From an uncultured Thermococci archaeon (lineage in GTDB: Archaea; Methanobacteriota_B; Thermococci; Methanofastidiosales; B48-G16), in NCBI GenBank assembly GCA_964595645.1, contig CAZQQT010000010.1, positions 1 through 64,000 on the forward strand: a stretch of DNA of 64,000 nt. The letters run 5' to 3'. Numbering within the stretch: position 1 is the first letter of the stretch; every line of letters starts with the position of its first letter. Positions 1 to 64,000 of this stretch are shown here, piece after piece. The notes under the pieces were generated by a model. It did no database searches and was not told where the DNA came from. It saw only the letters and a list, made by a program, of their open reading frames with translations. A program made the position numbers and the translations under genes.

Positions 1-146
1 AAATTTAGGATTTTTTCTGCAGCTTCCAACACAAGCTTAGTAATATGATCTACATCTAGACTGAGACTCATTTCCTTCGTGAGATCATGAAGTGCTGAAA
101 GTTTTTCTTTATAATTTTCCTCTGTAGTTCTCTTTTTTTTAGCCAT
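1..146 (-). CDS. N-terminal fragment of a probable GAF-domain sensor protein (runs off the window start)
   Basis: ATG at 146 with an upstream GGTG RBS. Translation MAKKKRTTEENYKEKLSALHDLTKEMSLSLDVDHITKLVLEAAEKILNF resembles the GAF entry helices. Not in the ORF track because it is truncated. Confidence 0.6.
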   Translation of the reverse strand, partial: MAKKKRTTEENYKEKLSALHDLTKEMSLSLDVDHITKLVLEAAEKILN

Positions 147-289
147 TTTTGCGATACACCTTTCCAGTTGTAAAATAAGTACTCATTTTATAGTATGAGA
201 CATACGTTTATATATTTTTTTCTAATACTCTCAAGAGGGCGATATTGAGGATCAGTATCTATAAAAATCTCGGTGAGAATGAGTAATAG

Positions 290-2551
290 ATGAAGGGCTT
301 TATCGTTCACCCCACATATGAGACGAAAGGTAATCAGTCTGTAATAAAGCTTTATGGACGTTTAGAGAATGGAGAGAGTTTTTTATGCTTAAAGGAGTAT
401 AGGCCCTATTTTTTCATTAGGGAGAGAGATCTCCACACTGCATTGGAGTTACAAGATCTCGAATACGAGAAAACTGATCTCGTGAATTTTTCTGGTGAAG
501 CAATGGTAAAGATCTATACGGGTGTTCCTGCGGATGTGAGAACCACAAGAAAAGAACTCGAAAAAAACGATATTGCTTGTTATGAGGCAGATATAAAATT
601 TGTATACAGGTTTTTGTTCGATCACGACATATTTACCACAATCGAGATAGATGGAGAATTTACAGAGGGGGAACGAGTGGATAGAATCTACGATGATCCC
701 GTTATATTGTCTGCAGAAGGATATATCCCTCTCAAAACAGTTTCATTGGATATCGAAGTTAATGAAGAAACGGATGAGGTTGTGTGCGCCACGTTTTACG
801 GTGACGATGAGTGCAAAAGTTTTATAGCACGAGGCGATGTAAAGGGAGCAGAGTGCTGTGAAAATGAGGAAAAACTGTTTATCGCTATTAAAAACTATAT
901 ACTAGAACATAATCCCGATATAATCACAGGATGGAATGTGATCGACTTTGATTTCAAGTATTTGGAAGAACGATTCTCAGTGTATGATCTCCATTTTGAT
1001 CTCGGTAGATCCAAAAGAAAAACAAGATTCAGAACACAGCACTCATTTATCAGAGCCTCACGAGTACGTATCGATGGAAGAATCGTGCTTGATGGAATGT
1101 ACCTCGTGAGAGACTTCGCGATAAAACTCACAGATTACAAACTAGATACAGCAGCTTCTGAGATTCTCGATGAGAAAAAGGTCGATATAGAAAAAGATAT
1201 ATGCAACCTCTTTGAACACAACCCTGAGAGACTTCTGGAATATAACAAAAAAGATGCCGAGCTCGTTCACAAGATCATGGAAGAAAAAAAGCTCATCGAA
1301 CTTGCAAAACGTATGGCCGGAGTGACGGGACTGCAGCTCGATAGAGTGAAGGGATCAATTGCGTCGTTGGACTCATTATATATACGAAAGGCCAGAAAAC
1401 GAGGCATTGTATGCCCTTCTGTTACTGGGGGAAGAAAAAAGCACGTCATAGGAGGCCTTGTGCAGGAACCAGTGTATGGGATCTACGATCACGTGCTCGT
1501 CCTCGACTTCAGGAGCTTGTATCCTTCTATTATTGCCACAATGAACATCGATCCCATCACATTCACAGAAGAAGAAACGCAGATAAAGGCGCCGAACGAT
1601 GTTTATTTCACTAAAGAAAAAGCTATTCTTCCTGAGATAATTCTTGAGCTTTTAGAACGAAGAAAAAAGGTGAAAGACGTATATGAAGAACAATACGCTA
1701 TTAAAATTGTCATGAACTCCTTTTTCGGTGTGTTGGGCAACCCCAACTGTAGGTTTTACAACGCGAAAATTGCCAATGCAATCACAGCCTTCGGAAGATT
1801 TTTCTTGAATCTAACGACAGAAAAGGTAGAAGAGATGGGGTATAAGGTCATTTATGGAGATACAGACTCTATTTTCGTTGTTTCAAAAGTTGAAAGCAAA
1901 GAAAAGGCAGAAAACATCGGAGAAGAAATTGAAAAAAAAATAAATGATTTTTATGAATCATATGTCACAGAGGAGTATGGGACAGACAACTACCTAAAAC
2001 TCGAGTTTGAAAAGACGTATGAAAAGTTTTTTCTCCCCAAACAGCGTGGCATGGAGAAAGGAGCGAAAAAAAGATACGCTGGCCTAGTAGACGACGATCT
2101 CGATATTGTGGGACTAGAGTATGTAAGGAGAGATTGGACCGATCTAGCGAAGGAGTTCCAGTATAACCTCCTGAAAAAAGTTTTCCTAGGCGAAGATTAC
2201 GAGACGTATCTCAAGGAAACGGTAGAGAAGCTGAAGGCCGGTGAGCTTGATTCCCAGCTTGTATATGCAAAAGGAGTGAGAAAGAACCTAGATGATTACA
2301 CGAAGACCACACCCCCTCATGTGAAGGCTGCCCGAAAATTGGACGAGTTCGACGAGCGAGTAATAAAATATGTCATGGCTAAGAGTGGACCCGCGCCGAT
2401 AGAGCATATAGACAGAGTAAAAATAGATTATAACCACTATATAGAAAAACAGCTGAAGCCTATCGCAAACTCTATTCTGACTTTTTTCGATACAACATTC
2501 AAAGATGTGCTCACAGGCAGGGAACAGGCAAGTTTAGAGAAATATTTTTAG
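290..2551 (+). CDS. polB: Family B DNA polymerase (Pol II/PolB3-like) with 3'-5' exonuclease and C-terminal PIP box
   Basis: ExoI SLDIE, ExoII GWNVIDFD, ExoIII YNKKD; polymerase motifs DFRSLYPSII, KIVMNSFFG, YGDTDS; C-terminal QASLEKYF. Confidence 0.97.
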   Translation: MKGFIVHPTYETKGNQSVIKLYGRLENGESFLCLKEYRPYFFIRERDLHTALELQDLEYEKTDLVNFSGEAMVKIYTGVPADVRTTRKELEKNDIACYEADIKFVYRFLFDHDIFTTIEIDGEFTEGERVDRIYDDPVILSAEGYIPLKTVSLDIEVNEETDEVVCATFYGDDECKSFIARGDVKGAECCENEEKLFIAIKNYILEHNPDIITGWNVIDFDFKYLEERFSVYDLHFDLGRSKRKTRFRTQHSFIRASRVRIDGRIVLDGMYLVRDFAIKLTDYKLDTAASEILDEKKVDIEKDICNLFEHNPERLLEYNKKDAELVHKIMEEKKLIELAKRMAGVTGLQLDRVKGSIASLDSLYIRKARKRGIVCPSVTGGRKKHVIGGLVQEPVYGIYDHVLVLDFRSLYPSIIATMNIDPITFTEEETQIKAPNDVYFTKEKAILPEIILELLERRKKVKDVYEEQYAIKIVMNSFFGVLGNPNCRFYNAKIANAITAFGRFFLNLTTEKVEEMGYKVIYGDTDSIFVVSKVESKEKAENIGEEIEKKINDFYESYVTEEYGTDNYLKLEFEKTYEKFFLPKQRGMEKGAKKRYAGLVDDDLDIVGLEYVRRDWTDLAKEFQYNLLKKVFLGEDYETYLKETVEKLKAGELDSQLVYAKGVRKNLDDYTKTTPPHVKAARKLDEFDERVIKYVMAKSGPAPIEHIDRVKIDYNHYIEKQLKPIANSILTFFDTTFKDVLTGREQASLEKYF

Positions 2552-3561
2552 AGAGATTCACGCCAATATTCTATAAATGCAGCTATGTACGCTATTGAAT
2601 AAAAAAATGCAAGAAAGTACATAAAAAAAGGAAATAGAAGTGATTCATAGGTACAGTTTCCTTTTTCCCCTCTGTTTGCGACGACCATCGTGAATGATTC
2701 AAATACAAGGAGGAAAAAAAGAGGGAAAAAGTTCCAAGAGAGGAATGAGAGTAGAAGAATGAGAATATCGGCGATTGTTAGAAGATATGAGGAGAGAAGC
2801 TTTCCTATATTGTTACGAAACTCTTCAATGTTCCCACGAGCCCAATATTTTCTCTGTTGATAGAGTGCAGTAAGTGTATTGGGCATTGTGGTGTACACCA
2901 CGGCCTCCGGTGCATATGTGAGGGCGAACTTTTCTTTTATACGTTCCGAGAGCGTGAGATCTTCAACCTTCGATTTCTTGAATTGTTCATTTTCAAGGAC
3001 CCTTCTTTTAAATGCAGCAAAGGGTCCAGGAATAAATGTAATTTTGCTTCTAAATGCCATCACTCGCTTAAACATTGCAATTCGCAGATGTTCGATAGCT
3101 TGTATCCGCGATATCACTGTCGTTTCTTTCCGAACTTGGATATTACCGGCAACGGCATCGTATTTCTCAAGATATGAAAGCAGCTCCTCCAACGCACCCT
3201 CTTTCACAATCGTATCGGCATCGAGGAGTACCACATCCCCTGAAGAGTGTGCAACACCGTAGTTCAACGCATGGTACTTTCCCTGGTGGTTGAGGTAGTG
3301 AATGGCCACCTTATCCTCCCATTCGCGCAGTATCCTTTTGTTGTCACTCCCGTCGTCCACCACAACGATAGTATCGGGGTAGACGGATGTGAGACACAAT
3401 CCTACATCTTCTTCGTTGTAGTGTGGGATAATAATGGTGTACTCCCCAGTGTATTCTTCCCGTGGCTTCTTCTGTGTGAGTGAGATAAGGTACAGAAGAA
3501 AATAGTAGAGGTCCCTAAGAAAAACGCCAATGATGAGAAAGAGGAGGATCTCAAAAAGCAT
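2548..3561 (-). CDS. Membrane glycosyltransferase family 2 (processive-type architecture)
   Basis: IIPHYNE, VVDDGSD, GKYHALN, DADT, ED, and QQRKYW (a variant of QxxRW); N- and C-terminal TM helices. TATA at 3589-3582 suggests a leaderless mRNA. Confidence 0.9.
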   Translation of the reverse strand: MLFEILLFLIIGVFLRDLYYFLLYLISLTQKKPREEYTGEYTIIIPHYNEEDVGLCLTSVYPDTIVVVDDGSDNKRILREWEDKVAIHYLNHQGKYHALNYGVAHSSGDVVLLDADTIVKEGALEELLSYLEKYDAVAGNIQVRKETTVISRIQAIEHLRIAMFKRVMAFRSKITFIPGPFAAFKRRVLENEQFKKSKVEDLTLSERIKEKFALTYAPEAVVYTTMPNTLTALYQQRKYWARGNIEEFRNNIGKLLSSYLLTIADILILLLSFLSWNFFPLFFLLVFESFTMVVANRGEKGNCTYESLLFPFFMYFLAFFYSIAYIAAFIEYWRESL

Positions 3562-3599
3562 ACTGAGAATTGAGAAAGGATATATTAAAGGATTGTGTA

Positions 3600-3660
3600 G
3601 CCGGAGAGCTGCGATGATGGTCGCTACTTTTAGGGTGGGAACCTCATACAGCCCTCCAGC
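3600..3660 (-). ncRNA. Candidate small structured RNA (long hairpin) with its own promoter
   Basis: Minus-strand GCUGGAGGGCUG...CAGCUCUCCGGC forms 12 uninterrupted pairs (2 G-U) only on this strand. BRE/TATA CGAAAA-TTTTAAAA at 3697-3684 lies ~23 nt upstream. Confidence 0.45.
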
Positions 3661-3730
3661 AGTACTCTTTACTCACCCCTTCTTTTTAAAATTTTCGTTG
3701 TTTACGCAACGGCGCTTCGGCAAGAGCAAC

Positions 3731-3745
3731 CAAAACCTTTATAAA
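3731..3745 (+). promoter_or_regulatory. Archaeal BRE/TATA promoter
   Basis: CAAAACC-TTTATAAA; predicted start site ~3767-3769. Confidence 0.55.
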
Positions 3746-3767
3746 GAAGGAGCGAGTCGTTGGACTC

Positions 3768-3792
3768 TGTCCCCACATTCAATGTGGGGACA
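3768..3792. repeat. Perfect 12-bp inverted repeat
   Basis: TGTCCCCACATT-C-AATGTGGGGACA. Confidence 0.9.
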
Positions 3793-3854
3793 TGTACACT
3801 GTACAAGTTATAATGGATTTCAAATAATAAAATTATGATAATGAAGTGCATTTC

Positions 3855-3869
3855 CGTAAACTTTATAAA
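3855..3869 (+). promoter_or_regulatory. Archaeal BRE/TATA promoter for the micro-ORF pair
   Basis: CGTAAAC-TTTATAAA, ~30 nt upstream of ATG 3899. Confidence 0.55.
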
Positions 3870-3898
3870 GGGTAAACTCCTATACAGAGGTGAGAGAT

Positions 3899-3970
3899 AT
3901 GATATATACAGAAGACACGAACTGCATAGAAGTAGAAGAACTGAAAGAAAAAATAAAATATTACACATAA
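3899..3970 (+). CDS. Putative 23-aa small protein MIYTEDTNCIEVEELKEKIKYYT
   Basis: GAGGTGA RBS (3887-3893) 5 nt before ATG; TATA upstream. Confidence 0.5.
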   Translation: MIYTEDTNCIEVEELKEKIKYYT

Positions 3971-3983
3971 CGAGGTGATAATC

Positions 3984-4055
3984 ATGTTTGGACCTGAAAT
4001 GGAATATGAAATAGAAAAACTCCTTCAAATAAGGACGAAAAGAAAAGGTAGATAA
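3984..4055 (+). CDS. Putative 23-aa small protein MFGPEMEYEIEKLLQIRTKRKGR
   Basis: GAGGTGA RBS (3972-3978) 5 nt before ATG; followed by a pyrimidine-rich tract. Confidence 0.55.
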   Translation: MFGPEMEYEIEKLLQIRTKRKGR

Positions 4056-4060
4056 GTAGT

Positions 4061-4080
4061 CTTCCTTTCTTTCTCTTTTT
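4061..4080 (+). terminator. T/C-rich archaeal terminator-like tract
   Basis: CTTCCTTTCTTTCTCTTTTT directly after the micro-ORFs. Confidence 0.45.
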
Positions 4081-5132
4081 TATTTCTCTTTTTTACTCCC
4101 ATCTAACGCGTCAATTTGTATTTTTTCTCCAATTTGTGTGTGCGACGGCACATCTATCCAGATACCAAGCTCTAAAAGGCCCATCGTCACACCATTCATC
4201 TCTTTTATATCTACTATTGTTGTGTCTATGATACTAAAGGCTTCGATTTCGAAATTCTTTTGAAGTTCTTCTATTGTTTTCACCGTTTTTTTTGTCAGAG
4301 GCTCAGTCTGCACATTTTCTCGTATATGGGACGGTGTCTGCGATCCAGGGATTGCTGTAGTAACGCCATCTTGACTCACTACCCATCCCAGTGCGAGTTG
4401 ACTTGACGTGAGACCAGTGTTCCTGGCAAGTTCATTGAGACTTTTTATAAATCTTTCTAGTTTTTTGATAACGTCGTTGTTCAGCTGAAATCTATCTTTT
4501 AACAATGTTATTTTTCTATGATCGAAACCGCCTGCCAGCATGCCGAGGAAAAGCGACATATATGTGATAACACCCCATTCTTTTTTCTTACAGAGTGGCA
4601 CCTTCTCACTGAGGATATTCGGGTATACCACATTTAGGCAATCCTGAATACAAATTGTGTGGTCTGATTGTACTTTCTCTAATTGGGGTACTGAATGATT
4701 TGAAAATCCAATATACCTCACCTTCCCCTCATCCACACACTTTTCAAGATTTTGCACGACCTTTTCCATACTCATTGTGGGATCAGGCCCATGAACTTGG
4801 AGTATATCTACGTGCCCTGTGTTCAATCTTTCGAGACTCTGATCCAGTAGCGTTGAGACGGTTTCGTAACTGCAGTCTGGCATCACGCCGTTTTCAGTGA
4901 ATTTGTAGCCTGTTTTTGTGGCAAGTACAATCTCGTCCCTGTACTCCGGTATGATCCGACCGAGAACTTCTTCCGCCTTTCCATTCCCATAGTTTGGTGC
5001 AGTGTCAATCAATGTAATGCCAGCCTCCAGTGCAGTCTCGACAGCCTTTATTCCCTCTTCCGTTAAGGTTCTCGTACCCATGCCAATTATCGAGACCTCC
5101 GGTCCTCTCTTTCCCATCTTCCTCGTTTCCAT
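4080..5132 (-). CDS. Aldo/keto reductase with C-terminal EF-P domain III-like extension
   Basis: IGMGT, IDTAPNYG (catalytic D and Y), ATK, VHGPD, GKVRYIGFSN, IPGSQTPSHIREN. Confidence 0.93.
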   Translation of the reverse strand: METRKMGKRGPEVSIIGMGTRTLTEEGIKAVETALEAGITLIDTAPNYGNGKAEEVLGRIIPEYRDEIVLATKTGYKFTENGVMPDCSYETVSTLLDQSLERLNTGHVDILQVHGPDPTMSMEKVVQNLEKCVDEGKVRYIGFSNHSVPQLEKVQSDHTICIQDCLNVVYPNILSEKVPLCKKKEWGVITYMSLFLGMLAGGFDHRKITLLKDRFQLNNDVIKKLERFIKSLNELARNTGLTSSQLALGWVVSQDGVTTAIPGSQTPSHIRENVQTEPLTKKTVKTIEELQKNFEIEAFSIIDTTIVDIKEMNGVTMGLLELGIWIDVPSHTQIGEKIQIDALDGSKKEK

Positions 5133-5217
5133 CCTATCACTATAATTCCATACGTTTTGATTTTTTCATATAACAATAAAATATAAAAAGATTTCCTATA
5201 AAAATGTTTCGATTACC

Positions 5218-5799
5218 ATGACAGGGAATGACTTTGTCGATACACTACTCGGAACGTTTACCCATCCATTGAGAGGCGCGATACTCTATCAGCTCCTCAA
5301 GGGAAAAACCACAGCGAGCCAGATCGGAGAAAATCTCGGAGAAAAACCGGATAAGATATACTACCATTTGAAAATACTCAAAGAACATGGATTTATAGGG
5401 GAACCTGAGGTCGTCGTGAGAAAAAACTACGTAGAAAAATATTACGAGCTTACTCCACGGTTTAGAGAGAATTTGCTCTCATCTGCACAAGAACTCGCCG
5501 AAAGAGAGAAAAAAATGGATCCTGAAGAGTTTAGAAAGCTCATGCTCTCTTTCCTTTCCATGGCTATCTCTCTACTCCAAGGCTACAAGAAAAAACTTGA
5601 GAATGCCGATAGATGCGTGATAGAATCCATCCGGGAAGAGAATAATTTTGAAATCAAGCCTGTATTCTTTGAAGACACGCCGTACCGAGAGTGGTTAAAG
5701 GATACACGAGAAATATCACACGGCTCACTGATGGACATGTTTACTAAAGGGGCGGAGGGAAACATTGGAATGGTTGTTGCGTTGCCTGCACTTGAGTAA
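5218..5799 (+). CDS. ArsR-like winged-helix transcriptional regulator
   Basis: HPLRGAIL...TASQIGE...IYYHLKILKEHGFI...EKYYEL; divergent from the AKR gene. Confidence 0.85.
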   Translation: MTGNDFVDTLLGTFTHPLRGAILYQLLKGKTTASQIGENLGEKPDKIYYHLKILKEHGFIGEPEVVVRKNYVEKYYELTPRFRENLLSSAQELAEREKKMDPEEFRKLMLSFLSMAISLLQGYKKKLENADRCVIESIREENNFEIKPVFFEDTPYREWLKDTREISHGSLMDMFTKGAEGNIGMVVALPALE

Positions 5800-7128
5800 C
5801 TACTCGACCTCTTTCTCCTTCCATTTTCCTCTGCGGAACCACAGAAACATGAGTCCTGAGCCTACCGCCATGGCGAGTCCGAAGGCCAGGAAGGCACCTT
5901 CCAGCTCCCACCATCGTGAGAGCAGTAATATCAACGGGATCTGGAAACAGAGGTTGGTGAGGAAGGTGACGATCATGGGAGGTTTTGTGTCACCGGAACC
6001 GAAGAACGCACCACTCAGCGGGATATGAAATCCAATGAAGACAAGCAGAGGAGAAATAATTCGGAAGAAGGAGACACCGGTTTCAACGACCTCCGGGGTA
6101 TCATTGAAAAATGAGACGAGTTGTGGTGAGAATATAAAGAAAATCACTCCGACCACCGCCATGATTGCAGCACCCATATATCCTGCGCGTAATGCCGTAT
6201 GTTCTGCCCGTTTGGACTTTTTCGCTCCAAGATTGTGACCTATCAGTGTACTACATGCCAGCACTAACCCAAAGAGTGGCATCCATCCGATGCCCATCAA
6301 TCGCAAGCATATCTGCACCCCTGCGAGGGCTGTCATACCAAAACCGGCAATAATACGTACCGTGATCATATTGGAAATATTTCGGATCAGATGTTCAAAT
6401 CCAGAAGGAATCCCGATCATGAGTATATTCTTTATTGTAGGCAGATCAACCTCTATTTTAGTCGTGATCTTTACAATATGTCGTTCTGTAGTAATCAGCC
6501 ATAATCCAATAACAAACGCTACCATTTGGGAGAATACTGAGGCGATGGCAGCGCCACGAATGCCCAACCCCACGTAAAATATGAGTATCGGATCGAGGAT
6601 GATATTGACAATATTTGACAGGATCATGATCTTCATCGGTGTTCGCGCATCGCCCACCCCCCTCATCGCCGTGAAAATTGTTGCACCAGAGAGCATGAAG
6701 AGAAATCCAAAGGACATGATCTGCCCATATACCATGCCGTACGCAATGACATCTCCTTCGGCACCGAGAAGAATGAGAATGTGTCTCACAGAGGTCACAC
6801 CCACCACACAGAAGAGAAGCGCAATTCCCAGCTTTAATATAAGGGTTTGTTTGACTACTTCGTTCACCCGCTGGTAGTGTTTCGCTCCGTAATGTCGGGC
6901 GATAAGCGCCACACTGCCAACCCCCACTATCTCGTTGAACACGATGGCAAACTCAAAAAAGATTCCAAACAGACCAATGGCTGCTATTTGCTCATATCCT
7001 AACTTTCCCACCCAAAACATGTCTGCAAGATTGTAAAGAGTTGTAAAGGACATACCGACCATTGAAGGGAGCGCAATATGGAGTAACGCCCCCGTGATGT
7101 TCATTTCCGTGTAATCTTTCTTTTCCAT
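5800..7128 (-). CDS. MATE family efflux transporter
   Basis: LYNLADMFWVGKLG, RGVGDARTPM, NIILDPILI, GIRGAAIASV; ~12 TM helices. Confidence 0.95.
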   Translation of the reverse strand: MEKKDYTEMNITGALLHIALPSMVGMSFTTLYNLADMFWVGKLGYEQIAAIGLFGIFFEFAIVFNEIVGVGSVALIARHYGAKHYQRVNEVVKQTLILKLGIALLFCVVGVTSVRHILILLGAEGDVIAYGMVYGQIMSFGFLFMLSGATIFTAMRGVGDARTPMKIMILSNIVNIILDPILIFYVGLGIRGAAIASVFSQMVAFVIGLWLITTERHIVKITTKIEVDLPTIKNILMIGIPSGFEHLIRNISNMITVRIIAGFGMTALAGVQICLRLMGIGWMPLFGLVLACSTLIGHNLGAKKSKRAEHTALRAGYMGAAIMAVVGVIFFIFSPQLVSFFNDTPEVVETGVSFFRIISPLLVFIGFHIPLSGAFFGSGDTKPPMIVTFLTNLCFQIPLILLLSRWWELEGAFLAFGLAMAVGSGLMFLWFRRGKWKEKEVE

Positions 7129-7221
7129 TGCACAGAATCGATCATGCTACATAAAAAGGTATCTTCTGTGCAGTGGACAGGTTTAATAACTAGAAAATTG
7201 CGTATGTACAGTAGTGGTATC

Positions 7222-8085
7222 ATGGAAAAAAGTGAATATTCCAACGAGATGATGCGGCTTCTACATAAACGCGCTAGTTGCCGCAATTTTTCTGAGAAGA
7301 AGATTGAGCCGGAGGTACTTCAAGAGTTACTTGAAGCGGGGCTTCACGCGCCTACCGGAGGAAATCTTCAACCGTACTCAATTATACAAATAACGAAGAA
7401 AGAAATGAAAGAACGAGTAGCTGAACTGTGCGAAGGACAGCAGTTTATCGCCGATGCTCCTGTAGATCTCCTTTTTTGCATCGATCTCCATCGATTAGAG
7501 CGATGGGCGAAATTTGAAACTGCTCCCTTTACTGCTACCAACTCCTTCCGACATTTCTGGATATCATTCCAGGATACAGTGATCTGTGCTCAGAATATCT
7601 GTACCGCTGCAGACTCGGTGGGACTTGGGTCCGTGTATATCGGTTCGGTACTGGAGTGCTTCAGAGAACTTCGAGAGATATTCCATCTGCCTACAGGTGT
7701 CTTCCCTGTAGTGCTGCTCTGTCTCGGGTACCCAGCGAAAAGACCGTCATCGAGGAAGAAATTGGGTACCAATGTCATTGTTCATGAGGAAACGTATCAA
7801 GAAATGGAAGATCAGACGCTTCGTGAGGCCTTTAACGAAAAATACGGAGATAGGGAGTTTAACATCACCGAAGAACGATTGGAAGAGATCAAAGAGGTGT
7901 GCAGGGACGTTCACGGAGAAGAGTTTACTGAAAAATGCGTAGAAGAAATAAAGAAAAGAGGATATATTAATATAGCACAGTACTATTTTGGGCTTCACTA
8001 TCGGGCAGATCTCATGTCTCAGGACAATAACACCTTTTTAGCGATACTAAAAAAGGCTGGATTCGCATGGACTGGCGGAGAGTAA
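7222..8085 (+). CDS. Nitroreductase family protein (NfsA-like)
   Basis: RASCRNF, APTGGNLQPY, GLGSVYIG, LCLGYP. Start re-called to ATG 7222. Confidence 0.9.
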   Translation: MEKSEYSNEMMRLLHKRASCRNFSEKKIEPEVLQELLEAGLHAPTGGNLQPYSIIQITKKEMKERVAELCEGQQFIADAPVDLLFCIDLHRLERWAKFETAPFTATNSFRHFWISFQDTVICAQNICTAADSVGLGSVYIGSVLECFRELREIFHLPTGVFPVVLLCLGYPAKRPSSRKKLGTNVIVHEETYQEMEDQTLREAFNEKYGDREFNITEERLEEIKEVCRDVHGEEFTEKCVEEIKKRGYINIAQYYFGLHYRADLMSQDNNTFLAILKKAGFAWTGGE

Positions 8086-8089
8086 CACC

Positions 8090-8929
8090 ATGAAGGTAGG
8101 ATTTGTACAGTTCAACCCTATATTTGGAGAGAAGGAGAATAACATCGCACGAACGGTGGAACTGATCCGCACTGCACATGATGCGGATCTCCTCGTACTT
8201 CCCGAACTCTGCACTACTGGATATCTATTCGAATCGAGAGAAGAGCTTGCCACAATGGCAGAGCATATTCCAGATGGACCTTCTGTACGCGCATGGATAG
8301 AGGTAACGCAGGAGATGAAGAGGTATATAGTGGCTGGCATTGCCGAAAAAGATGGGAGTTCACTCTACAACTCAGCGGTGCTGATAGGACCATCGGGATA
8401 TATCGGTGTCTACCGGAAATGGCACTTATTTCACAAAGAGAAGAACCTATTCGACCCAGGTAGTGATTCTCTACAGGTGTATGATATCGGAAAAGCAAGA
8501 ATCGGCATCCTCATCTGTTTCGACTGGATTTTTCCAGAAATATCGAGAATTTTTGCACTCAAAGGAGCTGATATTCTCTGTCATCCTGCAAACCTTGTAC
8601 TTCCCTACGCACAGAGAGCAATGCGCACTCGGTCCATCGAAAACCGTGTTTTCACCATTACCGCAAATAGAATTGGTAGTGATGTTCGATCCTTTGGAGA
8701 GCTTCACTTCACTGGGAGGAGTCAGGTTATCAGCCCAGATATGGACGTACTTTGTAGTGCAGGAGAAGAGACAGAAGCGGTGAAAACAACTGAAATCGAT
8801 CCGATGGAGGCACGAGACAACCATGTCACACCCAATAACGATATCTTTGAAGATAGACGGGTGACACTTTACACCGATCTACTTAAAAGGAATGAGCGAT
8901 GTACTGACAACGTAAACGATGCGGAGTAA
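8090..8929 (+). CDS. Carbon-nitrogen hydrolase (nitrilase superfamily)
   Basis: Catalytic triad motifs LPEL, YRKWHL, ICFDW. Confidence 0.93.
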   Translation: MKVGFVQFNPIFGEKENNIARTVELIRTAHDADLLVLPELCTTGYLFESREELATMAEHIPDGPSVRAWIEVTQEMKRYIVAGIAEKDGSSLYNSAVLIGPSGYIGVYRKWHLFHKEKNLFDPGSDSLQVYDIGKARIGILICFDWIFPEISRIFALKGADILCHPANLVLPYAQRAMRTRSIENRVFTITANRIGSDVRSFGELHFTGRSQVISPDMDVLCSAGEETEAVKTTEIDPMEARDNHVTPNNDIFEDRRVTLYTDLLKRNERCTDNVNDAE

Positions 8930-9056
8930 TAAATCACCTAATTCAATAAATATAAGAGAGCAATTATTTTGATCTGATTTTCTTTCCCTCTCTTTAAATT
9001 CAATGAAGATACCTTTTTATAGCACGCTCGACCAAAAATATCACAAGGAGATCACT

Positions 9057-9827
9057 ATGCTCGAAGAAACGACAATATCAAAGATAATAATAAAAGAATA
9101 TATGAATAAATTACTGAATCATCTTGATACAGATGTAGCGATAGCCGGTGCTGGTCCCTCTGGACTCGCGGCGTCTTACTACTTATCCAAAGAAGGGATA
9201 GATACTGTTATTTTTGAGAGAAAGCTGAGTATTGGAGGCGGCATGTGGGGAGGGGGCATGATGTTTAACAAAATCGTCGTCCAGGAAGAAGGGAAGGAAA
9301 TCTTGGATGAGATGGAGATACGGACAAAGGAGGCAAAACAAGGCTACTATGTTGCCGACGCAGTAGAATCTGTCGCGAAACTCCTATCGAAGACTACCTC
9401 TGCAGGAACGACGATTTTTAACCTGGTCACCGTTGAGGACGTAATGGTTAAAGATAAAGGCATTGAGGGACTTGTACTGAACTGGACGGCGGTGGATATG
9501 AGCGGGCTCCATGTCGATCCGCTCACGATAAAAACGAAAAAAGTGATTGATGCGACGGGACATGATTGTGACGTAGTACGCGTCCTGGAGAGGAAGACAG
9601 ACACAAAACTCGATACCAAAACAGGAAAGATCCTTGGAGAACGTCCGATGTGGGCCGAAATAGGGGAGAAAACACTCCTCGATAACACGAAAGAGGTCTA
9701 TCCAAACTTGTATGTTGCAGGTATGGCTGCCAACGCTGTTTTTGGAGCTCCTCGAATGGGTCCAATCTTTGGGGGAATGCTTCTTTCTGGAAAAAAAGTA
9801 GCAGAAGATATAAAAAAGGTGATATGA
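9057..9827 (+). CDS. thi4: Thiazole synthase, sulfide-dependent (His-type) Thi4
   Basis: [41 protein letters not shown]. Start at ATG 9057 after GGAG. Confidence 0.95.
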
Positions 9828-11068
9828 AGATGGAAATTCCAGAAGGGATAGAAAAACTCGCAGAAGAGGAAGAGATAGAAAAAGAAAGATTGAGAAGATA
9901 TATAGAGAAAGGAAAAGTCGTAGTATTGAAAAATACCGATCACGAGATAGATCCCGTACTTATCGGTAAGGATCTCCGCGTGAAGGTAAACGCGAATATC
10001 GGCACCTCCAGATACTTTGGCTGTATGGAGACGGAGAGAGAAAAAGCTCAGATTGCAGAGAAGTATGGAGCAGATACAATAATGGATCTGAGCACAGGGG
10101 GTGATCTCGACAAGATACGGCGGGAAATAATACAGACCGTCTCAATTCCTATCGGTACTGTTCCCATATATCAGGCTGCCGAGAAACAGCTGGAAGAAGG
10201 GAGAGCGATTGTTGAGATGAGCGAGGATGATATATTCAATACCATCGAAAAACATCTCAAGGATGGAGTCGACTTTATCACAGTCCACACAGGGGTAACT
10301 CAGAGAACAATAGAAAAATTACGAGAGCGGGTGTGCAATGTAGTATCCAGAGGAGGATCCTTCCTAGCGGCATGGATGCTCTATAATGAGAAGGAAAATC
10401 CATTGTATAAGGATTACGACTATCTTCTGGAGATTGCGAAGGAGTACAACGCGGTACTCAGTCTTGGAGATGGCCTCAGGCCTGGCTGTCTCGCGGATGC
10501 AACGGACTTCTCCCAGCTTGCCGAGCTCTATACGCTTGGCGATCTCGTGAGAAAGGCCCGAGACCACGGTGTCCAAGCTATGGTAGAGGGTCCCGGCCAC
10601 GTACCGATCGATCAAGTAGAGGCGAATGTATTGCTGGAGAAGAAGATATGTGATGGTGCGCCCTTCTATGTTCTCGGCCCGCTGGTCACTGATATATCTA
10701 TGGGGTACGATCACATCGCAGGCGCGATAGGGGGAGCGTTGGCCGCACTTGCCGGTGCAGATTTCCTCTGTTACGTTACACCGGCCGAACATCTTGCTCT
10801 TCCAACAGCCGATGATGTGAAGGAAGGAGTGATCGCGTCAAAAATCGCTGCGCACTCTGTAAATCTCCTGAAAAAAACCAAGTCCTTTGAAAAAGACATG
10901 AAGGTCGCAAAGGGACGACGAAATTTGGACTGGGAAGAACAGATACAGCACACCATCGATCCTGAACTCGCAGCTTCTATCAGGGAAGAGCGGTCCAGAG
11001 ATACCGATACGTGTAGCATGTGCGGTGATCTTTGTGCGATAAAACTCTTAAAGGAGGCTTTGAAATAG
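9824..11068 (+). CDS. thiC: Phosphomethylpyrimidine synthase
   Basis: [54 protein letters not shown]. Confidence 0.97.
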
Positions 11069-12396
11069 TTGCACTGACCATTGCGGGATTCGATCCCGTT
11101 GCAGGAGCTGGAATTCAGGCTGATATTAAGACCTTCCATGCGTTCAATGTATACGCTACCTCTGTAGTGACCACAATTGTCGTGCAGAACACACAGGGTG
11201 TTATCGAACGAATAGATCTTCCTCACAAAGATGTGGAAAAACAGCTGGAGGCTGTATTTTCTGATATAGATATTGACGTTGTAAAAGTAGGTGTCCTCCC
11301 AACAAAAGAGACCGCAATGATAGTGAAACAATTTATTGAGGGCTGTGACACGGTTATCTTTGATCCAGTTCTTTTCTCAACAAGCGGATATTCACTGGTG
11401 GAGCGGGATGCTCTTGACTACATACGGTCAACCTTTCTCACCAACCTTTTCTTAATTACACCAAACACAAAGGAAGCCGGGATATTGACGGACATGCAGA
11501 TATCTTCTGAAAGGGATAGAAGAAAAGCATGTGAAATGTTGCATGAAAAGGGGACCAACAATGTGCTTATCACAGGCGGGGATCGCAATCAGGCAGATCT
11601 TTTATACGATGGGACATGTTTCTCTGAATACAAAATCGAAAAAGTAGAAAAATCAGTCCATGGAACAGGATGCACTTTTTCTTCTGCGATTGCAGCGAAC
11701 TTAGCTCGGGGAGAAGACCTGCTTACTGCTGTGGACAAAGCAAAAAAGTACATGACAGCAGCCATCAGCACATCCATTGCGCCAGGGAAAGGGTACAACC
11801 TCATCGATCATTTCTATAGTTTTAAAAGAGAGGCAGAACGGTACCATGTAGTACAAATGCTCAAAAAGGCTTATAATCTCCTTAAATGTGAAAATATCTA
11901 TTGTTTGATACCTGAGGTGCAGTCAAACCTCGTGTACGCACTTTCATATGCGGAGACACCGAACGACGTTGCAGGATTTCCAGGAAGGATTGTCCGCGCC
12001 GGAAAAAAAATCAAGGCAGTAGAATGTCCAGAATTTGGCGCCTCAAAACATATAGCTCGGCTCGTACTCGCAGTGATGGACTACGACGCAGCGATACGAT
12101 CTGCGATGAATATAAAATATTCTGAGGCGATAGTAGATACCTACAAAGAGCTGGACTACAGTATTTCATTTATTGACAGGAAAAAAGAACCTGAACCGAT
12201 AAAAAGGGAAGAGGGAAAATCGTTGAAGTGGGAGGCTGAGGAGGCTGTAAAATCCACGGGGAAGATTCCCGATATTCTCTATGATACTGGCGGTATTGGG
12301 AAGGAGCCGATGGTTCGTGTCTTTGGAAAAACACCAAAGGATGTTGCCAAAAAAGTTATACAGATACACAGAGCACTGGAGCATAACTCCACATAG
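11032..12396 (+). CDS. thiDN: Bifunctional HMP/HMP-P kinase and thiamine-phosphate synthase (ThiD-ThiN fusion)
   Basis: LTIAGFDP..GAGIQAD and HGTGC (ThiD); IPEVQSN, PGRI, GASKHIA, GKEPM (ThiN). Start codon uncertain. Confidence 0.93.
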   Translation: MCDKTLKGGFEIVALTIAGFDPVAGAGIQADIKTFHAFNVYATSVVTTIVVQNTQGVIERIDLPHKDVEKQLEAVFSDIDIDVVKVGVLPTKETAMIVKQFIEGCDTVIFDPVLFSTSGYSLVERDALDYIRSTFLTNLFLITPNTKEAGILTDMQISSERDRRKACEMLHEKGTNNVLITGGDRNQADLLYDGTCFSEYKIEKVEKSVHGTGCTFSSAIAANLARGEDLLTAVDKAKKYMTAAISTSIAPGKGYNLIDHFYSFKREAERYHVVQMLKKAYNLLKCENIYCLIPEVQSNLVYALSYAETPNDVAGFPGRIVRAGKKIKAVECPEFGASKHIARLVLAVMDYDAAIRSAMNIKYSEAIVDTYKELDYSISFIDRKKEPEPIKREEGKSLKWEAEEAVKSTGKIPDILYDTGGIGKEPMVRVFGKTPKDVAKKVIQIHRALEHNST

Positions 12397-12424
12397 AATA
12401 TACTGAGACGGTACAGGATGAAAA

Positions 12425-13777
12425 ATGAACAAAAAAGAAATACGACTTGAATCAGATAACACGCTATCGCTACTTATTCGGCTTTCCATTCCCGGTATCA
12501 TCTCAATGTTTGTGCAGGCGCTGTACAACATCGTTGATAGTATTTATATCGGGCATGTGAGTAAGGAGGCTTTAACCGCGCTTTCTTTGGCATTTCCTAT
12601 ACAGATAATACTCATTGCCATTGCTGTAGGTACAGGCATCGGCGTGACATCACTCATCTCTAGACGTATTGGAGAAGAAAAGATATCTAACGCTTCAAAT
12701 GTCGCTGAACACGGTCTTTTCATATCAATTATCTATGGCATCATTGGCTGTGTTGTGGGACTCTGGTTTGCAGAGGAGATACTCTCATTTTTTACCAACG
12801 ATCCACTACTGATACAACTCGGTTCACAGTACATACGTGTCATTCTTATTGGAACGACAGCTCTCTCTATCCCTATCATATCGAACAATATTCTCCGGGG
12901 GGAAGGAAACACTGTTGCTCCCATGATTGCAATGCTCATCGGATCTGTTCTAAACATGGTGTTGGATCCATTTATTATCTTCGGACTGTGGATTTTTCCT
13001 CGTCTGGAGATAGAAGGCGCCGCTATCGCTACAGTATTTTCGAGAATTATGAGTGGTGCATTTGTCCTATTTATTCTTTTTAAAGGAGATAATTTACTTA
13101 AACCAAAATTAAGGGACTTCAAGCCCGATTTTTCTATTGCAAAAGAGATATACAGAGTAGGTCTTCCTTCAATGATCATGCAGTTTCTCTCTTCCATTAT
13201 GATCGGCACGATGAATATTATCCTGGCCACATACTCGACAGTTGCCATTGCCGTGATGGGTGTATATTTCAGGCTTCAGTCCTTTGTGTTTATGCCTGTT
13301 TTTGGACTCACCCAGGGATATATGCCTATTATTGGGTATAACTATGGTCATAAAAAACCGAAGAGAATTAAGCAGACCTCCACCTACGGATTTACAATCG
13401 CTTTTGCATTTACGCTCATAGGATTTATCATTTTTCAGTTATTCCCTAAAAAGCTCATCGTATTGTTCAACGACAGTCCAGAGATGGTAGCCATCGGTAC
13501 CCATGCGTTACAGGCAATAAGCTACCTATATCTCGTTGTTGGATTTTCAATCATTGCTTCCGTCACCTTTCAGGCCTTTGGCATGGGATTTCGGAGTCTT
13601 TTAATTTCACTGTTACGACAGATCGTGCTCCTTCTCCCTCTTGCCTATGTGCTGGGAGAGGTAGGAGGCTTGGACCTCGTGTGGTATGCGTTTCCCATTG
13701 CAGAGGGTATTGCATTTTGTGTCATTATTCTCTGGTTCCGATCAACGTTGCAGAAGATACTGCAGCAGTTTCAGTAG
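12425..13777 (+). CDS. MATE family efflux transporter
   Basis: QALYNIVDSIYIG, LRGEGN, NMVLDP, GAAIATV, GYNYG. Confidence 0.95.
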   Translation: MNKKEIRLESDNTLSLLIRLSIPGIISMFVQALYNIVDSIYIGHVSKEALTALSLAFPIQIILIAIAVGTGIGVTSLISRRIGEEKISNASNVAEHGLFISIIYGIIGCVVGLWFAEEILSFFTNDPLLIQLGSQYIRVILIGTTALSIPIISNNILRGEGNTVAPMIAMLIGSVLNMVLDPFIIFGLWIFPRLEIEGAAIATVFSRIMSGAFVLFILFKGDNLLKPKLRDFKPDFSIAKEIYRVGLPSMIMQFLSSIMIGTMNIILATYSTVAIAVMGVYFRLQSFVFMPVFGLTQGYMPIIGYNYGHKKPKRIKQTSTYGFTIAFAFTLIGFIIFQLFPKKLIVLFNDSPEMVAIGTHALQAISYLYLVVGFSIIASVTFQAFGMGFRSLLISLLRQIVLLLPLAYVLGEVGGLDLVWYAFPIAEGIAFCVIILWFRSTLQKILQQFQ

Positions 13778-14892
13778 AGTTCTCTGATCTCTTTCTGCGG
13801 ATGTGAGAGTAGTGTTGCCCTTTTCTTCACCACAATATCATCCTCAAGTCCTAGATTCACATCTCCGCGAATGGTAGGCTCAATGGTGAATACATTCCCT
13901 TTTCGAAGTTTTTTTACCGCGTTTTCTTTGTACCGTTCCCAGCGTGGAGCAAGAATACAGCCGCCGTCATGGACGTTCCTCCCTATCTGGTGGCCCAGAC
14001 CGTGGTTATACTCGGGATACCCGTTCTCCACGATGATATTTCGTGCTACCGTGTCGATTTCATACCCTTTTTTTCCCGGTGCGATCGCATCAATACTTTT
14101 GTCTTGTGCTTTTCGGATTGTGTTAAATACTTTTTTCATTTTTTCTGGCGGCGTACCACCGTAAAAGAACACACGCTGGATATCAGAGCAGTAACCCTTA
14201 TAGTTCACGCCAAAATCGATATGTATCGACTCTTTTTTCTTTAGTTTTTTCTCAGAGGATATTCGATGTCCCAGTTCCGTTTCTAACCCAAAGGTGACAG
14301 CTGGCTCATCCCATGCCAACCCGCACCCCTTCCTCTCTGCCATCTCCGTCATTTTCATGAGTATCTCCCGCTCGGTGATCCCCTGCGTAACCATCTCAGG
14401 CAAGGCGTCAAATATCTCTTCGGTGATTTTCACTGCCTCTCGAATTCTTTTTATCTCATCTCCTGTTTTTATTGACCGAAGTTCCTCCAAAAAGATCTCA
14501 GAAGAGTGAATTTCTGGCTGAAGACCCATATCTTTCAGTAACTCCTGAAATTTTAAGAACAGTCCATGTGTGAGTGAATCAACAGTATGGTCATGTTTTG
14601 AGAAGTTTAGATAGATCTTCTCAGGCACGATTTCTTGGAGGATATCTGGGAGTACTTCTTTTATCCCTTTATCGTATGTTACAATCTCCATACCCTCTAC
14701 TCTGTCTTTATCGTAGCTCGCCACCACTGCGACCTTTCTATTTCTTGTCAAAATAAAGGCAGATTCACCAATAAATTCTTTTTCTAAAAGTAATTCTATT
14801 GTATTTTCCTTTCCTTCTCTCAGTAGAATTACCCAACAATCTATTTCCTTCTCCTCTAATATTTTCGTAGCCTGTGCAATTTTCGATTTCAT
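13771..14892 (-). CDS. Xaa-Pro aminopeptidase (M24B)
   Basis: IDFG..YKGYCSDIQR, HGLGHQIG..VHD, TIEP, GLEDD. Start re-called to ATG 14892, overlapping the upstream stop. Confidence 0.92.
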   Translation of the reverse strand: MKSKIAQATKILEEKEIDCWVILLREGKENTIELLLEKEFIGESAFILTRNRKVAVVASYDKDRVEGMEIVTYDKGIKEVLPDILQEIVPEKIYLNFSKHDHTVDSLTHGLFLKFQELLKDMGLQPEIHSSEIFLEELRSIKTGDEIKRIREAVKITEEIFDALPEMVTQGITEREILMKMTEMAERKGCGLAWDEPAVTFGLETELGHRISSEKKLKKKESIHIDFGVNYKGYCSDIQRVFFYGGTPPEKMKKVFNTIRKAQDKSIDAIAPGKKGYEIDTVARNIIVENGYPEYNHGLGHQIGRNVHDGGCILAPRWERYKENAVKKLRKGNVFTIEPTIRGDVNLGLEDDIVVKKRATLLSHPQKEIRELY

Positions 14893-15437
14893 AGTTTCTC
14901 TCTCCAGAGCGTGAAGGCTATCACTACCATCCACAGGCAGATAAAAAACGCTCCGATTGTTTCTGATATAGCAACACCATCCCACTGTGGTACCAGTGCG
15001 AGCACCAGTCCAAGAAAGGCATCCCCCACAGAAAAAATCCCAATGTTTCTCTTTCTCCGAAAAATAAATATGCCAAAAAGAACGATAGCAATGAATCCGA
15101 GAAAATAAAATCCTACGGAGAAAAATACGTGAGGATCTGTACCTTCAGGGAATACGCCAATACAAACCAGAAACATCGATGCGAGCGCAAGGACAAGTGC
15201 AGAAATTTTTTCATATTGTTTCACTTCCCGATATAGTCCAATGGAAAAGAGAGTACCACATATACCAGCGAGGATCAATCCGGTATTGAATATGTAGTTT
15301 TTTTCAAGTCCCACTCTCCCCATATCGCTGAGTGCGTTTCCTGCAAATTCAAAATTGTGGACGTATATCGATGTAGCAATAAATGTACATGCAATAAGAG
15401 GTGATAAAAATCCAAATACCGCGTATTTTCTATCCAT
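14889..15437 (-). CDS. DUF998-like membrane protein
   Basis: NALSDMG, FNTGLI, IGVFPE, H motif; ~5-6 TM helices. Confidence 0.75.
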   Translation of the reverse strand: MDRKYAVFGFLSPLIACTFIATSIYVHNFEFAGNALSDMGRVGLEKNYIFNTGLILAGICGTLFSIGLYREVKQYEKISALVLALASMFLVCIGVFPEGTDPHVFFSVGFYFLGFIAIVLFGIFIFRRKRNIGIFSVGDAFLGLVLALVPQWDGVAISETIGAFFICLWMVVIAFTLWREKL

Positions 15438-15653
15438 ACCTTTTGTTTTGGTGCAGAAATATAAACTTTATGATCCGAGAATAATATCTCTTTATACTAC
15501 GCTACCGAACACGTATACGGACATACAGAGAGCAGTGATTTCATGGATTATTTCCTGAAATATCCAGTAATGTGGATGGTAGAACGAAAGAGTTTTAAAG
15601 ATTAATGAAGATGGGAGATCGCTAGTATAGTATATACTACAGGAGGCAAAAAG

Positions 15654-16205
15654 ATGATGGAGATACGGTTCCATGGACGAGGAGGCCAGGGTGCAGTGAC
15701 AGCTGCAAACATTCTTGCCGAAGCATGTTTCAAAGAAGGCAAGGACGTACAAGCATTTCCCATGTTTGGCGTGGAGAGGAGAGGTGCTCCTGTAACTGCA
15801 TTTCTCAGAGTCGACGAAAAGGAAATACGGATTAAATCACACATTTACAATCCCAATATCGTTGCTGTACTAGATACAACGCTTTTAGAAGCTGTAGATG
15901 TCACCTCAGGCCTCGTAGGTGATGGAATAGTAATAATAAATACTGACAGAGATTTTGAGGAGATTGATCTCAAAGCGAATACAATAGCGTTGGTCGATGC
16001 AACGAAAATAGCCATCGATCATGGACTTGGTAGCAGGGCTACTCCTATTGTCAATACCGCTATTTTGGGCAGTTTTGCCAAGGCAACAGGTATGGTAAAA
16101 ATTGATTCAGTTGTTGATGCCATACTAGAAAAATCACCGGCAAAAGCGGAGGAAAACGCCGCTGCAGCAAAAGAGGCATACGAAAATACGGAGGTGTACA
16201 CATGA
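15654..16205 (+). CDS. 2-oxoacid:ferredoxin oxidoreductase gamma subunit (VOR operon)
   Basis: [25 protein letters not shown]. Confidence 0.93.
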
Positions 16206-16486
16206 GTGAAGATGAAGAGATAGAGTTTGAAACTGCGGATGATATTCCCCCGATGGCCATGACCTCTGGAACGACACTGGTGAGTAAGACAGGGTCATGG
16301 CGGTCAATGAAACCAGTACTTGATAAGGATAAATGCATCAAGTGTGGAACATGCTGGAAATTCTGTCCTAATGGGAATATTTCTCCAAAAGAGTATCCTG
16401 AATGGCATTACGACTACTGCAAAGGCTGCGGCATATGTGCCGAGGAATGTCCCGTTGATGCGATTGAGATGGAGAGAGAGAGGTGA
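16202..16486 (+). CDS. vorD: 2-oxoisovalerate:ferredoxin oxidoreductase delta subunit
   Basis: KTGSWR and two CxxCxxCxxxCP motifs. Confidence 0.85.
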
Positions 16487-16491
16487 GTCAC

Positions 16492-17655
16492 ATGCCGGAA
16501 AAGGTCATTTACGGAAATCACGCTGTGTCGTACGGAGCGAGAGATGCACGTGCAGAGGTAATTGCCGCGTATCCTATTACACCACAGACACAGGTGGTCG
16601 AGCTGTTAAGTGAGTTCTGTGCGTCAGGAGAGTTAGACGCGAAATTTATTAAAGTAGAATCTGAACACTCGGCCATGGCTGCGTGTGTCGGCGCATCAGC
16701 AGCCGGAGCGCGAGCGTTTACCGCTACATCCTCTCAAGGATTGGCACTGATGCATGAGATGCTTCACTGGGCTTCAAATGCGAGACATCCAATCGTCATG
16801 GCGAACATTAACAGAGCAATGGGACCACCGTGGAGTATATGGACGGATCAGAACGATTCCATGGCACAGAGAAACACAGGATGGCTACAATTTTACTGCT
16901 GTACGAACCAAGAAGTATACGATACCACACTTCAAGCATTCAAAATATGTGAAAACGACGATGTATTACTCCCCGGAATGCTGATCCTCGACGCATTTGT
17001 TCTTTCACACACTTCTGAAGTTGTCAGCATGCCGCCACAGAAAGAGTTAGACGAATTTTTACCAGCGTACAACGCCAAATATAAACTTGATCTGGACGAT
17101 CCCTGCGCATTTGGGAGTCTTATGTTCCCTGATTGGTATCAAGAACTAAAGTACAAACAGCAAGTCTCAATGGAGAAAGCATTAGATGTAATCGAAGACG
17201 TAGGTAAAGAGTTCGGTGATCGATTTGGACGGTACTATGGACTTGTCGAGGAGTACAGAAATGATGACGCTGATATCATCATTGTGGTAGCAGGTACCAT
17301 TGCACAGACTTCCAAAGACGCTGTTGATACATTGTGCGATGAGGGAATTAATGTGGGGTTAGTGAGAGTGCGATCCTTCAGACCTTTCCCCAAGGAAAAA
17401 CTCAGAGAAACGGCTGCAAGCGCGGATACTCTCATTGTCCTCGATAGAAATCTCTCCTTTGGGAACGAAGGAGCACTGTTCACAGAGACAAAATCCGCAT
17501 TTTACGATAAAGAAGATAAACCTCGTATCTACGGCGTTGTGATAGGTCTCGGAGGCCGGGATGTGAGAATGGAACATATCGTAGACATTGTGAAAAAAGG
17601 AAAGGAAAAGGATTTTTCTACGGACAAAATTAACTGGTGGGGTGTTAAAACATGA
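16492..17655 (+). CDS. vorA: 2-oxoisovalerate:ferredoxin oxidoreductase alpha subunit
   Basis: AAYPITPQT, ESEHSA, TATSSQGLALMHEMLHWA, RAMGPPWSIW; GAGGTGA RBS before ATG 16492. Confidence 0.88.
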   Translation: MPEKVIYGNHAVSYGARDARAEVIAAYPITPQTQVVELLSEFCASGELDAKFIKVESEHSAMAACVGASAAGARAFTATSSQGLALMHEMLHWASNARHPIVMANINRAMGPPWSIWTDQNDSMAQRNTGWLQFYCCTNQEVYDTTLQAFKICENDDVLLPGMLILDAFVLSHTSEVVSMPPQKELDEFLPAYNAKYKLDLDDPCAFGSLMFPDWYQELKYKQQVSMEKALDVIEDVGKEFGDRFGRYYGLVEEYRNDDADIIIVVAGTIAQTSKDAVDTLCDEGINVGLVRVRSFRPFPKEKLRETAASADTLIVLDRNLSFGNEGALFTETKSAFYDKEDKPRIYGVVIGLGGRDVRMEHIVDIVKKGKEKDFSTDKINWWGVKT

Positions 17656-18527
17656 AATGTTCAATACCAAAGGAAGAATTGATGTATGAAGGCACTGTGG
17701 ACTGCCAAGGATGTGGAGCTGGGCATGCAATGCGGTATGCGCTCAAGGCACTGGGTAAAGATACCATGGTAGTAATTCCAGCCTGTTGCTGGAGTATCAT
17801 CGCAGGTCCATTCCCCTACTCAGCACTGCAGGTACCGTTGTACCACACGGCGTTTGAAACAGCGGCTGTTGTAGCCTCAGGAATAAAGGCTGCTCTCGAG
17901 GTAAAAGGTGTCGATGCCGATGTCGTTGCATGGGCTGGGGATGGAGGCACATTTGATATCGGCCTTCAGGCACTGAGCGGTGCCGCAGAACGAAACGATG
18001 ATATTATCTATGTCTGTTATGATAACGAGGCGTACATGAACACGGGAATCCAGCGATCCTCCGCGACACCAGAGTATGCATGGACGACAACAACACCGCG
18101 AAAGTTTCCCAAGGCAAGACCAAAAAAAGATATCGACAGGATACTGGTAGCACATGAGATACCGTACGTTGCCACCGCCAGCGTTGCGTATCCTGAAGAT
18201 TTTGTCAGAAAATTGAAAAAGGCAAAAGATATCAAAGGTACCCGATTCCTCCATGTGCTTGCCCCATGTCCCACAGGGTGGCGATCACTCCCTGAACACA
18301 CAATAAAACTAGCGAGGCTGGCAGTTCAGTCGTGTATATTCCCAGTGTATGAAGTAGAGAATGGAAAGTACACGATCAATATGAAACCAAAGGAGAAGAA
18401 GCCGGTGAATGAGTACCTTAAACTCCAAGGAAGATTTAAACATTTGCAAGAACAAGATGTTGAACGTATACAGAAAGCTACTGACAGAAAATGGGAACGA
18501 ATATTAAAAAAGGAGGATTCTACTTAA
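17652..18527 (+). CDS. vorB: 2-oxoisovalerate:ferredoxin oxidoreductase beta subunit
   Basis: CQGCG, IPACCWSIIAGPFPYS and HTAFET (VorB-type), TPP motif GDG...DNEAYMNTG. Confidence 0.88.
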   Translation: MKCSIPKEELMYEGTVDCQGCGAGHAMRYALKALGKDTMVVIPACCWSIIAGPFPYSALQVPLYHTAFETAAVVASGIKAALEVKGVDADVVAWAGDGGTFDIGLQALSGAAERNDDIIYVCYDNEAYMNTGIQRSSATPEYAWTTTTPRKFPKARPKKDIDRILVAHEIPYVATASVAYPEDFVRKLKKAKDIKGTRFLHVLAPCPTGWRSLPEHTIKLARLAVQSCIFPVYEVENGKYTINMKPKEKKPVNEYLKLQGRFKHLQEQDVERIQKATDRKWERILKKEDST

Positions 18528-18541
18528 TTGGAGGAGATATT

Positions 18542-19111
18542 ATGGAAAAAGAAATAGTTGAAGTGAGATGGCACGGCAGAGGAGGACAGGGTGTCGTTAC
18601 CGCGTCTGAAGCGTTAGCGTCTTCCGCCCTCAAGGAAGACAAGTACATCCAGTCCTTTCCCGAGTTTGGTCCGGAACGGATGGGAGCCCCTATCAAGGCT
18701 TTCACACGGATAAGCGACGGACGGATTGATATCCACAGTCAGGTGTACGATCCCGATGTGGTCGTGGTGTTGGATCCGACGCTACTAGAATCTGTTCCAG
18801 TGGCGGAGGGGCTGCATGACGACGGTATTCTCTTGGTCAATACTGAGCTTTCCGAGGATGAAGTCAGGAAAAAAACAGGATTCAACGGGAAAATTTACGT
18901 GCTGAACGCGACAAAAATTGCAAATGAAACAATTGGAAGACCAATAGCGAATACACCATGCTTGGGTGCCGTTGCAAAGGTGACAGGCCTTGTAAAGAAG
19001 GAGAATATAATTGAGCAAATAAAAAAGATATTTGGAGAAAAACTATCCGAAAAGGCACTCCAAGGAAATATTGACGCGATAAATAGAGCGTATGAGGAAG
19101 TGGTAAAATGA
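18542..19111 (+). CDS. porG: Pyruvate:ferredoxin oxidoreductase gamma subunit
   Basis: EVRWHGRGGQG, FPEFGPERMGAP; GGAGG RBS before ATG 18542. Confidence 0.9.
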   Translation: MEKEIVEVRWHGRGGQGVVTASEALASSALKEDKYIQSFPEFGPERMGAPIKAFTRISDGRIDIHSQVYDPDVVVVLDPTLLESVPVAEGLHDDGILLVNTELSEDEVRKKTGFNGKIYVLNATKIANETIGRPIANTPCLGAVAKVTGLVKKENIIEQIKKIFGEKLSEKALQGNIDAINRAYEEVVK

Positions 19112-19386
19112 AGAAGAAAGGCTGGAAAGAAATTCCGAAAGGAGGTCTCATTTTAGAAGCAGGAAGCTCTGCAAAGTATAAAACAGGAGACTGGCGATCG
19201 GAACGACCAATTCGAGATGATGAAAAGTGCATTCATTGTTTACTCTGCTGGATTTATTGTCCAGATAATGCTATAAAGGTAGAAGATGGAAAAATTAAAG
19301 AAATTGATTACGATTACTGCAAAGGCTGCGGTGTATGTGCGAGAGAATGCCCCGTAGATTGTATAGAAATGAAACCTGAGAGGTGA
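19108..19386 (+). CDS. porD: Pyruvate:ferredoxin oxidoreductase delta subunit
   Basis: YKTGDWR, CIHCLLCWIYCP, YCKGCGVCARECP. Confidence 0.9.
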   Translation: MKKKGWKEIPKGGLILEAGSSAKYKTGDWRSERPIRDDEKCIHCLLCWIYCPDNAIKVEDGKIKEIDYDYCKGCGVCARECPVDCIEMKPER

Positions 19387-19390
19387 TAAA

Positions 19391-20563
19391 ATGGGAGAAA
19401 CATTAGCCATGAATGGTGATGCGGCAGTTGCGTATTCCATGAAACAGATAAATCCTGATGTGGTAGCAGGATATCCTATTACGCCTCAGACGATTATCAT
19501 CGAGGAGTTTTCCGAGTACGTCCACGATGGATTGGTGGATACTGAGTTTGTCCTCACGGAATCTGAGCACTCCGCCATGTCTGCGTGTATCGGTGCAGCT
19601 GCAGCTGGTTCACGCGCAGTGACCGCCACCGCATCCGCAGGATATGCGTTGATGTGGGAGACACTTTATATCGCTTCCTCGTTGCGACTCCCCATTGTGA
19701 TGTCCGTGGCGAACAGAGCACTCTCTGCTCCAATAAACATCCACTGCGATCACTCTGACTCAATGGGAGGACGAGATTCCGGATGGATTCAGCTCTACAG
19801 CGAAAATACGCAGGAAGCCTACGACAACATGCTCCAAGCGATACGAATTGGAGAGCATGAAGATGTGGAGCTTCCAGTTGTCATTGGTCTGGATGGATTC
19901 ACACTGACCCACTCCATTGAACGGTTTGACACATTGGACGATGAGGAGGTAAGGGACTTCATCGGTGAGTACAAACCGGAGAGAAAACTGTTAGACATTG
20001 AAAACCCATACACCTCCGGACCTCTCGCACTTCAGGACTACTATATGGAGATGAAACGGCAGCAGCGAGAGGCGATGTACCACGCACCAGATGTGGTGAA
20101 GGAGATAGGAGGGGAATTTGGAGAGCTCTTCGGACGATACTATGATACAATAGAGGGATACAAACTGGATGACGCAGAGTTCGCGGTAATTGTACTTGGA
20201 AGTACTGCAGGAACTGCAAAAACTGCAGTGGATGAGCTGCGAGAGAAAGGAATCAAGGCCGGGTCACTGAAGATACGGATGTTCAGGCCCTTCCCCCACG
20301 ATGAAATACGAGAGGCACTCAAGGATGTCGCATACATTGGAGTTATGGACAGAAGTGACAGCTTTGGCGCACAGGGAGGTCCGGTGTTCCTAGAAACGCG
20401 GTCTGCACTTTACAAGTCGGATGCAGAGATTGCCAGCTATATCTACGGACTCGGCGGCAGAGATGTGAAAATCGACGATATCGTTACTGTGTTCGAGGAT
20501 CTCCAGAAGATCAAGAAGACAGGAAAAATCGAAGAGATATGCAAATACATAGGTGTGAGGTGA
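19391..20563 (+). CDS. porA: Pyruvate:ferredoxin oxidoreductase alpha subunit
   Basis: YPITPQT, ESEHSAMSAC, NRALSAPINIHCDHSD. Confidence 0.92.
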   Translation: MGETLAMNGDAAVAYSMKQINPDVVAGYPITPQTIIIEEFSEYVHDGLVDTEFVLTESEHSAMSACIGAAAAGSRAVTATASAGYALMWETLYIASSLRLPIVMSVANRALSAPINIHCDHSDSMGGRDSGWIQLYSENTQEAYDNMLQAIRIGEHEDVELPVVIGLDGFTLTHSIERFDTLDDEEVRDFIGEYKPERKLLDIENPYTSGPLALQDYYMEMKRQQREAMYHAPDVVKEIGGEFGELFGRYYDTIEGYKLDDAEFAVIVLGSTAGTAKTAVDELREKGIKAGSLKIRMFRPFPHDEIREALKDVAYIGVMDRSDSFGAQGGPVFLETRSALYKSDAEIASYIYGLGGRDVKIDDIVTVFEDLQKIKKTGKIEEICKYIGVR

Positions 20564-20568
20564 GAAGC

Positions 20569-21513
20569 ATGGCGATTAATCTTAAAGAATTATCGAAAAA
20601 GGAAGAACGGCTTGCATCAGGACACAGGCTCTGTGCAGGATGTGCAGAACCGATCATTGCAAGACAGGTACTGCTGGCCATCGATGAGCCGGTGGTTATT
20701 GCCAATGCGACAGGATGCTTTGAGGTTGCGACGAGTATTTATCCATATACCTCGTGGAAGGTCCCATGGATACACTCTGCCTTCGAGAACGCTGCGGCAA
20801 CAATCTCCGGCGTGGAAGCGGCATACAGATCCCTAAAAAAGAAGGGGATCGTGAAGGATAATATACGCTTCGTCGCCTTCGCAGGAGACGGTGGAACCTA
20901 CGATATCGGTCTCCAGTCTCTTAGTGGTGCTGCAGAACGAGGTCACGACTTTCTCTACGTCTGTCTTAACAATGAGGCGTACATGAACACAGGAATCCAG
21001 CGATCCTCCGCGACACCCAAGGGAGCTGCGACGACAACGTCTCCCTGCGGAGATGAGATCCCCGGTGAGAGACAGTATCCAAAGGATCTTACAGGGATTA
21101 TGGCAGCGCATAAGATACCGTACGTTGCCCAGGCATCGCCTGCGTACCATATTGACCTTATGGAGAAGGTGAAGCGAGCGATGAGCTACCACGGACCAAA
21201 GTTCATCAACACGATTGCCACCTGTCCACGAGGATGGCGATCAGCGAGCGATAAGGCAATTACCATCGCACGACTTGCTGTGGAGACATGTATATGGCCG
21301 GTGTATGAAGTGGAAGAGGGAGAATGGAGGCTCACCGCTGACTCGAAAAAGATTGCAGAAGGGAAGAAGGAGAAGAAACCCGTAGATGAGTTTTTCAAAG
21401 AACAGGGACGGTTCAAGCATCTTTTTGGAGACAAATTCAAGGATCTTCTGCCGGAAATCCAGGCAAGAATCGATAAGGACTGGGAAGATCTCAAGAAAAA
21501 GTGCGGGTATTAA
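20569..21513 (+). CDS. porB: Pyruvate:ferredoxin oxidoreductase beta subunit
   Basis: GHRLCAGC, NATGCFEV, AFENAAA, GDGGTYDIG, NNEAYMNTG; GAGGTGA RBS before ATG 20569. Confidence 0.92.
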   Translation: MAINLKELSKKEERLASGHRLCAGCAEPIIARQVLLAIDEPVVIANATGCFEVATSIYPYTSWKVPWIHSAFENAAATISGVEAAYRSLKKKGIVKDNIRFVAFAGDGGTYDIGLQSLSGAAERGHDFLYVCLNNEAYMNTGIQRSSATPKGAATTTSPCGDEIPGERQYPKDLTGIMAAHKIPYVAQASPAYHIDLMEKVKRAMSYHGPKFINTIATCPRGWRSASDKAITIARLAVETCIWPVYEVEEGEWRLTADSKKIAEGKKEKKPVDEFFKEQGRFKHLFGDKFKDLLPEIQARIDKDWEDLKKKCGY

Positions 21514-23858
21514 TCTTTCTCTTTTTCTATTCTTTTTTTTAGTTCTCGAATTTCTTTCAATCTTTTTTTGTTGAATACTCTAGCAATACGCTCGCATGCT
21601 TCTATTTTATGGACAACACTGTCGAGATAGGAGAATATATCGCCTGTGTAAAGTGTGAGATTGTACTTGAGAAAGTTATTAGATATTTTTCGTGGGGAGT
21701 GACCGTTAAGTCTATATTGTATTATTTTTTTAGAGATTTTTTTCTCTGGACAATCGCAGTACGGGTACTCTCTACACTCGCAGGTAAAGAACTCCAGTAT
21801 TAGTGGTTCTACAGCCTTTAGTTCATCCGGTCGTGTCACCGCGTCCAACACTTCGCCGGAAAAAAGATTTGAGCTTCTTACCTCCAGAATACTGCGGAGT
21901 TTTTTTGTGATATACACGTTACGGAATGATTCCAAGGAGACGATGATATCGAGAAGGTCTCCATCGAGATTTTTTCTGATAAACTCAGCATCTTCTATAT
22001 TGAGGAATGATACTGCCACTGCTCTCCCGTAAGGGGTAGGACTAGTATTTTTTACGAGATTATATTTCTTTAGTTTCTTTATTTTGTCAGTATCTAACGG
22101 ATACAATGTTTTTTTATTCATTTCCTGGAACTTCTCGGGAGAACAGCATATATTTGCCAAAAGATTCTCTAGCACCATCTCCTCACTGTAACGCACCTCC
22201 ACATCCTCATCTCCACTCTGGAGAAGTTCAAATGCGATTTTGTCTTCTGAGGTATCTCGGTATTCTTTCAGTGGGTCGATCAGAAGGTATACTTTTCCCT
22301 TTTCATGATAGTCCGGTCTCCCCGCCCTCCCCAGCATTTGGTGGAACTCCCTCACCTTTAGTTCTTCGATACCCATCTGAAGCGACGCAAAAATGACCTG
22401 CGATGAAGGAAAGTCCACTCCAGCAGCCAGTGCGGCTGTGGTGACTACACAGTGAATTTTCTGGTTCCAGAAATTTCTCTCAATTCGTGTTCTCTCTGGG
22501 TACGAGAGACCCGCATGGTAACTCCGTGCTTTCACCCCCCTCCGTTGGAGGTACGATGCGATCTCGTTGCATTTTCGTCGCGAGTAAGTGAACACAATAC
22601 TCTGTCCGTGGTAGCCTTTTTTTGAGATGTTGTTCCACTCTCTTTTCGCAATTTTCCGTATTACATCTTTCTTCCTATTTTCCTGTGCAAACACAAGATG
22701 TCTCTCCAACGGTATCGGGCGCTGATCGTACACCACAGGGTGCAGTCCGAGATCCTCTGCCAGTTCCTCGGCGTTCCCGATGGTGGCGGATAGTCCGATA
22801 AACTGTGCGTCAGGATGCAGAGTTCTCAGCCGTGCAATCAGTCCATCGAGCCGCGGACCCCGTTCTTCCTCATCGATCATGTGAACTTCATCTATCACGA
22901 TTGTTCCGATCCCGCCGAGGTCTTTCCCTACTCTGAGCAGGAAATCTATCCCTTCGTAGGTCCCCACGATGATATCTGCATCGATTCCTGTATCGACTGT
23001 CGGCGCTTCTTTCGTTTTAATTCGTGAGATACCAACCCGAATCGCCACAGAAAACGGGTAATGCTTTTTAAACTCCTCGTATTTTTGGTTTGCCAGTGCT
23101 ACCAATGGGACGAGAAATAGAAGTTTCTTTCCCTTAGCCACCTTTGGGATTCCGGCGAGTTCACCGGTGAGTGTTTTTCCCGAGGCCGTGGCGGACACTA
23201 TCAAAAGATCTTCACCTTTTAAAAGCCCATTATCCACAGCCAGTGTTTGTGTGGGATAAAGCTTTGCAATACCTCTTTTTTTTAAGTTTTTCTTTAAAAA
23301 CGAAGGAAGTGATAAGGAGTCTATACTTGTGCCTTCCAGTTTGTGTGCTTCCAGCTCGTCAAACTTTGTGACCTCGGGATTCAGCCCTTCCCGCGGATCG
23401 AAGATTTTTAACACCCTATCTACGTCTTTTACCCGCCGCAGCACCTTCACGATCGCCTCGTCGGATGAAATGTTTCTATACCGCATTTCCCTGAATATTT
23501 CCTTCTTCGCACACTCCTCGCATACCTGCTCTCCGCGGTAGTTGTATCCCCGTTTCATCCTCGTAATTTTTCCATCTATCAGACAGAATCGACAGAGATC
23601 GATTCGCTCGTGGGAAATATTAAAATCATCGAGCATCTCCTCCATTTCTTCACATTTCTCGGCAGTGTAGACATCGTGGTCCCTGAGGAGCTGTATCACG
23701 TTGTTGGGCTGAAGGAGATTGTCGCCTGTTCGAAATTTTTTTGGTCTGTAGCCCTTTGATGTTTCGCTCAATGTGAGATTGTACTTCTTTGTACCGCTGT
23801 GTATTTTTTTATACAGCTCGAACTCATGGGCCTTAGTCCCCTGTTTGACAACGATCAT
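21510..23858 (-). CDS. Archaea-specific Ski2-like DEVH helicase (ASH-Ski2, COG1202-type)
   Basis: N-terminal CRFC..CEEC, SATASGKT, DEVH, LSAT, QMLGRAGRP, C-terminal CECREYPYCDC. Confidence 0.9.
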   Translation of the reverse strand: MIVVKQGTKAHEFELYKKIHSGTKKYNLTLSETSKGYRPKKFRTGDNLLQPNNVIQLLRDHDVYTAEKCEEMEEMLDDFNISHERIDLCRFCLIDGKITRMKRGYNYRGEQVCEECAKKEIFREMRYRNISSDEAIVKVLRRVKDVDRVLKIFDPREGLNPEVTKFDELEAHKLEGTSIDSLSLPSFLKKNLKKRGIAKLYPTQTLAVDNGLLKGEDLLIVSATASGKTLTGELAGIPKVAKGKKLLFLVPLVALANQKYEEFKKHYPFSVAIRVGISRIKTKEAPTVDTGIDADIIVGTYEGIDFLLRVGKDLGGIGTIVIDEVHMIDEEERGPRLDGLIARLRTLHPDAQFIGLSATIGNAEELAEDLGLHPVVYDQRPIPLERHLVFAQENRKKDVIRKIAKREWNNISKKGYHGQSIVFTYSRRKCNEIASYLQRRGVKARSYHAGLSYPERTRIERNFWNQKIHCVVTTAALAAGVDFPSSQVIFASLQMGIEELKVREFHQMLGRAGRPDYHEKGKVYLLIDPLKEYRDTSEDKIAFELLQSGDEDVEVRYSEEMVLENLLANICCSPEKFQEMNKKTLYPLDTDKIKKLKKYNLVKNTSPTPYGRAVAVSFLNIEDAEFIRKNLDGDLLDIIVSLESFRNVYITKKLRSILEVRSSNLFSGEVLDAVTRPDELKAVEPLILEFFTCECREYPYCDCPEKKISKKIIQYRLNGHSPRKISNNFLKYNLTLYTGDIFSYLDSVVHKIEACERIARVFNKKRLKEIRELKKRIEKEKD

Positions 23859-23882
23859 TTGACACTACCAGTGCAAACGAGT

Positions 23883-25049
23883 TTAAAAGCGTTGGTTCCA
23901 CCATACTGTAAGAAAAAGCACGAAAAGCACACTACTTGTGACGGACGCAACCAAAAAGATCCATTCAATCCCCATGAACGAAGCTACAGGGGCAAAGATA
24001 ATCGGTGCAGAGAACTGACCGAGAAATCCGATCATCCCGAGATATGAGCTGAATCTCCCTTGGAAGGTGGCGGGAACGAGTTCACCCACCCAGAGCATCA
24101 CCGTGGGAAAGCTCATCCCGTGGCCTATGCCATACAAAATTATCGCGGGAGCAATCCATAGTTCGGAGGGAGATTGCGCAATGATAAGAAATGCAATGGT
24201 CCACAGTGCCAGTGAAAACAATAAAATCTTCTTGTATGCCAGCAATGCCTTTACTTTATCGTACATCGATGCAATAGTTGCGGCGGACATGCCGAGAACG
24301 GCTAAAAAAAGACTGATGTGAAAAGATGATGTAATCCCAAAATTTTCCAGCAGCTGTGGAAGATACACGACATTCGTGTACAAAAAGACATTCAAAAGGA
24401 ACATAAATCCATAAATTACAAAAAGTAAACGTTTCTTCCATAGAATGTTAAGAACATTTATACCCCGGTCTGTTTTAGTTTCTTCAACTCGTGGTATTTC
24501 GGGCATGGAGAAGTATGCGAGAATTCCAAGAGGTATCCCTATGGTGTAGATTCCAAAAGGGAAATGCCATGAGAAGGCACCCAGCGCACCGCCCAGTAAT
24601 GGCCATACCACAGCGCCTATACTGTTGGCACTGGCCCGCAATCCCATTACCTTATCTCTTTCCGTGTCATGATATAGATTATAGATGAGCACGAGGATCG
24701 AGGTGAATATAAAGGCTACCGCCACTCCAAGAAATGCCCTGCTCACTAACAAAAGCCAATATGTGTCTATAACTAGTCCTGCACCTCCTGAAAATCCGTA
24801 GAGGATCAGCCCGAGAATATACGGTTTTTTTGCTCCTATTTTGTCGATAATACTACCAGCCACTGGACTCAGTATAGCAATGAATATAGAGTGTACAGTG
24901 ATTACTAACCCGGCAGAGGAGGGAGAGAGATTCAAACCATCTCTGATAAGGGTTACTACCGGTCCCAAGATTGCCCCTGCCATCACAGTAAGTGTAGAGG
25001 AGATGATAATGATCCACAGTATATCTCTTTTAGACAGGTCACCCGACAT
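23883..25049 (-). CDS. MFS transporter
   Basis: Motif A GSIIDKIGAK; 12 TM helices. Confidence 0.92.
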   Translation of the reverse strand: MSGDLSKRDILWIIIISSTLTVMAGAILGPVVTLIRDGLNLSPSSAGLVITVHSIFIAILSPVAGSIIDKIGAKKPYILGLILYGFSGGAGLVIDTYWLLLVSRAFLGVAVAFIFTSILVLIYNLYHDTERDKVMGLRASANSIGAVVWPLLGGALGAFSWHFPFGIYTIGIPLGILAYFSMPEIPRVEETKTDRGINVLNILWKKRLLFVIYGFMFLLNVFLYTNVVYLPQLLENFGITSSFHISLFLAVLGMSAATIASMYDKVKALLAYKKILLFSLALWTIAFLIIAQSPSELWIAPAIILYGIGHGMSFPTVMLWVGELVPATFQGRFSSYLGMIGFLGQFSAPIIFAPVASFMGIEWIFLVASVTSSVLFVLFLTVWWNQRF

Positions 25050-25125
25050 TTCAGTTCCTCCATGGAATGAACGTGATCGTGTAGAGGAGAATAACCTTTT
25101 TTACCTTTCGGAGTAATATGTGCAT

Positions 25126-26163
25126 ATGGAGACCCAGATCATCAGACTCGATTCCGATAATCCAGACCTCACAAAAATCGCCGTAGCAGGTAAGATAATC
25201 AAGGAAGGGGGACTTGTGGCCTTTCCTACAGAGACAGTGTATGGTCTTGGGGCAGATACACTCAATGCCGACGCCGTACGAAAAATATTTGCAGTGAAAA
25301 AGCGACCTGCTGACAATCCCATCATTAACCATATCGCAGACAAAGATTGGATTCACAGACTGGCAAAAACCGTTCCTGATATAGCTATAGAGCTGGCAGA
25401 CGCCTTTTGGCCTGGTCCCCTCACCATGATATTCAAAAAAAAGAAGATCGTACCCGACGTGGTGACTGCGGGGTTAAAGACGACATCGATGCGGATGCCA
25501 AAAAACTCAATCGCGTTAGAATTAATCCAATCGGCGGAGTGTCCGATCGCCGCACCCTCTGCAAACCTCTCGGGAAAACCCTCACCCACGACTGCCGATC
25601 ACGTGATTCACGATCTCAATGGGAAGATAGAGTGTATTATCGACGGCGGGAGTACGGATATTGGGGTGGAATCTACAGTCATCGATCTCAGCGTTTCTCC
25701 TCCCCTTCTCCTGCGGCCCGGAGGAGTAACCTACGAAGCACTAAAGGGGTATATCGATATACAGCTCCATCCGGCGGCAGAGGCAATGATCGAGATGAAA
25801 GAGAAAACAGCATCTCCTGGGATGAAGTATCGGCACTATGCACCAACTGCTCCGCTGATTCTCGTGGAAGGAGGGACAAAGAACGTAGTAAAAAAGATCC
25901 GGGAGCTCTATGCCGAAAACAGCAAAAAAAAAGTAGGCATAATCGCGACCGAAGAGACAAAAAAATATTATACAGGTAATACAAAGGTAATAGGAAGCAG
26001 GAAATATATGGGAGATGTCGCAAAAAATCTCTTTAAAATTTTACGTGAATTTGATGAAGAAGGGGCCGATCTTATTCTCTCTGAGGGATTTTCTTCTGAA
26101 GGATTAGGGTTGGCGGTGATGAATAGGCTGCGGAAGGCGGCAAAGACGGTAATCAGGGTGTGA
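25126..26163 (+). CDS. sua5: L-threonylcarbamoyladenylate synthase
   Basis: VAFPTETVYGLGA, KKRPADNP, APSANLSG, SPGMKYRHYAP, plus C-terminal SUA5 domain. Confidence 0.97.
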   Translation: METQIIRLDSDNPDLTKIAVAGKIIKEGGLVAFPTETVYGLGADTLNADAVRKIFAVKKRPADNPIINHIADKDWIHRLAKTVPDIAIELADAFWPGPLTMIFKKKKIVPDVVTAGLKTTSMRMPKNSIALELIQSAECPIAAPSANLSGKPSPTTADHVIHDLNGKIECIIDGGSTDIGVESTVIDLSVSPPLLLRPGGVTYEALKGYIDIQLHPAAEAMIEMKEKTASPGMKYRHYAPTAPLILVEGGTKNVVKKIRELYAENSKKKVGIIATEETKKYYTGNTKVIGSRKYMGDVAKNLFKILREFDEEGADLILSEGFSSEGLGLAVMNRLRKAAKTVIRV

Positions 26164-27560
26164 CAATGGGGTTCTCAAAGGAAATTTCCAGAGCGGCAGA
26201 ACTAGTAAGAAAACACAAGAACGATACGGCACAGATAATCTCGCATTTAGATGCGGATGGAATCAGCGCTGCTGGCATCATATCAACGACACTTGATAGA
26301 GAAGGAATAGAAAATAAAGTAAACATCATAAAGTTAAAAAATATTGTAGATACTGCAAATAATGAAGAACTGACCATTTTCACAGATCTGGGATCAGGAC
26401 AGCTCCCGCAGCTGAACCGAATAATGGAAAAAGACTACATCGTTATCGATCATCACCTTCCCCAGGGCGAGTGTTCATACCATATCAACCCTAACCTCTT
26501 CGGCATCGATGGATCCAGAGAGGTGAGCGGAGCGGGATTGAGCTATCTTCTCTCTCGAAAGTTTGGAAATCGAGATCTTGTGGATCTCGCGATTGTGGGT
26601 GCTGTCGGAGACATGCAAAATTTCTGGGGTAAACTTGAGGGACTCAACCATACTATTCTGAATGAGGCCGTCACACACGATAGAATAAAAGTGGAAACAA
26701 ACTTACTGCTGTATGGACGAGAGACACGACCAGTGTATAAGGCGCTACAGTATTTCTCAGATCCGTATGTTCCCGGTATCACTGGCGATGAGTCTGCGTC
26801 GATTGCGTTGCTTCGACGATTGGATATTCCTCTAAAGATAGAGGATAGATGGCGAACACCCTCCGATCTCAAGTTTGAAGAGCGAAAAAAGCTCGCCACC
26901 GAGATTATCTCTAGATCTGCTTCTTCTGTGCCAAAAGAACTCGTGGAGTATCTTCCTCAGTTGGTGATTGGGGAGACGTACACTCTGTTACATGAAGAAA
27001 AGGGAACACCGTTACGGGATGCCAGTGAGTATTCTACGTGTTTAAATGCTGCGGGAAGAAACGATGAAGCTGAAATTGGTGTTGAGGTTGCGAAGGGAAA
27101 CCGAGGGGTATACTACGATGTGCTTATGGGTCTCCTCCAAAAACACAGAACGTTACTCGCGAAGAGCATCGAAAAAGTTGGTGATATTACACAGAGAGAA
27201 TATATACAATTTTTTAATGCACCGATCAGCGAAAATTTAATCGGTACAATTGCAGGGATGTTGCTTGGGACTAAAGCAGATCCGTATAAACCGCTGGTGG
27301 GAATCGCGAACTCTAACGACCGCCTAAAAATTTCCGTTCGATGTTCAAAACTTCTCGTACTGAAGGGAGTAAACATGGCGGAGGCGATTATGCGCGCAGC
27401 TCGGGAGGTGGAAGGAGTAGGGGGAGGACATGCTCCAGCATGCGGTGCGTACATCCCACAGAATACCCTCTCAGACTTTCTTGATATTTTCGAAAAAGAA
27501 GTAGAAAAACAGCTAGAAGCAGAGAATATCAAAAATAATAGCAGGAATATAGTGGCTTAA
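26160..27560 (+). CDS. DHH-family RecJ/Cdc45-like nuclease (GINS-associated nuclease type)
   Basis: SHLDADG, TDLGSG, IDHH, GAVGD, GGGHAPACG. Start may be ATG 26166. Confidence 0.9.
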   Translation: MTMGFSKEISRAAELVRKHKNDTAQIISHLDADGISAAGIISTTLDREGIENKVNIIKLKNIVDTANNEELTIFTDLGSGQLPQLNRIMEKDYIVIDHHLPQGECSYHINPNLFGIDGSREVSGAGLSYLLSRKFGNRDLVDLAIVGAVGDMQNFWGKLEGLNHTILNEAVTHDRIKVETNLLLYGRETRPVYKALQYFSDPYVPGITGDESASIALLRRLDIPLKIEDRWRTPSDLKFEERKKLATEIISRSASSVPKELVEYLPQLVIGETYTLLHEEKGTPLRDASEYSTCLNAAGRNDEAEIGVEVAKGNRGVYYDVLMGLLQKHRTLLAKSIEKVGDITQREYIQFFNAPISENLIGTIAGMLLGTKADPYKPLVGIANSNDRLKISVRCSKLLVLKGVNMAEAIMRAAREVEGVGGGHAPACGAYIPQNTLSDFLDIFEKEVEKQLEAENIKNNSRNIVA

Positions 27561-28100
27561 GAAACTGGGAAGGATTGATTCTGTTTTGTAGTCCATATAG
27601 CCAAGAACAATTCCGGCAAAAAACGAGTAGTACAGCTCGATCGTCGGTTTCCCGATGTGGATGAATCCATAGGGAATGGCCTGTACCAGTATTGCATACC
27701 ATCCTATCGATTTTCTCAGCTCGAACATGAGGAATCCACGAAAGAAGAACTCCGTTGAAAGCATTACTATGCCGATAAAAAGCTCATTTTTTGCAAAACA
27801 AGGCAATGATTCACAGGAAAACAGAGGATAATATTGTTGGAACGATTCAAGAGATGATCCATAGAGCATTATAGGAAGAGAGACAGTGAGAACAATGAGA
27901 AAGTACAACACTGATCTTTTCCAGTTCTTCAGAGTCAGTCCGTACTTTCGCGGATCCTTTTTGCCAATGTACAGAATGAAGAGCGGAATACCGAGGTAGA
28001 AGACACTGAGTTTCACCGCCCACCATCCCACTGACGGAGCAGTGAGAAGTTCGCTAACAATGAGGAGCGCCGATGCTGTGAGGAGGAGAATCATGGTCAC
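27513..28100 (-). CDS. CPBP (CAAX/Abi) intramembrane glutamic protease
   Basis: TEFFFRG, FIH, SH motifs; multiple TM helices. Confidence 0.88.
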   Translation of the reverse strand: MTMILLLTASALLIVSELLTAPSVGWWAVKLSVFYLGIPLFILYIGKKDPRKYGLTLKNWKRSVLYFLIVLTVSLPIMLYGSSLESFQQYYPLFSCESLPCFAKNELFIGIVMLSTEFFFRGFLMFELRKSIGWYAILVQAIPYGFIHIGKPTIELYYSFFAGIVLGYMDYKTESILPSFLSHYIPAIIFDILCF

Positions 28101-29098
28101 ACCAGTGGAATATACTCTACTCTCTTTCTTTTATGGATTGGGTACTCCTTTACGATTCCTGCCTTTACTTTTCGTTCTCGAAGCAGATCCGTTATCTCTG
28201 AGAGTGCAAACCAGTGGAGGTAGATCTTCTTATTGCGGCAGTCTTTCTCTATCAGCTCTTCTCCTATCTCCACGTTCTCCACGATAAAATTGTACACAGT
28301 TTCCACAGGTTCCTCACACACAATTACACCTTTCACAATGAGAGCATCCTCTATCTCTTCATATGGTTTTTTTACATTTTTTGCTCGTCTTTTCAACCGT
28401 TCTCGGAGCTGTACAGAGTCTTTGAAGGAAGAAGAGCAGTAATGAATCATTAAATCGAGATCACTGTACTTTTTCACAATCTTCAGTGCGATTTCTTCGC
28501 TTCCCGCCACCGCTGCGGTGTCTGTGAACGTGAACCCCCTATTTTTTAACGCGTTGGCATTTGTTTCAGAGTACTCCAGTTCATTCAAATTGAGAAATTT
28601 TGCGCCTACGTTATCTAGATACTCTACAAACTCCTCAATGTACGCGCTGTTAATTGCGGGGATTTCGGCACCCACATCGAAATCGTAGTTCAGCGCGGTT
28701 TCTATTACCTTCCAGTCTCTCTGCGGATGGAACCGCATCTCATCAACATAGGGCTCCAGACGTTCGAAAACTTCATTATCACAGAGTGTTTCCGTGGTGT
28801 AGAGATGGATATGGTGAGGGGAGAACGTATCCTTCAAAAGAGAAGTGTAGTGAATTGTTCTCTCAAGTTTTAGAATAGGATCCCCTCCAGTGATTCCGGT
28901 GCCTTCGGCATCTATAAGACGTGCCTCGTTGAGAATATCCTCGTCACAGTCCACTTTCCGTTCGTTGGCGTATACAACATCTTTATTTTTCCTCTTTTTC
29001 GAGAGCGGACAGTAGTAACAAGAATCCTCACACATACCTGTAACGAAGAGTACGAGTTTTCCTCCGCGGGCACATATCTTACATCCCTCAGGCATCAT
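28097..29098 (-). CDS. Radical SAM protein (archaeal COG2108-type)
   Basis: GKLVLFVTGMCEDSCYYCP, GITGGDP, LNLNELE. Confidence 0.9.
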   Translation of the reverse strand: MMPEGCKICARGGKLVLFVTGMCEDSCYYCPLSKKRKNKDVVYANERKVDCDEDILNEARLIDAEGTGITGGDPILKLERTIHYTSLLKDTFSPHHIHLYTTETLCDNEVFERLEPYVDEMRFHPQRDWKVIETALNYDFDVGAEIPAINSAYIEEFVEYLDNVGAKFLNLNELEYSETNANALKNRGFTFTDTAAVAGSEEIALKIVKKYSDLDLMIHYCSSSFKDSVQLRERLKRRAKNVKKPYEEIEDALIVKGVIVCEEPVETVYNFIVENVEIGEELIEKDCRNKKIYLHWFALSEITDLLRERKVKAGIVKEYPIHKRKRVEYIPLV

Positions 29099-29181
29099 GG
29101 AATTTCTTTTTTAAAGGAGTTTTAAAATCTTTCTTCTTCCACTACCACAGGTATTTATATTTTCATAAAAAAATTCTCACT

Positions 29182-30951
29182 ATGTTCCACGAACTCATGA
29201 AACGTGTGGAGAAGGAACTCTCCGGAAAACATGCGAAGCGGTATGCGTCGGAGATCATGCGATTCCATCGAATTCAGGTTACAGAAGGGTACAACAGAGC
29301 TGCTGATCGCTGCAAAGAAATTTTTGAAGACAACGGGATTAAAACAGAGTTATACGAGTATCACTCCAATGGCGATAGAAAGCATCTGGGAATTACCACT
29401 CCTGAAGGCTGGAGTATTCAGAAGGGTGTACTCACGATAGACGGAGATGAGTATGCTAACTTTGAGAAAGAACCCCTCTCCATTATCCAGCGAAGTATTG
29501 CCTTTGAGGGGGATGTCGACTTGATTTATGCAGAGAAAGAGGAGGATTATGAGGAAGGAAGTCTTGTATTTACTCACGATTTTAAGAAGGGAAGAGGTTA
29601 CGCACAGCACCACAACTGTGTAGGGATCGTGACCGATGAGCATAGAAGTAAGTTTGAGATACCGGACTCGCTTTCGTACCACTCCTTCTGGGGTGAGGAC
29701 CTGTGCGGGTTTGTAGTCTCTCCACGTGTAGGAGAGAAGCTCGAGAAGGAGTTACAAAAAGGGAAAAAGAACGCGCATGTGGAGATAGATGCATCACTCT
29801 TTCCGTCAAAGATGAAAATTGTCTCTGCACGAATAGAAGGAGAAACGGACGAGGAGCTGCTTCTTATTGCACATCTCTGCCATCCTACACCCGGTGGCAA
29901 CGATAATGCCTCCGGTGTTGGGCTCGCCCTCGAACTGGCGAGGGTATTAAACAAATTCGAGAAACCGAAGAGAGGGATACGGATCCTTCTCGTTCCTGAA
30001 CTGCACGGGACTGCCGCATTCATTTCAGAGAATAGAGAGTTTCTCTGCGGGCTGAACCTTGATATGGTGGGACAAAACCAATTTCTTTGCAAGTCCCCTC
30101 TACTAATAGAAAAAACGCCCGATGCCACTCCATTTTTCGGAAACTATCTTTTAGAGGCAATACTGGAGGAAATAAAGAAAGAAACGTCAAATTTCAGTAA
30201 TACCGCATCGTATCCCTTGTTCATGTCCTCGATTACTCCCTTTTCCGGGGGGAGTGATCACTGGATACTCTCCGATCCTACTATTGGTATCCCTACTCCG
30301 ATGCTCATCCACTGGCCCGATACGTTCTACCATACCTCTGCCGACACGATAGATAAAATGGACGAGAAGGAGCTTCACCGTGTGGGCGTGCTCGCTGCCA
30401 CGTACCTCTATTTCATTGCAGACATGGGGTCGGAGGAAGCACAGTGGACAGCACGGCTGATGACTCAGAAAGCGAAGGAGCGAGTTGTGAACGCCATGCT
30501 CGACTCAAAAGATGTCGCGTACATTGCAGAGGTAGAAAAAAAGACTGTTGATAGTATTTACGAGCTAGAAGAAATATATCTTAAGGATCTTAAAAAAGAG
30601 ATAGATGATCTGGCTGCATCTGAAAAGAAAAGATATAAAATGGAGGGAATAGAGCCGCCAGAAATGAATTTTATTCCAAAGAGGAAGTTCCCAGGCCCCA
30701 TTTCTCTTAGTAAAGTGTTGCATGAAGTTTCTTTCGAAGAGAAGAAGGAATACTATGAAAAAATGGAAAAATATGAGGACTACAAAGGGATTACCTCTTT
30801 AGCATTGTTCTGGGTGGATGGAGAACGAGACCTCGCTGAGATAGCAAGGAGGGTATATAATGAGGTCGGGAAGGTGAACACTGGTTTTCTCCTCTGGTAC
30901 TTCGAGTTTCTGGAGAACCACGATCTCATTGAGATAAAGGAGGAAGTCTAG
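29182..30951 (+). CDS. M28-like aminopeptidase (DUF4910-type)
   Basis: AHLCHP..GNDNASG, PE, NLDMVG, GGSDH, YHTSADT. Confidence 0.85.
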   Translation: MFHELMKRVEKELSGKHAKRYASEIMRFHRIQVTEGYNRAADRCKEIFEDNGIKTELYEYHSNGDRKHLGITTPEGWSIQKGVLTIDGDEYANFEKEPLSIIQRSIAFEGDVDLIYAEKEEDYEEGSLVFTHDFKKGRGYAQHHNCVGIVTDEHRSKFEIPDSLSYHSFWGEDLCGFVVSPRVGEKLEKELQKGKKNAHVEIDASLFPSKMKIVSARIEGETDEELLLIAHLCHPTPGGNDNASGVGLALELARVLNKFEKPKRGIRILLVPELHGTAAFISENREFLCGLNLDMVGQNQFLCKSPLLIEKTPDATPFFGNYLLEAILEEIKKETSNFSNTASYPLFMSSITPFSGGSDHWILSDPTIGIPTPMLIHWPDTFYHTSADTIDKMDEKELHRVGVLAATYLYFIADMGSEEAQWTARLMTQKAKERVVNAMLDSKDVAYIAEVEKKTVDSIYELEEIYLKDLKKEIDDLAASEKKRYKMEGIEPPEMNFIPKRKFPGPISLSKVLHEVSFEEKKEYYEKMEKYEDYKGITSLALFWVDGERDLAEIARRVYNEVGKVNTGFLLWYFEFLENHDLIEIKEEV

Positions 30952-31448
30952 TATATCGAGACCTGCTGTACACCCTCAACCTCTAGAAAATCATCAAGAA
31001 GCTCTCCAGGCACCTTTTTTTCCGTAATAATCGTGAGTTTTGGCTCTGGATAGAGCGTGGGATCGTCGGCAACTATCTGCCGAATACTAATCTGTTCCTT
31101 CGCTACCATGCTCGAGATCTTTGCGACAATTCCTACAGTAGAGGAATCGGCGCGGATCTCCACAACGCCAAAATGCATCCTCTTTGCGACCCCTTCGTAG
31201 AAGGCTACAGACTGGAGGTTGGTGAATACTGTTGAAAGTTCTTCGTTTTTCAGTATCGTCTTTACTGTTTCCTTTACTACTCTCCTGTCGACATCGAGTA
31301 CTTTGGCTATACTCGTATACGGTATCTCAATATCATTGCAGTAGATACGGTTGTCCTCTTTGATGCACAACCCATACTTGAGAAAGAGTGCAGCTATCTC
31401 TTTCCGTACAGGGAACTTTTCAAAATAACGCTCAACTTTGTTCCACAT
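30948..31448 (-). CDS. trpY: TrpY-family (COG2150) HTH-ACT regulator
   Basis: MW..V...F..FP.R, IYC.DIEI, VDRRVV, ISIRQ..A.DP, LTIITE, GV..VSIY match Methanothermobacter TrpY as I recall it. Divergent from trpB2, with TGTACA boxes between the two genes. Confidence 0.85.
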   Translation of the reverse strand: MWNKVERYFEKFPVRKEIAALFLKYGLCIKEDNRIYCNDIEIPYTSIAKVLDVDRRVVKETVKTILKNEELSTVFTNLQSVAFYEGVAKRMHFGVVEIRADSSTVGIVAKISSMVAKEQISIRQIVADDPTLYPEPKLTIITEKKVPGELLDDFLEVEGVQQVSIY

Positions 31449-31493
31449 AGTACTCTTACGATCATTTTTCTATTTAATATTTTCCCAATCTAA

Positions 31494-31539
31494 TGTACAA
31501 TAATGTACCCGAAAGATTTATAAAGGACATTCAAGTACA
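31494..31539. promoter_or_regulatory. TRP-box operator array flanking the trpB2 TATA box
   Basis: TGTACA-N4-TGTACC (31494-31509) and AGGACA-N4-AGTACA (31524-31539) on either side of TTTATAAA. Confidence 0.7.
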
Positions 31540-31547
31540 AGAATGAT

Positions 31548-32900
31548 ATGCAGACGAAAGTACTATTGGACGAAAATGAAATGCCGCAACAATGGTACAA
31601 CATACAAGCGGATTTACCAACGCCCTTAGACCCGCCACTCGATCCAAAGACGAAGGAGCCTATTACACCGGAGGATCTCTCTCCCATCTTTCCCATGGAG
31701 CTGATACGACAGGAGGCGAGCACAGAGAGATGGATTGCGATCCCTGACGAAGTACAGGATATCTATCGATTGTGGAGGCCCTCACCGCTTTATAGAGCTC
31801 ACCGGCTGGAAAAGGCACTGAACACTCCAGCTAAAATTTACTATAAGTGGGAAGGAGTTTCTCCCCCAGGAAGTCATAAGCCAAATACCGCAGTACCACA
31901 GACCTACTACAACATGAAAGAGGGCGTTGAACGACTCTCCACCGAGACAGGCGCAGGTCAGTGGGGGTCGTCATTGGCATTTGCCACGTCTTTTTTTGAC
32001 ATGGACTGCACAGTGTACATGGTGAAGGCAAGCTACGAACAGAAACCGTATAGGCGCGTACTCATGGAATCATGGGGGGCCGAGTGTTTCTCTAGCCCCA
32101 CGGACAAGACAAAGGCAGGAAAAAAGGTGAGAGAAAGGTTTCCGGACACAACAGGAAGCCTCGGTATTGCTATCTCTGAAGCAGTAGAAGATGCTGCGGT
32201 CCATGAAAACACGAAGTATTCTTTAGGGTCTGTGCTTAATCATGTACTGCTCCATCAGACGATCATTGGTCTTGAGGCAAAGAAACAGTTTGAAAAGATT
32301 GAAGAGGCTCCTGATTACATTATTGGGTGTGTGGGAGGTGGAAGTAATTTTGGTGGAGCTTCTCTCCCGTTTATAGGGGATAAATTGCAGGGAAATGCCT
32401 CAGAAACAGAAATAATCGCCTGTGAACCCATGGCATGTCCCACGCTCACGAAAGGACTGTACACTTATGACTTTGGCGATACCGCACAGCTGACACCCCT
32501 GCTGAAGATGTATACACTTGGTCATGATTTCGTTCCTGAGCCGATTCATGCCGGAGGGTTACGGTACCATGGAGGCGCTCCACTCCTCTGTAGGTTGGTA
32601 GATGATGGGTATATCCATGCTCGAGCCTATTACCAAAATGATATCTTCGAGGCGGCACATATTTTCGCGGAGTCCGAAGGGTTTGTCGTAGCACCGGAGG
32701 CTGCTCACGCTGTAAAAGCGACAATTGACGAAGCGCGTGAATGTAAAAAGAAAGATGAGGAAAAGGTAATATTCTTCAATAATAGCGGCCACGGACATTT
32801 TGATCTTCAGGGGTACGATATGTACCAGCAAGGAAAGTTAGTTGACTATGAGTACCCTGCGGAACTCATTAAAAAATCGTTGGAGACCGTAGCACTATGA
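31548..32900 (+). CDS. trpB2: TrpB-like PLP enzyme (tryptophan synthase beta 2)
   Basis: [49 protein letters not shown]. Confidence 0.96.
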
Positions 32901-34006
32901 AGAAACTTGGGTTTCTCGTGAATCCTATCGCTGGAATGGGAGGAAGTGTAGGATTGAAAGGTACTGATGGAGTGGTAAAGGAGGCGATAGAGCGAGGTGC
33001 ATATCCTGTGGCATCACACCGAGCGAAAATAGCACTCGAAAAGCTGAACGGAGAAAAAAAGGATCTCACTTTTCTCACACCATCAGGTGCAATGGGAGGG
33101 GATGTGTTGAGGCGGGTGGGGATTCCTCATATGACGGTGTGTCATCCCCAGGAGACGACAACATCTCGCGATACTCAAAAAACGTGCGAGAGATTTCTCG
33201 CGGAGGATGTCGATCTCATTCTTTTTTGCGGCGGAGACGGCACGGCACGGGATGTTTATACAACGGTTGGAGATACGCTTCCTGTACTAGGAATCCCTGC
33301 TGGGGTCAAGATGTTCTCTGGAGTATTTTCAGTAACGCCTTATACACTCTCACCATTACTCATTCATTTTATCAACGGGAGGACTCACCTACGAGAGGCA
33401 TCGATCTTGGATATCAATGAGGAGATGTACAGACACAACATCTTTGACACACAACTCTTTGGATACGCTCATACCATTTACGTGCCGGGTCTCGTCCAAC
33501 AGAAAAAATCTACATTTCATAGTGAAACAGAGAAAGAGTCCAAAAGAAACATCGCCTTATTCATGAGGGAGCTCATGAGAGACGGTGCACTCTACATCCT
33601 TGGGGCTGGTACAACTACAAAGAATATCACGGATCATATGGGTATAGACAAGACACTTCTCGGTGTGGATCTTGTAAAAAATGAAAAAATAGTGAAAAAA
33701 GACGTTTGTGAGGAAGATATTCTTAACTGTATTAAGGGGGAGGATGAGGTGAGGATTGTAGTGAGCCCCATTGGTGCCCAGGGATTTATATTTGGCAGAG
33801 GAACGCAACAGATCAGTGCAGATGTGATAAAAAAAGTAGGAACGGAGAATATCATCGTCATTGCAACACCGTACAAACTCCACCAGACTCCCTCTCTCTT
33901 AGTTGATACTGGTGACGAGAAACTGGATAAAGAACTTGCTGGGGAAAGAAGAGTGGTCTGCGGGTATAGACAGGCACAGAGAAAGAAGGTCTTATATATT
34001 GGTTAA
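32897..34006 (+). CDS. ATP-NAD kinase family protein
   Basis: [31 protein letters not shown]-like [10 protein letters not shown]. Confidence 0.88.
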
Positions 34007-34233
34007 TCTCCCTCCATCTCTTTTTCTAGCCTTTCTATCTTTTCTTCAAAAGTTTCAGTGTCTTCAACGTCTTCATCTTCACATTCGCCGTTTTTCTTCA
34101 TTTTCTTGAGCATCTCATCGGGAAATTCTACAATCGCGGTACCTTCCCATCCACAATCTTTACACACCCATAGACTTGTTTGAGGGAGTTTGATTGTGAT
34201 GTTGGTACTCCCACATGCTGGACACGCCCTCAT
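34003..34233 (-). CDS. Small zinc-ribbon protein with acidic tail
   Basis: CPACGS...CKDCGW; follows pyrE directly. Confidence 0.75.
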   Translation of the reverse strand: MRACPACGSTNITIKLPQTSLWVCKDCGWEGTAIVEFPDEMLKKMKKNGECEDEDVEDTETFEEKIERLEKEMEGD

Positions 34234-34935
34234 CTATATCCTCTCTTTCACACTGTTAACACCGTATTTTTTGAGATACCTGTAAATCCTTTGCTCATCT
34301 TCTTCTTTCATCCTTTTTATTTTTCTGAGGTGTGTGGTGATCTCAACGATGTCCACAATCGACTCTACTGGTATTCCTGTTTTTTCTTCAAACTCCCCTA
34401 TCGCGTTCTTTCCGTTTCCATCGCTTTCCTTTCTGTCCACCGCAATCACAAGACCAATATACTGAAGATCATCGGCGAGGGAGTTCAACAGTTCGATGGA
34501 GTCGTATTTTGTGGCTCCCGTGGTGAACACATCGTCCAGTATGAGTATCCTGTTACCATCTTCGATTCTGTGCCCGACGATCCAGTTCTTTTGTTTTTCA
34601 CGTTTTTTGGCCTCTCCGTGTCCCTTCGCCTCTTTTCTATCAAAACAATACCATTTTTTTACACCGAAATCTCGGTGCAGTGAGATTGCAGTGGACACAG
34701 AGAGAGGAATCCCCTTATACGCAGGTCCAAAGAGAATATCGAAGTTTTCTTTAAAGGTATCCATTATTTTTGCAGCGTAAAAGTATCCAAGTCTTTCTAT
34801 GCTCTTTCCATCGCCAAATACACCGGTATTGATAAAATATGGAGATACTCTTCCACTTTTAAGTGTGAACTCTCCCAGTGTCAGCGCTCCTTTATCTAAC
34901 AGAAACTCAATAAATTCTCGCTTATATTTTTCCAT
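34234..34935 (-). CDS. pyrE: Orotate phosphoribosyltransferase
   Basis: FTLKSGRVSPYF, FGPAYKGIP, DRKEAKGHGE, ILDDVFTTG. Confidence 0.96.
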   Translation of the reverse strand: MEKYKREFIEFLLDKGALTLGEFTLKSGRVSPYFINTGVFGDGKSIERLGYFYAAKIMDTFKENFDILFGPAYKGIPLSVSTAISLHRDFGVKKWYCFDRKEAKGHGEAKKREKQKNWIVGHRIEDGNRILILDDVFTTGATKYDSIELLNSLADDLQYIGLVIAVDRKESDGNGKNAIGEFEEKTGIPVESIVDIVEITTHLRKIKRMKEEDEQRIYRYLKKYGVNSVKERI

Positions 34936-35014
34936 AAATATCTCCCTTTATACAGTAGAGAATTATTATATACATTTCGGTTTTATCTTTCTGATTTTTC
35001 CATGCCTATACAGG

Positions 35015-35785
35015 TTAGAGTATTACCAGACTCACTGCCATAACACTCATTCCCACTATTATCCCCCCAATAACAATGTGGTTACGGCCGTATCGGTGGG
35101 CAGTGGGAAGAATCTCATCCAGAGAGATATATACCATGACGCCCGCAATGAACGCCAAGAGCGATGCAAGAAGAGTATCTGATAAAAATGGCATCAAGAT
35201 GAGATACCCTATAATAGCGCCCACGGGCTCCGCAGTACCAGACAAAAAGGAGTAGATAAATGCTTTGGTCCTGTCTCCCGTAGCATAAAATATGGGCATA
35301 GAGACCGAAATCCCTTCAGGGATGTTGTGAATTGCGACTGCCAGAGCGATAATCACCCCCAGTCTGAGATCACTGAGAGCAGCTCCAAAGGCTGCCAATC
35401 CCTCTGGGAAATTATGAATACCAATTGCCAATGCAGTGAATAATCCAGTTCTTTCAAGATTTTCGTCTTCCATAGGACGTGGGATTCTCTCATAATGGTG
35501 TGGATTCTCCTCTTCAGGCATGATCAGGTCAATAAGGCCGGTAACACCAACTCCAACAAAAAAAGCAGTAACTCCCCCTACCTCTCCCACAGCGTCCCGT
35601 GCTGTGGGGAGCAGTTCCACAAATGAGATATAGATCATAACACCTGCAGAGAAGCCCAGCGAGAAGGAAAGATAGGATATTTTAGGTCTTTTGATGAGGT
35701 AGGCGATAGCACTTCCAATTCCTGTAGAGAGTCCCGCTATCACTGTTAGAGCCAATGCCAATTCGATATTTTCCGATGTGTACAT
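35015..35785 (-). CDS. zupT: ZIP-family zinc transporter
   Basis: AGVMIYISF.E, HNFPEG, HNIPEG, SGTAEP. Confidence 0.93.
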   Translation of the reverse strand: MYTSENIELALALTVIAGLSTGIGSAIAYLIKRPKISYLSFSLGFSAGVMIYISFVELLPTARDAVGEVGGVTAFFVGVGVTGLIDLIMPEEENPHHYERIPRPMEDENLERTGLFTALAIGIHNFPEGLAAFGAALSDLRLGVIIALAVAIHNIPEGISVSMPIFYATGDRTKAFIYSFLSGTAEPVGAIIGYLILMPFLSDTLLASLLAFIAGVMVYISLDEILPTAHRYGRNHIVIGGIIVGMSVMAVSLVIL

Positions 35786-35822
35786 ATTTATTATCGCCCC
35801 TCATGAGAGCAACACTTGTATG

Positions 35823-35837
35823 ATGAGTTTTTCTCAT
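35823..35837. promoter_or_regulatory. Palindrome upstream of zupT (possible metalloregulator site)
   Basis: ATGAG-TTTTT-CTCAT. Confidence 0.35.
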
Positions 35838-35892
35838 TTTTCTCGGATTATCAAGACCTTTATGTGTCTTTTACAAGAAAAAAGAGTCTTAT

Positions 35893-36330
35893 CTATCCTC
35901 CATTCTCCTTACAGTATTCCTGAAACTGTTGAAGCCACTGTTGCGCTGCAGGTCTATCTTCCACAAACTTCACAAATTTTGAGAATTGTTCAATTGTTCG
36001 TGGGGTTAAGTGATGCTCCATAATGCAGGCATCCTTCGAGGCAATCTCCTTTGGAATTAAAATAATCTCTAAAAATTTTTCAAATGTCTCATGCCGATTT
36101 TTGACACTTTTTGCTATTTTTTCTCCTTCTTTAGTAAGCGTAATACCACTATATTTTTTATAGAAAATGAGACCCTGATCCTTCAGCCTTCCCATCATCT
36201 CGGTAACACTGGGGGGACTGATCTTGAGAGCGGTAGCGATATCTTTTACTTGTGCATACCCCTTCTCCTCTACGATATTGTATATTGCCTCAAGATAATC
36301 TTCATGGTGTCTACTCAATTCTTTAGGCAT
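35893..36330 (-). CDS. DtxR/MntR family metal-dependent repressor
   Basis: EDYLEAIY, SPPSVTEM, LTKEG, RH, ACIMEH. Confidence 0.94.
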   Translation of the reverse strand: MPKELSRHHEDYLEAIYNIVEEKGYAQVKDIATALKISPPSVTEMMGRLKDQGLIFYKKYSGITLTKEGEKIAKSVKNRHETFEKFLEIILIPKEIASKDACIMEHHLTPRTIEQFSKFVKFVEDRPAAQQWLQQFQEYCKENGG

Positions 36331-36370
36331 ACCTAATAGTTGTAGGAAAACCCTATAAATAGGTTTGCCT
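36323..36370. promoter_or_regulatory. DtxR-type operator array over the regulator's own start codon and promoter
   Basis: TTAGG-CATA-CCTAA (36323-36336), TAGG-AAAAC-CCTA (36343-36355), TAGG-TTTG-CCT (36360-36370). Confidence 0.7.
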
Positions 36371-36398
36371 CTCTATTCTATAGAAAGAAGAAACAGAA

Positions 36399-37325
36399 TT
36401 ATTTTCTCCGTGTATAGAAAACTACCGCACCGATCAGCACTATCAGTGCCAACAAGGCGATTTCCAGTGCGTACGAGTTTTTTTCTGATTTTTCTCCTGT
36501 CCTGTAAGCCTTTACTGCGTTAAATAGCTGCGTCGCATTGTATTCTATCATCTCACTGAAACTCTCCGTTCCCGGCACGGCACCTGGAAAGTTAGTGAGT
36601 ACCACATGACGCGCACCGATCTCCGAAGCCACCTGTGAACCGAGTTTCGTCCCACTCTGGAGATTATCGATTACAAGGACGGCCGTATCCCCCTTCTGAA
36701 TGATCTCATTTACATCCTTCATCGATAACCTTTCCGGAGGGCCGTACGTTGCAACCACGTTAAAACCGAGCCACTCCACAAAGGATTTCTGCCACTGCAT
36801 GCAGATAACATCTGTGTTTTTTACATCCAACGTTTTCGCTTCTTCTTTTATCATATTTTCTGTTTCTCGAAGATTTTTGATTGCACTACTTGCGTTTTCC
36901 TCAAAATATTCAGCGTTTTGTGGGTAGATTTCACTGAGTGCTTTTTTTGTTTCTTTTATCATCTCTATAGCAGCGTTGGGAGTATTCCATTCCCCTTCGA
37001 GGAGCACCTTTTTCACGTTCTCATTCTTTGAGGAGGTAATAAGATCCTCCAGCCACGGCTCAATTCCACCGTAGAGGATCAACGAGGCCTGATTCACAGT
37101 GTATACGTCTGATGGTTTTATATCGAAAAAGGCAGGACAGATACCGGGCTGCACCAAAGAAACTACAGTGATTCTTTCTCCTCCCACTACTTTGACACAT
37201 GTCTCAAGCGTGGTGGTAGTACACACAACGGTAGGATTCTCGTCAGCAATCCCTAGCGGGAGGGAAGAAAGAATTGTAGCAACTATTAGTATATATACAC
37301 TTTTTCTCATAATATCTTTTCTCAT
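36399..37325 (-). CDS. TroA/ZnuA-fold substrate-binding protein with C-terminal membrane anchor
   Basis: Signal peptide, VVCTTTTL...VGGERITV.SLV.PG, YP.NA..F..NA, C-terminal TM helix plus RRK. GGTGA RBS before ATG 37325. Confidence 0.82.
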   Translation of the reverse strand: MRKDIMRKSVYILIVATILSSLPLGIADENPTVVCTTTTLETCVKVVGGERITVVSLVQPGICPAFFDIKPSDVYTVNQASLILYGGIEPWLEDLITSSKNENVKKVLLEGEWNTPNAAIEMIKETKKALSEIYPQNAEYFEENASSAIKNLRETENMIKEEAKTLDVKNTDVICMQWQKSFVEWLGFNVVATYGPPERLSMKDVNEIIQKGDTAVLVIDNLQSGTKLGSQVASEIGARHVVLTNFPGAVPGTESFSEMIEYNATQLFNAVKAYRTGEKSEKNSYALEIALLALIVLIGAVVFYTRRK

Positions 37326-37430
37326 AACATCACCGAGTAACACGATTTTCTATTTAGTGTTACCATTTAAAAATGTTCTGGTGGAACTGTAGTTCCCAAT
37401 TTATTTATTCTCATCCTGCGAGGAAGAAAC

Positions 37431-38087
37431 ATGGAACCTCCTCTTGGACCCATCGATGTCCTGATGAATCTTGTCGTGACAAAGGAAATCGATCCCTGGA
37501 ATATCGATATTGTGGATCTCACAGAGAAGTACCTCCGACGAATCGAAGAAGCAAAAAGTATCGATATGAGGGTTTCGGGAAAGACGGTGCTGGTGGCCAC
37601 TATTCTCATACGGATGCAGTCTGAAACGATGCTCGAAAAAAAGGAAAAAGAAAAAGACTCGGAAATCGAAGAGGATATTGATGTACCCCCTATACTTCCT
37701 CCATTAAGAAGGGAATCAAAGGAAATAACACTTCCTGCGCTTCTTGAAGCACTTTTTGAGACATTAGAAGATTATGAGAGGAAAAAAAAGCGAGCATCAA
37801 CACGATCGGAAACATCAAAAAAATCTAAGAAAGAAATTAAACAGATAATTAGAGTGGACGTATCTAAAAAAGACCTCGAAAAACATATCCAAAAGCTCTA
37901 TAGGCTTATAAAAGAATCTATCCATGGAAAAGAGTATATTCAGTTTGAACGGCTGGTTTTTGATAAGACGCCGCTGGGGAGAGCACGAACTTTTTTATAC
38001 TTATTGTTTTTACAGCAACAGGAGAAGATAGAACTCATTCAGCATGAGTTTTTTGGACCGATATACATAAAACTTATAGGTGGATAG
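37431..38087 (+). CDS. scpA: Segregation and condensation protein A (kleisin)
   Basis: IDPWNIDIVDLTEKYL and FLYLLFL...IELIQ.EFFGPI. Confidence 0.92.
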   Translation: MEPPLGPIDVLMNLVVTKEIDPWNIDIVDLTEKYLRRIEEAKSIDMRVSGKTVLVATILIRMQSETMLEKKEKEKDSEIEEDIDVPPILPPLRRESKEITLPALLEALFETLEDYERKKKRASTRSETSKKSKKEIKQIIRVDVSKKDLEKHIQKLYRLIKESIHGKEYIQFERLVFDKTPLGRARTFLYLLFLQQQEKIELIQHEFFGPIYIKLIGG

Positions 38088-38597
38088 ATGAAAAAAAAGG
38101 TGGAGGCAGTACTTTTTCTCTATGGCGATCCACTCTCTGTGAAAAAAATCGCGTTAATACTTGACACAAGCAGATCAAAGACCGAAAGATGTCTCAATAT
38201 TCTTTCAAACGAGTATTCTGAGAGAGATACAGCTATTGAGATAATAAATACTGTAGAAGACGAGTATGTCATGCAACTAAAACCGGCTTACTCCCATCTC
38301 ATAAAACATCTTCCCAGTAAGACGTCAAAGGCATTACTGAAGACACTCTCACTCATCGCATTGAAACAACCGATAAAACAGGCCGATGTTGCAAAGATAC
38401 GGGGGAATCACGCATACAGACATATAAAAAAGCTTGAAGAGGAAGGATTAATAGAAAAAAAGCCTGCGGGAAGAACGTATGTACTGACAACAACAAAGGA
38501 ATTTGCGGAATATTACGGACTGAAGGACGATTCTGCCAGAGAAATTAAGAAATTCATAAAAGAAAAAATAGAATCTTCCGATGATATGGTCTTTTAG
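38088..38597 (+). CDS. scpB: Segregation and condensation protein B
   Basis: VEAVLF, LKTLSLIALKQPI, IRG, TTKEFAEYYG. Confidence 0.92.
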   Translation: MKKKVEAVLFLYGDPLSVKKIALILDTSRSKTERCLNILSNEYSERDTAIEIINTVEDEYVMQLKPAYSHLIKHLPSKTSKALLKTLSLIALKQPIKQADVAKIRGNHAYRHIKKLEEEGLIEKKPAGRTYVLTTTKEFAEYYGLKDDSAREIKKFIKEKIESSDDMVF

Positions 38598-38702
38598 TAA
38601 TATAAACAATCTGTTTTATGAATAGTCCACGATTACCAATAAAAGCGTATGAAAGCGCTGCTGGGGACAAAGATATTTATACGGCCCGGATGAAAACGTA
38701 CC

Positions 38703-39431
38703 ATGGAAACATTTATCACTGAGAAAGAAACTCCAGAATTAGAAAATTCGGTGCTGATAGAGGGACTACCGGGGGTAGGACTTGTTGGAAAAGTAGCTGT
38801 AGATTATATGATTTCGAAGCTTGAATCGAAAAAATTCGCCGAGCTTTATTCCCCATATCTTCCTCATCAAGCCATGATAAAAGAGAATTCAGAGGCAGAG
38901 CTTATAAAAAATGAACTTTACTATTCCAAAGGGAAGAGAGATATTATATTTCTTGCGGGAGATGCTCAGGCAGTGGATACCTTCGGACATTACGAGATAA
39001 CTTCTAAGATTTTAGAGTATGTAGAAAAATACGATACTCGAGACGTATTCACACTTGGCGGGTTTGCCACAAAAAAGAAGAAAGAGAGAGTCTTTGGAGC
39101 AGTAACAGATGAGAAGATGAAGAAGGAGTATGAGGGCCTCGATATCACTTTCATGAACAAAGGGAGCATCGTCGGTGCCGCTGGACTTCTCCTCGGCATC
39201 GGTAAACTGAAAGGTCTTCACGGAACATGTCTTCTTGGTGAGTGTTCAGGACGGCTCGTGGATCCCAAGGCTGCCAAGGCTGTGCTGGAGATTGTCACAA
39301 AAATTCTCGACATTGAGATACGCTTTGAAGAGCTCGATCAGCGCATCCAAAAAACGGAAGAGTTCATCGAGAATATAAAGTTCCTCGAAGGGAGAGAGAA
39401 AGAGGACATAGAAGAAGGATATATAGGATGA
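38703..39431 (+). CDS. Proteasome assembly chaperone (PAC2) family protein
   Basis: LIEGLPGVGLVGK, TLGG, IVGAAGLL, DPKAA, C-terminal YIG. Confidence 0.92.
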   Translation: METFITEKETPELENSVLIEGLPGVGLVGKVAVDYMISKLESKKFAELYSPYLPHQAMIKENSEAELIKNELYYSKGKRDIIFLAGDAQAVDTFGHYEITSKILEYVEKYDTRDVFTLGGFATKKKKERVFGAVTDEKMKKEYEGLDITFMNKGSIVGAAGLLLGIGKLKGLHGTCLLGECSGRLVDPKAAKAVLEIVTKILDIEIRFEELDQRIQKTEEFIENIKFLEGREKEDIEEGYIG

Positions 39432-39438
39432 TCCAGCT

Positions 39439-40587
39439 ATGGTGGCGATACAGTACGGAACAGAAGAGGTAGATATAGGGCTTGACAATGCCGACATCAT
39501 ACTCCCTCAAAAAGCCGATCCTAATAACCATGCGATCGAAAAATGCGTTCGGGCACTGGAAGCATTTGCAGATGAGACAGTAACTTACATTGTAAATGAT
39601 GACAACAGACCTACAAGAACGGAAAAAATCTTGGAACGAGTAGAGATACGGCCAAAAGACAGGATCATCATAGCCACAGGCTCCCATTCTAGACCAAGCG
39701 ACAGGTGGATAGAAAAGAGGATCGGGAAACGGGAGAACATCATTATCCACGATGCTGAAGACGCACAGTTCACCTATTTTGGTACCACATCCTTTGACAA
39801 CGAGATCTATCTAAACAGCGATATAGAAAATACGAAAAAATTGGTGGTGATCACTTCTGTGGAACCACATTATTTTGCAGGGTTTACCGGAGGGAGAAAG
39901 AGCTTTCTTCCAGGAATCGCAAGATACGAGACAATAGAGAGGAACCACCACCATGCTCTGAATGAGAATGCTCGAACGCTCAATCTTAAAGGGAACCCTG
40001 TCCATGAGGAAATGATGGAGGTCTGTCATTTTGTGCAGGAAAAGAAGGACATCTTCTGTGTCAACATGATACAGGATGCCGAAGGAAACCTTGCAGATAT
40101 CAAGTACGGCGATATTGAAGACTCATTTTACGATGCGTGTGAAGTTTCCAGAAACCTCCACTCCACGACTATCAAAAAACAGTACGATGCGGTGGTGACT
40201 GTTGCCGCCCCTCCACTGGATATGAGCCTATACCAGTCACAGAAGGCGATGGAACACGCGAAACCTGCAGTAAAGGACGGAGGGACGTTAGTGCTCATTT
40301 CTGCATGTAGAGAGGGTATTGGACCTTCAAACTTTTACGATCTTCTTAAGAGTGGACCACCGGATGAGGTCATGGGGAAAATAAGGACGAATTATAAACT
40401 CGGATGGCATAAAACAACGAAGATGCTGGAAGCGCTTCAACACTACGATGTGTATGCTGTAACGGATCTCCCGAATAAGCTACTTGACGTTGTGAATATC
40501 ACGCCATGGTGTTTTTCAGATCTGGATAAAATAAGAGGGAACATATTAGTCATGCCCAATGGAGGGATTACTGTTCCTTCACTCTAA
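39439..40587 (+). CDS. larA: Nickel-pincer-dependent lactate racemase family protein
   Basis: D.NRP, ATGSH, EPHYFAGFTGGRKS, NH, GNPVHEEM, YQSQK. Confidence 0.85.
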   Translation: MVAIQYGTEEVDIGLDNADIILPQKADPNNHAIEKCVRALEAFADETVTYIVNDDNRPTRTEKILERVEIRPKDRIIIATGSHSRPSDRWIEKRIGKRENIIIHDAEDAQFTYFGTTSFDNEIYLNSDIENTKKLVVITSVEPHYFAGFTGGRKSFLPGIARYETIERNHHHALNENARTLNLKGNPVHEEMMEVCHFVQEKKDIFCVNMIQDAEGNLADIKYGDIEDSFYDACEVSRNLHSTTIKKQYDAVVTVAAPPLDMSLYQSQKAMEHAKPAVKDGGTLVLISACREGIGPSNFYDLLKSGPPDEVMGKIRTNYKLGWHKTTKMLEALQHYDVYAVTDLPNKLLDVVNITPWCFSDLDKIRGNILVMPNGGITVPSL

Positions 40588-40654
40588 TACGATGTGTCTG
40601 CCGAAAGAAATATTTATTAAATAGAAACAAAAAATAATAATGGGACGAGGAAAA

Positions 40655-40999
40655 ATGAAAACTTTTATTGCAACAGTAGGGAGAGGAAAAGGAACATGGG
40701 GTTATGTAGGCCGTCTAATGCAGGAAGAGTGGGATAAGATAATATTGATAGGCAATGAGTGGACCAAAGAGAGATTTTCTCACGAAAAGGATGCACAATG
40801 GATAGAAATCAACTCACAGGATTCTATCGGATCGATGGTAGAAACCATAGAAAAAAATTTGGACGATGTGGAGAATGTCCATCTCAATTTTGTTTCTGGA
40901 AGCGGAAACGAGCATATGGCTCTTTTGATAGCTTTAACGCATAAAGAGATAGATTATTCTTTCTGCTACCTTACAAAAGAGGGAGTGAAGATGGAGTAA
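40655..40999 (+). CDS. Hypothetical protein, stand-alone CARF-like Rossmann domain
   Basis: FIATVG, DKIILIG and VHLNFVSGSGNEHMALL patterns; GAGG RBS before ATG 40655. Confidence 0.6.
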   Translation: MKTFIATVGRGKGTWGYVGRLMQEEWDKIILIGNEWTKERFSHEKDAQWIEINSQDSIGSMVETIEKNLDDVENVHLNFVSGSGNEHMALLIALTHKEIDYSFCYLTKEGVKME

Positions 41000-41003
41000 C
41001 GTC

Positions 41004-41705
41004 TCATTTTTCTTCTTCATTTTGTTTTTCTATACCATCCATATCCACATTACACACGTAATACTCACCAAAAAAGAATCCTGGTTCTCTCTTTACTTTT
41101 ATATTGTCGTAGTTTTTATGGTACAGAAGGAGATTGTACTTTTTTGCAGATTCATTACGTTCTTTGAGTTTTTTTCCCATTAAATTGATGAGTTCCTGGA
41201 CGAACTCTCCTACCCTTTCCTGATTTTTCTTGTACATATCATAGTATTTCTTATATACTTGTATAGTCTTATCTCGTACGTACCACCTTATAAAGACAAC
41301 TATCCACGCGATGATAATAATTACGTACAGGATTATCTTCATCTCCTCCTGTGTGAGCCAGAATCGGAAGGATATAACCATTATTAACCCAACAAAGAAT
41401 ATAATGAGAAATGCTTGTCTTATGACGAACTGCGTGAAAAATAATATTTTTGCATAAAGTTCCATTTTTGGCTCTTTTTCTATTGCAATGCCCTTTATAT
41501 ACTCAAGGTCATCGTAGATTCTGCTTAACGAAGGTATATCAAAATTTCTGTGGACATTCCTCGCTTTTTCCCTCAACATCCCTCTTTTGACTCTTTTCCC
41601 AGCCCGAAAGTTGTCCAGTACACTTATGAGCCATGCGAAGTCTTCAAACTCCTTTTTCTTTCTCAGTATTACTCTTTTGATCTTCGCGAGCGCATGTCTG
41701 AACAT
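41004..41705 (-). CDS. Hypothetical 2-TM membrane protein
   Basis: Two central hydrophobic helices with basic soluble flanks; divergent from the APC permease. Confidence 0.8.
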   Translation of the reverse strand: MFRHALAKIKRVILRKKKEFEDFAWLISVLDNFRAGKRVKRGMLREKARNVHRNFDIPSLSRIYDDLEYIKGIAIEKEPKMELYAKILFFTQFVIRQAFLIIFFVGLIMVISFRFWLTQEEMKIILYVIIIIAWIVVFIRWYVRDKTIQVYKKYYDMYKKNQERVGEFVQELINLMGKKLKERNESAKKYNLLLYHKNYDNIKVKREPGFFFGEYYVCNVDMDGIEKQNEEEK

Positions 41706-41771
41706 GGAGTAATTATAGTTCAGGTCTTTTTAAGCTTTTTGTTGAATGTCGATATCAATCATATATAAAAC

Positions 41772-41786
41772 CGAAAGTTTTATAAA
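41772..41786 (+). promoter_or_regulatory. BRE/TATA promoter of the APC permease gene
   Basis: CGAAAGT-TTTATAAA; predicted start ~41806-41809. Confidence 0.7.
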
Positions 41787-41808
41787 GTAAGAATCTGGAT
41801 TATTAGGG

Positions 41809-41839
41809 TGAAGTCTGATGACTAAAGAGGAGGGCTTCA
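41809..41839 (+). promoter_or_regulatory. Kink-turn hairpin in the 5' leader
   Basis: UGAAGUCU-GAU-GA-CU-AAAG-AG-GA-GGGCUUCA: 8-bp C-stem, 3-nt bulge, tandem G.A/A.G pairs, 2-bp NC stem. Confidence 0.6.
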
Positions 41840-41882
41840 AAAGGAGAAAAAAAGAGTTAATTTAAAAAGGAGGCGAAAAAAT

Positions 41883-43478
41883 ATGGCAGAAGAAGGACCT
41901 GTTGTCTTTACACGAAGGGCATCAGGACTTGTTCGAGAAGTCGGTGCGTTTACAGCGATAAGTATTGGTTTGACCCACACCATTGGTGGCGGAATTAACA
42001 AACTGATGGTATTGATGCGGTACGAGAATCCCGGTGCAAGTGAGTTCGGTGCTTTCGGTATAGCAGGTATTATTGTGATGTTTACTGCTATATCGTACAC
42101 GATGCTGGCTGTGTCGATGCCGAGGACCGGTGGTGACTACATCTATATTTCACGAGCCATTCATCCGGTACTTGGTTTCCTGACGAGCTGGGCATTCTAC
42201 TTCACGGAGATTTTGAGCTTAGGTGTGATCGCCTACTACGACACAGATTACTGGGCATTAGGATTCAGGATATACGGTGTGGCAGCAGACAACGAGATGT
42301 ATTTCAATTGGGCAGATACGTTAACGAACGTCGAATCGGCGCGATTAGGCTTAGCAGTTGCATTTGTACTAGTTGCAGCTGTGGTTACCTATCTCGGTAC
42401 ACGAGTGTACTCATGGATTATTAACATTGGACTGGTTCTGGGAATTGTTGGTAGTATCGTGATGGGAGTATACTTCCTCACCAACCTCGGTGGAGATACA
42501 GCAAGTCTCTGGAATCAGACCTACGGTGCTGGAACCTACGAAGCAATTAAACAAAAGGCGATAGAGTTAGGTTCAGAAACGCAATCCATGAATATAGGTG
42601 CTACGATACAGGCGAGTATCGCCGCTGTCTGGGCATATATCGGTTTCACCGCTTCCGCCTACATGGGTGGAGAGGTAAAGAATCCGAGCAGAAGCCTGGT
42701 ATGGGCGATTACCATCGGTGCAGCAATTATTATACTGTACTACCTGTTCTTGGCCCTGATGGTGTCTAACACCTTCGGTAACTTCATGGCACACTACGCG
42801 TACATGTACTTCGAGGCGAAGGATCAGCTACTGCAGATCCTGCCGAACGCACCTGCTGCGATCCTGCCGACCTACGCCTGCGCTTTAGCACCCGGCCAGA
42901 CTGCGCTCCAGTTAATAATGGCTGTTTCAGCTGCTATCTGGTTACTGAACGACATTCCGGCGTTCTTCCTGGTATGTTCACGACTGGTATTCTCCTGGTC
43001 GTTCGACAGATTCTTCCCAGAGAAACTCGCCGATGTCAACGACAGGTTCCACTCTCCACACTGGGCCATTACACTCACCACATTAGGTGGATTAGCAGGA
43101 GTATTCCTGTGTTCTGCCGGTGAGTATCAGGCCGCCATGGAGACGACGTTAGGATTCCTGTTTGCAGTAACATTAGGCTGTCTTGCAGCTGCGATAACGC
43201 CGTACGTCCGAAAGGACCTCTATGAGCGTTCCATTAAGCTGGAGATAGGTGGAGCCCCACTAATGACAATATTCGGTATCTTAGGCTTTGCCTGCAACTT
43301 CTTCCTGCTCTTTGTCAGCGGTGCTGACATCTGGGGAGGAGGAGAAAACCCATGGCAGCTGTTCTATGTTGTCGCGTGGGAGTTCCTTGGCCTAGTGATA
43401 TTCATCGGGTACTACGCGTACAACATTAGACGAGGCGTGGACGTCGACACGATTTACGCAGAGATTCCACCGGCTTAA
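41883..43478 (+). CDS. APC-superfamily amino acid/polyamine permease
   Basis: FTRRASGLVRE, MPRTGGDYIYISR, GEVKNP, SRLVFSWSFDR, C-terminal EIPP; 12-14 TM helices. Confidence 0.95.
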   Translation: MAEEGPVVFTRRASGLVREVGAFTAISIGLTHTIGGGINKLMVLMRYENPGASEFGAFGIAGIIVMFTAISYTMLAVSMPRTGGDYIYISRAIHPVLGFLTSWAFYFTEILSLGVIAYYDTDYWALGFRIYGVAADNEMYFNWADTLTNVESARLGLAVAFVLVAAVVTYLGTRVYSWIINIGLVLGIVGSIVMGVYFLTNLGGDTASLWNQTYGAGTYEAIKQKAIELGSETQSMNIGATIQASIAAVWAYIGFTASAYMGGEVKNPSRSLVWAITIGAAIIILYYLFLALMVSNTFGNFMAHYAYMYFEAKDQLLQILPNAPAAILPTYACALAPGQTALQLIMAVSAAIWLLNDIPAFFLVCSRLVFSWSFDRFFPEKLADVNDRFHSPHWAITLTTLGGLAGVFLCSAGEYQAAMETTLGFLFAVTLGCLAAAITPYVRKDLYERSIKLEIGGAPLMTIFGILGFACNFFLLFVSGADIWGGGENPWQLFYVVAWEFLGLVIFIGYYAYNIRRGVDVDTIYAEIPPA

Positions 43479-43589
43479 AAAAGAAATATTTTAAACATTT
43501 CTTTTTTCTTTTTTTTGATTTTTCAGTTTTGAAAAAGTCTTTATAGAAAGGTTTTTATACGTTCTAAAAAATAAGATAATGGTGATACG

Positions 43590-44540
43590 ATGGCAAGAAT
43601 GTTTTTTTCAGCCGATGCACACGGAAGTACCATAATATGGAGGAAATGGGTAAATGTTCCCAAGTTTCATAATGCCGATATGCTACTCCTCTGTGGAGAT
43701 CTAACCGGAAAGGCGATTGTTCCCTTGATAGAGCAGGAGAACGGAAATTATACCTCCCACTATTTCGGGAGAAAATGGACGCTGAGTTCAGAGGACGAAA
43801 TAGAGAATATGGAGATGAGATTAGCAGATTCAGGAGTGTATGCATATAAAACAACAAAAGATGAAGTAGAGAAGATGAAAAGGGATCAGAAATACGTGGA
43901 AGATCTAATCGAGAAGCTAATAAAGGAGAGAATACGTGAGTGGTTCGATTTATTAGTTGAAAAGGTCGACACGAGCAAGACACAGGTCATGGCAATGCCC
44001 GGAAACGATGACGATAAGTATATTGATCCCGTTATTAAGTCATACGAGGACGACGGTGTGATCTGGTGTCTAGACAAGGTAATTGATATTGGTGGCTTTG
44101 AGTGTATCAGTTACGAGTATGTGAATCCCACGCCGTGGGACACACCACGAGAGAAGCCAGAGAAGGAACTGAGAAAGGACATCGACGATCTCGTGGGCAG
44201 ACTGGACAATGTGGAGAAATCTGTATTTAACTTCCACGCTCCACCCTATGGAACCCGGCTGGATATGGCACCAAAACTTGACGACCAGCTGAGGGTGCAA
44301 GCTCAGGCAGGAGAGGTTGAGATGGAGCATGTAGGAAGCAAAGCTGTCCGTGACGCGATAAAAGAGTACCAGCCAATGATAGGATTACACGGCCATATAC
44401 ATGAGAGTTACGCCGCCGAGGAAATAGGAAATACACCAGTGGTCAACCCGGGATCTGAGTACGGTGAAGGTATTCTGCGAGGCTACATTCTTGAGTTTGA
44501 CGATGAAGGCGTTGATAGGTACTGGAAGGTAGAAGGATAA
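43590..44540 (+). CDS. Calcineurin-like metallophosphoesterase (Icc-related)
   Basis: DAHGS, GDLTGK, PGNDD, HAPP, HGHIHE. Confidence 0.92.
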   Translation: MARMFFSADAHGSTIIWRKWVNVPKFHNADMLLLCGDLTGKAIVPLIEQENGNYTSHYFGRKWTLSSEDEIENMEMRLADSGVYAYKTTKDEVEKMKRDQKYVEDLIEKLIKERIREWFDLLVEKVDTSKTQVMAMPGNDDDKYIDPVIKSYEDDGVIWCLDKVIDIGGFECISYEYVNPTPWDTPREKPEKELRKDIDDLVGRLDNVEKSVFNFHAPPYGTRLDMAPKLDDQLRVQAQAGEVEMEHVGSKAVRDAIKEYQPMIGLHGHIHESYAAEEIGNTPVVNPGSEYGEGILRGYILEFDDEGVDRYWKVEG

Positions 44541-44581
44541 TTACTCCTTCTATTTTTTTAAATTTTTAGAGGGGTTTTTAA

Positions 44582-45370
44582 ATGAGTATGAGCATTGAAG
44601 AGCTAAAAGAGCAGGAAAGACAATTTTTTGAGATTCGAGACAAGATTATGGAAGAAGCGGATAAACAAGGAGTAACTCTGCGATTGATTGGTGCTATCGC
44701 ATTTAGAACGCAGTGTCCAGATTATAAGTACCTAGAATATGACCTAGGGAGACAGCTAACGGATATCGATTTTGTTGGTTACGAAAAGGAGACAAGGAAG
44801 ATAGAGAAACTCTTTGATACGCTTGGATGGAAATCAGAGCGGGCTTTACATACAGTAATGAAGCGAATGGGTGCGAACAGGATGATATTCTACGGGCCTG
44901 GCGAGGTACACTCTGATGTATTCCTCGATGGGCTGCGGTTCTGCCATATCCTGAAGTTGAAAGATAGGCTTGAGATAGATGATCTCACGATCTCCCTCTC
45001 CGATCTGCTTCTCGAAAAACTCCAGATTGTGGAGATAAATGAAAAAGATATCGTCGACTGCATCATGCTTTTCAGAGAGCACAAAGTGGGAACAGACGAC
45101 GAAACGACAATAAATAAGAATTATATCGCCAATCTCTTTGCAAACGACTGGGGATGGTGGAGAACGTCCACAGAAAATCTTGAGAATATAAAGCATTTTA
45201 CAGAGAGATACGATAAACTCACAGAAGAGGACAAACAGATCGTGATTAACAGGATAGAGGAGCTAGAGAAGGCAATAGATGAGCAATCCAAACCCTTCAG
45301 TTGGAAGATGAGGAATAAGATTGGCGATAAGAAGAAATGGTATAGGGATGTCGAAGAAGTAGAAAGATAG
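44582..45370 (+). CDS. Uncharacterised Pol-beta-superfamily nucleotidyltransferase
   Basis: LRLIGAIAF (hG[GSA]), R..TDIDF (DxD), third acidic residue in SDVF, C-terminal LLLEK...KDIVD. Confidence 0.75.
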   Translation: MSMSIEELKEQERQFFEIRDKIMEEADKQGVTLRLIGAIAFRTQCPDYKYLEYDLGRQLTDIDFVGYEKETRKIEKLFDTLGWKSERALHTVMKRMGANRMIFYGPGEVHSDVFLDGLRFCHILKLKDRLEIDDLTISLSDLLLEKLQIVEINEKDIVDCIMLFREHKVGTDDETTINKNYIANLFANDWGWWRTSTENLENIKHFTERYDKLTEEDKQIVINRIEELEKAIDEQSKPFSWKMRNKIGDKKKWYRDVEEVER

Positions 45371-45385
45371 ATCTCTGCGGTTTCC

Positions 45386-46021
45386 ATGAAGACGATAGAA
45401 GCAATAAAAAAACGACGATCGATCCGGAAGTTCAAAAAGGGAGATAATCTTCCTCCCGAACCAATGAAGGTAATCCTTAATGCTGGAAGATGGGCACCAT
45501 CGGCGAGTAATAGACAGCCGTGGAAGTTTATCGTACTCTCGAAAAAAGATGATAAAGAACTCGTTGCACGACTATATGTGGATGCGTATAAAAAAGAGGC
45601 CAATGATATTGTACTGAGGGACGACGCCGACAAGTACTTTGAGAATCCGTATGAAGTGAAAAAGAGAATTCTCAACATGACCGATACTCTGTGGAATCAG
45701 ATGGTGGATCCAACCTACATCCTCATCGTGTGCGCAAACCCGGAAAAATCTAAATCGTATATCTTTGAGTCAGGATGCGCAATACAGAACATGATGCTTG
45801 CTGCGTGGGAGTTAGGAATTGGGTCATGTTGTGTGGAGATTGCAACAAGCATCCTCGCAGAGTACTTCGATAAACAGGCACTCAAAAATTACTTTGCCAT
45901 TCCGGAGCATATGGATGTTGTGGCACTTGTGCCAATGGGAACACCCGAACAGATACCACCCCCACCACCTCGTGAAATTTTGAAGGATTTCCACTTCAGA
46001 CATTTCTGGATGCCAGGCTGA
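45386..46021 (+). CDS. Nitroreductase family protein
   Basis: RRSIRKF, APSASNRQPWKF, QNMMLAAWELGIGSC. Confidence 0.92.
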   Translation: MKTIEAIKKRRSIRKFKKGDNLPPEPMKVILNAGRWAPSASNRQPWKFIVLSKKDDKELVARLYVDAYKKEANDIVLRDDADKYFENPYEVKKRILNMTDTLWNQMVDPTYILIVCANPEKSKSYIFESGCAIQNMMLAAWELGIGSCCVEIATSILAEYFDKQALKNYFAIPEHMDVVALVPMGTPEQIPPPPPREILKDFHFRHFWMPG

Positions 46022-46144
46022 TCGTGTTCGTTCACAGCAAATGAATTTTTACTTTTTGTATTTTTATTTTCTCTTACTAAAAAAAGAAAAACCTTAAAAG
46101 CATTTCTGTTGTAGGATTTGTACTATCATTATCGGTGATTTATT

Positions 46145-47608
46145 ATGGAAAGAAGCATTCTCGATAGACTCGAACCACGGATAGTATGGACAATTTTTGA
46201 AGATATCACGAAAGTTCCTCGCCCTTCCAAAAAAGAAGGAAAGATCTGTCAGTGGATGGAAAATCGGGCCGAAGAAAATGGAATTTCCTTCAACGAGGAT
46301 GATGTAGGGAATATTCTCCTCCGCAAAGAGGCGACACCAGGATATGAGGACTATCCAACGCTTGTGCTTCAAGCACATATGGATATGGTCTGTGAAAAAA
46401 CAGTCGACACAGAGATCGATTTTGAGTGCGATCCACTGAAGCTTGCTGTTGAGAACGGATACGTGACAGCACAGGGGACATCATTGGGTGCTGATAACGG
46501 AATCGGCATGGCATATGGATTAGCTGCATTAACAGCAGAGCATATTGATCATGGACCACTCGAGGTCGTATTGACCGTTGATGAGGAGACAGGACTTACA
46601 GGAGCCTTTAAAATGGAGAAAGAATTTTTTTCCGGTAAGTACTTGTTGAATCTTGATAGTGAATCACTGGGAGCTATTACTATTGGAAGTGCAGGAGGAG
46701 GAGATACACACTATAGCCTCCCTGTGACCCGTGAGAAAAAGAATGGATGGCAGGCGATTAAAATATCGATACAGGGACTCAAAGGAGGTCATTCGGGCGT
46801 TGAAATCCATCTTCCTAGATTGAATGCCATCAAGACTTTGTTGGAGGGTGTACTTTCTTTGAAAAGGAGAGGAAATGTTCGTTTACACAGTATAGAGGGA
46901 GGGTCCGTCCACAACGCAATTCCACGAGAGGCAACATTCACCGTGTTGGTCCCCGAAAACGAGAAGAGTATGGCAATGAGGACACTCAGACAGTGGAAAA
47001 TCAGTACAGTGCAGGAGGCACACCATCACGAGCCCAATATACAGATAGATATCGCTGAGTCCAACGAAACAAATATGTTGCTAGAATCTCATTCGGACGA
47101 TCTCTGTATGTTTTTGAATGAAATTCCCTACGGCGTTCTCGCATTCAGCGATGAGATAGAGGGATTGGTACAGACATCCAATAACCTTGCTATCGTCGAG
47201 ACAGGCGAAGACACGATTGAAGTTCACGTCAGCAGTAGAAGCTCCGTGGATAAGGAGCTCGAGAAACTTCGGGCCCAACTGAGACAACTCGGTGAAACGT
47301 ACGGCGCAACAGTGAAACAGGAAGAAGCGTATCCTGGATGGCATCCTGATCCCGACGCCCCCTTTGTACAAACAGTGAAGCAGATTTATGAAAATGTGAT
47401 GAAGAAGGAGGTGGCACTGAAGGCTGTTCATGGAGGATTGGAGTGCGGATTATTCTCACGGTTCGATCCTGCCTTGCAGATAGTGTCCATCGGTCCAGAG
47501 ATAAAAGATGCGCATACTCCAGAAGAACGGGTCTCTATTGAGAGTGTTGCCATACTATGGAAAGTCATTACGAGAATCATTGAGAATATGGGAATGTTAG
47601 AGCGTTAA
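46145..47608 (+). CDS. pepD: Aminoacyl-histidine dipeptidase (M20C)
   Basis: QAHMDMV, LGADNGIG, DEETG, NLDSE, GGHSG, HGGLECG, HTPEE. Confidence 0.95.
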   Translation: MERSILDRLEPRIVWTIFEDITKVPRPSKKEGKICQWMENRAEENGISFNEDDVGNILLRKEATPGYEDYPTLVLQAHMDMVCEKTVDTEIDFECDPLKLAVENGYVTAQGTSLGADNGIGMAYGLAALTAEHIDHGPLEVVLTVDEETGLTGAFKMEKEFFSGKYLLNLDSESLGAITIGSAGGGDTHYSLPVTREKKNGWQAIKISIQGLKGGHSGVEIHLPRLNAIKTLLEGVLSLKRRGNVRLHSIEGGSVHNAIPREATFTVLVPENEKSMAMRTLRQWKISTVQEAHHHEPNIQIDIAESNETNMLLESHSDDLCMFLNEIPYGVLAFSDEIEGLVQTSNNLAIVETGEDTIEVHVSSRSSVDKELEKLRAQLRQLGETYGATVKQEEAYPGWHPDPDAPFVQTVKQIYENVMKKEVALKAVHGGLECGLFSRFDPALQIVSIGPEIKDAHTPEERVSIESVAILWKVITRIIENMGMLER

Positions 47609-48645
47609 AGCAGATGTTTGTTTCCTACATGCACTCGATGTAAATACTTACTCGCTACACTGTAACACTCTTCAGTAAGTGTTCTTGTTGTTATTGGCAT
47701 ATCTCTCATTTTAAAGTTTGGATGGAACGCGAGAAGTGAATAGGGGATGTCCGGATCAAATGACGCGATATACTGCGCTATTTTTTCTACTTCCTCCTTA
47801 TCAATGTACCCAGGGATGAGGAGCGTGGTAGCGGTGAGCAGATTCTTCTTCTTAAACTCTTCGGCTACCATCTTAAAGTTCTCCAGCGTCCTCGTATTTG
47901 GGCGTCCGGTCAGCACTTTATGAAGATACGGATCATACGCTTTGAGATCAAATTTTATTACACCACCGGTACGGGAGGAGAACTCTGCCGCCCTCCTCAC
48001 AAGCTGGGGATTTCCCGTGCCGTTCCACTCCCAACAAATCCGCAAAGAGTTCGATTCGAGTATTTTTTCAGTTGTGTTGAGTAAAAATGGAAGCTGCGGC
48101 TCAGGTGTTCCTCCAAAGTAGCAAATACAGGATGCTCTCTCTGCCTTCTGAACTAACTCGTCCGCGCTTGTTGTATTGGCGCTATCTATCATCTTATGCT
48201 CATAATTTTGACAGAATACGCAGTTGAAAGAACAGGCAAAGGGAAACACCGCCAGATTGTACCCCTGTTCTTTACTCCCTGGACAGAACCACGAGGCACA
48301 GCAGTTTGTGGGCAGAGAGTCGTAATACGAGTGTAGTAGCCCCTGTTTTACCTGGAGTTTCCTCTCGTTGTTCTCTCTCAGTCCGCAGTATCCTCGTTTC
48401 CCCATTCCTATTTTGCACTCGTTGGCACACACGGTACACTGAACTCCTTCATCGTCTTTCGGCGGCAACGCTGGTAGGTTAAACTGTTCTCTTATTTTTT
48501 TGTGTACATTTGAAGCGATACTGAGAGACTTCTTAGGGTTTTTTCGAATACAGGAGAGACATATACCCAGCGCCGATGAGACCTCATTACTCTTCTTTCC
48601 GCAGAGCTGACAGGTTGCTTTTTCTGCAGTACTGAATCTCCACAT
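47605..48645 (-). CDS. Radical SAM protein (PFL-activase-like) with N-terminal Cys clusters
   Basis: CSFNCVFCQN, YFGGTPEP, DLKA; extra CxxC pairs at the N-terminus. Confidence 0.88.
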   Translation of the reverse strand: MWRFSTAEKATCQLCGKKSNEVSSALGICLSCIRKNPKKSLSIASNVHKKIREQFNLPALPPKDDEGVQCTVCANECKIGMGKRGYCGLRENNERKLQVKQGLLHSYYDSLPTNCCASWFCPGSKEQGYNLAVFPFACSFNCVFCQNYEHKMIDSANTTSADELVQKAERASCICYFGGTPEPQLPFLLNTTEKILESNSLRICWEWNGTGNPQLVRRAAEFSSRTGGVIKFDLKAYDPYLHKVLTGRPNTRTLENFKMVAEEFKKKNLLTATTLLIPGYIDKEEVEKIAQYIASFDPDIPYSLLAFHPNFKMRDMPITTRTLTEECYSVASKYLHRVHVGNKHLL

Positions 48646-48761
48646 CTATCCTATCTTTTTTCATTGAGATTGAAGTAGGTTTCCCTTTGAAAAGGGGTTG
48701 TATTAAGATATTTGGTACAGCGATATGCCTCAGTGAATGTTAAGAGGAAAAATTTTTTGCT

Positions 48762-50675
48762 TTATTTACCTAACTCCTCCTTCATCTGCTCAATGGCAGC
48801 TGAAATTTCATCGACGGAGGCACCGTCCTCAATAGTACTCAAATCACCGAGTTCCTTGCCTTCATAAACACTTTTGAGTACACGTCTCATTATCTTTCCA
48901 CTGCGTGTTTTCGGTAACATTTTGACTATTTCAACTGCCTTTGGTGTGGCTATAGGGCCGACTTTTTCTCTTACAACCTGAGATATTTCTTTTTTTAACT
49001 CTTTCGAGGATTCGTAGCCCTTTTTAAGGACGACAAATGCAATGACAACAGTTCCCTTTATCTTATCTTCTACACCGACACAGGAGGTCTCAGCTATGGC
49101 ATCATGGGAAGCAACAGCTTCTTCAATTTCCCGGGTACCCAGTCGGTGTCCTGCGATTTTTATTACCTCATCTGCTCGTCCTAAGACCCAAAAGTATCCA
49201 TCTTCATCCTCGATTGCATAATCTCCCGTATAGTAGAGCTTTTTGTTCGGGAACCTTTCCCAGTACGTTCTCTTGTACCGTTCATCGTTCCCATAGATCG
49301 TCATGAGGTTTCCAGGAGGTAAGGGAGGCCTGGCAACGAGCGTCCCCTTTTCGCCTGGTGGTACTTCTTCTCCTTGCTCGTTCACGACAAGAAGGTCGTA
49401 GCCTACCACAGGTTTTGTAGGGGATCCTGGTTTTATTGGCAGAGACTCAATCCCTGGCATGTTGGAGAGCATGGGCCACCCTGATTCCGTTTGCCAGTAG
49501 TGGTCGATCACAGGCGCATTGAGTGTTTGGGTAGCCCACCCATAGGTCGATTTGTCCAGTGGTTCACCGGCCACGAAGAGATAACGGAGTGAAGAAAGAT
49601 CTCGCTCCCTTATCCATTTCTCTGGATACTTCTTTAGGATTCGTAGGGCAGTGGGGGCGCTAAACATGCACGTCACACCGTATTTCTCTACTATCTTCCA
49701 CCAAATCCCGGGATCGGGATGCACAGGCGTGCCTTCGTACATTATAGTAGGAATACCCAACAATAATGGGCCGTAGACAATGTAAGAATGACCAACAACC
49801 CATCCGATGTCACTCGTTGAGAAATAAACGTCCCGACCAGGTTGACAATCATAGATCTGTTTCATCGAAGCATGGAGGGCAACCATGTAGCTGCCGGTAT
49901 CCCTCAATACACCCTTGGGCTTTCCTGTAGTTCCGGAGGTGTAGAGGATATATGAGGGATCGGTACTTTTCAGTTGCTCCGGTTCTACATACTCCATACT
50001 TTTCGTTTCGAGAAGTTCCTTCCAATCAAGATCATTTTCCCTTCTTGGGGCGTCGGGATCCAACTCTCTGTTCAGAACAACTGTGTGTTCTACTTGCTCG
50101 GTAGCCATCTCTAGGGCATCATCAACAATGGGTTTCAACTTGATCACTTTTCCCTTCCGGCTTCCAGCATCGCATGTGAGAATCAGTTTTGGGTTGGCGT
50201 CGTCAATTCGTTCCGCAAGAGCTTCACGGCTGAATCCGGCAAACACGACGGAATGAATTGCACCAATACGGACACAGGCAAGCATTGCAATCGCTGCTTC
50301 TGGAACCATTGGCATATAGATAATAATGCGGTCACCTTTCTGTACACCGAGATTCTTCAGCACACCGGCAAATTTATTTACTTCTTTATACAGCTGATAG
50401 TACGTGTAAGTACGTGATTGCCCTGTTTCTGGGCTTTCCCATATGAGGGCGGTCGTTTCTCGTTTGTCTCCGAGTGCGTGTCTATCTACTGCATTGTAAC
50501 AGAGGTTGGTTTTTCCTCCGACAAACCAGCGGAAAAAAGGGTAGTTACTATCGTCCAGCACGGTGTCCCATTCATCGTACCAGTGAAGGTCTTCTGCTTC
50601 CTGTTCCCAAAACTCCTGAGGGCAGCTGAGAGAGGATTCATAGGTTTCTTCATATGAATTATATCTCATAGTCAT
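48762..50675 (-). CDS. AMP-forming acyl-CoA synthetase (acetate/propionate-CoA ligase, PrpE-like)
   Basis: YTSGTTGKPKGV, DHYWQTE, GRADEVIKIAGHRLG, PKTRSGKIMRR. Confidence 0.95.
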   Translation of the reverse strand: MTMRYNSYEETYESSLSCPQEFWEQEAEDLHWYDEWDTVLDDSNYPFFRWFVGGKTNLCYNAVDRHALGDKRETTALIWESPETGQSRTYTYYQLYKEVNKFAGVLKNLGVQKGDRIIIYMPMVPEAAIAMLACVRIGAIHSVVFAGFSREALAERIDDANPKLILTCDAGSRKGKVIKLKPIVDDALEMATEQVEHTVVLNRELDPDAPRRENDLDWKELLETKSMEYVEPEQLKSTDPSYILYTSGTTGKPKGVLRDTGSYMVALHASMKQIYDCQPGRDVYFSTSDIGWVVGHSYIVYGPLLLGIPTIMYEGTPVHPDPGIWWKIVEKYGVTCMFSAPTALRILKKYPEKWIRERDLSSLRYLFVAGEPLDKSTYGWATQTLNAPVIDHYWQTESGWPMLSNMPGIESLPIKPGSPTKPVVGYDLLVVNEQGEEVPPGEKGTLVARPPLPPGNLMTIYGNDERYKRTYWERFPNKKLYYTGDYAIEDEDGYFWVLGRADEVIKIAGHRLGTREIEEAVASHDAIAETSCVGVEDKIKGTVVIAFVVLKKGYESSKELKKEISQVVREKVGPIATPKAVEIVKMLPKTRSGKIMRRVLKSVYEGKELGDLSTIEDGASVDEISAAIEQMKEELGK

Positions 50676-50690
50676 ACACTATCTGACTTG

Positions 50691-50708
50691 TTTAAATGGA
50701 CATTTAAA
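50691..50708. promoter_or_regulatory. Palindrome over the acyl-CoA synthetase promoter
   Basis: TTTAAATG-GA-CATTTAAA. Confidence 0.4.
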
Positions 50709-50883
50709 TAGTTTGTTTTACTATATTATTTTTAAAACAGATGTATACTAATTCTTTATTTCAAAATGTACTTTTGTAGTTAATAAGTAAGCAAATAGTA
50801 TATGTTGATGTAGATTCGTCTACTAAGAAATCGCTCTGGAGACAATTTTATTCAGAAAAAAAGAATTAAATCCTGGCTGTATG

Positions 50884-50955
50884 AGCCCTGGGCGGGGGTT
50901 GAACCCGCGGCCTCACCCTTACCAAGGGCACGCTCTACCACTGAGCCACCAGGGC
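50884..50955 (-). tRNA. tRNA-Thr (GGT), no intron, CCA not encoded
   Basis: GCCCTGG TG GCTC AGTGGTA GAGC G TGCCC TTGGTAA GGGTG AGGCC GCGGG TTCAACC CCCGC CCAGGGC T folds as a cloverleaf; TATA ~22 nt upstream. Confidence 0.96.
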
Positions 50956-50995
50956 ACACTATAGAAAGATAACTCCTTCTATAAAAGGTTATCTC

Positions 50996-51736
50996 TCATG
51001 CAAAATAGGTGGCGATCCCCGTCTTGAAGGCAAGTACCCAGGCGACACCGACGTCGATAACGCCCTGCATCATGTTGAGCCCGATGATAATGTACCACGG
51101 GATCCACTCGATTGCTGTTTCTGTGGGCATCCCAAAAAACATGGGAATTGCGAAGTAGTAATTGATTATCGTCGTCGTGATCCCCCGGACGAGCAATGCC
51201 AGAAGGAGCGTACCGAGAAGAAGTGGTATCTGTTTGAAGATACTCACACCTTCGAACTCATAACTTCGGGTCAAAAGCCAGAAACTTAGATAAAATACGA
51301 TGGAGGAAACTGCCACGAGAATTCGTGAGACTATTTCTTTATCATGAAGCAAAATAAAAAAACTTCCAAAAAGCACAATAAGTGCAACGATACATATGAA
51401 AACACCTGTTAAAGTAAGTAAACGTTCTTTTTGTGCGTTTTTTTTCAATTTTAACGTCATAACTGTAGGAATAATAAACATCGGAACAGTAGCCATCCAT
51501 TTCATGGTGGCACCAATGAAGCCTGTGGGCGCAACAATGGAAATAATAAAGAACATCACGAGACTTGTTTCCAGCGCTACTTTAAATCCAAAGAGGAAGA
51601 AGGCGAGTAGGAGAGGGACAGCTACAAGATCAATCCTCATACCCCACTGCGTGGGAATATAGAGAGGGGAGATCTGAAGTACAGTTGAGATGGCGGCGAA
51701 CAGTGCGACGATAGTAATCTCATTGATTCGTTTCAT
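50996..51736 (-). CDS. ECF transporter S component-like membrane protein
   Basis: AxxxA motif in TM1 (ALFAAIS), IDLVAVP.L.AFFLFG, NYYFAIP; two extra TM helices inserted. Confidence 0.75.
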   Translation of the reverse strand: MKRINEITIVALFAAISTVLQISPLYIPTQWGMRIDLVAVPLLLAFFLFGFKVALETSLVMFFIISIVAPTGFIGATMKWMATVPMFIIPTVMTLKLKKNAQKERLLTLTGVFICIVALIVLFGSFFILLHDKEIVSRILVAVSSIVFYLSFWLLTRSYEFEGVSIFKQIPLLLGTLLLALLVRGITTTIINYYFAIPMFFGMPTETAIEWIPWYIIIGLNMMQGVIDVGVAWVLAFKTGIATYFA

Positions 51737-51776
51737 GAGTAAGAAATTGGTAGATTACTTAAAAGGTTTTCCATTT

Positions 51777-52259
51777 CTACTCATTTTTAAGTATTTTACC
51801 GACGGTTCTGTACAGGAGTAGTGCCAATACAATTCCAAATCCCGCTTGGAAGATATTTCCCGGGAGCTCGGCAATCGCCGGGCCTACTCCATAAAGCACG
51901 ATCTCCACAAGAAAATACCCGAGGACCATCTCAGATCCTCCTACTATCAACGCGAGTATTTCATTCTTTTCAGCGAGTTTCCCGACTAGGAGACCCTCTA
52001 CTCCTTTTATCACAAGAGTAAAAGGCGCCCAGTTTCCAAATCCTCCAATTAAATCTGCCAACGCCGATCCGATACCCCCTGCAAACCCACCAACTCTGAA
52101 TCCAAAACAGAGTGCAGAGAAAAAGATCATCGAGTCCCCAATATTGATATACCCCTTTGTCTGTGGGATTGGGATTCGGATAATGAGTGTACCTACACAG
52201 ACCAGTGCGGCCATCACACCTGCGAGTGCTATCTCTGTCGACTTCCTCTTTAGCATCAT
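51777..52259 (-). CDS. ECF transporter S component
   Basis: GVMAALV, IPIPQTKGYINIGD, GGIGSALAD, WAPFTLVIKG. Confidence 0.9.
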   Translation of the reverse strand: MMLKRKSTEIALAGVMAALVCVGTLIIRIPIPQTKGYINIGDSMIFFSALCFGFRVGGFAGGIGSALADLIGGFGNWAPFTLVIKGVEGLLVGKLAEKNEILALIVGGSEMVLGYFLVEIVLYGVGPAIAELPGNIFQAGFGIVLALLLYRTVGKILKNE

Positions 52260-52304
52260 AACTATTCAAGTTAATACTTGTATATAAAGTTTTCCCTTGC
52301 ACAG

Positions 52305-53407
52305 TTACGATTTTATAGCGGTGAGCACTATCTCTTTGTTTTCGCGGATCACCTGGGCAGTAAGATCCCTATCATTTCCGGCCATCACAAAGATTTTTTG
52401 GCCCGCAGTAAAAATATTTTTTACTGAAAATACATTGTAGGCACCGTCCGTTCTGAGGTACGCGATAGAATCGGGATCCAGTACTTGACTCACGATATAT
52501 CCTACTCCGGAGTACGCATCCGGACCCCCCAAAATGATTATGTTATGTTCGTTCTCGTAGGAGTCAAATTCATTGGGAAAAATCCTCTTTACCTCTATTT
52601 TGTTACTTTCTAAAAAGTATTTGAACCGCTCACCCTCCAGATACCAATCTATCGAATTGGATAATATAAATGCCTTTATTCTTTCCACAGTGATGGTGCG
52701 TGTTGCGGAGTTATTAGTTTCATCCTGTTCATCTACCATCTCCCGAAGATCCACTGTTACGGTGATGTCTATTTCTCCTTCGAATTTCGGGGTCCAATAG
52801 GTGAAAACAGATTTAAATCCACCGGGATCAAGAGATGTTATTTCTCTCTCGTCTAGAAGCGTATTTCCTTCATAAAATCCAACCCTGAACGATTTGGCTG
52901 TGGAAGTTTCACCGATGTTCTTTATCTCTGCTGATATCTGTATCTCTTCCTCTACCTTTGGCGTCGGGTTTGAAAGTGTAATCTCGGTAACTGTGAGATC
53001 TGATGCCTGCACATGAAGTATTTTTCCTGCTTGATTGTTCTCTTCATTACTTTCTTTAATTGCGTTATTAGGATCAACGATCGCTGTGAACAGGTAATCT
53101 CCAAATGAGAGCCCGCTGACATGGATTTCTATAGTTGTTGTCTCATTTGCAGGACAGTCTTTTTTTGTGGTGGCCTGATGTTCAACGATATCCGTTTCCA
53201 CATTTTTAAGAGCGTACCGTACCTCAACGCCGTATTTTGTGATGTTACTTTTGTTTATTATGTTAATATACAAGATTACCGAGCTTCCAGCAATGAGTTT
53301 TTCTCCCCGAAGATCGTCATCTGTCACTTCGAGATCGGGGAGTTCGTCGCTGTGCCCAGGAATCATCGAGAGAAGTATAAAAAAGATAAGAAAAAGAGAT
53401 ATTTTTC

Positions 53408-53411
<4 letters not shown>
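52305..53411 (-). CDS. Secreted CARDB-domain surface protein
   Basis: Signal peptide; two CARDB repeats (PDLEV/SDLTV...VD..N.I.E.NE.NN); C-terminal IIILGGPDA domain. Confidence 0.85.
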
Positions 53412-54789
<1,378 letters not shown>

Positions 54790-55101
54790 CTATATTTTCG
54801 CTCCACAGAACCGACAAAACTTTGCCTGCTTATCTATCTCCTTCCCACATTTTTTGCAGTGTTTTGTGTCTTTCTCGGAGACTTCTTCATCTGCAGGAGG
54901 TGTAGGTATTTCTTTCTCTGGAGTTTCTAAAAGTTCTAATTTTTTAGATACGATCTTCTTCACCGTTGAATTGAATTTCTTCTCTATTTCTGGTTTTATC
55001 TTTTTTTCCGTTTCCGCTAGAACTTCTTTTCTAACACTCTCATCCAGAATCTTTACAAAATCTGGTATTTCCAACGTTATCTGGAATTCTTCCTTTGTCA
55101 T
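54790..55101 (-). CDS. Small protein with C-terminal zinc ribbon
   Basis: GGAGG RBS; CKKCG...FCRFCG. Confidence 0.8.
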   Translation of the reverse strand: MTKEEFQITLEIPDFVKILDESVRKEVLAETEKKIKPEIEKKFNSTVKKIVSKKLELLETPEKEIPTPPADEEVSEKDTKHCKKCGKEIDKQAKFCRFCGAKI

Positions 55102-55152
55102 GCTATCTCCTCCTTATAAATAAGGCATGTATTCCTTATATATTTTTCTTAG

Positions 55153-55219
55153 AAAAGATCATCAGTCCGCCCATCTCTCATCATTCATCAGACGCTGTCG
55201 ATATCATCATCGATCTTTT
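55153..55219 (-). ncRNA. Box C/D methylation-guide sRNA
   Basis: C AUGAUGA (55210-55204), 12-nt guide, D' CUGA, C' AUGAUGA, 12-nt guide, D CUGA (55165-55162); 9-bp terminal stem; TATA at 55247-55240. Confidence 0.92.
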
Positions 55220-55505
55220 AAGAAAGTGATCATCGGAGGTATAAAAAGATTGTGGCATGATCTGGGTAGTTACTGCAGGAGGTGTCAGAGACAACTATTT
55301 CAGCGATTTAACTCACAGAAGCTTGTTCTGTAATTATAACACTCTATTCAGAAAGTGTAATATGTTTACCCTCTTTTTAAACCTGGTAACGTATTTTCAG
55401 TTTTCGTATCGGAGTTTTTTTATATGAACATATAAATTTTTTAGCTTACCAAAAAGCTTTTAAATGCTAACATACTATAATATACACAGCATATTTGCCT
55501 GAAAA

Positions 55506-55784
55506 ATGGGGTGGAATGTATGGATAGAAAGAAAAAAGGTAGGAATTGTGGTGGTGCTGTTGATGGTAGTTTTTGCTATAGTGGTGTTACCGTTGAATGC
55601 GTATGCACTTAGAGGAAAAGAACAGAGAATATTCGATTTTCATACTGTGACAACTCCGGTACTGCGAATGATTCCGATATTTGTCTCGATGATTGTGTGC
55701 GGGATCATCGCGGATTACCTGGGTAAACGAAGAGGGTATCTTCCGTTTGTGCAGGTAGAGAAATATACAAATAAGAAGGAGTAA
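55506..55784 (+). CDS. Small 2-TM hypothetical protein
   Basis: Two hydrophobic segments; TATA-like sequence upstream. Confidence 0.6.
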   Translation: MGWNVWIERKKVGIVVVLLMVVFAIVVLPLNAYALRGKEQRIFDFHTVTTPVLRMIPIFVSMIVCGIIADYLGKRRGYLPFVQVEKYTNKKE

Positions 55785-55856
55785 ACTTTTGTACCAGGTA
55801 TACAAGAAAACCTTAAAATACATGACGTTCTCTATAGTATAGAAGGAGGGTTTCAA

Positions 55857-56645
55857 ATGATCGATCTCAGTTCCATGAAAAAAATAACAGAAGGAAAAAC
55901 AAAGGCAGTGCATGAAAATCTCGAAGACAAAAAAACGGTCTACATGTACTTTAAAGATGATATCACAGCAGGAGATGGATTAAAACATGATGTAATTGAG
56001 GGTAAGGCGTTGATCAACTGGAAAATAAATAGGAATATTTTCGAGTATCTCGAGAGAAAGGGGATCACGACACATTACATCGCAAGTCCACAGGAACAGG
56101 TGGCACTCGTGAAGAGGCTCGATAGGAAAATCAACCTTGAGGTCGTGAGTAGGAGAGTTGCCACTGGATCCATTCTTGGATGGGGAGACGTTGAGGAAGG
56201 AACGAGGTTTGATCCGGTCATTACCCAGTTCCACTACAAAGATGATCCGCTTCATGATCCTATGCTCGACGATACGTATGTGAATTACATCATCGAAGAG
56301 AAGGGAGGAACAGAGTACGCAAAAATGCGGGAGATGAATGTCGAGGTGTTCGAATGTCTTGAGGATGCCTTCGCGCAGTTCAGCATACAGCTTATTGACA
56401 TGAAACTTGAGTATGGGATTATTGATGGGGAGGTGTATCTCATCGATGAGATTACCGGAGGCTCGTTCCGATTATGGCCCTACGCCCATGAAAATTCCGA
56501 TCTCGACAAAGAGAATGTATTGAACGAACTCGATCCGAATGGACGCCTTGACAAGGATATCTACAGAAAAGGTGGCGATTTTGAGAAAATAAAGACAAAA
56601 TTTGGAAAAATCGCAGAAATAACATCACATTTTAAGGAATTATAG
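55857..56645 (+). CDS. purC: SAICAR synthetase
   Basis: EGKTK, FKDDITAGDG, EVVSRRVATGS, YKDD..HDP, LIDMKLEYG, DEI...S.RLW, LDKD.YR. Confidence 0.93.
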   Translation: MIDLSSMKKITEGKTKAVHENLEDKKTVYMYFKDDITAGDGLKHDVIEGKALINWKINRNIFEYLERKGITTHYIASPQEQVALVKRLDRKINLEVVSRRVATGSILGWGDVEEGTRFDPVITQFHYKDDPLHDPMLDDTYVNYIIEEKGGTEYAKMREMNVEVFECLEDAFAQFSIQLIDMKLEYGIIDGEVYLIDEITGGSFRLWPYAHENSDLDKENVLNELDPNGRLDKDIYRKGGDFEKIKTKFGKIAEITSHFKEL

Positions 56646-56654
56646 GAGAAATCC

Positions 56655-57137
56655 ATGGCGAAATACCATATGTACAAGAAGGAACGGGAGATCACGGATC
56701 GAGATACACTAATCACGATACTTTCACAGGGGAAGTACACGACACTATCGTTGTGTAGGGATGATGAACCGTATATAGTTACACTCAGCTACGGTTATGA
56801 TAGAGAGAATAATGCGATCTACTTCCACACCGCACAAAAGGGATTGAAACTGGGGTTTATACGGTATAATCCGATGGTATGCGGAACAGTCATTGAAGAT
56901 AAAGGCTATATATCGGGGAAGTGTGCACACGCGTACCGTTCACTTGTCTTCTGGGGCACAATGCATGTAATAGAAGAGCTCGATGAGAAAAAACATGCGA
57001 TGGACGTACTGATCCACCATCTCGAGGAGAACCCTAAGCCCATTAGAAAAAAAAATTTACAGAACGACGACGCATACGAAAATGTGGGCATACTGAGACT
57101 GGACATCGAGGAGATGACCGGAAAAGCGGGACAGTAG
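56655..57137 (+). CDS. Pyridoxamine 5'-phosphate oxidase-like (NimA) flavoprotein
   Basis: PYIVTLSYG, IYFH.A.KG.K, YRSLVFWG, MTGK. Confidence 0.88.
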   Translation: MAKYHMYKKEREITDRDTLITILSQGKYTTLSLCRDDEPYIVTLSYGYDRENNAIYFHTAQKGLKLGFIRYNPMVCGTVIEDKGYISGKCAHAYRSLVFWGTMHVIEELDEKKHAMDVLIHHLEENPKPIRKKNLQNDDAYENVGILRLDIEEMTGKAGQ

Positions 57138-57144
57138 TACCAAG

Positions 57145-57690
57145 TTATACATCACACACGTGCTTAAAATCTTCAAGAAGTGTCGGCATCATATTGGGAT
57201 TGTAGACGGCTGCAGCAGGATGATAAAGCGGGAGTATCCTCATGCTTCCAAGGAGATTCTGGACTTCAAAGATCTCTCCGTGGATTTTTCCAATGCTTTT
57301 AGGAGTCAACCCAAAGTTCTTGAGGATATACTGTGTTGCGAAGTTGCCGAGAGTACATATTTTCTTCGGCGTTATCTCCTCTATTTGCCTATTGAGATAG
57401 GGAGTACACGCCTTTATCTCGTTGGGATTTGGATCTCTATTTTTCGGCGGCCTACATTTCAAAATGTTTGTGATATACATCTTTTCTCGTTCAAGACCGA
57501 TGGAATCGAGTAACTCATCCAGTATTTTGCCCGCTTTTCCCACAAACGGTCGCCCCTGTTTGTCTTCGTGGTAACCTGGGGCCTCTCCAATAAACATGAT
57601 ATCTGCATCCAACGATCCCTCTCCTACTACAATGTTGGTCCTCGTTTTCCACAGGTCACACCGTTGACAGTCTTGTATCTCATCATCCAT
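57145..57690 (-). CDS. udg: Family 4 uracil-DNA glycosylase
   Basis: CxxC, GEAPG, GRPFVG, KCRPP.NR.P, C, YHPAA. Confidence 0.95.
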   Translation of the reverse strand: MDDEIQDCQRCDLWKTRTNIVVGEGSLDADIMFIGEAPGYHEDKQGRPFVGKAGKILDELLDSIGLEREKMYITNILKCRPPKNRDPNPNEIKACTPYLNRQIEEITPKKICTLGNFATQYILKNFGLTPKSIGKIHGEIFEVQNLLGSMRILPLYHPAAAVYNPNMMPTLLEDFKHVCDV

Positions 57691-57746
57691 ACTCTGTATA
57701 TGGCAAACGATTATAAAAATATATGACCATCCTATACCGTGATCAA

Positions 57747-58583
57747 ATGAAAGAGAACATTCCGATCTACCAGGTAGATGCTTTCACGAGCTCTCCCTTT
57801 GCCGGCAACCCAGCTGCTGTATGTCTACTGTCTCAAACTTCCGCGTATGACGATCATATCTTTCAATCGATTGCGGCTGAAATGAACCTCTCAGAGACAG
57901 CGTTTGTCGTACCACAAGAAAAAAAATCATTGAAAGACACACAAAAATTTTCTTTACGATGGTTTACACCAAAAACAGAAGTACTCCTCTGCGGTCACGC
58001 AACACTTGCTACTGCCGCTGTATTGTTTTACGATATCGGCGTTACGACGGAAACAATTGAGTTTGACACAGTAAGTGGGATAGTTAGTGCAAAAAAAGAG
58101 GATTCTGGTGTTCTCATTGATTTTCCGCGGGACGATCCACTATCTCTCGATCTTCCAGAGAGTCTCTTTGAAGCGTTGGGGGCGGTCGAGTGTGAAGATG
58201 CACGTTACGCTGAAAGGACAAAAAAGCTCCTTCTCCGTCTGCCCGATGAAGAGGACGTGGTTACTCTTACACCCGATTTTGTGGCTTTGGAATCTGCTGA
58301 GATGAACAGAGAGGTGAGAGGTGTCATTGCAACCTCCACGAGTCAACAGTATGATTTTGTCTCTCGATATTTTGCTCCATGGATCGGTATCAACGAAGAT
58401 CCCGTTACCGGATCAGCACACACTGTGTTGGCACCGTACTGGTCGGAAATACTGGAGAAACAGGAAATGAATGCATACCAGGCTTCTCCACGCGGAGGAG
58501 AGCTTACAGTACGGTTAAAGGATGAACGAGTAGACATCATCGGTAATGCTGTTATCGTAATGAAAGGAGAGTTGTATCTGTGA
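57747..58583 (+). CDS. PhzF family isomerase
   Basis: VDAFT...GNPAAV, NLSETAF, LCGHATLA, EDPVTGSAH. Start re-called to ATG 57747. Confidence 0.94.
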   Translation: MKENIPIYQVDAFTSSPFAGNPAAVCLLSQTSAYDDHIFQSIAAEMNLSETAFVVPQEKKSLKDTQKFSLRWFTPKTEVLLCGHATLATAAVLFYDIGVTTETIEFDTVSGIVSAKKEDSGVLIDFPRDDPLSLDLPESLFEALGAVECEDARYAERTKKLLLRLPDEEDVVTLTPDFVALESAEMNREVRGVIATSTSQQYDFVSRYFAPWIGINEDPVTGSAHTVLAPYWSEILEKQEMNAYQASPRGGELTVRLKDERVDIIGNAVIVMKGELYL

Positions 58584-58634
58584 GAGGAAACCCCACTTCA
58601 AAACACTTTTATACCATTGCATACCATTCCACGT

Positions 58635-59168
58635 ATGGAACGAGAAGGACTTGATGTAGTAGCGAAGCTAATGGCTGTTGCCGGTAGAACAGCGCCAAAG
58701 GCAAAGGGAAACGATTTCATTGTGATAAAAGCTCTCAATGAGAAAGAAAAAAAACAACTTGCCGAAGAAATGAGAAAAACAAGTGAAAAGATAGGGTTCA
58801 AATTTTTCCTCCGCGATGCTAATAATGTCGAAGATTCCGATAAAATCGTGCTCGTTGGAGTCAAAGGAAAGGAAACAGCAGGTCTTGACTGCAAAGCTTG
58901 TGGATTCACCTGTGAAGAGAATGAAAAGACACTTGTGGAGGGGTATGGATACAAAGGGCCACTGTGTGCATTACGTCTCACCGATTTGGGAATCGCGTTG
59001 GGCTCGATGGTAAAAACTGCCAATGATCTCTGTGTGGATAACAGAGTCATGTTCTCCATTGGTATCGGCGCGATAAACGCTGGACTGATCGATACCGAAA
59101 TTGCTTTTGGCATCCCGCTCTCCGTCAAGGGAAAGAGTATCTACTTTGATAGAAAACGCCAAAAATGA
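58635..59168 (+). CDS. DUF2148-type ferredoxin-domain protein
   Basis: RTAPKAKG, DCKACGF.C, DLGIALGS, VDNRVMFSIG, KSIYFDR. Confidence 0.85.
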   Translation: MEREGLDVVAKLMAVAGRTAPKAKGNDFIVIKALNEKEKKQLAEEMRKTSEKIGFKFFLRDANNVEDSDKIVLVGVKGKETAGLDCKACGFTCEENEKTLVEGYGYKGPLCALRLTDLGIALGSMVKTANDLCVDNRVMFSIGIGAINAGLIDTEIAFGIPLSVKGKSIYFDRKRQK

Positions 59169-59206
59169 CAAAAGTTTTTTATAGGCGGCCAGTATAAGGG
59201 AAAAAC

Positions 59207-60142
59207 ATGAGAAAAATCGCATGTTTAGTAATCTTATCGGCATTCATTTTGACAGCTGGATGTATCTCTAGCGATGAATCACCACAACCACAGGAAGAAA
59301 CGAAGGTAGTTGAGGCAGGAGATGTTGTAACAATCCATTTCATCGCTTGGGAAAAAGAGACGGGTGCAGTGTTTGAGACAAGTATTGCAGATGTCAATGC
59401 AACAAAAGAGATAGAGTTAGATGGAAGTCATGAACATAGCGCAATGAAAGTGACAGTGAAGGCGGCTAACCCCGCGCCCGGGACCGTGCAGACACTTCCA
59501 GGGCTTGAAGAAGCATTAATGGGCATGAAAGTAGGTGAGAAAAAAACAGTAGAGATCCCCCCTGCAAAAGCCTATGGCAAGGCTGATGAAGAGCAGATAA
59601 AGAAATTGAAAAAGGAACTAAAAATACCTCGAAAATATACAGAGAATATTGTTACAGAAATAGATTATAAGGTATTCCAGCAGATGGTGGAGAAAAAGGA
59701 TGTAAAAGCAGGAGAAACAGTCATGTTTGCAGACTGGTGGGAAGTGGAGATTCTTGATATTACACAGGATTCCGTAAAAATACAACACCATCCAACTGCA
59801 GACAAAGTGATCACAACGTCCTACGGCCCTTATAAGGTTACAGAGATCACGGAAGAGCAGATACATTTGGAGTTTGCGTTGGGCGAAGGGGAAAAATATC
59901 AATCTCCCAGATTTAAAGCTGTGGTAAAGGAAATCAAAGAAGACCATATTGTAGTAGAGCTGGATTATAAGTTAGGAGAAACTGTGCCCAATACACTCCC
60001 TGAGTGTTCTACATGTTTTACCTTTGGAAAAGTCACTGAAGTCACCGATGAATACATCACCGTGGATTTCAACATGCCGCTAAAAGGAAAAACAGTTGTG
60101 TTCAACGTAAAGGTTGTAGATATAGAGAAAGTTGGAGGATAA
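59207..60142 (+). CDS. Lipoprotein FKBP-type (SlyD-like) PPIase/chaperone with expanded insert-in-flap region
   Basis: Lipobox LTAGC; GD.V.IHF, VFETS, PGLEEALMGMKVGE, IPP..AYG, DFN.PL.GK.V.F.V. Confidence 0.88.
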   Translation: MRKIACLVILSAFILTAGCISSDESPQPQEETKVVEAGDVVTIHFIAWEKETGAVFETSIADVNATKEIELDGSHEHSAMKVTVKAANPAPGTVQTLPGLEEALMGMKVGEKKTVEIPPAKAYGKADEEQIKKLKKELKIPRKYTENIVTEIDYKVFQQMVEKKDVKAGETVMFADWWEVEILDITQDSVKIQHHPTADKVITTSYGPYKVTEITEEQIHLEFALGEGEKYQSPRFKAVVKEIKEDHIVVELDYKLGETVPNTLPECSTCFTFGKVTEVTDEYITVDFNMPLKGKTVVFNVKVVDIEKVGG

Positions 60143-60143
60143 C

Positions 60144-60425
60144 ATGGGAAGGCGAAGAAATCGAGGCAAACGACCGAAAAAAGAAAAAAAACTTGATATG
60201 AATAGAATAAAGGATTTTAAATGGGAATTAAATCAGTTACTCAAGGATCTCCCTGACTCTGTACGAGGAAGCATAAAAGGAAGTGTGTATGCAAAGGCAT
60301 CGAAACATGGGTTGGAAGAAACAAAAGAGTATATCATCGAGAAAGAAAAAGAAGGAGTAATTTCTGAGGAGCTGGGTAGAAAGATAGTACGACTCCTCTA
60401 CAAATACTACCGCTACAGAAGCTAG
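60144..60425 (+). CDS. Basic hypothetical protein
   Basis: GGAGG RBS before ATG 60144; follows the FKBP gene directly. Confidence 0.75.
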   Translation: MGRRRNRGKRPKKEKKLDMNRIKDFKWELNQLLKDLPDSVRGSIKGSVYAKASKHGLEETKEYIIEKEKEGVISEELGRKIVRLLYKYYRYRS

Positions 60426-61138
60426 GACAGCTCTACTGAGAGCGTTGCAACTCGTACGGTGAGATGGTACGTTTTTGTGCCTTCTCCCAAAAATTTTGTG
60501 TATACGGTGGATCCCTCTCGTTTGACCACGAAAAAATTGTTTTCCGTCTCCATCGAGTACGTTTCATTTCCTACAGTTAACGTGTACGGGGGATCTGTAT
60601 CATAGGAATGATCTTCTATCCCTTCATTTTTCATATATAGTTTCTTTTTTCCCGAGAGTACAATATTTTTCATGTCCACGAGATTGACTACAGTATACAC
60701 ATCATCATCCTGCGTTTCTACTGTTATTTCGAGGTACGACTCGCGGATCTCGAAAATATCGTTGGAGTATGACTTTAGAATATTTCCTTCCCTCGTCCTG
60801 TTTGCGTCGAGTACTTCGGTGTGTACCTCCAGCAACATCGAGAGAGTGGTGAGATCCCGGTCGAAGGAGGCGATAGAGACGTGATACGTTCGTGCAGCAA
60901 ACTCTCCTTTCTCAAAGTTTGTTTTCAGTACCCGTGAGGATCCTTCTCCTCCTCTACTCACTTCTTTTGTCAGTGAATCGATGGTGAGGAATAAATGTTC
61001 TGCAGCGTTGAGGTTGTGTGTATCCTGAAGCTCGTTCACCTCTTCTTGTCCCCACCGAAATGCCAGTGCAGCGGCGGTAATGACGATGGTGAAGAGAATT
61101 GCGTAGCCGAGAATCACTGAGATGCCTTTCTTATTCAT
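60422..61138 (-). CDS. Type IV pilin-like protein (class III signal peptide)
   Basis: MNKKG|ISVILGYAILFTIVI. Confidence 0.8.
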   Translation of the reverse strand: MNKKGISVILGYAILFTIVITAAALAFRWGQEEVNELQDTHNLNAAEHLFLTIDSLTKEVSRGGEGSSRVLKTNFEKGEFAARTYHVSIASFDRDLTTLSMLLEVHTEVLDANRTREGNILKSYSNDIFEIRESYLEITVETQDDDVYTVVNLVDMKNIVLSGKKKLYMKNEGIEDHSYDTDPPYTLTVGNETYSMETENNFFVVKREGSTVYTKFLGEGTKTYHLTVRVATLSVELS

Positions 61139-61142
61139 GGTA

Positions 61143-62756
61143 TCACGAGTGGGAGACCTCTGTTTCTATTGAATAGGTGGGTTCTGGATAGATGTACGGT
61201 CGGACGCGTACGTAGTCTATCTGCATTTTGCCGGCATCCCACCCACTGTCGTTTCCCCACATTCCAAACTGGATATATGCGTTCTCATACGCAGATGCAG
61301 AGCTTACGGTAAACTCATCGTCCATTGATGTGCTATCACTACTACCGGCAAAGTATCCGCCGTCCCATCTATCACCTACTATCTGATTATCCGATGAGTT
61401 CATCACTTCGATGTACATTCCGTCTCCTCCAGGGTCCAGTGAGTTATCGTACACACCTATCCAGTACTCAATCTTCGTATTTTGCGGTAATGTAAATCTT
61501 TGTGATTCATACTCCCCTGTGTAGTCTTCACCCGTACTCGTTGCGTCCTCACTCCCAAGAGCTAGAAAGTTAGTTCCATATGGGGTCGATGTTTCATCGG
61601 CATTTCCTGGATTAGTAACTACCTGGTGTCTTTCGGCATCTGAGTTTCCATCTCCATCGCCGCCGTAATATGCAGTGCATCCCCCAAACGTCCATTGTGA
61701 TGGCTCGTTACCCGGTGTATCATCTTCAAAACTATCAAAAAACACGAATGTCTCTTCAGGATTCGAGTTGGAACTCGCTCCAGTGTTCCCGTAGTACATA
61801 TACACTGTTGCCGTTGAATCCGCTGGAATTTCCAGAGTTTCTACCCACACTGTCGTCGAGTCCCCATCTATTTTTTCCTCGATCCAGTAGTCCAGCTCGT
61901 TCCCCTGAGGGTCAATAAACCGGAGGTCGCTGAAATCAGTATTCATATCCGTATCATAACTTATACTCATCTCAACAGGATAGCTCGTAAGGTCATTTCC
62001 CGAGTTTTCTGTGATTGTTATTTTCTTTCTTTTTGTCCAGTCTGGGTCCCACCAGTATACCACTGTCACCGAGGTCATTGCGGTATAGTTCCCAGTGAGT
62101 GTGGAAATCTTTGCTCTTCCCGTGCTCGTGCCAGACTCTAGGGTGGCTGTCGCTTCACCATCTACATCTGTTGCTTCTGTGTACGTAGAATCTCCAGATT
62201 CACTGAAGGTCCCAAGCGTTGTCTGGAAGGTAACATCTATCCCACTGCCGAGCCTGTTTCCGAAGTTATCAGTGACCACGGCAGTAATCGTCGTCGTGTC
62301 TCCGTGGTTAAAGATGCTGTCCTCGGCAGAATAGAGAAATACATTACCAATGGCATAGTCAAAGATTTCGGTGTAACCCGTCTCAGTAGTAACTTTGTAG
62401 GTGTTCCCTAGTGTTAATGGAAGGTTCCAGACTGCTACCACCTCACCTGGGGAGACTGCTGTTGCAGAGAAGGTGTACCCTGAGAGGAGCGTTCCCTCTT
62501 CGTAGATCTCTACGGCATCTGTATCGATAATGGTGAGTCCTGTATTCCTGATATACAGTGTTCCATTCGTGTCGTAGCTCTCAACGTCGATTTTTTCTTC
62601 CGTCTCTTTGATTTTTTTATCGATCAATCCAGAAGTTCTCTCCTGCGATTCCTGCTGTTCACCGAAGTACCAGACACGCAGAAGTGCTGCGGCTGTGAGT
62701 GTGATGGTAATGAGCAGTACAACTGCGATGACGGGGGAGATGGATTTATTGTTCAT
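61143..62756 (-). CDS. Large type IV pilin-like adhesin with Ig-like (Big-1) and DUF2341-like domains
   Basis: MNNKS|ISPVIAVVLLI; ITAVVTDNFGN...VTF.TTLG...TD.DGEATATL; WW..DW..RK.ITI...DFSDLRF...LDYWIE...VYMYYGN. Confidence 0.85.
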   Translation of the reverse strand: MNNKSISPVIAVVLLITITLTAAALLRVWYFGEQQESQERTSGLIDKKIKETEEKIDVESYDTNGTLYIRNTGLTIIDTDAVEIYEEGTLLSGYTFSATAVSPGEVVAVWNLPLTLGNTYKVTTETGYTEIFDYAIGNVFLYSAEDSIFNHGDTTTITAVVTDNFGNRLGSGIDVTFQTTLGTFSESGDSTYTEATDVDGEATATLESGTSTGRAKISTLTGNYTAMTSVTVVYWWDPDWTKRKKITITENSGNDLTSYPVEMSISYDTDMNTDFSDLRFIDPQGNELDYWIEEKIDGDSTTVWVETLEIPADSTATVYMYYGNTGASSNSNPEETFVFFDSFEDDTPGNEPSQWTFGGCTAYYGGDGDGNSDAERHQVVTNPGNADETSTPYGTNFLALGSEDATSTGEDYTGEYESQRFTLPQNTKIEYWIGVYDNSLDPGGDGMYIEVMNSSDNQIVGDRWDGGYFAGSSDSTSMDDEFTVSSASAYENAYIQFGMWGNDSGWDAGKMQIDYVRVRPYIYPEPTYSIETEVSHS

Positions 62757-62780
62757 AGTACCTTCTTTATTTTCTTGTTT

Positions 62781-64000
62781 TTATATTTTTTCCCTTCTCT
62801 CCAAAAAGAGCAGAAGATTTGATATAAATACAAGTGCGGGGATTATTTCTAACCTTCCCATCCACATCCCAAGTATCAACGTTAATTTCCCGATGAAGGG
62901 CAGTGAAGGTGTTGTGATACCGACGCTTAGTCCGACGTTCCCCTGTGCAGATGCCATCTCAAACAGACTGTTTACCGCACCGTGTCCCAATTCCATCAGC
63001 ACAAAGGATCCGATCAACAAGAAGATAATGTATACTATTGTGAATAAAAGAGCCTCTATAATGTCTTTATCTCGAAAAATCACTCCGCCCATTTTTATTG
63101 GTTTTATGACACTTCTCGGTAGCAGTGCCCGTTTTATATGTGTTTTGAGTACTTTAAGGACCAATGCGATTCTTACTAGTTTCACCGCACCGGCAGTGGA
63201 TCCCGCTCCTCCCCCCACAATCATGAGGATAATTAATCCCCCCTTCGCAATCTCTCCCCATTCAGTAAGGGATGCTGTGGAAAATCCACAGCAAGTGATA
63301 GCGGAGAACGCTTGGAAAAAGGCCTTTCTCATCCCTTCGATAATTCCATACATTGAAATAAGATCAAATCCAATAATGATAAGTAGAAAGAAACATATTC
63401 CAAAAAGGGCTTGAAACTGTACATCTCCAAAAAGTTCCTTAATCTGTCGTTTGAATATCGCTTTGTAATGTATCGCAAAGTTTATTGCTCCTAGAATTAT
63501 TAGAGAGACTGCAACGATTTCTACGGAAAAAGAATTATAGTGTCCTATACTTGTGTCGTAAAGTGACATTCCACCGGTACCCAGCCCTGTCATGCAGTGG
63601 TTAATAGAATCAAAAAGGGGCATACCTACCGTGAAAAAGAGGGCTATTCCTATTACTGTGTAGAGTGAGTACATTTTCCAGATGACTCTCACAGTCCCGG
63701 GTAGTGATGGTTTTATTTTTTCTCCTCGAGCTTCTGCAATATACAGTCGTGCCGCTGCAACACCGGGGCGTATAAGCACGATCATTGCTACCAGAATCAC
63801 ACCAATTCCACCTACCCACTGCTCAAAGGATCGCCAAAATAAGAGGATATGTGGGAGTGATTCTACAGAGTACTCTCCAACAAACATCGTCAATCCCGTT
63901 CCTGAGAATGCGGACATCGATTCAAAGTATGAGTTAGTAAAACTCAAGTTTGCAATCCCCATAAAGGGGATGGATCCTACCAGCGCTGCACTCAACCATG
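62781..64000 (-). CDS. trkH: TrkH family potassium uptake protein (5' end lies beyond the window)
   Basis: FESMSAFSGTG, QWVGGIG, GTGGMS, GSTAGAVK, SAQGNVGLS, MWMGRLE; frame stays open to the window end. Confidence 0.93.
   Translation of the reverse strand, partial: WLSAALVGSIPFMGIANLSFTNSYFESMSAFSGTGLTMFVGEYSVESLPHILLFWRSFEQWVGGIGVILVAMIVLIRPGVAAARLYIAEARGEKIKPSLPGTVRVIWKMYSLYTVIGIALFFTVGMPLFDSINHCMTGLGTGGMSLYDTSIGHYNSFSVEIVAVSLIILGAINFAIHYKAIFKRQIKELFGDVQFQALFGICFFLLIIIGFDLISMYGIIEGMRKAFFQAFSAITCCGFSTASLTEWGEIAKGGLIILMIVGGGAGSTAGAVKLVRIALVLKVLKTHIKRALLPRSVIKPIKMGGVIFRDKDIIEALLFTIVYIIFLLIGSFVLMELGHGAVNSLFEMASAQGNVGLSVGITTPSLPFIGKLTLILGMWMGRLEIIPALVFISNLLLFLERREKI

Follow-up and report, generated by a model that had tools for sequence, protein, structure and literature searches.

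A recurrent permease, metallophosphoesterase and nucleotidyltransferase module of archaea and bacteria and its possible role in transporter control

Genes and leader of the locus

The window is a 64,000-nucleotide stretch of DNA from an uncultured Thermococci archaeon, in which an original prediction had described a permease, a phosphoesterase, a nucleotidyltransferase (NTase) and a nitroreductase as a co-oriented group next to a divergent gene for a two-transmembrane (2-TM) protein. The ORF list placed all five genes at the positions proposed (Table 1), with an intergenic region of 177 nt between the divergent gene and the permease gene. As predicted, the permease belongs to the APC superfamily, matching Pfam AA_permease_2 with 101.7 bits over residues 23–483; by tblastn it was the sole APC match in this genome. 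The nitroreductase was likewise correctly named (Pfam Nitroreductase, 103.4 bits); it fell under every NCBIfam equivalog cut-off, and its closest solved structures are uncharacterized. The PepD gene that follows scored 517.6 bits with TIGR01893 against a cut-off of 343.75.

Table 1. Features of the locus, in positions of the window
Feature	Positions	Strand	Basis
119-aa protein, possibly CARF-like	40640..40999	+	language-model neighbours
2-TM membrane protein, 233 aa	41004..41705	-	ORF list; divergent from permease gene
BRE/TATA-like block ACCGAAAGTTTTATAAAG, likely permease promoter	41770..41787	+	five-relative alignment; function inferred
K-turn (K-loop)-like leader element	41810..41838	+	covariation in relatives
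APC-superfamily permease, module-specific subfamily, 531 aa	41883..43478	+	Pfam AA_permease_2
Calcineurin-like metallophosphoesterase (MPE), 316 aa	43590..44540	+	Pfam Metallophos, Metallophos_2, Metallophos_3
Stand-alone Pol-beta-fold nucleotidyltransferase (NTase), 262 aa	44582..45370	+	predicted fold, catalytic motifs
Nitroreductase-family flavoprotein, 211 aa	45386..46021	+	Pfam Nitroreductase
PepD-type Xaa-His dipeptidase, 487 aa	46145..47608	+	TIGR01893

An alignment of five relatives revealed an almost invariant promoter-like block in the intergenic region, which is likely the permease promoter. The K-turn leader of the original prediction gained support from covariation. Lying some 45 nt 5′ of the permease start codon, the element combines a canonical 7-bp stem, a 3-nt bulge (GAU), tandem sheared G-A pairs (GA/GA) and a short loop, as in a K-turn or K-loop. 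Seven copies in five genomes carry compensatory stem changes and keep the bulge and the G-A pairs invariant, and the strict K-turn pattern had only 2 matches genome-wide. Rfam gave no family in 38000–49000, and the minimum free energy of the folded leader was not significant (z −0.69), as expected for a K-turn.

The flanking genes are lineage-specific. The nitroreductase, which the original prediction had listed among the co-oriented genes, is present here and follows the NTase only in loci of Thermococci-related archaea and Caldisericota (L011-L015 and L021-L025); PepD lies 3′ of it in the closest relatives (L012, L013, L015 and L021-L023). The 2-TM protein, whose hydropathy segments lie close to residues 85 and 119 and whose two terminal domains are cytosolic, matched no family above cut-off. 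Its homologues adjoin the module in relatives, and one at a Bathyarchaeota module aligns over the full length (21% identity, E 3e-10); a sensitive HMM search found only five members in about 100 loci, so the proposed partner recurs beside the module in some archaea only. The 119-aa protein had no Pfam match even at E 10 and no NCBIfam match. Its language-model neighbours carry CARF_Card1, Csa3_N or HFX_2341_N, with weak scores of 0.79–0.83, which leaves the label "CARF-like" as a lead, and the gene adjoins the module in L013 and L015/L021, within this archaeal family only. None of these four proteins is part of the core. A choline or methylamine reading was rejected for this genome, which is 99.96% complete and has neither MttB nor a choline-kinase homologue.

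Folds and catalytic residues of the two enzymes

The MPE carries every metal motif expected of a calcineurin-like metallophosphoesterase (D9xH11, G36-D37, G138-N139-D140-D141, H216 and G268-H269-x-H271), with GNDD replacing GNH[DE] as had been predicted. All these motif positions are invariant or nearly so among 30 aligned homologues: D9, H11, N139, D140, D141, H216, H269 and H271 never vary, and G36 and D37 hardly do. The Pfam models Metallophos, Metallophos_2 and Metallophos_3 all scored above cut-off. The closest proteins by sequence and fold are aq_1956 (2YVT; Z 23.7) and TT1561 (1UF3; Z 22.6), both of Metallophos_3 (PF14582, which matched the MPE with 32.5 bits). They are structural-genomics proteins whose PDB titles assign no function, and the sequence match to 2yvt (E 0.008) covers the C-terminal motifs only. 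The AF2 model (pLDDT 94.8) has an insert of roughly 60 residues, a beta-hairpin and a helical part, at about residues 60–125; it may be absent from aq_1956 and TT1561, as these are shorter (257 and 228 residues).

Further structural matches were Mre11 (Z 19.1), MPPED2 (Z 18.6), GpdQ (Z 17.2), Rv0805 (Z 17.1) and SapH (Z 10.2), and no PPP protein phosphatase was among the best 50 matches listed. The modelled enzyme resembles phosphodiesterases and nucleases, not protein phosphatases, which fits the removal of a phosphodiester-linked NMP. Assignment to the PPP Ser/Thr phosphatases (GDxHG, GDxVDRG, GNHE) was rejected, since its motifs II and III read GDLTGK and GNDD. The protein has no signal peptide or TM segment and is cytosolic for that reason.

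The protein encoded at 44582 matched no Pfam or NCBIfam model. Pfam NTP_transf_5 (PF14907; gathering threshold 31.2 bits) did not match it at E≤0.01 and gave its relatives only 17.8–23.4 bits, and a sequence search of solved structures returned nothing useful (best E 0.56). The motifs read in the original prediction held up when 33 homologues were aligned: G37-A38 corresponds to the superfamily signature hG[GSA], D61-I-D63 to [DE]x[DE] and D112 to the third carboxylate. G37, D61 and D112 belong to about 33 invariant residues, and D63 is nearly invariant. The AF2 model (pLDDT 94.2, pTM 0.92) confirmed a Pol-beta-type NTase with an alpha/beta core fold, a point on which the original prediction had hinged. 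Foldseek with this model reached E 2e-3 or weaker; in VIA comparisons the best 9 matches were all NTases (Z 8.6–12.8), led by ANT(2'')-Ia (Z 12.8 over 153 residues, rmsd 3.1), MenT1 (Z 12.1) and LnuA (Z 10.2 over 140 residues). TglT (Z 9.7), MenT4 (Z 8.5) and Rel/SpoT (Z 8.4–8.5) also matched. No signal peptide or TM segment was found.

The module enzyme shares with ANT(2'')-Ia and LnuA a small two-lobed build, an NTase core with a helical C-terminal part. Their identity, however, is only 12–19%, without an HMM-level relationship, and the module lacks a resistance context, its NTase being paired with an MPE and an APC permease. The nearest structures modify small molecules (ANT(2'')-Ia, LnuA) or tRNA (MenT1), not proteins, an observation that counts against a protein target such as the permease.

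The scores for MenT1, TglT and MenT4, and the Mre11/SbcD nucleases among the best MPE matches, would suit an RNA-directed pair, in which a MenT-like NTase extends tRNA 3′ ends and the MPE trims or repairs them, coupling amino-acid uptake to tRNA charging, or else a toxin-antitoxin or defence pair that travels with a permease. We consider this highly improbable. Despite fold scores comparable to those of MenT/AbiEii (DUF1814) toxins, the NTase adjoins the MPE and the nitroreductase and no AbiEi/MenA-type antitoxin, and its context is metabolic. PADLOC defence models matched neither the NTase nor the 2-TM protein nor the permease, and a defence or toxin-antitoxin role was rejected on that account. 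Nor do toxin-antitoxin pairs behave like the module, which is bound strictly to a single permease subfamily and has reached 11 copies next to metabolic genes.

Recurrence of the trio and its genomic company

The original prediction had suggested, and proposed to check by gene neighbourhood, that permease, phosphoesterase and NTase genes cluster in unrelated organisms. This proved correct. Among 42 well-flanked loci, which span about a dozen phyla, 37 have all three genes within 5 kb, in varying order. Presence and absence of the three coincide in 41 relatives, even where the permease gene lies apart from those of the two enzymes, as in G010 and G013. The trio is a recurrent, uncharacterized unit of unrelated archaea and bacteria, present in hundreds of uncultured genomes. 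A literature search found no description of the module or of the NTase family.

The NTase family comprises 2702 cluster representatives (50% identity) at E≤1e-3, including one 396-aa form with an N-terminal wHTH. Fusion searches found no recurrent fusion of either enzyme with the permease. They returned one 799-aa fusion of an NTase paralog with an ANL adenylase and, for the MPE, one SGL-lactonase fusion and one transposase artefact. A single 888-aa permease-MPE ORF (L058) probably arose by loss of a stop codon, since two separate genes are present in the close relative L093. Physical coupling is neither supported nor refuted by these results.

In a 1.9-Mb Bathyarchaeota genome, at least 11 trios occur in different metabolic contexts, with these enzymes as neighbours: MttB; MtrH with URO-D and a corrinoid protein; proline racemase; a luciferase-like protein; and an SDR. 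In Anaerolineales, the module sits in islands with choline/ethanolamine-kinase-like, DMGDH-like, aminotransferase and aldolase genes. These islands, and the MttB or corrinoid demethylation genes that adjoin several modules, argue for cargo processing, a trap resembling group translocation: the NTase would nucleotidylate a hydroxyl of the imported compound and the MPE would cleave the phosphodiester, freeing the cargo again or yielding its phosphorylated form (phosphocholine from choline, for example), which would pull uptake forward and feed phosphate-ester pathways. Phosphocholine is the true substrate of a characterized MttB-family pathway (PMC12155760), which also counts for this explanation, as do the small-molecule O-nucleotidylyltransferases ANT(2'')-Ia and LnuA as nearest folds. 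One enzyme pair per permease paralog would suit cargo-specific enzymes as well as it suits control of the permease, and to that extent speaks against the latter.

We nevertheless regard cargo processing, one of the three readings in the original prediction, as rather unlikely and rank it below control of the permease. Conservation is much stronger in the enzymes than in the permease, whose substrate-site regions differ by clade, and some of the likely cargoes suggested by the neighbours (betaines, proline derivatives, amino acids) carry no hydroxyl. The Anaerolineales islands already have a kinase gene, the present genome lacks both MttB and a choline-kinase homologue, and the invariant motifs at both cytosolic ends of the permease, described below, would be left unexplained.

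In 26 Anaerolineales-type loci a protein with four CBS domains (4xCBS) is encoded directly 3′ of the NTase. CBS and CARF are both nucleotide-ligand-binding domain types, and the possibly CARF-like 119-aa protein adjoins the module here. A diffusible nucleotide signal might be made by the NTase, degraded by the MPE and read by such binding proteins or by the permease tails, gating uptake; the metallophosphoesterase superfamily includes cNMP and Ap4A hydrolases, and Rv0805 and SapH were among the structural matches. We judge this explanation, which the original prediction had offered with the CARF-like protein as reader, to be improbable. The CARF assignment is weak and its gene confined to one archaeal family. 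The trio is universal, but the candidate readers are restricted to particular lineages. Moreover, the larger scaffold seen in cGAS/CD-NTase enzymes is missing from the NTase, and none of its top matches is a messenger synthase; Rel/SpoT reach only Z 8.4–8.5.

Terminal motifs of the permease and a possible uptake switch

The closest solved relatives of the permease are GkApcT (E 3e-25) and CAT1. It has the same 12-TM APC fold as these GkApcT/CAT (SLC7) cationic amino-acid transporters, but the alignment to GkApcT covers profile positions 17–513 only. Found in the module subfamily alone are the RxASGL motif near the N terminus, the IPP tail at the C terminus and about 40 inserted residues following position 196. 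The N-terminal motif, [FY]xR[KR][AS]SGLxR, is cytosolic (here FTRRASGLVR, residues 9–18) and occurs in 56 of 56 full-length module permeases; the cytosolic C-terminal tail, G-[IV]-[DN]...IPP (here G518...IPP529-A), occurs in 53 of the 56. Other APC permeases of the same phylum aligned from profile position 16–17 to at most 521, and therefore lack both motifs. What is new here is two invariant cytosolic motifs in module permeases that are missing from ordinary APC permeases.

Across phyla, module permeases share only 21–31% identity and vary between clades in the TM1 and TM6 substrate-site regions, whereas the NTases share 40–48%. This suggests that the enzymes see something constant while the cargo changes. 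In the Bathyarchaeota paralogs, every intact permease has an identical N motif, while the tails differ at their variable positions. The analysis establishes the folds of the enzymes, their undamaged catalytic residues, the strict inheritance of the trio as a unit and the terminal motifs that mark the permease subfamily.

Together, these data lead us to favour, tentatively, control of the permease by the NTase/MPE pair over cargo processing. Reversible nucleotidylation of the permease was the first reading of the original prediction; the invariant terminal motifs, with their Ser, and the variable substrate-site regions support it indirectly, and its chemistry stands as a proposal. That the enzymes act on the permease is inferred, and so are the place of the modification, the sense of its effect and the choice of nucleotide. 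The module would be a portable uptake unit in which the APC permease imports an amino acid or amine nutrient and the two cytosolic enzymes control it instead of metabolizing the cargo. The NTase would mark the cytosolic face with a nucleotidyl group (NMP), the phosphodiesterase-type MPE would remove it, and uptake would be turned off or on by cell state. The best candidate site is the invariant Ser of the N motif (Ser14 here), and the G[IV][DN]...IPP tail may provide the docking surface by which a permease is matched to its own enzyme pair. This full scheme, in which uptake of each nutrient is switched by a private writer and eraser acting through Ser motif and docking tail, is more doubtful than control as such. 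The N-terminal motif could be a purely structural or docking element. The known Pol-beta protein nucleotidylylators GlnE, GlnD, DrrA and MntA mostly target Tyr, not Ser, which counts against the Ser site.

Although below every Pfam and NCBIfam cut-off, the NTase family forms about 2,700 clusters at 50% identity and is tied, almost without exception, to one permease and one MPE subfamily. Its hosts, Bathyarchaeia, Anaerolineae, Thermoleophilia and Thermococci-related archaea, are dominant in anoxic sediments and soils. Solving the module chemistry would give a function to thousands of hypothetical proteins and reveal how mostly uncultured heterotrophs import nitrogen-rich compounds, among them methylated amines, betaines and amino acids. 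If permease control holds, direct nucleotidylation of a transporter would be an added mode of transport regulation, widespread in Bathyarchaeia, Thermococci-related lineages and bacteria and multiplied at least 11-fold in one genome; the invariant Ser motif offers a concrete residue for testing it.

The proposed control of the permease can be compared with GlnD/GlnK (PII)/AmtB and GlnE/glutamine synthetase. GlnD and GlnE are large multidomain enzymes with their own removing activity that act on Tyr of soluble proteins, whereas the putative writer of the module stands alone, has 262 aa and comes from an unrelated NTase family, and the candidate eraser is a separate MPE. Unlike the GlnD/GlnK system, the module includes no PII protein. 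The logic would nonetheless be alike, joining a Pol-beta-superfamily NTase to a removing activity, and in the AmtB case the outcome is, as proposed here, a membrane transporter gated from the cytosolic side.

Locus, leader RNA, and distribution of the module

Four co-oriented genes, encoding an APC permease, a phosphoesterase, a nucleotidyltransferase (NTase), and a nitroreductase, are separated by gaps of 111, 41, and 15 nt and lie among unrelated housekeeping genes (ScpA/B, PAC2 chaperone, LarA-like, PepD dipeptidase, radical-SAM enzyme, and acetyl-CoA synthetase). The permease is the sole APC-family member in the host assembly (1.97 Mb, 99.96% complete, Thermococci-related archaeal lineage), and neither an MttB nor a choline-kinase homologue was found in this genome. 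A choline-based reading of the module is accordingly rejected for the window. The LarA-family homologue (nickel-pincer cofactor-dependent racemase; 39439-40587, +) scored under every NCBIfam equivalog cut-off, and we saw no larB, larC, or larE among its immediate neighbors.

Positions of the module genes and of the elements in their upstream region
Feature	Position	Strand	Remarks
2-TM gene	41004-41705	minus	divergent from the four co-oriented genes
BRE/TATA-like block, conserved	41770-41787		in the 177-nt intergenic region
K-turn/K-loop-like element	41810-41838	plus	permease 5' leader
APC permease	41883-43478	plus	AA_permease_2, 101.7 bits (Pfam)
Phosphoesterase	43590-44540	plus	Metallophos families (Pfam/NCBIfam search)
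NTase (262 aa)	44582-45370	plus	Pfam and NCBIfam: no match
Nitroreductase	45386-46021	plus	named by Pfam/NCBIfam search
K-turn copies in relatives	L021:5251-5284; L022:5217-5250, 5255-5288; L013:1963-1996; L012:185-218, 219-252

The K-turn-like element of the permease leader consists of a 7-bp stem (GAAGUCU/GGGCUUC), a GAU bulge, tandem GA/GA, and a C-G closing pair. Across seven copies in five genomes, the stem is kept through compensatory changes and both the bulge and the G-A pairs are invariant; two relatives carry the element as a tandem duplicate. Because the stem covaries, the bulge and G-A pairs are fixed, and the strict pattern has only two matches in the whole genome, the K-turn leader of the original prediction has good support as an RNA motif. 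L7Ae is its presumed ligand, and the leader is likely an L7Ae-binding site that controls translation.

Scanning one genome per prokaryotic species, we obtained at least 587 loci with an NTase relative. Most of the best 80 belong to Chloroflexota; the others are from archaea (Thermococci-related, Thermoprotei, Hadesarchaea, Bathyarchaeia, and Nitrososphaeria) and from Caldisericota, WOR-3, Eisenbacteria, Fermentibacteria, Bacillota, and Actinomycetota (Thermoleophilia). Among 42 loci flanked by 5 kb or more of sequence on each side, phosphoesterase and permease genes both occurred within 5 kb of the NTase gene in 37, showing that the trio co-occurs elsewhere in archaea and bacteria. The order is permease-phosphoesterase-NTase, its reverse, or an NTase divergent from a phosphoesterase-permease pair, and the phosphoesterase usually adjoins the permease. 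Among 41 relatives, 10 have the NTase, and 9 of these also carry a phosphoesterase (E ≤ 1e-128) and a permease (E ≤ 1e-88) of the module type; the NTase of the tenth lies at a contig edge, and the remaining 31 lack all three genes. Two of these genomes (G010 and G013) carry the permease and the enzyme pair on different contigs; therefore, the link within the trio does not come from adjacency alone.

Other neighbors are not part of the core. The nitroreductase gene lies 3' of the NTase only in Thermococci-related genomes and two Caldisericota genomes. In the Caldisericota loci (L024 and L025), the genes for permease, phosphoesterase, NTase, and nitroreductase form a block of four that is 43-52% identical to the window's, a degree of sequence identity that indicates probable transfer of the whole block between domains. 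PepD is retained in the closest relatives only. The 2-TM protein adjoins the module in the window's archaeal family; one Bathyarchaeota module also has it, with 21% identity along the entire protein (E 3e-10). A 119-aa protein (40640-40999, +) is kept beside the module in the window's archaeal family only. It has no family match, and its language-model neighbors include small CARF-like proteins (Card1, Csa3_N, and HFX_2341_N) with low scores, a weak lead. In 26 Anaerolineales-type loci (L041:8826-9635 and 25 others), a 4xCBS protein is encoded immediately 3' of the NTase on the same strand and may bind nucleotides as a partner of the module in these bacteria. Signaling by a diffusible nucleotide, with CBS or CARF-like proteins as readers, is one of the less likely explanations of the module, and we regard it as improbable.

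Neighbors in Anaerolineales include a DeoR regulator, DMGDH-like demethylases, a choline/ethanolamine-kinase-like protein, aminotransferases, and aldolases. The 1.9-Mb Bathyarchaeota genome G045 (the genome of locus L085) has ~13 NTase and ~13-15 phosphoesterase copies, which make up at least 11 trios (loci L101-L114) with differing neighbors: an MttB-family methyltransferase; MtrH with URO-D and a corrinoid protein; a proline-racemase homologue; a luciferase-like oxidoreductase; and an SDR. Because the neighbors vary in this way, both in the Anaerolineales islands and among the G045 trios, the module behaves as a portable uptake unit plugged into varied nitrogen-compound pathways. In G045, many of the permeases are encoded by two ORFs instead of one, owing to either pseudogenes or assembly frameshifts.

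The enzyme pair

The NTase had been assigned from motifs alone, and this assignment was right: AlphaFold2 predicts a Pol-beta NTase fold with high confidence (pLDDT 94.2, pTM 0.92), and the catalytic residues are conserved. In 33 diverse homologues, G37, D61, and D112 never vary, D63 almost never does, and ~30 more residues are invariant, including R34, R57, R100, H110, D116, C121, H122, K146, D156, D159, W190, and W253. A search of 5.8 billion proteins returned 867 relatives of similar length; among the matches listed, none is named or has a Pfam domain. PF14907 is a near family, but the NTase family scores under its threshold. Against 1.84 billion cluster representatives, the NTase profile matched 2702 (E ≤ 1e-3), of which 888 reached E ≤ 1e-30, and nearly all representatives of the family are stand-alone proteins of 250-280 residues. 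Rare fusions join an NTase paralog to an ANL-type AMP-binding (acyl-adenylate-forming) enzyme (P0124, 799 aa) or place a winged-helix (MarR-like) domain N-terminal to the NTase (P0135, 396 aa). The host genome encodes a second, distant paralog (G000:C4:110835-111572, equivalent to L020:8830-9573, +; 36% identity, 247 aa) that adjoins a prolyl-tRNA synthetase gene and has no permease or phosphoesterase gene near it. G010 and G013 have comparable stand-alone paralogs, flanked by a 496-aa protein without a Pfam match and an SDR.

All 30 homologues examined share the phosphoesterase metal ligands D9, H11, N139, D140, D141, H216, H269, and H271, and G36 and D37 are nearly invariant; the predicted replacement of the usual GNH[DE] by GNDD (N139, D140, and D141) was borne out. 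Its structural model is also confident (pLDDT 94.8). By structure it comes closest to aq_1956 (Z 23.7) and TT1561 (Z 22.6), both uncharacterised, followed at Z 17-19 by Mre11/SbcD, MPPED2, the glycerophosphodiesterase GpdQ, and the cyclic-nucleotide phosphodiesterase Rv0805. Because of these neighbors, the modeled enzyme looks like a phosphodiesterase. No signal peptide or membrane segment was found in it.

Permease termini and the proposed control of transport

All 56 full-length module permeases have the motif [FY]-x-R-[KR]-[AS]-S-G-L-x-[RK] at the N terminus, with R, S, G, and L invariant. The window permease reads FTRRASGLVR, with the serine, flanked by basic residues, at position 14 (Ser-14). 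The C-terminal end is G-[IV]-[DN]-(8 residues)-[IVL]-P-[PV]-x in 53 of the 56, and the tail of the window permease is GVDVDTIYAEIPPA. GkApcT, the closest solved homologue, aligns with positions 17-513 only of the module-permease profile, and other APC permeases of the phylum (120-genome sample), which lack both terminal motifs, align only between a start at position 16-17 and an end no later than 521 (E 1e-11 to 1e-15). A ~40-residue insert absent from GkApcT (window residues ~197-234; positions 197-234 of the module-permease alignment A4) sits between the GkApcT-aligned blocks 17-196 and 235-513 and is partly conserved, with the consensus N...G...Y......A...G.

Both termini of 12-TM APC transporters are cytosolic, as established for GkApcT and the CATs, and the TM1 and TM6 regions form the substrate site. 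These two regions are not conserved between clades of module permeases, and across phyla the permease is 21-31% identical, compared with 40-48% for the NTase. Among the G045 paralogs, the N-terminal motif is unchanged and the variable positions of the C-terminal tail differ.

We tentatively favor a reading in which the NTase, as writer, and the phosphoesterase, as eraser, would control their own permease, with Ser-14 as the candidate modification site and the tail as an element that may pair each permease with its own enzymes. We favor it because the enzymes are very conserved, the substrate site is variable, and the cytosolic motifs are invariant, and because paralogs within a single genome differ at the variable tail positions but share the N-terminal motif. 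A serious counterpoint is that the best structural neighbors of the NTase act on small molecules or tRNA. The top matches in an all-against-all structural search were ANT(2'')-Ia (Z 12.8), MenT1 (12.1), and a Paracoccidioides NTase-like protein (11.3), followed by LnuA (10.2), TglT (9.7), and TM1012 (9.5). A second serious point against control of the permease is that known Pol-beta protein nucleotidylylators prefer tyrosine. An RNA-directed or toxin role of the enzyme pair appears highly improbable to us.

Alternatively, the imported compound itself could be nucleotidylated and then cleaved to a phosphate ester, trapping the cargo. This would fit the choline-type islands. It would also agree with a 2025 study in which an MttB-family demethylase was found to use phosphocholine rather than choline (PMC12155760). 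However, the enzymes would then be expected to diverge with the permease substrate site, whereas they are very conserved; hydroxyl-bearing cargoes would be expected; and trapping would have no need for the invariant cytosolic motifs. We therefore consider cargo trapping less likely than control of the permease.

Relation to known systems

Each part of the module belongs to a known superfamily (Pol-beta NTase, calcineurin-like metallophosphoesterase, or APC permease), but we know of no characterised system that combines the three, and we found no published description of the module in the literature. Our analysis adds the terminal-motif signature of the permease, the 11-fold expansion in differing contexts, the phyletic test in the window's lineage, the inter-domain four-gene block with nitroreductase, and the evidence of stem covariation for the K-turn leader. 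In its proposed logic, the module comes nearest to the GlnD/GlnK/AmtB and GlnE/GS nucleotidylyl switches; in fold, ANT(2'')-Ia and LnuA are the nearest.
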